Shown here one piece after another: positions 1 to 64,000 of a stretch of 64,000 nucleotides of DNA. Each line of letters begins with the position of its first letter. Within the stretch, counting starts at the first letter, position 1. This stretch comes from Eledone cirrhosa. Lineage: Eukaryota. The stretch covers positions 23,250,001 to 23,314,000 of the forward strand of contig OZ024756.1 in the NCBI GenBank assembly GCA_964016885.1. The letters run 5' to 3'. A model generated the notes under the pieces. The model was not told where the DNA came from, searched no databases, and saw only the letters and a program-made list of their open reading frames with translations. Made by a program: the position numbers and the translations under genes.

Positions 1-496
1 GCATTCTATCCGACGTTCTAACGACAGTCAGTTCGCCGCCACCTTCGCTGTCGATCGGAATAGAAACAGCAAAAACTACGTCTAAAACACTAACCTTCGT
101 CTTCAAAGGCAGGAAATACATCAGATTTGAACAGAGAAGCTTCTGATCCTCTACGAAGCTTGTGGCAAAACCCACAGTGAATGACCGCTTTCACATCTGC
201 GGTGATGCTTCTACACACACACACACACATACACACTTCGTCTTCAAAGACAGGAAATACATCAGATTTGAACAGAGAAGCTTCTGATCCTCTACGAAGC
301 TAGGGCAAACCCCACAGTGAACGACCGCTTTCACATCTGCGGTGATGCTCCTACACACACACACACACACACACAAAGATCTTGACCGATTCCGGAAGAA
401 TATCATTCGGTTGGTTGGCGAAGACTCTTCACCAACACATTCCAAACTAGTTGACATTCTTCCATTTTTACTGGTACTAGAACTTCATCTTGCAAA

Positions 497-1517
497 TGCA
501 CGTGGCCTAGTAGTTAGAGCGTTGGGTTCATTATCGTGAGATTTTGAGTTCGATTCCCGGACCGGCTGGTGTGTTGTGTCCTTGGGCAAGACACTTTATT
601 TCGTGTGGCTACAGTCCACTCTGTAGGAATAAAGAAGTTGCGAAGTCACTGGTGCCAAGCTGTATCGACCATTGCCTTTCCCTTGGACAACATCGGTGGC
701 GTGGAGAGGGGTGGCTGGGTGGCATGGGTGACTGCTGGTCTTCCACAAACAACCTTTATCGTGCTTGTACCCCCAACATCGGTGGCGTGGAGAGGGGTGG
801 CTGGGTGGCATGGGGGACTGCTGGTCTTCCACAAACAACCTTTATCGTGCTTGTACCCCCAACATCGGTGGCGTGGAGAGGGGTGGCTGGGTGGCATGGG
901 GGACTGCTGGTCTTCCACAAACAACCTTTATCGTGCTTGTACCCCCAACATCGGTGGCGTGGAGAGGGGTGGCTGGGTGGCATGGGGGACTGCTGGTCTT
1001 CCACAAACAACCTTTATCGTGCTTGTACCCCCAACATCGGTGGCGTGGAGAGGGGTGGCTGGGTGGCATGGGTGACTGCTGGTCTTCCACAAACAACCTT
1101 TATCGTGCTTGTACCCCCAACATCGGTGGCGTGGAGAGGGGTGGCTGGGTGGCATGGGGGACTGCTGGTCTTCCACAAACAACCTTTATCGTGCTTGTAC
1201 CCCCAACATCGGTGGCGTGGAGAGGGGTGGCTGGGTGGCATGGGTGACTGCTGGTCTTCCACAAACAACCTTTATCGTGCTTGTACCCCCAACATCGGTG
1301 GCGTGGAGAGGGGTGGCTGGGTGGCATGGGGGACTGCTGGTCTTCCACAAACAACCTTTATCGTGCTTGTACCCCCAACATCGGTGGCGTGGAGAGGGGT
1401 GGTTGGGTGGCATGGGTGACTGCTGGTCTTCCACAAACAACCTTTATCGTGCTTGTACCCCACAGAGGAAATTTCTAGATGCAAAACCCATGGACATTCG
1501 TGACCGAAGGGGGTCTT
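497..1517 (+). mobile_element. tRNA-derived CORE-type SINE with an internally amplified 86-bp segment
   Basis: A-box/B-box head (tggcctagtagttagagc...gttcgattccc), CORE-like tgtccttgggcaagacactttat, then the tail sequence resumes after the tandem array. Confidence 0.7.
688..1460. repeat. Tandem repeat, 86-bp unit x ~9
   Basis: caacatcggtggcgtggagagg recurs at 688, 774, 860 ... 1376, nearly identical. Confidence 0.97.
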
Positions 1518-1605
1518 TGCTCTTTTTCTACTCCTCGGACCTAACTACCGTTTAAGCACCTCCTACTCCTGGCACTATCTCACCTCCTCCTACTCCTGAT
1601 ACTAT

Positions 1606-1662
<57 letters not shown>

Positions 1663-1744
1663 CTCATTTACTGCGCCCTCTTCCTCAACGTTCTGCATGA
1701 ATCAGTTCTTTCAATCCTCGATAGATATTTAGGTAGGCAGATGG

Positions 1745-2710
1745 TGTGTATATATGGGGAAGTGTGTATATATTGTCTGGTGTGTATATATGGGGAAGTG
1801 TGTATATATGGGTAAGTGTGTATATATTGTCTGGTGTGTATATATGGGCAAGTGTGTATATATTGTCTGGTGTGTATATATGGGCAAGTGTGTATATATT
1901 GTCTGGTGTGTATATATGGGGAAGTGTGTATATATTGTCTGGTGTGTATATATGGGGAAGTGTGTATATATTGTCTGGTGTGTGTATATGGGGAAGTGTG
2001 TATATATGGGTAAGTGTGTATATATGGGGAAGTGTGTATATATTGTCAAGTATGAAATTTGTAGAAATGTGTTTGTTTTTCTACAAATTTCATACTTGAC
2101 GACCTAATATGTATATAGGTATGAATAGGTGTGTAGATGTGTATGTATGTATATATATATAGGTATGGGTAGATGTGTATGTATGTATATATATATAGGT
2201 ATGGGTAGATGTGTATGTATGTATATATATATAGGTAGATGGGTAGATATGTATGTATATATATAGGTAGATGGGTAGATATGTATGTATATATATAGGT
2301 AGATGGGTAGATATGTATGTATATATATATAGGTAGATGTGTATATATATATATATATATATATAGGTAGATGGGTAGATATGTATGTATATATATAGGT
2401 AGATGGGTAGATATGTATGTATATATATATAGGTAGATGGGTAGATATGTATGTATATATATATATATAGGTAGATGGGTAGATACGTATATATATATAT
2501 ATATAGGTAGATGTGTATCTATATATATATATATAGGTAGATGGGTAGATATGTATATATATATATATAGGTAGATGGGTAGATATGTATGTATATATAT
2601 ATAGGTAGATGTGTATGTATATATATAGGTAGATGGGTAGATATGTATATATATATATATAGGTAGATGGGTAGATATGTATGTATATATGTAGGTATGT
2701 ATATATGGAG
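1745..2710. repeat. Two adjacent GT/TA-rich minisatellites separated by a ~55-bp hairpin
   Basis: Units gtgtgtatatatgggnaa/gtgtgtatatattgtctg (1745-2045) and ataggtagatgggtagatatgtat (2110-2710). Confidence 0.9.
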
Positions 2711-2874
2711 ATAGGTAGGGACTGCAGTAAATATATAGGATTCCCACTGAACATTTTCAGCACACACCACCACTACACTGTAGCCTATACACTGCACTAT
2801 GGCACTGAACATACTATAAGCTACACTACAGTACACACCACCACTACACTACGTCACACAGACTACACTTTATA

Positions 2875-2915
<41 letters not shown>

Positions 2916-3169
2916 ATTTAAAACTGCACTATTCACAAGTGTGTTTTAGCCTTCATATCATGTCTCCCTATTTTATCTGACGAAAACGCAAATGTTATTG
3001 CATGATGATATTTGTTTTTGAAATGCGCATAACAAAATACATGGAACTCTTTTAACCATCTTTTGATCTTATATATTATTATTTATACTCCAGTCCTACA
3101 AACTGTAGAGTGCTACTTATCCGATATCTGCATTGCTTTATTGTACTACAATAAAACTCACCTCCTACC

Positions 3170-3215
<46 letters not shown>

Positions 3216-3217
<2 letters not shown>

Positions 3218-3594
3218 AACGAGTAGGAGCCCGACGGCTGAGCTCAAGCCGTTTCGACGGCTAATTCTGGACTGAGTCCAGAATTAGCCGTCGGGGGCCT
3301 ACTCGTTCCTATTACCCACTCTACCACCCTAAGTATTGAGTACTTTGGTGCGTTATGGTCCACCTGGTTCCTTACCACATTTCTTCCGATATATATATAT
3401 ATATATATATATAACGAAGGAAATGTGGTAAGGAACCAGGTGGACCATAACGCACCAAAGTACTCAATACTTAGGGTAGCAGAGTGGGTAATAGGAACAA
3501 GTAAGACCCCGACGGCTGAGCTCAAGCCGTTTCCACGGCTAATTCTGTACAGAATTAGCCGTCGAAACGGCTTGAGCTCAGCCGTCGGGTTCTT

Positions 3595-3599
<5 letters not shown>
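3216..3599. mobile_element. Two copies of fold-back (TA)n-embedded element family F1 (Penelope-like/retrozyme terminus)
   Basis: Shared ~140-bp sequence ataacgaaggaaatgtggtaaggaaccaggtggaccataacgcacc...ccgacggctgagctcaagccgtttcgacggctaattct with an inverted partial copy, flanked by (TA)n or (TC)n. Confidence 0.75.
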
Positions 3600-3681
<82 letters not shown>

Positions 3682-3683
<2 letters not shown>

Positions 3684-3900
3684 GGCTCGTGGCTGAGCGA
3701 TTAGAGAATTGGATTCACAATCTTGAGGTTGCGGGCTCGATTCCTGGACCGGGTGATGCGTTATGTCCTTGAGCAAGACACTTTATTTCACGTTGCTCCT
3801 TTTACCTGGAGTTGCGACCGATAGATAGTAATAGCAATTGGAAAGATTCATGGAAACATTGTTTCCTCGGTCCGGTTTGACCTAAGTCGATCGACTGACT
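3682..3900 (+). mobile_element. CORE-type tRNA SINE (near-identical relative at 29280-29495)
   Basis: tRNA-like head plus tgtccttgagcaagacactttatttcacgttgctcc. Confidence 0.75.
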
Positions 3901-4328
3901 ATATATATATATATATATATTTCGTTTCTGAATTTGTTTAGTACGATTCTTTATCTGAAAACCAACCAACCGGAAATTTATAAATTTGTTTAATTTATAA
4001 TTTTATTTATAATAAATTGGAGTGAAAGCAATTGGTGCTGTGTTTCTTATTAGCAACATGACCCTCCCAAAGTATAACAATATATATAAATATATATATA
4101 TATATATAAACATGAGAAGAAAGAAGAATACTGCGTGGTTTCACATGGGTTACATATGATAAAAATAGTCCTTCGTCAGTGATTTTCCAACCATCATTGG
4201 TATTTCATCGCATTAAAAATCATATACCTCAGGTTGGTGCGAGCAATAACCAAAAAACGTTATTGGGACCAGTAAATCGTGTAAAGCGAGGGGGACAAGT
4301 GAACAACATAGAAGGAATAAAGCTGAAG

Positions 4329-4368
<40 letters not shown>

Positions 4369-4586
4369 TGCACAACACTACCACAGTACTACATATGTAT
4401 GTATATACCAAATAGATAAATATCACCTACCTTCAGTTGTCATGTAAACCTAGGAACAATGTATTGACTTATGACATAAACTTACTACTATTACTACATT
4501 TATTACTACTACTACTATAATTATTATTACTAGTACTAATATACCTACTACTACTATATCTACTACCACCGCCACTACTACTACTG

Positions 4587-4618
<32 letters not shown>

Positions 4619-4833
4619 GTTGCCGGTTGTGTTTTGTTTAAGGCGCCTGCTGTTTCGCCTCAGCAATCACGAACATAATAAGCTAACAACTTCAACTGAT
4701 TATTAATTTTATTATGGTATATCTACTACAACCGCCACTCATAATCGAGTAAAACTTGGTAGTTTGTAGTATGTACGATGCTTTCTCGGGAAGGGGGGGT
4801 TTTAGGTACCCATGCAGTCGCGGACAACATTAT

Positions 4834-4868
<35 letters not shown>

Positions 4869-4926
4869 ATCTGGTAGAATATCAAAGATGTAACAGCTAG
4901 AGGGGGAGAGAGAAGAGGTTGGGGGA

Positions 4927-5490
4927 TACTTTATCGACCACGAAAGGCTGAAAGTCAAAGGAAAGCAGGACTGGGGAGGGATTTTGGAGTTGAAACGCTG
5001 AAACCCGGAACAAATAGGGGCTAACCTAACACTCAAGTTGTACTTACTTTATCGACCATGAAAGGCTGAAAGTCAAAGGAAAGCAGGACTGGGGAGGGAT
5101 TTTGGAGTTGAAACGCTGAAACCCGGAACAAATAGGGGCTAACCTAACACTCAAGTTGTACTTACTTTATCGACCACGAAAGGCTGAAAGTCAAAGGAAA
5201 GCAGGACTGGGGAGGGATTTTGAAGTTGAAACGCTGAAACCCGGAACAAATAGGGGCTAACCTAACACTCAAGTTGTACTTACTTTATCGACCATGAAAG
5301 GCTGAAAGTCAAAGGAAAGCAGGACTGGGGAGGGATTTTGGAGTTGAAACGCTGAAACCCGGAACAAATAGGGGCTAACCTAACACTCAAGTTGTACTTA
5401 CTTTATCGACCATGAAAGGCTGAAAGTTAAAGGCAAGGTGGACTACAGGCGGATTTTGGACTTGAAATGCTGAAACTCGGAACAAATACA
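4927..5490. repeat. Tandem repeat, 118-bp unit x ~4.7, derived from a minus-strand SINE segment
   Basis: tactttatcgacc at 4927, 5045, 5163, 5281, 5399. The unit resembles the SINE segment ttatcgacccc-gaaaggatgaaaggcaaag. Confidence 0.9.
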
Positions 5491-5539
5491 GAACGCTCTA
5501 GTGACTCTGCCGAATTGACAGCCTATCGCATTCATACAC

Positions 5540-6140
5540 TGCCCGGGCGTTACCGACCTGTGGGGCTTGTAGAACGACTATTGTCGCGGGTGGGATCAAT
5601 CCGGTTGACCACCGAGTCCATTGTCATGATCAAACCGCCACCCTCCTTCAAAAACGAAGGAGAAGCGGTTTTCCTTTGTGTGATAGCTATGGCGAAAGAG
5701 GTTGTATGGTGGACGAAGTTAAAAGGACTGAGGTCAGACACCTTTCTCTCCGGCCAACAACTGATTCTTTTTTTCAAATACCACTTTGGAAGAAGAATCA
5801 GGATGGAGAGAGAGGTGCTGTACCCCAGCAAGTTTTATGAAAGGTGGGTGAAAGTGGCGAGAATGGCCCGAGTGAATGGACCTTCTCTCTATATCAGCCT
5901 GTAGGTTGAGGAAAAAGAGGAAGAGAGGAAAAGGGGTACAAACTCTTCGTACTCCTGGAGATGAGGGTTGCACATTTTTTCGCGGGTATGTGTTACCCAT
6001 ATGAACTGTCTCCCCCTATTGAGGAAAATCGATTAACTTTTAAATTGCATTTGTGATAGTACTTTACATGTTTTTATTGTATGTAAACTTCCCCCTTTGT
6101 ATTTGTCCCCTTCTTTTGTGCCTCTGTGGCTAATAAAGAA
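5540..6140 (+). mobile_element. 3' fragment of a Tx1/L1-clade LINE (ORF2 C-terminus plus 3' UTR)
   Basis: Translation VFLCVIAMAKEVVWWTKLKG...FFKYHFGRRIRMERE...FYERWV resembles the AK-x-x-x-W...ER...F-x-x-x-W C-terminal pattern of Tx1-like ORF2. AATAAA at ~6133. Confidence 0.55.
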
Positions 6141-6389
6141 ACATATCTTATAACTAATAGTAATGAAAATAATAATTGTTTCTACTTTAGGCATAACGCC
6201 AGCAATTACCCAGTGCATTACTGGTACTTTATTGTAATGAAAATAATAATGTTCTACATATATAAATGGATTGGGGGGGGGGGGGCAAGAAACAGATGAT
6301 GGAATTGGTCTCAATAATTGACCAGGTCTGATGCTACCGGTCAGAAGAGTTGAGAGATAAATCCCAACTCGAACTCAACCAAAGATACG

Positions 6390-7042
6390 ATGGTAGTAGA
6401 AGTAATAGTAAAGGTGGTGAAGTTAGTAGAGGTGGTGGAGTTTGTAGAGGTGGTGGTAGAGGTAGAGGTGGGAGTAGTGGTGGTAGTAGTAGGAGTCGTG
6501 GTGGTGGTGGCGGTGGTGGCGGTGGCGGTGTTGTTGATGATGGTGGTGGTGGTAGTAGTGATGGTGGGGGTAGTAGAGGTGGTGGAGTTGGTAGGGGTGG
6601 GAGTAGTAGTAGTAGTAGTATGGGTGGCGGAGGTAGTAGTCGTGGTGGAGATAGTAGAGGTGGTGGTGGTGATAGTATTGATGGTGGAAGTAGTAGAGGT
6701 GGTGGAGATAGGGGTGGGAGTAGAGTGGTAGTAGTGGTAGGGGTGGTAGAAGTGGTAGGGGTGGGAGTAGAGTGGTAGAAGTGGTAGGGGTGGGAGTAGA
6801 GTGGTAGAAGTGGTATGGGTGGTGGTGGTGGTGGTAGTGATGGTGGAAGTAGTAGAGGTGGTGGAGATAGTGGAGGTGGGAGAAGAGAGGTAGTAGTGGT
6901 AGGGGTGGTGGAGGTAGTAGAGGAGGTGGTGGTGGTAGTAGTGGTGGAGGTAGTAGAGGTGGTAGAAGTAGTAGAGGTAGCGGTGGTGGAAGTAGTAGAG
7001 GTAGTGGAAGTAGTAGAGGTAGTGGTGGTGGTGGTAGTGATG
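6390..7042. repeat. (GGT/AGT/GTA)n-derived low-complexity repeat
   Basis: Degenerate trinucleotide array. Confidence 0.95.
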
Positions 7043-7526
7043 GCAGGGAATTGTTAGCCACAAGAGTAACAAATGTGAATACACGATTATTTTGGAAAGA
7101 CCCTGTATGTATGTATGTATGCCTTTGTCAAGGCAGAATTCTAGGAGAAGGAAAACTCTGATATAACACCTGCAAACTTGATGATATCCAATGATGTTGA
7201 CTTGTTCTTCTTTTTGGTAAATATCATCTTGGTTAAGAGAGTGGGACTGGCTTTGTGCAGTGCCTTTGCTCACTATAAAAGCTTCACGGCACAGGCATTG
7301 CTTTATATCTGGAGATCTCTCTGCACTTGTCGTCACATGGTACCATGGGCCCAGCACTATGTGTCAATAATTGTCACAAGTGTAGTGTTTGTACCAAAGT
7401 TTTCAAGTCGCTGGCTGGACTAAAAAGTCACACTCGTTCAGCACATCGGTAGGGGTTCTCCTACATGGATATAAAGTAGTGGCCGTACTCGAAAACGAGT
7501 TGGCAGCCACCACATATATATATATA

Positions 7527-7745
7527 TAACAAAGAAGATGTGGTAAGAAACCAGGGGGACCGTAAGAAACCAGGGGGACCATAACGCACCAGGGTACTCG
7601 ATACTTGGGGTAGTAGAGTGGGTAATAGGGAAAAGAGTCAGGACCCCGACAGTCCTGAATCTTTTCATATTACCCACTCTACTACCCTAAGTGTCGAGTA
7701 CTCTGGTGCTTTATAGTCCATCTGGTTCCTTACCACATCGTCTCT
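7527..7745. mobile_element. Family F1 fold-back copy
   Basis: gtggtaagaaaccagg...gggtaata followed by its reverse complement tattaccc...ggttccttaccac. Confidence 0.7.
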
Positions 7746-7746
7746 G

Positions 7747-7843
<97 letters not shown>

Positions 7844-7957
7844 TGCGCATGTCTATTATGTCTGTGTGTATTATATATATGTGTATGTCTGTATGTGTGT
7901 GTGTATATTATAAATATATATATGTGTGTGTATGTCTGTATGTGTGTGTGTGTATAT

Positions 7958-7994
<37 letters not shown>

Positions 7995-8446
7995 CTGTGT
8001 AATTAATAGTGCGCGACGCATCAGTTTTGGGATGACTTAAGGCATAAGGTATACTTTATTAACAAACATATAATACAACTTTAGTTTGAAAGACAAAAAG
8101 AAGGGGCGGTTACCCTACACCTTTATTTGAGAAGAGGGGATCGGGCAAAAAAGGGAAAATTGATCTGAATGGTTTCTGGTCATGTTAAACCTTCATCGGA
8201 TATCGATTAGTGATCTTCTGCCCACATATAGATTGATAGCTTCTAACTATAGTATACATAAACTCAGGCAGAGCTTGACTAATGCCTGTAGTTTATGTAA
8301 CAGCGCATGCGTTAATAACTAGATTTATTCATTCATTTTTATTTCTTTGTAAGTGGTCTAACGACAAACACACGCATGCTCCGACAAACACACGCATGCT
8401 CCGACAAACACACGCATGCTCCCACAACCACGTACACACTTATCTA

Positions 8447-9741
8447 CCGTGTTTCCTCTATTATAAGACAAGTCTGATATTTGTTTCCCCTTTGGGGCGG
8501 TTGATTGGCAGTATCGGTAGAGGGTCGGACGCCATGCTTTACCACATAGAGTTACGGCCCATTATGATCTGAGTTCAAATACCGCCGAGGTTAACTTTGC
8601 CTTTCATCCTTATTGGATCGATAAAATAAACTACCAGTCACGCACTCGGCTTGATTTAATTGACTTTCCCCTCCTCCCAAATTCCTAGCCTTGTGTCTAT
8701 ATAAGAAACTATATTTTTCCCTTTTAAAAAAAAGACCCTAGGTTTTATTTTCGAGGTAAGGCTTATATGATACTTTTACACAAAAAATAACAGCACAAGA
8801 GTTTTTATAAAAATATCATTATCCCGATATTAAACATAAAGTATATATATTGTAGAGTTAAAAACAATATTATTAAAATAATTCATAATTGTTTCTACTT
8901 TAGGCACAAGGCCAGCAATTACCCAGTGCATTACTGGTACTTTATTTTATCGGCCCCGTAAGGATGAAAGGCAAAGTCAACCTCGGCGGGATTTGAACTC
9001 AGATCGTAAAGGGACGTAACTATGCTGGAAAGCATGGCGTCCGACCCTCTACCGATACTGCCAATCCACCGAATGAATTAAAATAATTCATAATATTAGT
9101 TATCAGCAAGAATTTGGAAATCTGCATTTTATATTATTTTTATATTATTGTTATATTAATTTTTCTCGCAAAAATGAGCTGGGGCTTATTTTGGGGGTAG
9201 GGCTTCTAATGGACAGCAACATAAAACTCATACTAGTATTTATTTTAGGGTTAAGATTTGAAGGTGCATGGCTTAGTGGTTAGAGCATTGGGCTTGCAAT
9301 CGAAAGATTGTGAGTTCGATCCTCGCACCGGGTGTTGTGTTGTGTCCTTGAGCAAGACACTTTATTTTACGTTGCTCCAGTTTACTCAGCTGTAGAAATG
9401 AGTTGCGATCCTGCCAAATCAGGGTGGCAGTAGTTCCAGCTGCACACATCGAAAGATTGGTGTAGTGGTTCTGAGAACAATGCGGCTTTGCAGATGATTA
9501 ACGTAAATTGACAATGGAAAGACGTTCCCGCTCGAGTTAGAAGAGAACTCTTGACCTTCAGGAGAAGCAGCGACCCCTGATTGTATTCAGCAACCGAAAC
9601 AAATATGAAGTACACCAAATCCAATGCTCCTAGGGGCGGCCCTGTTTCTTCTTATTTGCGAGTGTAAACTCGGCCAGATTAAATTAGGATAGAAACATAA
9701 AAAGCATGCCTAGGTTTATTTTGGAGTAGGGGAAAACACGA
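8447..9741. mobile_element. Non-autonomous Tc1/mariner (pogo/Tigger-like) element carrying nested SINEs
   Basis: Terminal inverted ends ta|ccgtgtttcc...ggaaaacacg|ata and internal cttattttggggtaggg subrepeats. SINEs are nested at ~8495-8715 (+), 8886-9071 (-) and 9260-9420 (+). Confidence 0.5.
8886..9071 (-). mobile_element. tRNA-derived SINE family A (~190 bp)
   Basis: Reverse complement of ggtggattggcagtatcggtagagggtcggacgcc...gagttcaaatcccgccgagg...gtagaaacaatta. ~18-bp TSD attaaaataattcataat. Confidence 0.9.
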
Positions 9742-10744
9742 TATATCTATATCTCTATATATTACAACCAAAACGTCAGTAACATTGTAGTTTTTTCTTT
9801 GTAAAATTAAATCTATATATTTATAGGTATTCAGTTCTCATTCTGTAGATATTGAACATTTCTTACGCATTTATTTAATTAATCAATTTAAACGTACGTA
9901 TAGAACTAGTGAGTCATGACAGATTATAGGAAGTGCCTAGTACTTCTGACAGTTGAGAAACAAAAAAAAAACAAGATAGCGATAAGTGGATATAAAAAAA
10001 TAATAAAATTAAATTAAATATGGAAGACCAACGGGAGATAAAATAAGCTTTAAAAAAAAGATAAAGAAAAAATGTAAAACAAAGGAAACTGTAAAGCAGA
10101 TAGACGTATCTGTTGTTGAGTCTTTTCGTAACTTCCATGTATGATTATATATAAAGCTTATACGTGTATAAATGTCTGTTTATCTGTCTGTGTCTGTGTC
10201 TGTATCTGTGTGTGTGTGTGTGTGGATTGAATGATTGTATTGGGTAGTCAAGTATGAAATTTGTAGAAAAACAGAAATTTCTACAAATTTCATACTTGAC
10301 GCCCAAATATTAAGAGTACACAACGACTGTCTGCGGAATACTCGGTCATTACAATGTTTCACGAGTATGGATTCAATAGATCGAACAACTGAATGGCCAT
10401 CCTCGAAACCGACGGAAAACGCTGCACTAGTTGGATTCTCTTACAGACAGAAGGGGGGTGGTCTAACGGAATAGCTTTGCTTACACGGCTGCTCGGTTGT
10501 GGGTTGGTCTGGGAGGTACACAGCAATAAAAGTAATGTAAATGTAAAGAGAACTAATTAACCACAGAAGCATGACTTCGCCGATATAGCCTGAAATTAAG
10601 ATAATTGTTTTTTTTCTTTTAATTTATCTATATTCCTTTCAGCTGTTAGACCCATATGCTCTCTCAAGTAGTACTCACAGCAACGCTAGTAATATTTTCT
10701 TTTGCTGATATTTAGAGCGGGTTGTTGGTTGGGTTTACGAAGTA

Positions 10745-11005
10745 TGAGTCAGAAAATATGGATGTCTGAGTCAGGAATTATGGATGTCTGAGTCAGGAAT
10801 TATGGATGCCTGAGTCAGGAATTATGGATGTCTGAGTCAGAAATTGTGGATGTCTGAGTCAGGAATTGTGGATGTCTGAGTGTCTGAGTCATGGATTATG
10901 GATTTCTGAGTCATGAATTATGGATGTCTGAGTCAGGAATTATGGATGTCTGAGTAAGGAATTATGAATGTCTGAGTAAGGAAATATGGACGTCTGAGTA
11001 AGGAA
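10745..11005. repeat. 22-bp minisatellite
   Basis: Unit tgagtcaggaattatggatgtc. Confidence 0.92.
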
Positions 11006-11014
11006 ATATATGTC

Positions 11015-11335
11015 TGTCCAGGTGGGAGTCTTGTACCCTCAGTCGCTCCACGCCACGGAAACCGGGCTAAGTATCGGTCTGATGAGCATCCGAGCTTGAG
11101 ACACACTTTAACCTTGCGATGGCCTGGCACCCTGTTCAGGTGGGAGTCGTGTACTCTCAGTCGCTTCACGGAAACCGGGCTAAACACTAGCCATATGAGC
11201 ATCCGAGCTCGAGACACATTTTAACCCTGCAATGGCCTGGCACCCTGTCGAGGTGGGAGCTTTGTACTCTCAGTCGCTTCACGCCACGGAAACCGGACTA
11301 AGAACCAGCCTGATGTGCATCAGGTCTCGGGACTG
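11015..11335 (+). repeat. Three tandem ~115-bp copies of a SINE tail segment
   Basis: aggtgggagtcttgtactctcagtcgcttcacgccacggaaaccgg x3. Matches the tail of the minus-strand SINE at 29840-30182. Confidence 0.75.
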
Positions 11336-12197
11336 ACTTGAGCAACTTCGTGCGAGTTGTGTTCTATTCTATGTTTTGTTACTTTATCAAATATTTATTA
11401 TATAGAACAGATGCTGTGTGTGTGAAGGCTGTTTTATGAGTTGTGCTATGTAACACATGTTTTACGTGAGATGTGACCTGTTCCAGGCAACACCATTTTT
11501 TCCATAGTATTGGAAACCGTATTATGGTTTCTATATTTTTATTCACATTTTTTTAATCATATCTCGTGTTCCAATTGTTATTGGCACTGTTTTTGTCTTC
11601 ACGCCTTATATGGTGTACATTTCAATTTCATATTATAATAATTATTATTATACACAGAATGTAATTACAAAAGCTCGCCAAAAGAAGCTGAAAACCTGCA
11701 GGGACCTGAAGGACATTGACAAAAATGTGGTACTATAAGAAAAACATTCGAAAAAGATGATGATGATGATGATGATGATGCTAACGATAGGATGAAGATT
11801 ACTATTATTATTACTATTATTATTACTATAATCATTTCTACTACTACTACTATTACTACTGCTGCTACCATATTTGTTGTTGTTGTAAATGTTATGTGTG
11901 GTTGATGTATTCATAAAATACGCTAAAGGGAGAAATGCGCCATATTTAAACTACTGTATCATTATACTAAATCTCTCACTGCACTACCACTACACCTACA
12001 ACTACCTCCAACATATTGCTACAGGCATTACATTGCGGTACATATTAACTACAAACCTGTGTGGGTCTCGCTCTCTCTACCCATCTCTCTCCCTCCCTCT
12101 TTTTCCAACATTTTCTTTAATCCCCTCTCGTTCACAATCTTTACATCTCTTACTTATTCACCTTCTCTGCCCTTATATTCTCTTACTCATATGAACT

Positions 12198-12485
12198 TGG
12201 ATTGGCAGTATATCGGTAGAGGGTCGGACGCCAAGCTTTGACGCATAGAGTTACGGCCCTTGCCATTCTGAGTTCAAATCCCGCCGAGGTTAACTTTGCC
12301 TTTCATCCTTACGGGGTCGATAAAATAAAGTACCAGTAATGTACTGGCGTAGTTGCTGGCCTTGTGTCAAAAGTAGAAACAATGATTATAGAGTTATCAC
12401 CCTTTACGTTCTGGGTTCAAATCCCGCCGTGGTTAACTTTATCTTTCATCCTTACGGGGTCGATAAAATAAAGTACCAGTAACGC
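12198..12485 (+). mobile_element. SINE family A plus a partial second copy
   Basis: Consensus match to 37636-37823. Confidence 0.85.
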
Positions 12486-12497
12486 ACTGTAACGCAC

Positions 12498-12686
12498 AGC
12501 TCGAGGCACGATCGATTTGATGATCGAACCTGACTCTGAAAATCTGACGTATCTGAGGACGCTGCGATTTTCAGAGTCAGGTTCGATCATCAAATCGATC
12601 GTGCCTCGAGCTGGTCGCCAGAGAAACGATTGTAATATGTCCAATAAATTCCATTCGTCGCAACACTGATTCTCTTTTTATCTGTG
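12498..12686 (+). mobile_element. Fold-back element ending in a hammerhead 3' half (GAAAC-GATT-GTA), AATAAA and (TA)n
   Basis: ~47-bp inverted arms (gctcgaggcacgatcg...cgatcgtgcctcgagc). Related sequences at 29555-29712, 31170-31290 and 52520-52680 (-). Confidence 0.6.
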
Positions 12687-12700
12687 ATATATATATATTT

Positions 12701-13024
12701 ATCTTTACGTCGTTTGGAAGCCTCGACAATGCAAATGGGTAAATCTCCGGGTAACAAGGTCCGGTGGTGGAGAGAGAGATGTAAGTGGGTGTACGTTGAG
12801 ATGCGTGGTGTGTATAAGATGTGTTATACTCTTCCCTTCATTCTACACATCTCACACATCTTATACACACCACGCATCTCAACGTACACCCACTTACATC
12901 TCTCTCTCCACCACCGGACCTTGTTACCCGGAGATTTACCCATTTGCATTGTCGAGGCTTCCAAACGACTTAAAGATATTTACTTATTGTTCCACAATGC
13001 TTCAAGCAAACTTCAATACTCTCA
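12701..13024. mobile_element. Fold-back element: ~125-bp inverted arms plus a one-sided tail, in (TA)n
   Basis: 12701-12825 is the reverse complement of ~12853-12979. Tail runs to 13024. Confidence 0.8.
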
Positions 13025-13757
13025 TATATATTTATACATATTTATACATACATTTAGATATAGGACAGAACTAACAGTAAAATTCAATCGTTCAGAAGAG
13101 GTTAGCAACGTTAAAAATCAATGAGAAAGAAAAGCCTTCTGGCAAATTAATAAGAATTGTTGAAATAGTCCAGCCTGACTATAATTTTAGATTTATAACA
13201 TGTTATTATTGAAAGACTTGATCACGTAACTAACTGGCTCTCTAGCAACTTTGAAAAGACTGGCTTCAAAATAACAGAAAAGACGCGCCGTGATAAGAAA
13301 TTACAATTATAACCCCCTTAAAATAACGATAAAATGGCGTGGAACATTCCAGGAGATTAGTCTCTATTGCGCCTAGGCGTACACACGTATATCTATATAA
13401 ATAACATACATAAACACATACATACATACGCATATATACATGCATACACATACACATAGATACATACACACATATATACACACACACATACACACACTCA
13501 CACATACATAGATACACACACATACACACATGTACATACACACACACATATGTGCATGCAATAATAAACATACAAATATAGATATACGTCAACATACACA
13601 CACACACATACATACACACACACACATACACACACATATGTGCATGCAGTAATAAACATACAATAATAGTTATACAAATGTATGTATATATAGGCATACA
13701 CAGTTATAGACATAGAAATATAGATTCATGCATACACACACGCACACACACATACAG

Positions 13758-13803
<46 letters not shown>

Positions 13804-14315
13804 AAAAAGGGATGAAATCGAAAATGCAACTGAAGTCTTATGGTTTTTCTCACATCTGGTTGGTCTCTAAATGTTACTTGTTTTATATGGAAAAAGTGGC
13901 TCGAAAACCAGGTTTTTCGAGAAGTAATTTGATTGGTTTGTCAATAATTATAATAAATTTCGCGCCAGTTCGCGTTACAATAGTTCTTCAAATAAGAGAG
14001 GGGGGGTTGTCACAGGTTGTTTTTTCATATATGAGTGTTTGAATTTCTTTTTACTTGAAAAAATGAGGCTCGCGAAGGCTTTTTTTGGGTTGGTTATAAA
14101 TGAAATTTGGCTGTCACGTGAACAAGTTTTCATTACATTTTTGCGCCCTTATTTGGAAAACTATTCTGTAGTCTTTATAGTGAATGTTATGATAATGGAG
14201 AGATAGTGGTCAAGGGAAAAGGGATTGGGAGAAATGTTCTGGTTCAGTGAATATGGCCAGCTGTCAGAGTTCAGATTTTCTATTGAGACTGAAGATATGT
14301 GTTTATTTGTGTGCT

Positions 14316-14348
<33 letters not shown>

Positions 14349-14530
14349 ATGTGTGTATTGGAAGATGATTCTATTAGTAGAGATGGGGGAGGGAGTTGTG
14401 TGTTATGTGTGTGTGTGCGAGTATGTTAGATAGAGAGAATATATATTTTGTGTGTGTGTATATATATATGTGTGTAGGAAAGTGGTTCTATTAGAATAAC
14501 GACGAATCAATTGTACGGAATAAAAGCAGC

Positions 14531-14731
14531 TACAACCCAACAAAAGGTAGAAACAGAGTTCTGGACAAATTTTGTGACCACATAGCTACCTTCCCATACC
14601 ATGAACTACCGCAACCTAAACCCAAACCAAGTCGAAGGGAATGGGAGATTATCCATGAACTAAAAAACAATCCGGACATTGTAATTAAGGAAGCGGACAA
14701 GGGAAGTACTGTTGTCATTATGGATAGATAA
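14531..14731 (+). mobile_element. Penelope-like retroelement RT N-terminal (DKG) fragment
   Basis: My translation: YNPTKGRNRVLDKFCDHIATFPYHELPQPKPKPSRREWEIIHELKNNPDIVIKEADKGSTVVIMDR*. L-x-NN-x-DIVIK-x-ADKG-x-x-VVIMD is the characteristic PLE motif preceding the RT. Confidence 0.8.
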
Positions 14732-15245
14732 AGAAAAAGAAGAAAGCAAAAAGAAAAGAGAACAGAGGAAAAATAACGGGGGGATATCAAAGGCATACCA
14801 TGATTTAACTTGGTATCCTTGAAATATATATAATGAAATAAATATGGTTTTATAAATATAGTTTCCCTTTATTAATACTGTATATATATATATATATATA
14901 TATTTATTAAAATAACAGATTAAAGTTTAAGCAAAGAATCGCTGCTTTCACCCTTAACAGGATCGTCTGTTCTTATATATTTGATATATATTTATCCTTA
15001 TCGAGCCCTCTTTGGATTTTAGTCTTCAAATTTATTATTATTTATATTTATATATATATATTAAAGTGTTAAACAATATTCAATGATTATGTCAAAGAAT
15101 GAGTTTTACAGTAGATTGGAAGCACTCAACGAGGTTATTAATATTAAAATATAAGTATTAATAAAATAGATGTTCTTTTGATCAATTACATTTTATTATA
15201 CATATTTCGGATGTACAACAGTACGTCCTCATCAGACAAAATATA

Positions 15246-15433
15246 ATTGTTTCTACTTTAGGCACAAGGCCAGCAATTACCCAGTGCATTACTGGTACTT
15301 TATTTTATCGACCCCGTAAGGATGAAAGGCAAAGTCAACCTCGGCGGGATTTGAACTTAGATCGTAAAGGGACATAACTATGCTGGAAAGCATGGCGTCC
15401 GACCCTCTACCGATACTGCCAATCCACCGCCCT
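15246..15433 (-). mobile_element. SINE family A
   Basis: Full-length match. Imperfect TSD caga(c/a)aaaatataa. Confidence 0.9.
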
Positions 15434-15554
15434 CAGAAAAAAATATAAGGATACATGACATGCCCTGAGATGTTAAATGGTTAAGATTTAAGATTACTAC
15501 CTTGATTAAATCTTAACCATTTAACATCTCAGGGTATGTCATGTATCATTATAT

Positions 15555-15605
15555 TTTGTCTGATGAGGACGTACTGTTGTACATCCGAAATATGTATAAT
15601 AAAAT
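15555..15605 (+). ncRNA. Type I hammerhead ribozyme motif
   Basis: CTGATGA (15560), stem II gga-gtac/gtac-tcc, GAAA (15587), short stem III. Mirror copy on the minus strand at ~15195-15240. Confidence 0.7.
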
Positions 15606-15644
15606 GTAATTGATCAAAAGAACATCTATTTATTAATACTTATA

Positions 15645-15741
<97 letters not shown>

Positions 15742-15742
<1 letters not shown>

Positions 15743-15946
15743 ACGAAGGAAATGTGGTAAGGAACCAGGTGGACCATAACGCACCAAAGTACTCAATACT
15801 TGGGGTAGTAGAGTGGGTAATAGGAACCAGTAAGACCCCTGACGGCTGAGCTCAAGCCGTTTCGACGGCTAGTTCTGGACTAATTTTAGTCCAGAATTAG
15901 CAGTCGAAACGGCTTGAGCTCAGCCGTCGGGGTCTTACAGGTTCCT
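15742..15946. mobile_element. Family F1 fold-back copy
   Basis: Full tail on the left, inverted short arm on the right, (TA)n on both sides. Confidence 0.8.
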
Positions 15947-16204
15947 ATATATATATATATATATATAATTACAAGAAACGTAGCGCACTGTGTGGTTACT
16001 GCAAACAAAGTATAAGACGTAAATAGAAGATATATTGCTTCATGTTAAATTTATCAAACCAATGTGGTATTTCTACCCACGTAATTTTAGACACACAATT
16101 TACTGTGTTTATTTCTACATATATTATTATATAATGGTCAGTATTTATACGTTGAGCTTGTTAATTACAGGGTATCAATATGAGTTAGTAACTCTGTATT
16201 TTAT

Positions 16205-18237
<2,033 letters not shown>

Positions 18238-18286
18238 ATTAAACCACCCACTCACCCACACCCCACTTAAACCATATATATATATG

Positions 18287-20850
18287 GTTTAAGTGGGGTG
18301 TGGGTGAGTGGTTGGTTTAAGAGGGGTGTGGGTGAGTGGTTGGTTTAAGAGAGGTGTGGGTGAGTGGGTGGTTTAAGAGAGGTGTGGGTGAGTGGGTGGT
18401 TTAAGAGAGATGTGGGTGAGTGGGTGGTTTAACAGAGGCGTGGGCGAGTGGTTGATTTAACAGGGGTGTGGGAGTGGTTGGTTTAACAAGGGTGTGGGTT
18501 ATTGGTTGGTTTAACAGGGAAGTGGGAGTTAGTGGTTGGTTTAACAGGGGTGTGGGAGTGGTTGGTTTAATAGGGGTGTGGGTTAGTGGTTGGTTTAACA
18601 GGGAAGTGGGAGTTAGTGGTTGGTTTAACAGGGAAGTGGGAGTTAGTGGTTGGTTTAACAGGGGTGTGGGAGTGGTTGGTTTAACAAGGGTGTGGGTTAT
18701 TGGTTGGTTTAACAGGGAAGTGGGAGTTAGTGGTTGGTTTAACAGGGAAGTGGGAGTTAGTGGTTGGTTTAACAGGGGTGTGTGAGTGGCTGGTTTAACA
18801 AGGGTGTGGGTTATTGGTTGGTTTAACAGGGAAGTGGGAGTTAGTGGTTGGTTTAACAGGGAAGTGGGAGTTAGTGGTTGGTTTAACAGGGGTGTGGAGT
18901 GGTTGGTTTAACAAGGGTGTGGGTTATTGGTTGGTTTAACAGGGACGTGGGAGTTAGTGGTTGGTTTAACAGGGGTGTGGGAGTGGTTGGTTTAACAAGG
19001 GTGTGGGTTATTGGTTGGTTTAACAGGGAAGTGGGAGTTAGTGGTTGGTTTAACAGGGGTGTGGGAGTGGTTGGTTTAACAAGGGTGTGGGTTATTGGTT
19101 GGTTTAACAGGGAAGTGGGAGTTATTGGTTGGTTTAACAGGGAAGTGGGAGTTAGTGGTTGGTTTAACAGGGGTGTGGGAGTGGTTGGTTTAACAAGGGT
19201 GTGGGTTATTGGTTGGTTTAACAGGGAAGTGGGAGTTAGTGGTTGGTTTAACAGGGAAGTGGGAGTTAGTGGTTGGTTTAACAGGGGTGTGGGAGTGGTT
19301 GGTTTAATAGGGGTGTGGGTTAGTGGTTGGTTTAACAGGGAAGTGGGAGTTAGTGGTTGGTTTAACAGGGGTGTGGGAGTGGTTGGTTTAATAGGGGTGT
19401 GGGTTAGTGGTTGGTTTAACAGGGAAGTGGGAGTTAGTGGTTGGTTTAACAGGGGTGTGGGAGTGGTTGGTTTAACAAGGGTGTGGGTTATTGGTTGGTT
19501 TAACAGGGAAGTGGGAGTGGTTGGTTTAATAGGGGTGTGGGTTAGTGGTTGGTTTAACAGGGAAGTGGGAGTTAGTGGTTGGTTTAACAGGGAAGTGGGA
19601 GTTAGTGGTTGGTTTAACAGGGGTGTGGGAGTGGTTGGTTTAACAAGGGTGTGGGTTATTGGTTGGTTTAACAGGGAAGTGGGAGTTAGTGGTTGGTTTA
19701 ACAGGGAAGTGGGAGTTAGTGGTTGGTTTAACAGGGGTGTGTGAGTGGCTGGTTTAACAAGGGTGTGGGTTATTGGTTGGTTTAACAGGGAAGTGGGAGT
19801 TAGTGGTTGGTTTAACAGGGAAGTGGGAGTTAGTGGTTGGTTTAACAGGGGTGTGGAGTGGTTGGTTTAACAAGGGTGTGGGTTATTGGTTGGTTTAACA
19901 GGGACGTGTGAGTTAGTGGTTGGTTTAACAGGGGTGTGGAGTGGTTGGTTTAACAAGGGTGTGGGTTATTGGTTGGTTTAACAGGGAAGTGGGAGTTAGT
20001 GGTTGGTTTAACAGGGGTGTGGGAGTGGTTGGTTTAACAAGGGTGTGGGTTATTGGTTGGTTTAACAGGGAAGTGGGAGTTATTGGTTGGTTTAACAGGG
20101 AAGTGGGAGTTAGTGGTTGGTTTAACAGGGGTGTGGGAGTGGTTGGTTTAACAAGGGTGTGGGTTATTGGTTGGTTTAACAGGGAAGTGGGAGTTAGTGG
20201 TTGGTTTAACAGGGAAGTGGGAGTTAGTGGTTGGTTTAACAGGGGTGTGGGAGTGGTTGGTTTAATAGGGGTGTGGGTTAGTGGTTGGTTTAACAGGGAA
20301 GTGGGAGTTAGTGGTTGGTTTAACAGGGGTGTGGGAGTGGTTGGTTTAATAGGGGTGTGGGTTAGTGGTTGGTTTAACAGGGAAGTGGGAGTTAGTGGTT
20401 GGTTTAACAGGGGTGTGGGAGTGGTTGGTTTAACAAGGGTGTGGGTTATTGGTTGGTTTAACAGGGAAGTGGGAGTTAGTGGTTGGTTTAACAGGGAAGT
20501 GGGAGTTAGTGGTTGATTTAACAGGGGTGTGGGAGTGGTTGGTTTAACAAGGGTGTGGGTTATTGGTTGGTTTAACAGGGAAGTGGGAGTTAGTGGTTGG
20601 TTTAACAGGGAAGTGGGAGTTAGTGGTTGGTTTAACAGGGGTGTGGGAGTGGTTGGTTTAATAGGGGTGTGGGTTAGTGGTTGGTTTAACAGGGAAGTGG
20701 GAGTTAGTGGTTGGTTTAACAGGGAAGTGGGAGTTAGTGGTTGGTTTAACAGGGTTGTGTGGGAGTGGCTGGTTTAACAGAGGCGTGTGGGAGAGGTTTA
20801 ACAGAGGTGTGGCTGGTTTAACAGAGGTGTGGGTGAGTGGTTTGTTTAAG
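18287..20850. repeat. G/T-rich minisatellite of 26/28/30-bp variant units with higher-order structure
   Basis: Core ggttggtttaacagg. Rare variants recur 960 bp apart. Confidence 0.95.
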
Positions 20851-21394
20851 AGGGAATATGGATAATGTGGGAAGAACGTACGTGTCCTAGCTTGTCCTTG
20901 AGTGTTATGGAAGATCTCTGAAGTCAAATATAGCATTTGGTTTATATCTGGCTTAGGTTCGAAGTTAATTTTGATTTTCTCCCTATATTAATTATGGCCT
21001 CGGGCAAATGATCGTAAAACAATGAACTAATTAAGAACCTATCTTTGACATTTATTAGATTGTCATTGTCCAATACACCAACACACAGACACACCAACGC
21101 GCAGACACACACACAGACACACATATATATATATATATATAATTTAATATTTAATTTAGTCTACAAATCTATAATCTAAACTAGTCTACAAGACTAGAGC
21201 TGTTTCATTCGAAAGAAATCATCTGGCTTCCCTGGCTATTTCTATATTTCTGTAGTATTGAGTACCTTACTTGCTGTGGTTACCTTCGATTGAACCTGGG
21301 ACTTACACACACACACACACACAGGCGCATATATATATATATATATGATAGTAGTACTGGTAGTGGTGGGAGGAGGAGGAGGAGGAGGATGGGG

Positions 21395-22780
<1,386 letters not shown>

Positions 22781-23790
22781 ATATATATATATATATATAT
22801 ATATGAAAAATATGGGGAGAAGAATACTGCATGGTTGCACATGGATAACATGTTATAAAATGAGTCCCTCATCAGTGATTTGCCAACGATCATTGGTATT
22901 TCATCGCATTAAAAATCATATACCTCACGTTGGTGCGAAAATAACTAAAATAAGTTATTAGGACAATTGAAACGCGTAAAGCGAGTGAGACAAGTAAACA
23001 ACACAGGGGAAAGCTAACCGAAGATGGAAAGAAACACAAGCAACATGGTTATTCTATCAGCATAAGCTGTGTGAATATATGTGCGAGTTAGAAACAGACC
23101 TTCCGCTAGTGAATCCGATGTTAGAAAGAAAGAAAATCGTTTTCGTAGCGAACAGGAGGAAGTAAGATGGGGATATATATATATATATATATATATATGC
23201 GAGTGTGTATATATATTATAATACGAGAGAGAGAGAATATTAAGTAAACGGCCTCAGCGCACAGATGACTCTGTAAACTTTTTATCCGTCTTAAGAGGCT
23301 TATACGCTCACTTAAATTTTCATGGTAAATTTAAAAAAATGTGCATTGAAACCGTTAACACATTTTAAAATTATATGCACCATGAATTATTCGTGAACCA
23401 CATAACGTACGTCACGTAGTACCTATCTAACTAGCTTGTTAATTTACCCTAAATTCTAATAATAGACCCTTGTTCTTAGCTTGGAAATTGGCTCTTTCAT
23501 TACTCTACAGAAATTTGAAATACAAAACAGAAACACAGATTCATACAGAAAGAAAGAGAAACACACCTGCATGCGTGAGTGTAGACACACACAGACACAC
23601 ACATATATATATATATACGCACACACAATTTTGATTTCAGCCTGGGGCAATTTCGTACACTTCGAGAAATGTATCGATTGATGTCACAAGTCTCACATTC
23701 TATTATCTAATATACACAGCAGGTCAAAACTGCTCGTGTATATATATATATATATACACAGACACACATATATATACATATACACACGCA

Positions 23791-23886
<96 letters not shown>

Positions 23887-24519
23887 TGTCCTCGAACAGA
23901 CGTTCGTCCATTATTTTATACGACTTCACAACACAGCCATTTACTGTTGCAGCCATTTTCTTTCACGTGTCTATTCTTACATAAAACAAACTTATCATCT
24001 AATCACGTGGCGTGGACTCTCGCGTTATAGGTCACATTATTACTGCGTTAATGGAGAATCCATATCAAGATGAAGTTTCATGTCAATGTTAAAATGGTGA
24101 CAAGAGGTATGTAAGAACTGAGGCAGCCATTAGCTGGTAAATATCTAGTTAAGTCTTCTTGTTCAAAAGAAATTCTCTCTGCAGGCATATGCGTGTGCTT
24201 CTGTAGTTTGCAGATATGTATACGCTCGTCTATACATATATATGCGCACGCAAACACACACACACACACACACACACAATATATATATATATATATATGC
24301 GCGCACAAACACACACACACAATATATATATATATATATCCTCTACTTCTTCCTAAGTGTGTTCCTAATAAGACTGTGTTTTTGTATCCCAGTGAGAGGA
24401 GGATTATGGGTAACGAAGGGGAGAAAATTCAGGCAAAGTTATGGAAAATTAGGGAGAATAGAAATGGTCACAGTAGTTATTACTGTATTGCCTCGGAAAA
24501 CTCCGAATCAAATATATAC

Positions 24520-24599
<80 letters not shown>

Positions 24600-24772
24600 T
24601 ACACGAATCAAAGTTCTGTTTAAACCATTTATTCGCTTACAATTGTTTCTTCCAAACCGAGGTTTGGAGTCTTCGAAAGTATATACATAACCATAAATAG
24701 CATCCTTAATACTATATATATATATATAGTGAAAAAGATAATAAAATAAAACGTAACTTGTCTGTGTGTGTG

Positions 24773-24855
<83 letters not shown>

Positions 24856-25199
24856 AGTCCCTCTTTTTTATATATATACAAGGTACGTTTTCTTTTATTA
24901 TCTTTTTACTTATATATATATATATACATACACACTCAGAGTTACAAACGATTGATTTCAGATCCAAAGCAAAATATATATATATATATAAATATATATA
25001 GAGAGAGACCGACATAATGGAAATGAAATCGAAGAGACAGCCGAAAATTACGACTCTGCTGAATATTGTAAAATCTTTAGTGAAGACCACTTGTAAAAAT
25101 ATTGCTTATACAGCATAACTATAAAAGTGAAGGGGTGGAGGTGATGGCAGAAAATAATATTGAATAATATAGAACTAGTTGATTTGAAAAAAAGACGTG

Positions 25200-25243
<44 letters not shown>

Positions 25244-25664
25244 GGTGTAGTTAATACGAATCATTGAGAGATATGTAATAATCGGTCTTTTATTATCACA
25301 CAGGCACACACACACACATATATATATAGAGAAAGGGAGGGTATGGAGAGAGAGGGGGATAGGGGAGAGAGAGAGGGGGGAGAAGTGGAGAGAGAGGTGG
25401 AGAGAGGGGGAGAGAAGTGGAGAGAGAGGGGGGAGAGAAGTGGAGAGAGAGGGGGAGAGAAGTGGAGAGAGAGGGGGAAAGAGGGGGGGAGAGTATGGGA
25501 GAGATGGGGAGAGTTGGGGGTAGGGGAGAGTTGGGGGTAGGGGGAGAGAAGGGAGAGAGGGGGAGGGGAGGAGGGGAGGGGAATGAATTAAAAATAACAT
25601 TTTACAAAGTAGGATATATATATATGTATGTATTTATATGTGTGAATATTTATATGTGTATATA

Positions 25665-25724
<60 letters not shown>

Positions 25725-25869
25725 TGTGTGTGTGTCAGTGTGTGTGTGAATATATATATATATAATAGATTTAAATGGAATAATATAATACAAAAACTGA
25801 ATGTAAATATATGAGGAGTGTATTAAAACATACAAGTATATGAAACACAAGATGATGTTGAAGTATATA

Positions 25870-26250
25870 ATTATTTCTACTTTTGGCACAAGGCCGACAA
25901 TTATCCCAGTACATTACTGGTACTTTATTTTATCGACCTCGTAAGGATGAAAGGCAAAGTTAACCTCGGCGGGATTTGAACTCAGACCATAAAGGGCCGT
26001 AACTCTTTGCTGCAAAGCATGGCGTCCGACCCTCTACCGATACTGCCAATGGTTTCTGATTTGGTGTGGTTGGGGGGGGGGGTCGATTAAATCGATCCCA
26101 GTGCGTTTGTGTTCCTTTATTCTATCGACTCCCATAAAAATAAAAGGCAAACCTAACCCCGGTAGGATTTGAACTCAGAACGTAAAGGGTCGTAACTATA
26201 TACCACAAAGCTTGTTGTCCGACGCTCTACCAATTAATGTCAATCCACCG
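25870..26250 (-). mobile_element. Two tandem SINE family A copies
   Basis: Reverse-complement matches to the family A consensus. Confidence 0.8.
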
Positions 26251-27319
26251 CTCATGTAGAAATATATAATACTCTGTGAAGGCGGTGAATTGGAAAAGTT
26301 ATTAGAACGTCGGATAGAATGCTTTGTGGTACTAGTTTCGGTTCTCTCTTTCTGTGATCAAATCCCGCCGAGGTCATCTTTACCTTTCATACTTCCGGGG
26401 TCGATAAAAAAAAAATACCAGTCTAGTACTGGGGTCGATTCTTCCTCTATATCTTTTTCTCATTTCCTCTCTCTCACTTTCTATCTTTCTCTGAAAGGAA
26501 TCCGCTGTACTCAGGCCTGGAGAGGGATGGGCTCCGTCAGCCTTAAAATACCCAAGAAAGGTTGGTCAACTTTGCCTTTCATCTATTCGAGGTCGATAAA
26601 AATGTACCAGTCTAGTACTGGGGTTAATTCTTCCTCTATATCCCTTTCTCACTTCCTCTCTCTCTTATTTTCTATCCTTTTCTAGAAGAAATCTGCTGTA
26701 TTCAGATCTGGGGAGGATATGGGCTCCGCCAGGTTTTAAATAACCAAGAAACACTGTATTTCAATACAGCGCCCCCTACGACTTCCTCGGGAGTTACAGG
26801 ACCATACATACATAATACTACCTAAGGGTTACTGAAACATGTACCAATGGGTTTTACAGAAAACTATTAGAGAAGCACCGTTTATTTCATTGTCATATTT
26901 CACATGTAACATGAAGCGTACTTAGACTAAAGCCGTCACATGTGGTTAATCTTAATTCATATAAAACGTGTTTAAAAACGACGTCATTTTTTAAATGGTT
27001 ATGCGCAGTGTGTTGGTAATGAGGTTTGGTATGGTATGGTATGGTTCCTTAACTACTGAGGGTGTTGTATAGGCACCTTAATGACATACGGTGTTTCTCC
27101 GGCATCTTTAAACCTGGCGTCTTCTAAGACAAAAGGGGTGTAATTTTCTGAGGAAATTTAGCTGCTATGTTTAACAAATCAAACACCCACTTAGACACTG
27201 CTTCGTTAAATATAACTGTTTGATAATGTATCTAGGTCAGTGCCTTCCAAACAATATATATAAGTATTTATATACATATATATATATATAAGGCTCTGAT
27301 ACCATCAACACTATACACA

Positions 27320-27420
27320 CAGAGCTGATGAGGTCATAGCCATTCAATAGCTATCATCGAAATATATATAGCAGTAAATAAAGGATTATGAGTTCATGCA
27401 ATTGACTTATGTTTCGTCAC
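27320..27420 (+). ncRNA. Hammerhead motif followed by AATAAA, tail and (TA)n
   Basis: CTGATGA-ggtcatagc...gctatcatc-GAAATATATATA-gcagt. Same family as 36742-36790. Confidence 0.6.
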
Positions 27421-27429
27421 TATATATAC

Positions 27430-27492
<63 letters not shown>

Positions 27493-27659
27493 CATATATA
27501 TATAAGCATATATATATATATATATACATATATATATAAGCATATATATATACATACTTGAAGGCGGCCGACCGAACTAGAAACTGCTAAATGTGTGGCC
27601 GCCCTCTTGTCTCTCTGCCTTTTCAGCTCCATGGATTATATTCCTTTGTTAAATTTCGA

Positions 27660-27770
27660 ATACCTGATGATGTCACCGGATTCATACTGAACTCGGTCAT
27701 TGAAATGTTCATAGTATAATAAATCTTTAAGGAATTACACCAGTCCAGCCTCCTGTTATTTTATAATATA
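27660..27770 (+). ncRNA. Degenerate hammerhead motif with AATAAA and tail
   Basis: CTGATGA-tgtcaccgg...ctcggtcatt-GAAA. Confidence 0.45.
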
Positions 27771-28102
27771 TATACATATATATATATAATTATCTATACT
27801 TTATATATGTATACAGTTACATAGTTATCTATACATCTATACATATTGTGGAACTAAATTCCCAAGCTGTAATATTTCTCTGTAGACAATCTCTAGTATT
27901 GTTTCAATAGAAGATATATTGACAAAGACGAGGTCTCTGAAAATACAATAACATTCGCTGTCTAGTGAACTGATAGCTTGAACAACGATTCGGATAGTGT
28001 GGGGAAGGATTTATTTGTCAATTTATCAAGTATACTTTATGTCACTGAGTAACTGTTGATGGTTGACTTTTACCTCAAACAGACACTATATATATATGTC
28101 AT

Positions 28103-28858
28103 GCGGTGGATTGGCAGTATCGGTAGAGGGTCGGACGCCATGCTTTCCAGCATAGTTACGTCCCTTTACGATCTGAGTTCAAATCCAGCCGAGGTTGACT
28201 TTGCCTTTCATCCTTACGGAGTCGATAAAATAAAGTACCAGTAATGCACTGGGTAATTGCTGGCCTTGTGCCTAAAGTAGAAACAGTTATTACTACTAAT
28301 AATTGTTTCTACTTTTGGCACAAGGTCAGCAATTATCCCAGTGCATTACTGGTACTTTATTTTATCGACTCCGTAAGGATGAAAGACAAAGTTAACCTCG
28401 GCGGGATGTGAACTCAGACCGTAAAGGGGCGTAACTCTATGCTACAACGCCTGGCGTCCGATCCTCTACCGATACTGCCAATCCACTGCCCTTGTAAATA
28501 ATTGTTTCTACTTTTGGTACAGGGCCAGTAATTATCCCAGTACATTACTGGTACTTTAATTTATCGACCCCTTAAGGATGAAAGACAAAGTTAACCTCGG
28601 TGGGATTTGAACTCAAACCGTAAAGGACCGTAACTCTATGCTGCAAGATAATAACGGTTTCTTATATAGGCACAAGGCCAGCATTTTGGGAGAAGGGGGA
28701 AAGTCGATTAAATTGACCCCAGTGAGTAACTGGTACTTTATTTTATCGACCCCGTCAGGATGAAAGGCAAAGCTAACCTCGGCGGAATTTGAACTCAGGC
28801 CTTAAAGGATCACTGCAAAGTATGATGTCCGACACTCTACCGATGCTGCCAATCCACC
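28103..28858. mobile_element. Cluster of four SINE family A copies (+,-,-,-)
   Basis: 28103-28290 (+), 28300-28490 (-), 28500-28650 (-), 28655-28858 (-). Confidence 0.85.
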
Positions 28859-29279
28859 AATGATAAAAATCGTTTTAAATGAACAGGTAAGAAATGAAAA
28901 TCCACATAGAAAATAAACTGAAAAATTCAAGAACAGATATAGCCACGCCAGAAAAGGTTACTTGAACTTTTATTATAATAAATGTAGCTTGTCTATTCAA
29001 CTATGGTATGAAAGAAAAACGAAACGAGTAGACATAAATACTCGGAGTGGGAACTAAAACGTCTATAGAATTGTAGTGTAATAATAGTAGCACTGGGGCA
29101 CAACAAAATAGGGAGAGACTAGTTGTGTCTTTAGGAAAATTACACAACTATAGAGTGAGCAAGGGCTTAGCCGAAGGAGAAAAATAGTAAAACAGAAGAG
29201 AAAAGACTGTTGTCTAACCTGCAGACAAAAAAGGACACTGAGGTGTAGATAAGGTAGGTAAGAAGGGAGTATATGGGAA

Positions 29280-29491
29280 GCAGGCACGTGATTGATTTGT
29301 TGGATAACTGGTTTCGCAATCGTGGGGTTGTCAGTTCGATTTCTGGACCAGGTGAGGCGTTATGTCCTTGAGCAAGACACTTTATTTCACGTTGCTCCTT
29401 CTACTAGGAGTTGGGGTCGATAGATAGTATTAGCAATTGGAAAGACCAATGGAAACATTGTTTCCTCGATTTGACGAAAGTCGATCGACTG

Positions 29492-29495
<4 letters not shown>
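29280..29495 (+). mobile_element. CORE-type SINE
   Basis: Matches 3682-3900, including the tail. Confidence 0.75.
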
Positions 29496-29554
<59 letters not shown>

Positions 29555-29574
29555 GTGGTCTCATCCATGTAAAC

Positions 29575-29670
29575 TCTCATAACTGAAGAAGTGTTGATTA
29601 AGAGTCGGGATCCGATCGCATGATCAAATCCGAGCTGATCGATATAGAAACAATTGTAATATGAAATAAA
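29575..29670 (+). ncRNA. Hammerhead motif with an extended stem II insert
   Basis: cataa-CTGAAGA (29583)...GAAAC-AATT-GTA-atatg, then AATAAA. Flanked by (TA)n. Confidence 0.55.
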
Positions 29671-29839
29671 TTTTCACAGAAGCAAAAGCTGCGATTCTTC
29701 TTGTCACTCTATATATACACTCTCCAAACTACAGCCGCCTTAATCCTGGAGCACAACCCAACGAGAGACGGACCCCGTAACAGCATCGAGTGTTTCGACC
29801 AGCGTCGCCGCTAGTAACCACAAGTTACTCACATATATC

Positions 29840-30182
29840 ACTTTGACCGACCAGTCTGTCGGGCGCCATTCGGTGCCGCTGTTTACTGGCAGGCCGTAAG
29901 TCTAAAGTCCGTCTTAAGCCAGAAGACTCATTTGGCCGGTGCTTATCCGGGTTTCATGGCGTGAAGCGACTGGGAGTACAAGACTCCCCCTGGACAGGAC
30001 GCGAGTCCATCGCAGGGTCAAACCTCCAGTTATTGCTGGTACTCATTTTCAGTTGAGTAAACTGGAGCAACGTGAAATAAAGTGTCTTGCTCAAGGAAAC
30101 AACACATCACCCGGTCCGAGAATTGAACTCACAACATTTCGATTGCAAGCCTACTGCTCTAACCACTAAGCCATGCGCCTTC
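29840..30182 (-). mobile_element. Near full-length CORE-type tRNA SINE
   Basis: Reverse complement reads aaggcgcatggcttagtggttagagc...gagttcaattctcggaccgg...ttccttgagcaagacactttatttcacgttgctcc. Same head as 62522 and 9260. Confidence 0.85.
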
Positions 30183-30828
30183 ACACACACACAGACAGAG
30201 TAATATTTTAGGAATGTTAGGTTTGAAATATCGGCCTCATTATTGTGTCACACTAGACATTCATGCTCCATTACATCCCATCCCACCCACATTGCATCAG
30301 AGATTCTGCTGATGTCGATAGTTGAACATGAAGTTCCCCACTGACAACGATCTCAAGTATTTAGCACATAACTCAAGGTTCAGGTTCCCCTATGCACACT
30401 TTCCTTGAAAACTTTTATTATAAATATAGCGCAAATTCTTCCTAAGAGCGCCTAACTTCCCTGACCTAGTAATACAGGTTCGGACGATGTAGAGGGGGCC
30501 ATTCTCTTGTGGCTGTGGGAGACCTTCTCCCAGCAGATGTAATACAGAAAACGTTGCTCCGGATGATGGTGAGGGAACTGCGCTGAAATAGCCATTCCAA
30601 CTCATGAGGCTCGATCCAACCCTTTGATTGTGTAGGAAAGTGGTACATACGCCTAGAACACAAGAAATCTCAACGGCTACAAGTTTGACCACAAACTCTA
30701 TCAGAGAATGATCGGTACTTTGTCTTAGTCTTGCAAATATTATTGTTTTTCTGATAATAAAAAAATCATTTGGGATATTTTCACTTTTAATTTATCATTA
30801 GTTTTTATTCTTTAACACTAAATCATCA

Positions 30829-30884
<56 letters not shown>

Positions 30885-30888
<4 letters not shown>

Positions 30889-31290
30889 AGTGTAACTTGG
30901 AGTTACTGCAGGTTCACCCGGGTGAGCACTCGATGTTTAGGTTCACTTCTGTGTTGAGGTGTAGAGCTATACAGAGTGTAATATATTGAAAGGATAACAA
31001 GGACGATTGGTTACTTCTTCATTACATTTATTGGTAGGTGATGCGCGTTTCGCCACTGATCAGTTCAAGGTTCGATCGGTATCGATCTTACCCGACTCAA
31101 TAATCGGCAGCTCGACGGACCCTTTAAAAGTTTCTTATACCATTTTAAAGGGTCCATCGAGCTGCCGATTATTGAGTCGGGTAAGATCGATACAGATCGA
31201 ACCTTGAGCTGATCAGTGGCGAAACGCGCGTCACCCACCAATAAATGTAATGAAGGGGTAACCAATCGTCCTTGTTATCCTTTCAATATA
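30885..31290. mobile_element. Fold-back element: ~150-bp inverted arms plus a left tail, in (TA)n
   Basis: 30981-31130 pairs with 31143-31290. Each arm ends GAAAC-GCGC-GTC...AATAAA. Confidence 0.8.
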
Positions 31291-31305
31291 TATATATATA
31301 TATAT

Positions 31306-31440
31306 AACAAAGAAGGTGTGGTAAGATACCAGGTGGATCATAACGCATCGGAGTACTTACTCAATACTTAGGGTAGTAGAGTGGGTAATAGGACAAGAGC
31401 CAGGAACCCGACGGCTGAACTCCGGCCGTCTCGACAGCTA
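31306..31440 (-). mobile_element. Family F1 copy (single arm)
   Basis: aacaaagaaggtgtggtaagataccaggtggatcataacgc...ccgacggctg. Confidence 0.7.
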
Positions 31441-31716
31441 GATCTAGAACATGAAGCTCCACACTGACAACGACCTCAGGTATTCAGCACATAAATCAAG
31501 GTTCAGGTTCGACCAAAGAAACATGTTTTTAGATCTTCCCCTCATAGACACGTGTATCTTTAAAGTAGTTCTCAGGAAGATTCAGTCGGACACAGAATGT
31601 ATCAATGCTAGTTCTTTGAATATCACTACAAATCACTTTCCCAGCTGACTGGACTGGAACAAAGCGAAATAAAGTGATCTGTTTAAGGACAAAACGAGGC
31701 GCCGTCGTTAATGAAA

Positions 31717-32388
31717 CTAGCAGAAAAACCACCGCTCGGGTGGTTTTCTGCTAGCATGTGTAGTGTGTATATTGATATTATACGCAAGTATATATACATG
31801 TAGATATGATACATCAAATAAAATCGTAATTGACAATATACACAGAAATTGAACAAAGCCTATGTTACGCTGTCTTATGTAATCAGTAACGTAATCCATG
31901 ACAGATTAAAAAAAGACGATATTATATATAAACTTCATTAGGAGAAAATTAGTGACGGAAATGTATGAATATTTATTTAAACGATCACTAACCGGAAGTG
32001 TTGACATTTGAAAATTTTAAAGAAGTGAATTTGTAAATAAAATATATTTAATGAACAGCCACGAAATTTAGCAGATAAATTATGTAATATTCATTCAATA
32101 TTTATTCAGTGGATTGGCAGTATCGGTAGATGGTCTGACGCCATGCTTTGCAGCGAAGAGTTACGGCCCTTTATGGTCTGAGTTCAAATCCCGCCGAGGT
32201 TAACTTTTCCTTTCATCCTTACGGGGTCGATAAAATAAAGTACCAGTAATGCACTGGGTAATTGCTGGCCTTGTGCCAAACGTAGAAACAATTATTTATT
32301 CAAAGTAATCCAACTTATTTTACTAAGGGGATAATATAAATTATAAACCGTACGCAGTCCCGCGCTTCTTACTTTATTATAGTTGAGA
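31717..32388 (-). mobile_element. Non-autonomous Helitron-like element with a nested SINE (32109-32292, +)
   Basis: Minus-strand 5' TC, 3' hairpin ctagcagaaaaacc...ggttttctgctag ending CTAG. Sister copy at 61174-61661. Confidence 0.7.
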
Positions 32389-32600
32389 TTCACCAACCTA
32401 CAATGGTGAGCCGAACACTGACCACTAAATATTCCTGGGTGTATACATACAGACATACACACATACGTACATACATACATACATAGATACATACATACAT
32501 AGAAATATACATATATGTACCTACAAATATAATACAAACACAGATACATATCTATCTGTCTGTTTCACGATCTGTTCCACCGTCTTCCTCTCTCTCTTTA

Positions 32601-32638
<38 letters not shown>

Positions 32639-32663
32639 CATTTATATATATATATATATATAC

Positions 32664-32733
<70 letters not shown>

Positions 32734-32837
32734 TTATATATATATATATATACATATATATACATTTATATATATATATATATATACATTTATATATATA
32801 TATATATATACATTTATATATATATATATATATACAT

Positions 32838-32860
<23 letters not shown>

Positions 32861-32869
<9 letters not shown>

Positions 32870-33303
32870 TAAAAAAATAATGAATAAAACAATGAAACAG
32901 TTCCTTATATTAAACAAAAAAAGTTCATTATTTAACGATCGTTTCTAGGACATATATGTGTTAGAATTGGCATGCATATTCAACAGATCTATGTACAAAA
33001 TTATACAAAATTATACAAACTATCAAATATAATATACATACCAACACATACATATGCCGTCTTCAGAAATAACACATATATGTCCTAGAAACGATCGTTA
33101 AATAATGAACTTTTTTTGTTTAATATAAGGAACTGTTTCATTGTTTTATTCATTATTTTTTTAACATTTTATCTTGACTCTGTATTCCGTTTATCTTTCA
33201 CCGAAAGTGATTTTTGAATGCATCTCTTCTTTCCATGATATCCGGATTACATTGAGTTCTTCATACGGATTGGACACTACCGTAAACTTTTGGTAGATTT
33301 ATC
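32861..33303. mobile_element. Short fold-back copy of the Penelope-like family at 45762-50276
   Basis: Minus arm 32861-33071 contains the complete hammerhead. Plus arm 33070-33303 carries the same tail as 50146-50276. Confidence 0.85.
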
Positions 33304-33324
33304 TACATATATATATATATATAC

Positions 33325-33662
<338 letters not shown>

Positions 33663-33682
33663 TGTGTGTGTCTGTGCATGAT

Positions 33683-33723
<41 letters not shown>

Positions 33724-33772
33724 ATCTGTGTGTATATATATATATATGTGTGTATATGCGTGTGTGTGTGCA

Positions 33773-33817
<45 letters not shown>

Positions 33818-33860
33818 ATCTGTGTGTATATATATGTGTGTGTGTGTGTGTGTGCGCGCA

Positions 33861-33909
<49 letters not shown>

Positions 33910-34170
33910 ATCTGTATGTATCTATATATGTGTGTATGTGCGCGCTCATGATATATATATATATACAAGTATGATCTGTATATATATATATATGTGTGTG
34001 TATGTATGTATATCTATGTAGGCCGGTAGCTAGGTAATCTCCTCACACCGCCACCCCGACTGTAATGTGACAACACACCAATTATGATATGATGTCTAAT
34101 CATTGATGTAACGAGGTTGTCACCTCCTCATTTGTCGAGGTGTGTTTTGACTAATAAATAATGCATAACG

Positions 34171-34229
<59 letters not shown>

Positions 34230-34240
<11 letters not shown>

Positions 34241-34555
34241 TATACCTATACACACATACACATATATATATATACCTATACACACATACACATACATATA
34301 TATATACCTATATACACATATACATACACACATACATACATATATATATACCTATATACACATATACATACACACACACATACATATATATACATATATA
34401 CCTATACACACATATACACACACACACATACATATATATACATATATACCTATACACACATATACACACACACACATACATATATATACATATATACCTA
34501 TACACACATATACACACACACACATACATATATATACATATATACCTATACACAC

Positions 34556-34588
<33 letters not shown>

Positions 34589-34719
34589 CCTATACACACA
34601 CCCACATATATATATACCTATACACACATATACACACACACACACATACATATATATATACCTATACACACACATACATACACACACATACATATATATA
34701 CATATATACCTATACACAC

Positions 34720-34758
<39 letters not shown>

Positions 34759-35010
34759 CCTATACACACATATACACACACCCACATACATATATATATA
34801 TACCTATACACACATATACACACACACACACACATACATATATATACATACCTATACACACATACACACACACACATACATATACATATATATATATACC
34901 TATACACACACACATATACATATATATATACCTATACACACACACACACACATACATATATATATACCTATACACACACACACATATATATATACCTATA
35001 CACACATATA
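34230..35010. repeat. CA/TA minisatellite (unit ~cctatacacacatatacacacacacatacatatatata)
   Basis: Recurring cctatacacaca anchor. Confidence 0.9.
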
Positions 35011-35131
35011 TATATATATATATATACATACATGTATATATATATATATATGTGTGTGTACAAACAAAACATGTACAAACAAAACTTGAATCCACATGTT
35101 TTTACATAAATACCTCTCAGTAGTAATAATG

Positions 35132-35180
<49 letters not shown>

Positions 35181-35257
35181 CAGCAGCAGTAGTAGTAGTA
35201 GTAGCAGCAGTTGTAGTAGTAGTAGTAGTAGAATTTGTGATGTCAGGTGACAATTAT

Positions 35258-35445
35258 AATAATTGTTTCTACTTTTGGCACAAGGCCAGCAATTACCCAG
35301 TGCATTACTGGTACTTTATTTTATCGACCCCGTAAGGATGAAAGGCAAAGTCAACCTCGGCGGGATTTGAACTCTGATCATAAAGGGACGTAACTATGCT
35401 GGAAAGCATGGCGTCCGACCCTCTACCGATACTGCCAACCCACCA
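35258..35445 (-). mobile_element. SINE family A
   Basis: Full match. TSD gtgacaattataataat. Diverged relatives at 35468-35640 (-) and 35980-36120 (+). Confidence 0.9.
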
Positions 35446-36157
35446 TCAGTTGTGACAATTATAATAATGATTTCTGATTTAGGCACAAGACCAGTAATTT
35501 TCTTTTGCGGGTGGGGGGGGGTCAATAATATCGTTCTCAGTACTTGATTGGTACTTTATTTTACCCATCCGAGAAAGATGAAAGGCAAAGTTGGCTTTCG
35601 TGGGATTTGAACTCCAAATGCAATGGCCCGGAACAAATTCCGGAAAACCTTTTTCTTTTTTAAAACGTCTTCCCTCTTCTTTGTGTTTCGTAACTTCTCT
35701 CGCACTCCCATTCCTTTTTCGATGAAAGACTAACCGCCGATAAGTAGGAAGAAGACACTTTTTTTTCCTTTTCACACAAGTGTTACTCTAATAACTTGTA
35801 TAAGTACTTGTAAATTACTTCCCGCGTTTGTTTTCACTGTTTTTCTTTGTTGACCTTCCCCTATATATATATGTGTGTGTGTGTGTTAGTGTGTGAGTGT
35901 GTGTAAGTGGGGGGGTGAGCGTGTGTATATGTGAGTGTGTGCGTGTAGTAGAGTAAAGTAATCCACTATTATTTTGGGTAAAATCCCGCCAATGTTAGCT
36001 TTGCCTATCATCCTTACGGGGTCGATACAATAAAGCACCAGTAATGCACTGGGGTCGATTTAATCGACTTTCCACTCCCCAAACTTGGTGGCCTTGCGTG
36101 TAAATCAGAAACCATTATTTTGGGTAAAGGGCGTAAAGCAACATTGGTTTCATTCTG

Positions 36158-36197
<40 letters not shown>

Positions 36198-36450
36198 TTA
36201 AGGATACTATTTATGGTTATGTATGTAATAAAACCTTTTATGGTAATATATTTTTTTTTATACAAACCTTAAATAGTGAAAGATAGTCATTAATTACTAT
36301 CTTATTACCAGTAAGATAAATAGCTCAATGTAATAACATCGGTTGTTTTACAGAGCAGTTATATAGAGATTACAATAATCAAAGTTCAGTTTAAATCATT
36401 TATTTGCTTACAATTGTTTCCTCCTCTCTCTCTCTATATATATATATAAT

Positions 36451-36836
36451 ATTTGCAGATTGGAACAGGTTGGTTTGTTTACTCCGGAGTAATGTAGAAT
36501 AAAATAAGTAAGTCAAATATGTAAAATTTGACTTCGTTTATTATAAATTATAAATTTACTGTTATATATATATTTCGGTGACAGCTATTATTGGCTGTGA
36601 CCTCTTCAGACAGTCCGAATTGGTATGGAAAAGACAGGTACACATGTTGTTGAAGTGTGTTTCACTCTGTCAATACATAGATACATCGAAACACACTTCA
36701 ACAACGTGTGTACCTGTCTTTTCCACACCAATTCGGACTGACTGAAGAGGTCACAGCCAATAATAGCTGTCACCGAAATATATATAGCAGTAAATTTATA
36801 ATACACGAAGCCAAATTTTACATATTTGACTTATTT

Positions 36837-36845
<9 letters not shown>
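36451..36845. mobile_element. Fold-back hammerhead element immediately upstream of the CULT ORF
   Basis: Arms ~36497-36663 and ~36688-36843. CTGAAGA-ggtcacagc...gctgtcacc-GAAA at 36742-36778 with a mirror at ~36572-36608. Confidence 0.8.
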
Positions 36846-36888
<43 letters not shown>

Positions 36889-36959
36889 TTATCTATAAAA
36901 TACTATCAAGAGTGTGCCATATAATCATAAACGTTCCGGGAAAAATAGCATATGGCAAG

Positions 36960-37514
36960 ATGGTGGTGCTATTAGGAAATGCTGTTTTTCCTATAAAAAC
37001 TTCTTCGCTACATTCGTCCGTGGCTTTCGCCTATTCCCTGTCAATTTTGTATTTTGTTTCCAGCTTTATTAGTGTGTTATCAGATGGTTTGCAAGCCTCA
37101 CATCTAATATGTCACCAATGTGGTCATGAAGTAGCATACACAGATGATCTGGTTCATGTGCCAAGTAGTTTAGCCCTTCGACAAAGAAATGATACAATCC
37201 AAAGCAAAGATAAAACAATTATTCAGCTCTTCCGAAATCCTCAAGGTAAATACTTTGAAGTAATAACATTTTCAAAAGCAGAAGTTTTAAAAGCTGATAA
37301 GCCATATAAAGAAGACACCTGGTTTCCTGGCTTTAGTTGGTCAATTGTAATCTGTCCAACCTGTGGTATCCACATGGGATGGTTTTTTGAATCATTTGAT
37401 TCAGCTTATCATACAGGAGAGAAAAAGACATTTTATGGATTCATTCTCAGTCATTTAGTACATCAAGAATATGCTGACAATTTGATTATTGCTCCAAAAA
37501 GTTATATCAGCTGA
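36960..37514 (+). CDS. Cereblon-like CULT (thalidomide-binding/Yippee fold) protein, ~184 aa, hydrophobic N-terminal segment (possibly secreted or membrane-anchored)
   Basis: The ORF has two CxxC zinc motifs (LICHQCG, ICPTCG), the F-x-NPxG-x-x-F motif (FRNPQGKYF) and the tri-Trp cage motifs (TWFPGFSW, HMGWFF) typical of CULT domains. ATG at 36960 is in strong context (aagATGg). AATAAA lies at 37576. There is no Lon-N domain, so I do not call it CRBN. Confidence 0.88.
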   Translation: MVVLLGNAVFPIKTSSLHSSVAFAYSLSILYFVSSFISVLSDGLQASHLICHQCGHEVAYTDDLVHVPSSLALRQRNDTIQSKDKTIIQLFRNPQGKYFEVITFSKAEVLKADKPYKEDTWFPGFSWSIVICPTCGIHMGWFFESFDSAYHTGEKKTFYGFILSHLVHQEYADNLIIAPKSYIS

Positions 37515-37575
37515 CTTATTTCAAAAAAGATTAACATCATTATAAACAGATAAAAAGAAATTATTTTATTCTCTT

Positions 37576-37581
37576 AATAAA
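37576..37581 (+). promoter_or_regulatory. Candidate polyadenylation signal of the CULT gene
   Basis: AATAAA ~60 nt after the stop codon, followed by an A-rich tract at ~37602-37635. Confidence 0.5.
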
Positions 37582-37635
37582 ATCATTGCAATCATAAGAG
37601 GAAAAGAAGAAAAAAAAAAGAAGAAAAAAAAAAAA

Positions 37636-37823
37636 GGGCGGTGGATTGGCAGTATCGGTAGAGGGTCGGACGCCATGCTTTCCAGCATAGTTACGTCCCT
37701 TTACGATCTGAGTTCAAATCCCGCCGAGGTTGACTTTGCCTTTCATCCTTACGGGGTCGATGAAATAAAGTACCAGTAACGCACTGGGTAATTGCTGGCC
37801 TTGTGCCTAAAGTAGAAACAATT
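37636..37823 (+). mobile_element. SINE family A (consensus-like)
   Basis: tRNA-like head with B-box gagttcaaatccc, body gcctttcatccttacggggtcgat, ends gtagaaacaatta. Confidence 0.9.
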
Positions 37824-37824
37824 A

Positions 37825-38823
37825 TCTATAAAAGGCAGATTGTTGTTGTTGTTGTGTGTGTGTACATGTTCCATGTTTATACATTTGCACAATTTGAAAC
37901 CGATTCGACTCATCATCTGTAAGAATGTTTTAAATGGTCTAACTTAGGTCAACGACTATTTATTTCATTCAAACTCACCAACAATTACGAAAATAATCGA
38001 TAAAACTAAATACATGACGACTTAACCCTCTAATACAATCAGATACCCTCTCTCTACTCCCCTTAAAATTCGATAAAACTACATACATGCTGCAACTTTC
38101 TCATATACGATTAGACTTACAAACTTTAAGAGAGAGAACGTTTGTTTTTTAGTGTGGAACGGTCAAACATTTATTTACTTCAATGACAAAGAGAACTTAT
38201 TACATTTCATACGAAACAACAATTATTCAAAAGCAACAGATAAATTTATTCAACAACAAAAAAAATAACGATAAATATTTTTTAAAACATTTATCAACGA
38301 ACGTGGAAGAAAGAAGTATCAGTTCATTTACTATACACAATAATATCCTCTATGAGGTCAGTAAACCTGCTAGAAACAGCAGCTAACTCTCCCCCATGTC
38401 ACACCACTCCCTACTGTCTTAAATTTAGAAAACATATCCTCTATGAGGTCACTAAACCTGCTAGAAACAGCAGCTAACTCTCCCCCATATCACACCCCTC
38501 CCTACTGTCTTAAATTTAGAAAACACACATTAGACAACCATGCAGAACAACTCCATCGCAGCTCTGTTGTTCGGCTGGCATCGTCTACGCGCGTGTTGCG
38601 CAAGTACTGTGAAACAATAAATGTCAACACTTCTTTGCACAGAGACAATATCCATAGGCGAAACTACAATTGTCACTGCTGGCGCAGCTCCTGCTTCGGC
38701 AGTCCAGGTCTGCAATTCATTCACCCAATGCCTGGCAGACAAAAAGGAGCTGCCATAAAATGGGTGGTGCAACCTAACTTTGGTAACTTACTGACCCCGA
38801 GCAACGACGGGCTTTAATGCTAG
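37825..38823 (+). mobile_element. Non-autonomous Helitron
   Basis: A|TCTATAAAAGG start. 3' hairpin cccgagcaacgacggg plus CTAG|T, resembling the terminus at 22411-22439. Internal ~91-bp duplication at 38345-38525. Confidence 0.7.
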
Positions 38824-38831
38824 TATATATA

Positions 38832-39291
38832 TATAAAAGTTACAAAATAAGATGCTGAGGTTACATAAATCGTTTAATCATTATAATTATTTACACGGTT
38901 CTCCATGCAATCGAGAAGTCCTTCATGCATTTTTTTGTTATTGTGAGAACGGTATCCTCAGATGATATCCGATTTATTTGATATGCCGCCAGCAGGAAAA
39001 AACACACGTCCTATTGCTCGTGTACCCAGCAGACATGGGCCCACGAGCAATAGGACATATCAAATAAATCGGTAATCATCTGAGCATACCGTTCTTATTA
39101 CAACAACAAATGCATGAAGGACTTCTTGACTGCATGGAGAATCGTGGAAATATTTATAATGATTAAACGATTTATGTAATCTCAACATCTTATTTTGTTA
39201 CTTTTATTAAAATCTCCAACGTAACTACAAACTGCGATTGTTGTGAGCTTTCTCCTGCTTGCTCCTGTTATACCAAAACAATCTTCTTCGG

Positions 39292-39296
<5 letters not shown>
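38832..39296. mobile_element. Diverged fold-back element plus right tail, in (TA)n
   Basis: 38832-38985 pairs with ~39056-39207. Inner hairpin gtcctattgctcgtg/cacgagcaataggac. Tail to 39296. Confidence 0.75.
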
Positions 39297-39342
<46 letters not shown>

Positions 39343-39345
<3 letters not shown>

Positions 39346-39596
39346 AGGAGGTTATAATTCACTTGAAGCATTGTGTAATGAGGTATAAACGTTTGTATAT
39401 GTATAATAAAGCCAAAACAATGCAGGTATGGACATAGAATAAAGAATGCAAATGCAAAAGACATTGTTGACAATTAGTCTTTTACCTTAAATAAATCTAA
39501 GGTAAAAGACTAATTGTCAACAATATCTTTTGCATTTGCATTCTTTATTCTATGTCCATACCTGCATTGTTTTGGCTTTATTTTACATATACAAAC

Positions 39597-39601
<5 letters not shown>
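39343..39601. mobile_element. Fold-back element: ~105-bp arms, 10-nt loop, left tail, in (TA)n
   Basis: 39385-39488 is the reverse complement of 39499-39601. Confidence 0.85.
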
Positions 39602-39655
<54 letters not shown>

Positions 39656-39658
<3 letters not shown>

Positions 39659-39899
39659 AAAAAAGATGAAATCGAAAATGCAACTAGAGTCTTTTTTTAA
39701 ATATTTATTTGGTTCCTTTATCGGTTTCGTAGTTCTTGTGCTTTTCAAAAGTAGAATTGAGATGGAAGGTTTGTGACAAACCCTCCATCTCATTTTCGAA
39801 GACTCCAGTTGCATTTTCGATTTCATCTTTTTTCGTTATACTTTCACTCTAGAAGGACATCTCGTTTTTTTTTTCATTTTGTAAAAGCCTCATTTTCTA

Positions 39900-39900
<1 letters not shown>
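39656..39900. mobile_element. (TA)n-embedded element with a variant hammerhead on the minus strand and a short inverted arm
   Basis: gatgaaatcgaaaatgcaact recurs at ~13811 and ~41624. The 41670-41720 copy reads CTTGAAAA-gca...tgc-GAAACCGGTA on the minus strand. Confidence 0.5.
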
Positions 39901-39930
<30 letters not shown>

Positions 39931-40128
39931 TGTATGTATGTATGTATGTATGTGTGCGTGTGTGCGTGTGTGCGTGTGTGTGTAAAGGTACACAATCGGT
40001 ACAGTATATGAAAGGGATATATTAGGTTAACGCTTGATATAGCAGGAAGAGGGTCTTAACGTTTCGGACGCTAGTCCTTCATTAGAAGAAAGAATGAGAA
40101 ATAAGATAGATTGAGGGGACGGGCGGGT

Positions 40129-40180
<52 letters not shown>

Positions 40181-40181
<1 letters not shown>

Positions 40182-40329
40182 ACGAAGGAAGTGTGGTAAG
40201 AAACCAGGTGGACCATAACGCACCAGAGTATTCAATACTTAGGGTAGAAAAGTGGGTAATAAGAAAATGTTCAAGACCCCGACGGCAGAGCTCGAGCCGT
40301 TTCGACGGCTATTTCTTGAATATTTTCCT
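40181..40329 (-). mobile_element. Family F1 copy
   Basis: Consensus match. Confidence 0.75.
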
Positions 40330-40583
40330 ATATATATATATATATATATATAGATGTTTGGGGGGTATTAATGTGTGATTATAGCAATTTCATTTAGAAT
40401 GACATTATTTAAAGTTTCACAGGCCTGAGAAAGTACACACAGCTGATCGATTAAGCTGACATCTAAACAAGCAGTAATTGTAATGAATTTCCGAGTTAAC
40501 CTGTTTATACAAAAGACTAAATAATAATATGAACTTTACAACACATACCAACTGCTTCATTAGTTACGCGTGTGTGTGTATGG

Positions 40584-40653
<70 letters not shown>

Positions 40654-40863
40654 TGGGTGTGTGTGTGTATATATATATACACATAAATATATATGCGTAC
40701 GTATATATACATACATACACACATTCAATCATATGCAGGCATATTTACATACATACATATATATATATATATAAACATATGTATATATAAACATAGGTAG
40801 GTAGGTATGCGCGTATGTGTATGTATATATATGTGTGTGTGTATATATATATATGTGTGTGTG

Positions 40864-40897
<34 letters not shown>

Positions 40898-41004
40898 ATT
40901 AAGGGGCTGGATTCGTGACCATCATGATAACCAAGATGGCATGGTGGAGCGCCTAACAGATTTGTCCTTCGTAAAACATACATATATATATATATATATA
41001 TACA

Positions 41005-41205
41005 TAAAATATTTAAAAAATAATGAATAAAACAAAGAAACAGTTCCTTATATTAAACAAAAAAAGGTTCATTATTTAACGATCGTTTCTAGGACATATA
41101 TGTGTTAGAATTGGCATGCATATTCAAAAGATCTATGTACAAAATTATACAAACTATCAAGGAGAATATACATACCATCACATATATATGCTGTCTTCAG
41201 AAATA

Positions 41206-41206
<1 letters not shown>
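41005..41206 (-). mobile_element. Single-arm copy of the 45762-50276 family spanning the hammerhead
   Basis: Matches 32861-33071. Confidence 0.8.
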
Positions 41207-41244
<38 letters not shown>

Positions 41245-41448
41245 ACTTATTTTGTATATAGACCCGTAAATCCTAATGAAGATGCTGGACGCCGTAGTGA
41301 TATACGGCGTTTCTTTTGCATTTTAAGCAGATTTCTTCCAGAGAAGGCTAGAAAGTGAGAAATAGACATAGAGGAAGAATTGACCCCAGTACTAGATTGG
41401 TGCTTTTGGAGAGAGAGAGGGGGAGAGAGAGAGGGGGAAAGAGAGAGG

Positions 41449-41548
<100 letters not shown>

Positions 41549-41859
41549 AAGAGAGAGAAAGAGAAAGAGATAGAGAAGAGAGGAGAGAGAGGGAGAGAGG
41601 AGAGAGAGAGAGAGAGAGAGAGAGATGAAATCGAAAATGCCACTGAAATCTTTTTAAGAATATTTATTTGGTTACCTTTACCGGTTTCGCAGTTCTTGTG
41701 CTTTTCAAGAGTAGAATTGAGATTGAGGGTTTGTGGTTTTTCTTGCATCTGTGTATATATATATATATATACATATACACACCAATATATAACCATACAT
41801 ACATGTAAATTTACATATGTATGCATATATCTTTTTCGCCTACTTATTCCTGAGAAGGC

Positions 41860-42122
41860 CGTGGGGGGGGGGGGCAAAGTCCTCAAACACTCTTTTCCAA
41901 CGAGACCTATCAGAAGCAACCGTCCCCAATTGATCCCGCTGGCTCCCCAAGCAAAACAAACCAAATTTATGGATGGTCTACTGCTGGGTCCGTAAAATCT
42001 GTCCAGCGGTTCTTTGTTGCGACATTCTAACCACGTGTCCGAACTCTCCGAGCTGTGATATCCCAGTTGTGAGAAGTAGCGGCTCTACCAAGAGCAACTC
42101 CCTGATCTCTGACCTACAGATT
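41860..42122 (-). mobile_element. RTE-clade LINE 3' fragment
   Basis: Minus-strand translation IRELLLVEPLLL...SQL...FGHVVRMSQ. Homologous to the 123-bp unit at 57639-58623. Confidence 0.7.
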
Positions 42123-42130
42123 TTATCAAA

Positions 42131-42320
42131 TAACTGTTTCTACTTTAGACACAAGGCCAGCAATTATCCCAGTGCATTACTGGTACTTTATTTTATCGAC
42201 CCCGTAAGGATGAAAGGCAAAGTCAACCTCGGCAGGATTTGAACTCAGATCGTAAAGGGACGTAACTATGCTGGAAAGCATGGCGTCCGACTCTCTACCG
42301 ATACTGCCAATCCGCCACCC
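42131..42320 (-). mobile_element. SINE family A
   Basis: Full match. TSD ttatcaaataac. Confidence 0.9.
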
Positions 42321-42764
42321 TTATCAAATAACGTCGTTCGAGAAGACCGTTCGAAGGAGCCCCATTTCAACCACTTGTATTGTAACCGGGAATCTACATA
42401 TATATAATATACATGTGGGTGTGAGTTTGGGTGTATGTGTGTATGTGTGTGTGTGTGTGTGTGTGTTAAGGGTGGGGGGGGGGGGCTAGGTATTGAACTC
42501 AGTACATAAAGAGAGTGATGGTGATGGTGATGGTGATGATGACAGCCGCAAACATAACCGCTGCCGACATCACCATCACCATCACCATCATGATCATCAA
42601 CATCATCGCCATCGTCATCATCATCAACATCATCGTCATCATTGTAATTATCATCGTTACTATCATCATCATCATCATTATCATCATCAACACCACAGCA
42701 ATCAACACCATGATCACTCACAGAATTATACACCAACAGCAGTGTGTGCTATATAACAAAAGAG

Positions 42765-42794
<30 letters not shown>

Positions 42795-42795
<1 letters not shown>

Positions 42796-42996
42796 ACGAA
42801 GGAAGTGTGGTAAGGAACCAGGTGGACCATAACGCACCAAAGTACTCAATACTTACGGTAGTAGAGTGGGTAATAGGAACGAGTAGGACCCCGACGGCTG
42901 AGCTCAAGCCGTTTCGGCGGCTAATTCTGGGCTAAAATATAGTCCAGAATTCTCCGCCGAAACGGCTTGAGCTCAGCCGTCGGGGTCCTACTCGTT

Positions 42997-42999
<3 letters not shown>
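42795..42999. mobile_element. Family F1 fold-back copy
   Basis: Full arm plus inverted short arm between (TA)n tracts. Confidence 0.8.
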
Positions 43000-43038
<39 letters not shown>

Positions 43039-43199
43039 TAAATATATCCTGTTTTATTTTGTGGTTGTTTTAAAGGAGGGTGTGTGGTGAAGGGGGGGGG
43101 GGGGTAAATGTTCACTTTGTTTTTTTTTATTTTTTATGAATTTTTCTTTTTAATCTAATATAAAAGAGGAACCTTACCTTCTCTGGTGGTTGGTAATTA

Positions 43200-43206
43200 T
43201 ACTGCC

Positions 43207-43263
<57 letters not shown>

Positions 43264-43314
43264 TAAGAGATGTATGTATATACTGTATATCTTGGTGTTG
43301 TATATATACTGCCG

Positions 43315-43372
<58 letters not shown>

Positions 43373-43423
43373 TAAGAGATGTATGTATATACTGTATATC
43401 TTGGTGTTGTATATATACTGCCG

Positions 43424-43475
<52 letters not shown>

Positions 43476-43526
43476 TAAGAGATGTATGTATATACTGTAT
43501 ATCTTGGTGTTGTATATATACTGCCG

Positions 43527-43586
<60 letters not shown>

Positions 43587-43665
43587 TAAGAGATGTATGT
43601 ATATACTGTATATCTTGGTGTTGTATATATACTGCCGGTGTGTGTGTATATATATATATATATAT
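43200..43665. repeat. Tandem unit (~60 bp unique plus variable (TA)n) x4
   Basis: ctaagagatgtatgtatatactgtatatcttggtgttgtatatatactgccggtgtg repeated. Confidence 0.9.
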
Positions 43666-43729
43666 GGGTGTGTGTGTCTGTGTGTGTGAATAAACGAAGT
43701 TAATTTTAACCTGTTGACTTACACTTCTT

Positions 43730-43760
<31 letters not shown>

Positions 43761-43832
43761 CTGATGTATGTATGTATTATATACTGTATATATTGGTGTT
43801 GTAGGGTTGAATATACACAGCTATTGTATGTA

Positions 43833-43875
<43 letters not shown>

Positions 43876-44005
43876 GTGTATGAAGTGTGTGTGGTGTTGT
43901 GACCGGCAAGACACTAAATCAGGGTGGTACTCAATGCATGATAAGATACAGTGCAGCCTCAGTTAAAAGGTTGGATCGGTTAACATCTCCGATAGAGAGA
44001 GAGAG

Positions 44006-44094
<89 letters not shown>

Positions 44095-44378
44095 TGTATG
44101 TATTACTGGTGTATATACTAATTTTATATGTATTTTTAATATACACAACGGGTATTGATTGTACTTCTGGTGTGTATTTGTGTCTGTATATTTATATTTA
44201 ATGATACTGTATATACAAATATATATATATATATATATTATATGCATAAACTATATACTGTATATATAGTTTATGCATATAATATATATATGTGTGTGTG
44301 CGTGAGCGTATAATGATGATGTATATAATATATATATACGCAACAGGTGTATATATATACTGACGTTGATTGTAGTTC

Positions 44379-44409
<31 letters not shown>

Positions 44410-44589
44410 CGTACGTTATTCCGGGTTGAATCGGAGGTAACCACAGTAAGTAAGGTACTCAATACATTGCAGAGTATAACAGTTTTAATATAGAAGAGAT
44501 TCTACAGGACTAGAACTGTTTCATTCCTTAGAAATCATCAGGAATCTGGGTATCAAAAAAAAAATATATATATATATACAAATGTTGCT

Positions 44590-45065
44590 GTTGTGTTTCT
44601 TGTTAGTTTTCTGTTGTTTATGTTGGTGTTGGTGGTAATAGTGATGGTGCTACTGTTGTTGTTGCTGTTGTTAATGTTGCTGTTGTTAATGTTGCTGAAG
44701 TTGTTATTGTTGTTGCTGATGTTGTTGTCGGTATTAATGTTGCTATTGTTGATGCTGTTGTTACTGTTGTTGTTGCTGCTGCTGTTATTATTGTTGTTGC
44801 TGCTGCTGTTATTATTGTTGTTGCTGCTATTGCTGCTGTTGTTGTTGCTATTGTTGCTGTTGTCGTCGTCGTCGTCGCTGCTGTTGTTGTTATTGTTGTT
44901 GCTGTTGTTGTTATTGTTGTTGCTATTGTTGTTGTTGCTATTGTTGCTGTTGTCGTCGTTGCTGCTGTTATTATTGTTGTTGCTGTTGTTGTTGCTATTG
45001 TTGTTGTTGTTGCTATTGTTGCTGTTGTCGTCGTTGTTGTTGTTGTTGTTGTTGTCGTCGTTGTT
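44590..45065. repeat. (TGT/TGC)n trinucleotide repeat
   Basis: Degenerate array. Confidence 0.95.
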
Positions 45066-45254
45066 TAACCACAGGTCAATACATGTCGTAACAGTCCTAT
45101 AGTTAAAGTTGTGTTAGCCGTGTATATAACGATTTGCTTTATAAAACAATTTCCTTGTATATACCGGTATTATGTATATATACTGCTTGCTTGTGTATAT
45201 ATAATATGTTATTTAGTTCTGGGTATGGCATGATGTTATATACACAGTTGATAC

Positions 45255-45291
<37 letters not shown>

Positions 45292-45412
45292 TGATGGTGT
45301 ATGTATGTATGTATATACAGTGGCGTTGTGTGTACTGGTATGTATGTATATGCATATATATATATATATTAATCTGGTATCTACTTCAGGTATATACATA
45401 TATATAAATATA

Positions 45413-45560
45413 TAGGGAAATTCCGTTATAACGAAAAAATTCGTTGTAACGAAAAATTCTTCATAACGAGATCGCCCTAACACATCTAGCGTGTGGCCAG
45501 GAATTGAAAAAAAAAAATTCGTTATACTGAAAAGTTCGTTAAAACGGAATTTTAACTATA
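45413..45560. mobile_element. Short Tigger/pogo-like MITE
   Basis: Imperfect TIRs tagggaaattccgttataacgaa / ttcgttaaaacggaattttaacta, with TA flanks. Confidence 0.6.
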
Positions 45561-45562
45561 TA

Positions 45563-45607
<45 letters not shown>

Positions 45608-45721
45608 CTGTTATCAGGTTCCGTTGCTATTGTATATTCCAATGGTGTATATAGTTTTCCTATATATGCCGCAGTTCTATAAACTCGTAGTATATATGCT
45701 GCAGTTATATACACACTCGTA

Positions 45722-45770
<49 letters not shown>

Positions 45771-46728
45771 TAAACAAATAATGAACAAACAATTCCTTAT
45801 ATTAAACAAAAAAAGTTCACTATTTAACGATCGTTTCTAGGGTATATATGTGCTATAATTGGTATGCATATTTAACAGATCTATGTACAAAATTATACAA
45901 AATTATACAAATTATCAAGATTAAATATACATACCTAACTCATATATACGCCGTCTTCAGAAATAATGAAGTATATTTATTGATAATAACAACAATTCAA
46001 AATATCAGTTCAAAATTGACCAATGAAAACACAAAGGGTTAAAAAGCAGTTTGGTGTGTGTATATACATGTAAAACCCTACACACATTTTACAATAATGT
46101 GTGTATAATATGTATGTGCATACTAAAAAGATGGATGCAAATAAAAAATTTCAAGGTTAATATCTCTGTAAGCTTAATGCGCTGATAAGATACGCAATGA
46201 TACTTATGTAGTCAAGCATATAAATATATTTTTTTCATACTCACACATATCAGTATAATCACACATACATGTGCGTATATATATAAATATACACATAACC
46301 ACGAACACACAAACACACACACACCCCCCACTCACATTTATATATGTGGATATAAAATCATAAGCAAATAGAAATTAAGTCACTCACATAAACACACTGG
46401 TACACACATTTCAAGATCAAGATACAGAAATTAGGTGGGAGGGGGGGGGGGAGGGGTCAGTATTAGGTTGTCAGACCAGACAGCCTAATATAAATGTATC
46501 TATAAATTATGAAAAATAAAAAAATAAAAACAATAATATAATATAATGTACATACGCATACAGATATACATACACATACATACATGTACGCGCACATAGA
46601 GATATCTACACATACATACATACACATACCTATACTGTCATACACACACATACATTTACACGAACATACACATACACATATAAAAAGATAAAAATACGGA
46701 CACACACACGCGCAACACATACACACAT

Positions 46729-46777
<49 letters not shown>

Positions 46778-46888
46778 TATACACACACACACATAGACTC
46801 ATATATATATACATACACATACATATACTTATACATAAACATATATATCCCACACTCATACCACCATGAAAACACATACAAACATCCA

Positions 46889-46939
<51 letters not shown>

Positions 46940-47156
46940 ATACACACACGTACACATATATGCATATATACATACATATATACACACATACACATATATA
47001 TATATACACACACACATAAAATACAGACATGCACATATATATATATATATATATATATATACATTTCATTACCCTTATATATACACATAGTATATATACA
47101 TACACAACCTCGCTTATACACATATACACATAAGTTATATTACAATAATAATAAAG

Positions 47157-47193
<37 letters not shown>

Positions 47194-47332
47194 TATACAC
47201 ACATATACACATATACATACATACACATACATATACATACATACATACACATACATACATACACCTAAATATAAACATATATAAATACACACATACGAAT
47301 AAAGACATATATACACACATAGACACCTATAT

Positions 47333-47376
<44 letters not shown>

Positions 47377-48943
47377 ATATACACACACATACACATACAT
47401 ACACATATATATATATATACACACGCACACACATACAGACACACATACACACTCACATATATATATATATATATATATATATGTGTATGTGAGTGTGCGC
47501 AAATACATACATATATATACACACACACATACAAACACACACAAACACATACATATGCATACATGCACACACACACACATATATCACATAGATACGAAGA
47601 TAAACATATAAATAGAGAGACATACAAATATATACAGAACCCATATACACATACATGCAAACACGCATATACATAAATACATATATACACACATATATAT
47701 TCCTATATACAAGCATACACATACACACACATATATACATATACCTACACATATATATACCACACATTCACATACACGTACATATATAATACATATATAT
47801 ACATACATATACATACATATGTATGTACAATCATATATACACACTCAATCTTACATTCATATTTACATGCTCATATATGTATTTTTATATCTAGAAATAA
47901 ATACCAAAAAAACTATATAGACACCCATCTACCCATATATTCATACATATACACTTACAAAAACAGATGATAATAGTATGGGGGAAAGGGGGGGGGTTTG
48001 GAGAAGGGGATCAAAGTAAATATATGTTTCAAGAAACTTATAATATTTTCCATATCTTAATTCAATGTATGTTCTTACATATTTTCAATGCTAGGAAATA
48101 CGAAATCTATGCATCACAAAATAAAAAAGTATACCATTAATCATATGTCAACTAAACCAAAGATAGTCAACATATTGATTTCCAAGGTGTAAATTAGTTA
48201 GGTTTATAATATTTGAAGCAGAATTATGAAGTCAAACAGTAGTAGATTATTAATTACATTATAACTAAATTAAAGTTAATAATAGGGAAAAGAAACCCAA
48301 ATAAAAATAAAATAAAGTATTACATCGGTAGTAGCATATAAATTATATGTTAACTAAGTTAAAAATTATATATTTATTTCAATAGTATATGTTAATTAGT
48401 ATATGTTAATTAGGTATACAATACATAAAGCAGATATTGTATTTCATCAATAGCATAATATAATTATATGCAAATAAAAATCAAAATTAATACGCATACA
48501 CATACATATACATACACATACACATACATATACATATACATACACATATATATATATATATATACATATATATACACACATACATACATATATAGTCACA
48601 TAAATATACATACAGATACACATACAATACACACATATACATATACATATAGATATACATATCTTTTTCAAAAAATTTGCACAGAATATATTAACTAGGT
48701 ATATATCCAAAAACACCTCCCATTCTATGATTACATGAAATTCTGCAATTCGTCTGTACAAGGATACTAATTTTAAGCAAATTAAAATTAAAATTAAAGT
48801 TTTAGGTTGATTAAAGCTAAAACCAAATAATAAATATATTTCCAAAATGTATATTAATTAGGTCAATAATACTAAAAATTCTTTCTCCGTCATAGGATAC
48901 ATGATATTATTTTGTTATATTTTATCTGTAAAAGAATTATAAT

Positions 48944-48974
<31 letters not shown>

Positions 48975-49195
48975 TAATAAAAGGTTAAACTAAATTAAAA
49001 AATTATAATAAAAGGTTAAAATAAGTTAAAATTAATCTATAAATTAAATTACTGAATATATATTATTAGTAATATTTAAAGGTTTTTCAAAATTAATGAT
49101 TACATAATATTTTCTCATCTGTAATAAAATATTAATTAAATTAAATTTATAGGTTAACTAACATTTAAATTAAATTAAATTCTAGAATAATGTTA

Positions 49196-49424
49196 TTAAT
49201 TAGGTTTATAATATTTAAATGTTTTTTTTAGTTTATGATTACACGATATAATTAATTCCTGTCTTTTATTTAATAAGATATCCCTAGACTTCATTATTTC
49301 AAATAGTTCTTGGGAACATAATCTACATTCCTTTCTATTATTTTGATAAGGGGTGGCTCTTTTGAGCACACTCCAGGTCAAATCATATTTTATATTTTTA
49401 TTTTTATAACTATTGATTTTTTCT
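49196..49424 (-). pseudogene. Penelope-like GIY-YIG endonuclease C-terminal fragment
   Basis: W-S-V-L...PY...C-x-L-C-x-x-E...I...LLNKR-x-EL...C-x-H pattern typical of PLE endonuclease C-termini. Truncated at the inversion junction. Confidence 0.8.
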
Positions 49425-49940
49425 GCTGTCTGGTCTGACAACCTAATACTGACCCCTCCCCCCCCCTCCCACCTAATTTCTGTATCTTGATCTTGAAATG
49501 TGTGTACCAGTGTGTTTATGTGAGTGACTTAATTTCTATTTGCTTATGATTTTATATCCACATATATAAATGTGAGTGGGGGGTGTGTGTGTGTTTGTGT
49601 GTTCGTGGTTATGTGTATATTTATATATATACGCACATGTATGTGTGATTATACTGATATGTGTGAGTATGAAAAAAATATATTTATATGCTTGACTACA
49701 TAAGTATCATTGCGTATCTTATCAGCGCATTAAGCTTACAGAGATATTAACCTTGAAATTTTTTATTTGCATCCATCTTTTTAGTATGCACATACATATT
49801 ATACACACATTATTGTAAAATGTGTGTAGGGTTTTACATGTATATACACACACCAAACTGCTTTTTAACCCTTTGTGTTTTCATTGGTCAATTTTGAACT
49901 GATATTTTGAATTGTTGTTATTATCAATAAATATACTTCA

Positions 49941-50087
49941 TTATTTCTGAAGACGGCGTATATATGAGTTAGGTATGTATATTTAATCTTGATAATTTGT
50001 ATAATTTTGTATAATTTTGTACATAGATCTGTTAAATATGCATACCAATTATAGCACATATATACCCTAGAAACGATCGTTAAATAG
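49941..50087 (+). ncRNA. Hammerhead ribozyme with a ~115-nt stem II insertion
   Basis: tattt-CTGAAGA (49947), gtatatatg/catatatac stem, GAAACGATCGTT (50070), aaata closing stem I. Mirror at ~45820-45966. Confidence 0.65.
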
Positions 50088-50449
50088 TGAACTTTTTTTG
50101 TTTAATATAAGGAATTGTTTGTTCATTATTTGTTTAATATTTTATCTTGACTCTGTATACCGTTTATCTTTCACCGAAATTGGATTTTCATTACATCTCT
50201 TCTTTCCATGATATCCGGAATACATTGAGTTCTTCATACGGATTGGACACTACCGTAAACTCTTGGTAGATTTATCTATATATATATATATATATATATA
50301 CACTACTGTTGTATAATCAGCTGTTGTATCTTCTACCGGTGTGTGTGTGAGTGAGTGTGTGAGTGAGTGAGTGTGTAAGTGAGTGTGTGAGTGAGTGTGT
50401 GAGTGAGTGTGTGAGTGTGAGTGAGTGTATGTATGAGTGTATGAGTGTG

Positions 50450-50481
<32 letters not shown>

Positions 50482-51162
50482 CTAATTTCTTCCTGTAATC
50501 GCAGTGTTGGTAGTGGTTGTGGTGGTGGTGGTGGTGTAGGTGATGGTGGCGGTGGCGATGGTACTATTGCAGGTGTGGCGTAGTGGTAGCGGCGGCGGTG
50601 GTGGTGTCTGTGGCGGTGGCGGTGGTTAATAGTACAAGTGCAGTGGAGTGGTAGCGGCGCTGGTGTCGGTGATGGTGGCGGTGACGGTGGCGTCGGTGAT
50701 GGTGGCGGCGGTGTCGGTGGTAATAGTACAAGTGTGAGGCCGGGTGATAGTATGTTTAGTAATGTGGTGGTGGCGGCGGCGGCGGCTGTGTCGGTGGTGT
50801 GGGGGAGGCAGCGTCAGTGGTGGTGGTGTTCTCCACATTACCATAATGACACACATCGACAAAGTTTCTTTGAGTTTTAGTTAATCTGTCGTCACACATG
50901 AAAGTTCGTGTGTGTGTATCGCGTGTGTGTGTGTGCGTGTGTGTGTGTGTGTGAGTGTGTGTATGTGAGGATATATATATATATATATGTGAGTGTGTGT
51001 ATGTGAGGATATATATATATATATATGTGTGAGTGTGTGTATGTGAGGATATATATATATATATATGTGTGAGTGTGTGTATGTGAGGATATATATATAT
51101 ATATGTGTGAGTGTGTGTGTGTGCGGATATATATATATATATGTGAGTGTGTGTATGTGAGG

Positions 51163-51194
<32 letters not shown>

Positions 51195-51202
51195 ATGTGA
51201 GG

Positions 51203-51237
<35 letters not shown>

Positions 51238-51283
51238 AGTGTGACGGTATATGTATGTGTGTGAGAGTATATGTGTGTGTGTG

Positions 51284-51326
<43 letters not shown>

Positions 51327-51358
51327 AGAGAGAGAAATACTTTACATGGCACCGTTTA

Positions 51359-51398
<40 letters not shown>

Positions 51399-51704
51399 TA
51401 GAGATGTACGCATTATGTACATATATACGTATACTTGCGTGTGTGTTTGTAACGATGTATATGCATATATATATATATATATATAAATAAACATATATGT
51501 GTGTGTGTGTGTGTGTGTGTGTTGTATATAGTAATACTCAGATATATATTAGAAAGATAGACATATATATAGATAAGCAGTCAAATAAGTAATTTGCATT
51601 CACCTACATTTCATTTCAACAATACTTACATATTCCTTTTCTTTTTTTCTTGTTTTAACATACATTTTGACGTACAGTGTAGATACGCATATATATATAT
51701 ATAT

Positions 51705-51818
<114 letters not shown>

Positions 51819-52166
51819 AAGAGAGAGAGAGATGTGTATATATATATATATATATATATACATTCATACCAAGATTTATATATGTATACATTTATGCGTG
51901 TGTATGTGTATATATATATATATATCTGTGTGTAAATAGAGACATGCATATATGTGTATATGTCTCTGTGTGTGTGTGTGTGTGTGCCTCTCTCTCTATA
52001 TGCATATATATGTGTGTCTATGTAAAAATTAAACAGAAATATATATATGTAGACATATGCATACACACACACATAGATATATATATATATAGACATATGC
52101 ATACACACACACACACACAGATGTATATATATATATAGACATATGCATACACACACACACAGACAT

Positions 52167-52225
<59 letters not shown>

Positions 52226-52754
52226 GGGTAAACAGGAATAACAAAGCTAAATATATAAGTTTAACGCTTGAAATAACAGGAAAAGAGTATTAATATTTTG
52301 GACACTAGTCCCTCATCAGAAGATGAAATAGAAAGATTAAACGTTACATACAGCACAACAAATAACTTTGATGCCCAGTATGTACCGTTTAATCTTTTGT
52401 TTAAGTGTCTCTACTGCTTCATTTACAGTTATGTTCTTACGTGTTTATTTGCGAATTATCTCCTGTGTATTGTTTGATATATACGTATGTCATTCGGTCT
52501 TGAATTTATATTATATATATATGAGGGAAGAAGGGATCAGTGCTGCATATCTAATTACATATTACATATGTTTCACTGTCGATCAGTTCGAGGAACGATC
52601 GATTAATGATCGAATCTGACTCAGATATGTGTTAACATGTAGACTCACGTCGAGTGCTCATATCGGCATACCGCCTACAGACGCAATTAATTTACACCTT
52701 TAATACCAATATATATATATAACATCGTTTAATGCCCATTTGAGGAAACATAAT

Positions 52755-52800
52755 AGTACCACTGATGATGTCACAGATGTGTGACGAAAGAACTTTAATA
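52755..52800 (+). ncRNA. Minimal hammerhead-like motif
   Basis: CTGATGA-tgtcaca-gatg-tgtgac-GAAA. Confidence 0.5.
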
Positions 52801-52991
52801 GACTAAATATATATATATATGTATATCTGTATTTTTAACCGTTGGTCAATCAATTATAAACATTGATTGGCAGATAATTTAACTATGGGGATATAAAAGA
52901 TACAGAAGCGAAACCCAACCCAAACCAAACAGTGAGTGTGTTCTGTTAGTATTTCTGGCAATATTATAACAATATGCCCCTCTCCCAGTAT

Positions 52992-53027
<36 letters not shown>

Positions 53028-53057
53028 GTGGTTACACAACAGTTAGTTCACCATACC

Positions 53058-53095
53058 GAGAACAATTGTTTCACCTTAGCGGATCTTCAGCTCGG
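53058..53095 (-). ncRNA. Minimal hammerhead motif
   Basis: Minus strand: CTGAAGA-tccgctaaggt-GAAAC-AATT-GTT. Confidence 0.5.
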
Positions 53096-54510
53096 GATGT
53101 GCATGGTTATAGGAACAGGAAGGACAACCGTACGAACGCGCATGCGCAGAAACTCGGTCACCTCTAATATATATATGTATATAGTAATAATAATAAATTT
53201 GAAGACTAAATCCAAAGAGGGCTCGATAAGGATAAATATATATATATATCAGTTTCAGAAGATCCCGTTAAGGGTGAAAGCAGCGATTCTTTGCTTAAAC
53301 TTTAATCTGTTATTTTAATAAATTAATATATATATATATATATATATATCAAAATAAGAGTTATATATCCTAAAATAGAGGAGAAAGAACTATGATATAA
53401 TATGTTAGATGCCTTTAGCTGTGCTTAATGCTTAGAGATACGAGATTAAATATTATAGGGGAGTTAATATTTAAGGTGAGTGATGTGCCAAAGATAAGCA
53501 GGGCGAGTATATGCAGAAATGTGCATGTGTGTGTGAGTGTGTGTTTGAGTGTGTGTGTGTCGATCCCGCCATAGTCATTGTGTTCTCTCCCTCTTAATTT
53601 CCATATCTCCATGCTAAGCTTACAGTATACTACGTGTGTCTAAAATGGTTGACTGTGATTTCATATCAAATTTGTATGATAGAATACATTTGTCTTAAAT
53701 ATACTTTCGGCCAAGGCTGGCCTTGGACTTGCACTTGGTGCCACTATCCAAGCTTGGACAATGGATTATAACTGTTGCTAATTTTTGCACAAGGCCAGTA
53801 ATTTGGAGGGCAGTGGGAGAGTCGAATAAATTAACCCCAGTACATTACTGGTATTTTCAGTAAGGATGAAAGGCAAAACCAACCCTTCAGGCGGATTTGA
53901 ATTCTGAACGTAAAGGGACGTAACTCTATGCTGCAAATCATTATCCGACGCTTTATCGATTATTACCAATCCAACGCAATGGTTTATAATAAAATACGTG
54001 TTTCTTAAGTTATCCTTCGTTCGAGGCTAACCTTGGACTTGCACACGGTGGCACACTCCAAGAAGCAAGCCTGGCAATGGTCTTTGTTGAAGACGAGCAG
54101 TCAGCGTTGCATGCAGGTCACAGGTCACACATTCTCAAGTCACAGACGTTGTCCAGGAGAAAAGCAAATACTGATACAGCTTGTCGCAAGTGATGTCATC
54201 GTATGTGTGTGTGTGTGTGTACCTATATGTTTTTGTATATGTTTGTGTATATATATAGACACACACACACACACGCACATATATACACTTACACATATAT
54301 ATACACACACACATATATACACATATATACATACACACATATGTATACACACACACATATATATATACACATATACACACATATATATATACACACATAT
54401 ACACACATATATATATACACACATATACACACATATATATATATACACACACATACACACATATATATATATACACACACATATATACACATATATATAT
54501 ACACACACAC

Positions 54511-54553
<43 letters not shown>

Positions 54554-54837
54554 TATACACACACATATATATATATATATACACACACATATACACACAC
54601 ACATATATATATATATACACACACATATACACACACATATATATATATACACACACGTATACACACACATATATATATATACACACACACACACAGCTAC
54701 ATACCTTATTAGAGCATACCTTTCTCTTACTAAACGACATATCAAAATTACATTTACTTATACGCACGCGCGCACACCTACATAAAATTGATATATATAT
54801 ATATATATATGAAAATATGTTTGTGTATTTACCAAGG

Positions 54838-54907
<70 letters not shown>

Positions 54908-55510
54908 TGTTTTGTGTGTGTTTCGCGTGTATCTGTGTGTTGCACATCTTCGGTTAAAGGGAGGAACTTGATGGTAAAAGTCACTGGACATTCCACAGAC
55001 ACGTGTAATTTTAAGGTAATTCCCTCTGCGAGATTCAGCATGACAGTAAGTGACATGGCTGCCCCCTTTGAATTACGGGTACAGTCCATTTGATGGACTT
55101 CCACGTAGTTTCTGTCACCTCAGTTTCCTCCTTTACAAGGATTAGGTCGAGCCAAATGAGCTAAAATGAGACTTGTCCAAGATACCACGCAGCGGAATCG
55201 AACCCAACACCTTCTGGTTAGGAATCAAACTTCTTAACAATTCGGACATGCTGACCCTTTTCAATCCGTCAAGTCAGAAAGACGGTGGCCTGTTTGATGA
55301 AGGAGCCTCGCTTATGGTAGGGTGGTTGTTGCAGCGGGTGTCTCTAGCCGTTTTCTGTGGTAACACCGTTGCCATTTTGTCTGGAATGTAGGGTCTCTCC
55401 CTCACCCTCTCTCTCTCCCTCTCTCTCGTTGCTTAATCCCTTTTTTTCTTCTTTTTCTTCTTCCCTTTAGTAGTGTGTTTTGTTATTAAATACTGCTCAA
55501 TTACTTTTAT

Positions 55511-55700
55511 ATAATTGTTTCTATTTTTGGCACAAGTCCAGCAGTTATCCCAGTGCATTACTGGTACTTTATTTTATCGACCACGTAAGGATGAAAAGCA
55601 AAGTTAACCTCGGCGGGATTTGAATTCAGAATGGAAAGGGCCGTAACACTATGCTGCAAAGCATGGCGTCCGATCCTCTACCGATACTGCCAATCCACCA
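55511..55700 (-). mobile_element. SINE family A
   Basis: Full match. TSD cttttatataat. Diverged copies at 53780-53975 and 55835-55940. Confidence 0.88.
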
Positions 55701-56164
55701 CCTCTTTTATATAATGTCAATAGTTTTTCATGATATTGTCAGATTACGATATTAAACATTAAAAACCAAGAACAAAAACTATTCCATCAATAATAATAAT
55801 AATTTCTTTATTGACTCCATCAATAATAATATCAATGGCTTCTGATTTAGGCACGAGGCCAACAATTTATGGGTGAAGGGGAAAGCCGATTAAATCGACC
55901 CGAGTGCGTGACTGCTACTTTATTTTATCGACCGCGTAAGCATATAGAACTCAGCATACAGTGCTTAACATAAAAAGACACAACCACAGGCACACAACCT
56001 AAACATCTCATACAAAAACGAAAATTGATTTCACGAAATACTATATTAGCAATTCCCGTGAAAAGCGCAATAACCATCAAAAAACTTTTGAAAATGACTT
56101 TTTTAACCAAAATCAAAATTTAATCCCAGAGAGGAAATTGGAACATTATTCACTGAGAGTTCCT

Positions 56165-56210
56165 TAAGCCCTGAAGAAGGGACTTTTAGGTCCCGAAATA
56201 TTGGACAGAA
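56165..56210 (+). ncRNA. Minimal hammerhead motif
   Basis: CTGAAGA-agggac-ttttag-gtccc-GAAATATT. Confidence 0.55.
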
Positions 56211-56365
56211 AAAAGAACAACAACAACAACAAAAAACAAAACAGATTTCCAGGTAACTTACTTGTCGTTCGTACCTTACCGTACACTCCATTTTGCATTG
56301 TTTAGCATTCTATCTCTTTCAACGTTATATATTATATACAATGCTTGAAGCAAACTACAACATTT

Positions 56366-56415
<50 letters not shown>

Positions 56416-57058
56416 CTAGCAGTGGTACCCGGCGTTGTACGGGATAAGGTATTTTGGAACGCGGGTCGCCAACAGACCTAATCGTGGAAAAACTGCATGC
56501 CTGGACAATATGTAAAGAAAATAAACCGAATACTCTGATGGCTGGATAATCTTTAAGATTTTCCTCGGTGAAACAGTAAAAATGCAGGTTTTCACCTAAT
56601 ACCGGCCCTAGGGGATCAAGAAAATGAATTTTTTTTTATGTGCATAATATGCCTTGAAATTTCGGGAAAATCAGCTAGACTTAACGCCTCAAAAAAGCCC
56701 TAAAAAGCTGAAAAACTGAAGTTTTTTACCTAATGCGGGCCCTAAGCCATAAAAAAGTTGGATTTTCTTTGCTCACGATATGAAGAAGAGACTGACTAAT
56801 ATATAGTTACAATTTCAAGTAAATCGGTCTGACGTAACGCCTCAAAAAACCCCTAAAAAGCTTTAAAAACGCAGTTTTTCACCTAATGCGGGCTCTAGGG
56901 GATCAAAAAGTTGAATTTGTATGTGCATAACACTCCCTGAAACATAAGTAATACACATGTAAAGTTTGAAAAAAATCGGTTGGGTACTTCTCGAGTTTTA
57001 GGGATTCAAACTCACAGACACACACACAGACAGACATCCTCAGTTTTATATATATAGA
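56416..57058 (-). mobile_element. Non-autonomous Helitron
   Basis: Minus strand A|TCTATATATATAAAACTGAGG ... cccgtacaacgccggg hairpin, CTAG|T. Three internal ~140-bp subrepeats. Confidence 0.82.
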
Positions 57059-57509
57059 TAACATGATATAATATTTCATTTCGACATATATTATTCTATA
57101 CCTTAAATTAAGATGGATGATGGTAGAGCTGTTTAATCATAGCTGAACTGAGGTCAAATAACAACAACAACAACAAAAATGATACCAACAAACAACAACC
57201 TACAAAACCTACTAATAACATCGCTATCATCACCATTGAGACCACCACCTCCATCAACAACAACACAAGCCCCAATATCACAGATACCACCGTTGCTATC
57301 ACCACCATCACAACAATAACACTAGCGCCAAAGCCACTACTACTAGCAGCAATACCACCGCCGCCAACACCATTACCACCACCACCACCACAACAACATC
57401 AACCGCCAGCAACAACCTCGTCGCAATCATCACCAACAACAATTTCCTGTATAAGATAACACAAGGATGAATAAAAATATAAATCTAGGATATTGAATAT
57501 ACCAAATAA

Positions 57510-64000: not shown

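What the first reader, a model, noticed from the sequence alone, without database searches (positions are those of the whole stretch)
45762..50276. 4.5-kb Penelope-like insertion linking the fold-back layout to a GIY-YIG endonuclease
Seen: the minus-strand body starts abruptly inside a GIY-YIG C-terminus at ~49424 and runs through ~3.4 kb of microsatellite-rich putative 3' UTR to 45762. An inverted, near-identical 720-bp copy of the 3' end plus a 130-bp tail is fused at 49425. Near-identity of the arms suggests a young insertion. The very long, repeat-stuffed 3' UTR implies the element itself disperses microsatellite-like sequence (inference).
Basis: partly seen in the sequence, partly recalled or inferred. 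Interest (0 to 1): 0.75.

Follow-up and report, generated by a model that had tools for sequence, protein, structure and literature searches.

The report
Oversized Hydra-type Penelope retrotransposon fold-back
This is a shortened, back-to-back copy of a Penelope-like jumping gene whose family carries a repeat-stuffed 3-4.5 kb tail region in hundreds of copies, making it over twice as long as its described relatives, and the shapes of its copies suggest that each insertion is likely copied twice from one RNA.

Summary
Observation confirmed. 45762-50278 is a 5'-truncated fold-back copy of a Penelope-like element (PLE). Intact copies encode an 813-aa telomerase-like RT plus C-terminal GIY-YIG nuclease with Hydra-clade motifs (not Neptune, Poseidon or Naiad). 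The microsatellite interior belongs to the element (672 exact matches of an interior 35-mer). The unit is about 6.2 kb; complete published Hydra elements are 2.1-2.7 kb. The 3' region (3.2-4.5 kb) holds decayed duplicates of the ORF end plus microsatellites whose length explains nearly all size variation. It does spread microsatellites, but only about 1-2% of the genome's simple repeats (estimate). Fold-backs pair one short and one long end (30 of 31; 49 of 50 minis) with same-template arms. At least 717 mini fold-backs stop at the hammerhead's 5' edge, often with an untemplated G (12 of 38 versus 0 of 37), which suggests a capped start site. Fold-back, tail and (TA)n targeting are known PLE traits, and this scan noted the paired-end rule and a start-site idea before on other DNA of this genome. 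New here: the size, the ORF-end duplicates, a 114-nt stem II and the G signature. No RNA data. New variant of a known kind; interest 0.45.

The parts
45729..45761 (.). (TA)n target tract, left flank
   Evidence: sequence
45762..46484 (-). pLTR of the body, ending at the short terminus (45762); equals the inverted arm
45816..45970 (-). Type I hammerhead motif in the body (core at 45960, predicted cut after 45826), 114-nt stem II region; activity untested
46485..47881 (-). Main microsatellite block of the 3' region (TA/TG/TATG, T- and G-rich on the sense strand), shared among copies
48193..49195 (-). Proximal 3' region with 4-5 decayed duplicates of the last ~70 nt of the ORF (about 49110-49049, 48911-48846, 48755-48689, 48466-48406, 48217-48193) and a smaller microsatellite block
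49196..49427 (-). C-terminal 76 codons and stop of the RT-GIY-YIG ORF (CxxC, E, N, CxH); 5'-truncated, cannot encode an active enzyme
49425..49427 (.). 3-nt microhomology at the inversion junction
49425..50145 (+). Inverted 5'-truncated arm (pLTR copy)
49937..50091 (+). Hammerhead motif in the inverted arm (core at 49947, predicted cut after 50081); 49940 is the position at which mini fold-backs elsewhere stop (predicted capped start site)
50146..50278 (+). Tail between the short and the long terminus, present on one arm only
50279..50300 (.). (TA)n target tract, right flank
   Evidence: sequence

Best explanation
The locus is a 5'-truncated, head-to-head insertion of a multi-copy Penelope-like retrotransposon with Hydra-clade motifs and a 3.2-4.5 kb repeat-rich 3' region, likely made when both nicked strands of a (TA)n tract primed reverse transcription on one RNA at two fixed sites 136 nt apart. 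Shown: family structure, intact ORFs under purifying selection, two exact termini, one of each per fold-back, same-template arms, (TA)n flanks. Inferred: the GIY-YIG domain nicks both strands; here the cDNA from the short-end site ran 3.67 kb into the nuclease codons, the cDNA from the long-end site ran 0.85 kb, and the two were joined through a 3-nt microhomology. Inferred: transcription starts at the 5' edge of the hammerhead in the upstream pLTR, so priming at the 5'-proximal pair of sites runs off the cap and gives ~550-nt mini fold-backs. Inferred: the 3' region grew in the element's lineage by tandem duplication of the ORF end and by microsatellite slippage, and is tolerated because the cis-signals lie in the terminal ~340 nt.
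For: 813-aa ORF in intact copies; model pLDDT 82, best Foldseek hits are telomerase RTs; residues 690-793 match I-TevI GIY-YIG at Z 9.5, rmsd 2.4, 89 of 92 aligned. pN/pS 0.21 over 309 of 595 pairs with pS above 0.05, 35 copies. 101 ends: 50 short, 45 long, 6 tandem; all 95 outer ends followed by (TA)n-type DNA, read by eye. One long plus one short end in 30 of 31 fold-backs and 49 of 50 minis (about 10 loci are in both sets). Arms identical over the last 200 nt in 21 of 30 pairs versus 2.5% of 1,857 between-locus pairs. Either arm can be longer: short-end 11, long-end 7, equal 1 of 19. 25 of 101 arms stop at reference 5850-5862; 717 such junctions genome-wide; G before A5857 in 12 of 38 arms versus 0 of 37 elsewhere, 6 on each arm type, Fisher p 0.0002, or 0.005 without 4 ambiguous junctions. 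A related PLE protein nicks and extends both strands and starts at two internal sites that define the tail (PMC11167929). ORF-end duplicates beat 300 of 300 shuffles. UTR length tracks masked length, r 0.99, n 49.
Against: No RNA data, so start site, unspliced status and ribozyme activity are untested. In 6 of 6 tandem copies the upstream pLTR extends 5' of the proposed start site, so a linear RNA from that site cannot be the only template; read-through from tandem arrays or a ligated circle must be added. Arm identity could also come from gene conversion or snap-back copying. One long fold-back (L096) and one mini (L157) are short/short; L096 lies inside a duplication of another Hydra family, L157 was not examined. 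Arms of L096 and L135 align at only 78% and 87% over their repeat-rich length. Pfam finds no significant domain in the protein. No tree with named reference elements was built. The 49 UTRs include both arms of some loci and are not independent.
Confidence: 0.7

Rival explanations
1. Snap-back: one cDNA is made, folds back on itself and is copied to give the second arm; the nuclease then trims one end to the short terminus. The stop at the hammerhead edge is a structural pause, not a start site.
For: Explains identical arms and palindromic junctions. Self-priming was proposed for PLE palindromes (PMC3846280, passages). The stop coincides with the 5' strand of stem I, and the motif folds stably, z -4.8.
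Against: The short-end arm is the longer one in 11 of 19 long fold-backs, and the untemplated G sits on long-end and short-end arms equally, 6 and 6. Both need extra steps under snap-back. A pause does not predict a G at one fixed position.
Confidence: 0.2
2. The long 3' region is host DNA captured once between ORF and pLTR and then fixed in the family, as with the 0.9-1.5 kb spacers of Pen1_Av.
For: Precedent in PMC3846280 (passages). The host is rich in such repeats: 12.6% of 200 kb of spaced samples, 24% of this window. This family inserts into (TA)n inside another Hydra family's 3' region (L096), so nesting occurs.
Against: The proximal 1 kb is built from duplicates of the element's own ORF end. 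The non-repeat part is constant at 1.67-2.06 kb across subfamilies, whereas Pen1_Av spacers differ between copies. This does not exclude capture for the distal microsatellite block.
Confidence: 0.25
3. Part of the interior is a retained intron, so the mRNA 3' UTR is short while the unspliced RNA is the transposition template.
For: PLEs retain introns on transposition (PMC8557442). A 3.5-kb 3' UTR would be costly.
Against: Described PLE introns lie in the 5' leader or the ORF. No splice evidence was obtained here either way.
Confidence: 0.12
4. One reading: the interior is unique host DNA between two independent insertions.
For: None found.
Against: 672 exact matches of an interior 35-mer; whole-body matches over 3.7 kb at 95-98% in other loci.
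Confidence: 0.01

Closest known systems
Hydra clade of C-terminal EN+ PLEs (Craig et al. 2021, PMC8557442; parts 1-5 of 10, supplement parts 1-2 of 59 and search passages read), e.g. Hydra-1_Obim
   Same: Single RT plus C-terminal GIY-YIG ORF; RW[KR], DKT, CxCX5C, CxxC and CxH motifs; hammerhead near the 3' end, with a U at the cut site as in 10 of 26 listed Hydra rows; (TA)n targets; partial tandems and inverted 5'-truncated copies.
   Different: Unit about 6.2 kb (3' region 3.2-4.5 kb) versus 2,084-2,729 nt for the 14 complete families and at most 3,045 nt for all 27; 114 nt between the hammerhead cores versus short stems with 3-10-nt loops; tail 136 nt versus the 30-40 nt given for PLEs; a ~100-aa low-complexity insert between thumb and linker, shared with a few homologues.
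Poseidon_Ac of Anolis (Frangieh et al. 2024, PMC11167929; parts 1-3 of 4 read)
   Same: Two fixed termini bounding a tail; AT-rich targets; no pile-up of 5' ends at the hammerhead cut site (0 of 101 arms within 3 nt).
   Different: Different clade. There the start sites lie 111-118 nt inside the ORF; here both termini lie upstream of the ATG (153 and 289 nt).
Pen1_Av and Pen2a_Av of Adineta vaga (Arkhipova et al. 2013, PMC3846280; passages read)
   Same: Inverted pLTR with a tail on one arm; long spacer between ORF and 3' pLTR in Pen1_Av.
   Different: Pen1_Av spacers (0.9-1.5 kb) are unique to each copy; here the spacer is 2-3 times longer, shared by all subfamilies and partly self-derived.
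TEs as carriers of simple repeats in penaeid shrimp (PMC7878876; passages read)
   Same: Simple repeats move inside recently transposed elements.
   Different: Here one defined family is measured, and it accounts for only about 1-2% of the genome's simple repeats (estimate).

Membership tests
EN+ Penelope-like elements | Telomerase-like RT and GIY-YIG nuclease in one ORF | tested here: met
   I-TevI match Z 9.5, rmsd 2.4, 89 aligned; Atlas features 0.97 to a GIY-YIG-named cluster. Pfam gave no significant hit.
EN+ Penelope-like elements | pLTR partial tandems, inverted 5'-truncated copy, one-sided tail | tested here: met
   305 exact tandem junctions
Hydra clade | Nuclease C-terminal, with CxCX5C linker | tested here: met
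   motif at residue 673; definition
Hydra clade | DKG modified to DKT | tested here: met
   DKT at residue 115; DK[TS] in 111 of 117 homologues, [AS]DKG in 0
Hydra clade | N-terminal RWK motif | tested here: met
   Conservative variant RWR at residues 37-39, in the same column as RWK of homologues
Hydra clade | [quoted passage not shown] | tested here: met
   residues 771 and 799, both inside the window's fragment
Hydra clade | CCHH motif absent between GIY and YIG | tested here: inconclusive
   Two cysteines lie there, 8 residues apart; the second is absent from the 24 aligned homologues. The canonical spacing is recalled, not tested.
Hydra clade | Canonical hammerhead near the 3' end | tested here: met
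   Core, 10-bp stem I and palindromic stem III by pattern; stem II kept mostly by one-sided changes, 1 of 45 pairs compensatory, 23 variants. Rfam listed no hammerhead. Cleavage untested.
Hydra clade | Insertion into (TA)n | tested here: met
   95 of 95 outer ends, by eye; 4,550 long ends abutting TA
Hydra clade | RT phylogeny with named Hydra references | not tested
   Reference proteins were seen only as supplement text and compared by eye. Filing rests on motifs.
Hydra clade | Typical length under 3 kb (a description of the known sample, not a diagnostic motif) | tested here: not met
   6,198-nt unit; this is the variant feature
Naiad/Chlamys | N-terminal nuclease, DKA motif | tested here: not met
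   nuclease C-terminal, DKT
Neptune, Nematis, Penelope/Poseidon | DKG motif; CX2-5CxxC linker (Neptune, Nematis) or no linker finger (Poseidon) | tested here: not met
   DKT and CxCX5C instead (definitions)

The most novel reading that the evidence does not exclude
This family records the PLE insertion mechanism in vivo: one capped RNA starting at the 5' edge of the hammerhead is primed by both target strands at two sites 136 nt apart. Priming near its 5' end runs off the cap and makes hundreds of hammerhead-only mini fold-backs. Priming near its 3' end makes long copies that carry a self-expanded 3-4.5 kb microsatellite cargo, the longest found for this clade in my searches.
Probability: 0.5. 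Interest if true: 0.62.

Novelty: new variant of a known kind. Interest (0 to 1): 0.45.

Why it matters
How PLEs make their fold-backs and one-sided tails is still open; the in vitro work cited here leaves later steps unvalidated. This young family has thousands of ends and offers exact, testable coordinates: two predicted priming sites, a predicted capped start site and a pairing rule. It also shows that a Hydra-type element can more than double in length through non-coding growth while its ORF stays under purifying selection, which matters for repeat annotation because the interior would be masked as simple repeat and the family split. The broader idea that it drives the genome's microsatellite load is not supported for this family alone.

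Tried and rejected
Naiad was my first recalled guess and was dropped on reading the clade definitions. Rfam gave only sub-threshold microRNA matches on the repeats and no hammerhead. Pfam gave nothing significant for the protein; GIY-YIG appeared weakly in 4 of 25 aligned members. A PDB sequence search gave one weak retron RT hit. The nuclease folded alone was unusable, pLDDT 50, and was not searched. One search was circular (profile included the query) and was replaced. Sequencing runs: no RNA holder listed; no reads were laid, so expression, splicing and presence of the long 3' region in other species remain open. A splice acceptor at the stop hot spot was rejected because the template reads TC, not AG, before it. 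Hammerhead cleavage as the cause of truncation was rejected: 0 of 101 arms stop within 3 nt of the cut site, nearest 6003. No target-site duplication can be read inside (TA)n. The tree of 35 copies has no outgroup, so the direction of UTR change was not inferred. A short inverted motif occurs 23 and 14 nt past the two termini, but the minimum-energy folds did not form it. Literature searches returned no report of a Hydra element of this size or of a cap signature in PLEs. The library lacks most subscription papers, Repbase and Dfam were not searched, and supplements of the bioRxiv preprint 10.64898/2026.07.22.740005 (part 1 of 5 read) are closed.

Full report
1. Observation. The two arms (45762-46484 and 49425-50145) are identical apart from a 2-nt indel in a G run. 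The minus-strand body opens at 49427 in an open frame of 76 codons that ends at the stop 49198-49196, and shares three bases with the inverted arm at the junction. Between the stop and 45762 lie 3,434 nt; 60% of 46485-49195 is simple repeat, against 24% for the rest of the window and 12.6% for 20 spaced 10-kb samples of the genome. Both outer ends abut (TA)n.

2. The family. The window lies in a 3.0-Gb genome; earlier AI notes call it an octopus, which I did not test. The nuclease piece has 40 of 40 scored matches at 100% identity. Exact counts, all lower bounds: interior 35-mer 672, 3'-end 24-mer 4,625, long end abutting TA 4,550, tandem junction into the leader 305; reversed controls 0. The natural copy L047 gives a 6,198-nt unit: leader 153 nt, ORF 154-2595, short end 6062, long end 6198. 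Head-to-tail arrays have a period near 6.06 kb. The window body differs from the nearest fetched copy by 21 substitutions in 3,707 columns. Over the last 300 codons of 35 copies, pN/pS is 0.21 for the 309 of 595 pairs with pS above 0.05, so the lineages evolved under selection for function.

3. The protein. The 813-aa product folds with mean pLDDT 82. Foldseek ranks telomerase RTs first, and residues 690-793 match the I-TevI GIY-YIG domain at Z 9.5, rmsd 2.4, 89 of 92 residues. Pfam gives nothing significant. The motifs RWR, DKT, CxCX5C, CxxC and CxH fit the Hydra clade as defined in PMC8557442 and exclude Naiad, Neptune, Nematis and Poseidon. Absence of CCHH is inconclusive, and no tree with named references was built, so filing under Hydra rests on motifs (about 90%).

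4. The long 3' region. The 14 complete published Hydra families are 2,084-2,729 nt. Here stop to short end is 3,177-4,509 nt in 49 copies or arms with over 90% amino-acid identity; the masked part varies from 1,424 to 2,673 nt, the rest is 1,668-2,058 nt, and length tracks the masked part at r 0.99. Five other Hydra-like families met by chance in the fetched loci have about 0.8-1.5 kb, estimated by eye, so 3' regions tend to be long in this host and this family is the extreme among those seen. The proximal kilobase contains four significant decayed copies of the ORF's last ~70 nt (scores 57, 52, 44, 42; 0 of 300 shuffles reach any of them; other ORF windows sum to at most 127 against 195) and a weaker fifth (score 36). 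Part of the growth is therefore internal duplication. Capture of host DNA, as described for Pen1_Av (PMC3846280), remains possible for the distal block.

5. Does it disperse microsatellites? Yes, but modestly. 49 of 101 sampled arms reach the block. Scaling 4,625 ends by that share and by the median 1.85 kb gives at most about 4 Mb, against about 377 Mb of simple repeat genome-wide (12.6% of 3.0 Gb): about 1%, perhaps 2% if the exact pattern missed half the copies. This is my arithmetic, and the background rests on 200 kb only. TEs as carriers of simple repeats are already described in shrimp (PMC7878876).

6. Ends and mechanism. I fetched all 100 ends listed for the first 99 Mb of contig C1 and found 101: 50 short, 45 long, 6 running on into a tandem unit. 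Fold-backs pair one long with one short end in 30 of 31 cases; the exception is nested in a duplication of another family. Among the first 50 of 717 mini fold-backs, 49 follow the rule (about 10 loci overlap with the first set). Arms of one locus are identical over the last 200 nt in 21 of 30 pairs (2 of 32 dropped for lacking the full 200 nt), against 2.5% of 1,857 pairs between loci. Either arm can be the longer (11 short-end, 7 long-end, 1 equal). The one-sided tail is known (PMC8557442; PMC3846280), and in vitro a Poseidon protein nicks and extends both strands and starts at two internal sites that bound the tail (PMC11167929). The simplest reading is twin priming on one RNA. Snap-back with trimming is the rival.

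7. Hammerhead and start site. The pLTR holds a type I hammerhead motif with a 10-bp stem I, palindromic stem III and 114 nt between the cores (z -4.8), kept across 23 variants mostly by one-sided changes. Palindromic stem III and dimer action are known for PLE ribozymes (PMC4209133, passages). 25 of 101 arms stop at reference 5850-5862, the 5' edge of stem I, and none within 3 nt of the cut site. Arms starting at A5857 carry a G in place of the templated C in 12 of 38 cases, against 0 of 37 at other starts (25 arms have no free preceding base); p 0.0002, or 0.005 when 4 ambiguous junctions are dropped; 6 are on long-end and 6 on short-end arms. That an extra G marks copying of a cap, and that the flanking TCATT resembles an initiator, is recalled knowledge. 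Against a single start site: all 6 tandem copies have upstream pLTRs reaching further 5', which needs read-through or circular templates, the latter proposed in PMC4209133.

8. Earlier notes. I reached the Hydra reading, the paired-end rule and the start-site idea before the look-up (reading stated there). The look-up showed that other windows of this genome had led to the same rule and, for another short element, to a start-site idea. These are not independent support. No note matched this sequence or place.

9. Verdict. A real, likely young insertion of a known class. Fold-back, tail, hammerhead and (TA)n targeting are known. The size of the unit, its self-duplicated 3' region, the long stem II and tail, and the G signature were not found in my searches. 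New variant of a known kind; interest 0.45.

Noticed in passing
window 32900-33310 and 41045-41210: Two more diverged relics of the same family; 32900-33310 looks like a mini fold-back with tail. Both keep the hammerhead core and long stem II.
   Followed up: partly
window 15183-15612: An unrelated hammerhead motif in two divergent copies (cores at 15235 minus and 15560 plus), probably a short fold-back of another family.
   Followed up: no
window 36609 (minus) and 53090 (minus): Two further unrelated hammerhead-like motifs; the one at 53090 resembles the Hydra type.
   Followed up: no
window 49973 (+) and L047 leader: A donor-like GTATGT inside stem II and an acceptor-like TTTAG 35 nt before the ATG would define a ~426-nt leader intron removing 7 of 8 upstream ATGs and both termini, as PLE leader introns do elsewhere; a prediction only.
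   Followed up: partly
L096:1-15377: A fold-back of this family sits in a (TA)n tract inside the 3' region of another Hydra family, within a larger inverted duplication.
   Followed up: partly
L049:232-2990, L098, L112, L119, L137, L150: At least five other Hydra-like families with their own 0.8-1.5 kb 3' regions; the L112 family also shows a short and a long end about 90 nt apart.
   Followed up: partly
   Followed up: no
window 16202-18237: A ~2-kb AT-only repeat tract (GC 8-12%) that dominates the inverted-repeat list.
   Followed up: no
window 514-1552: A GC-rich tandem repeat of roughly 170-nt period giving repeated open frames.
   Followed up: no
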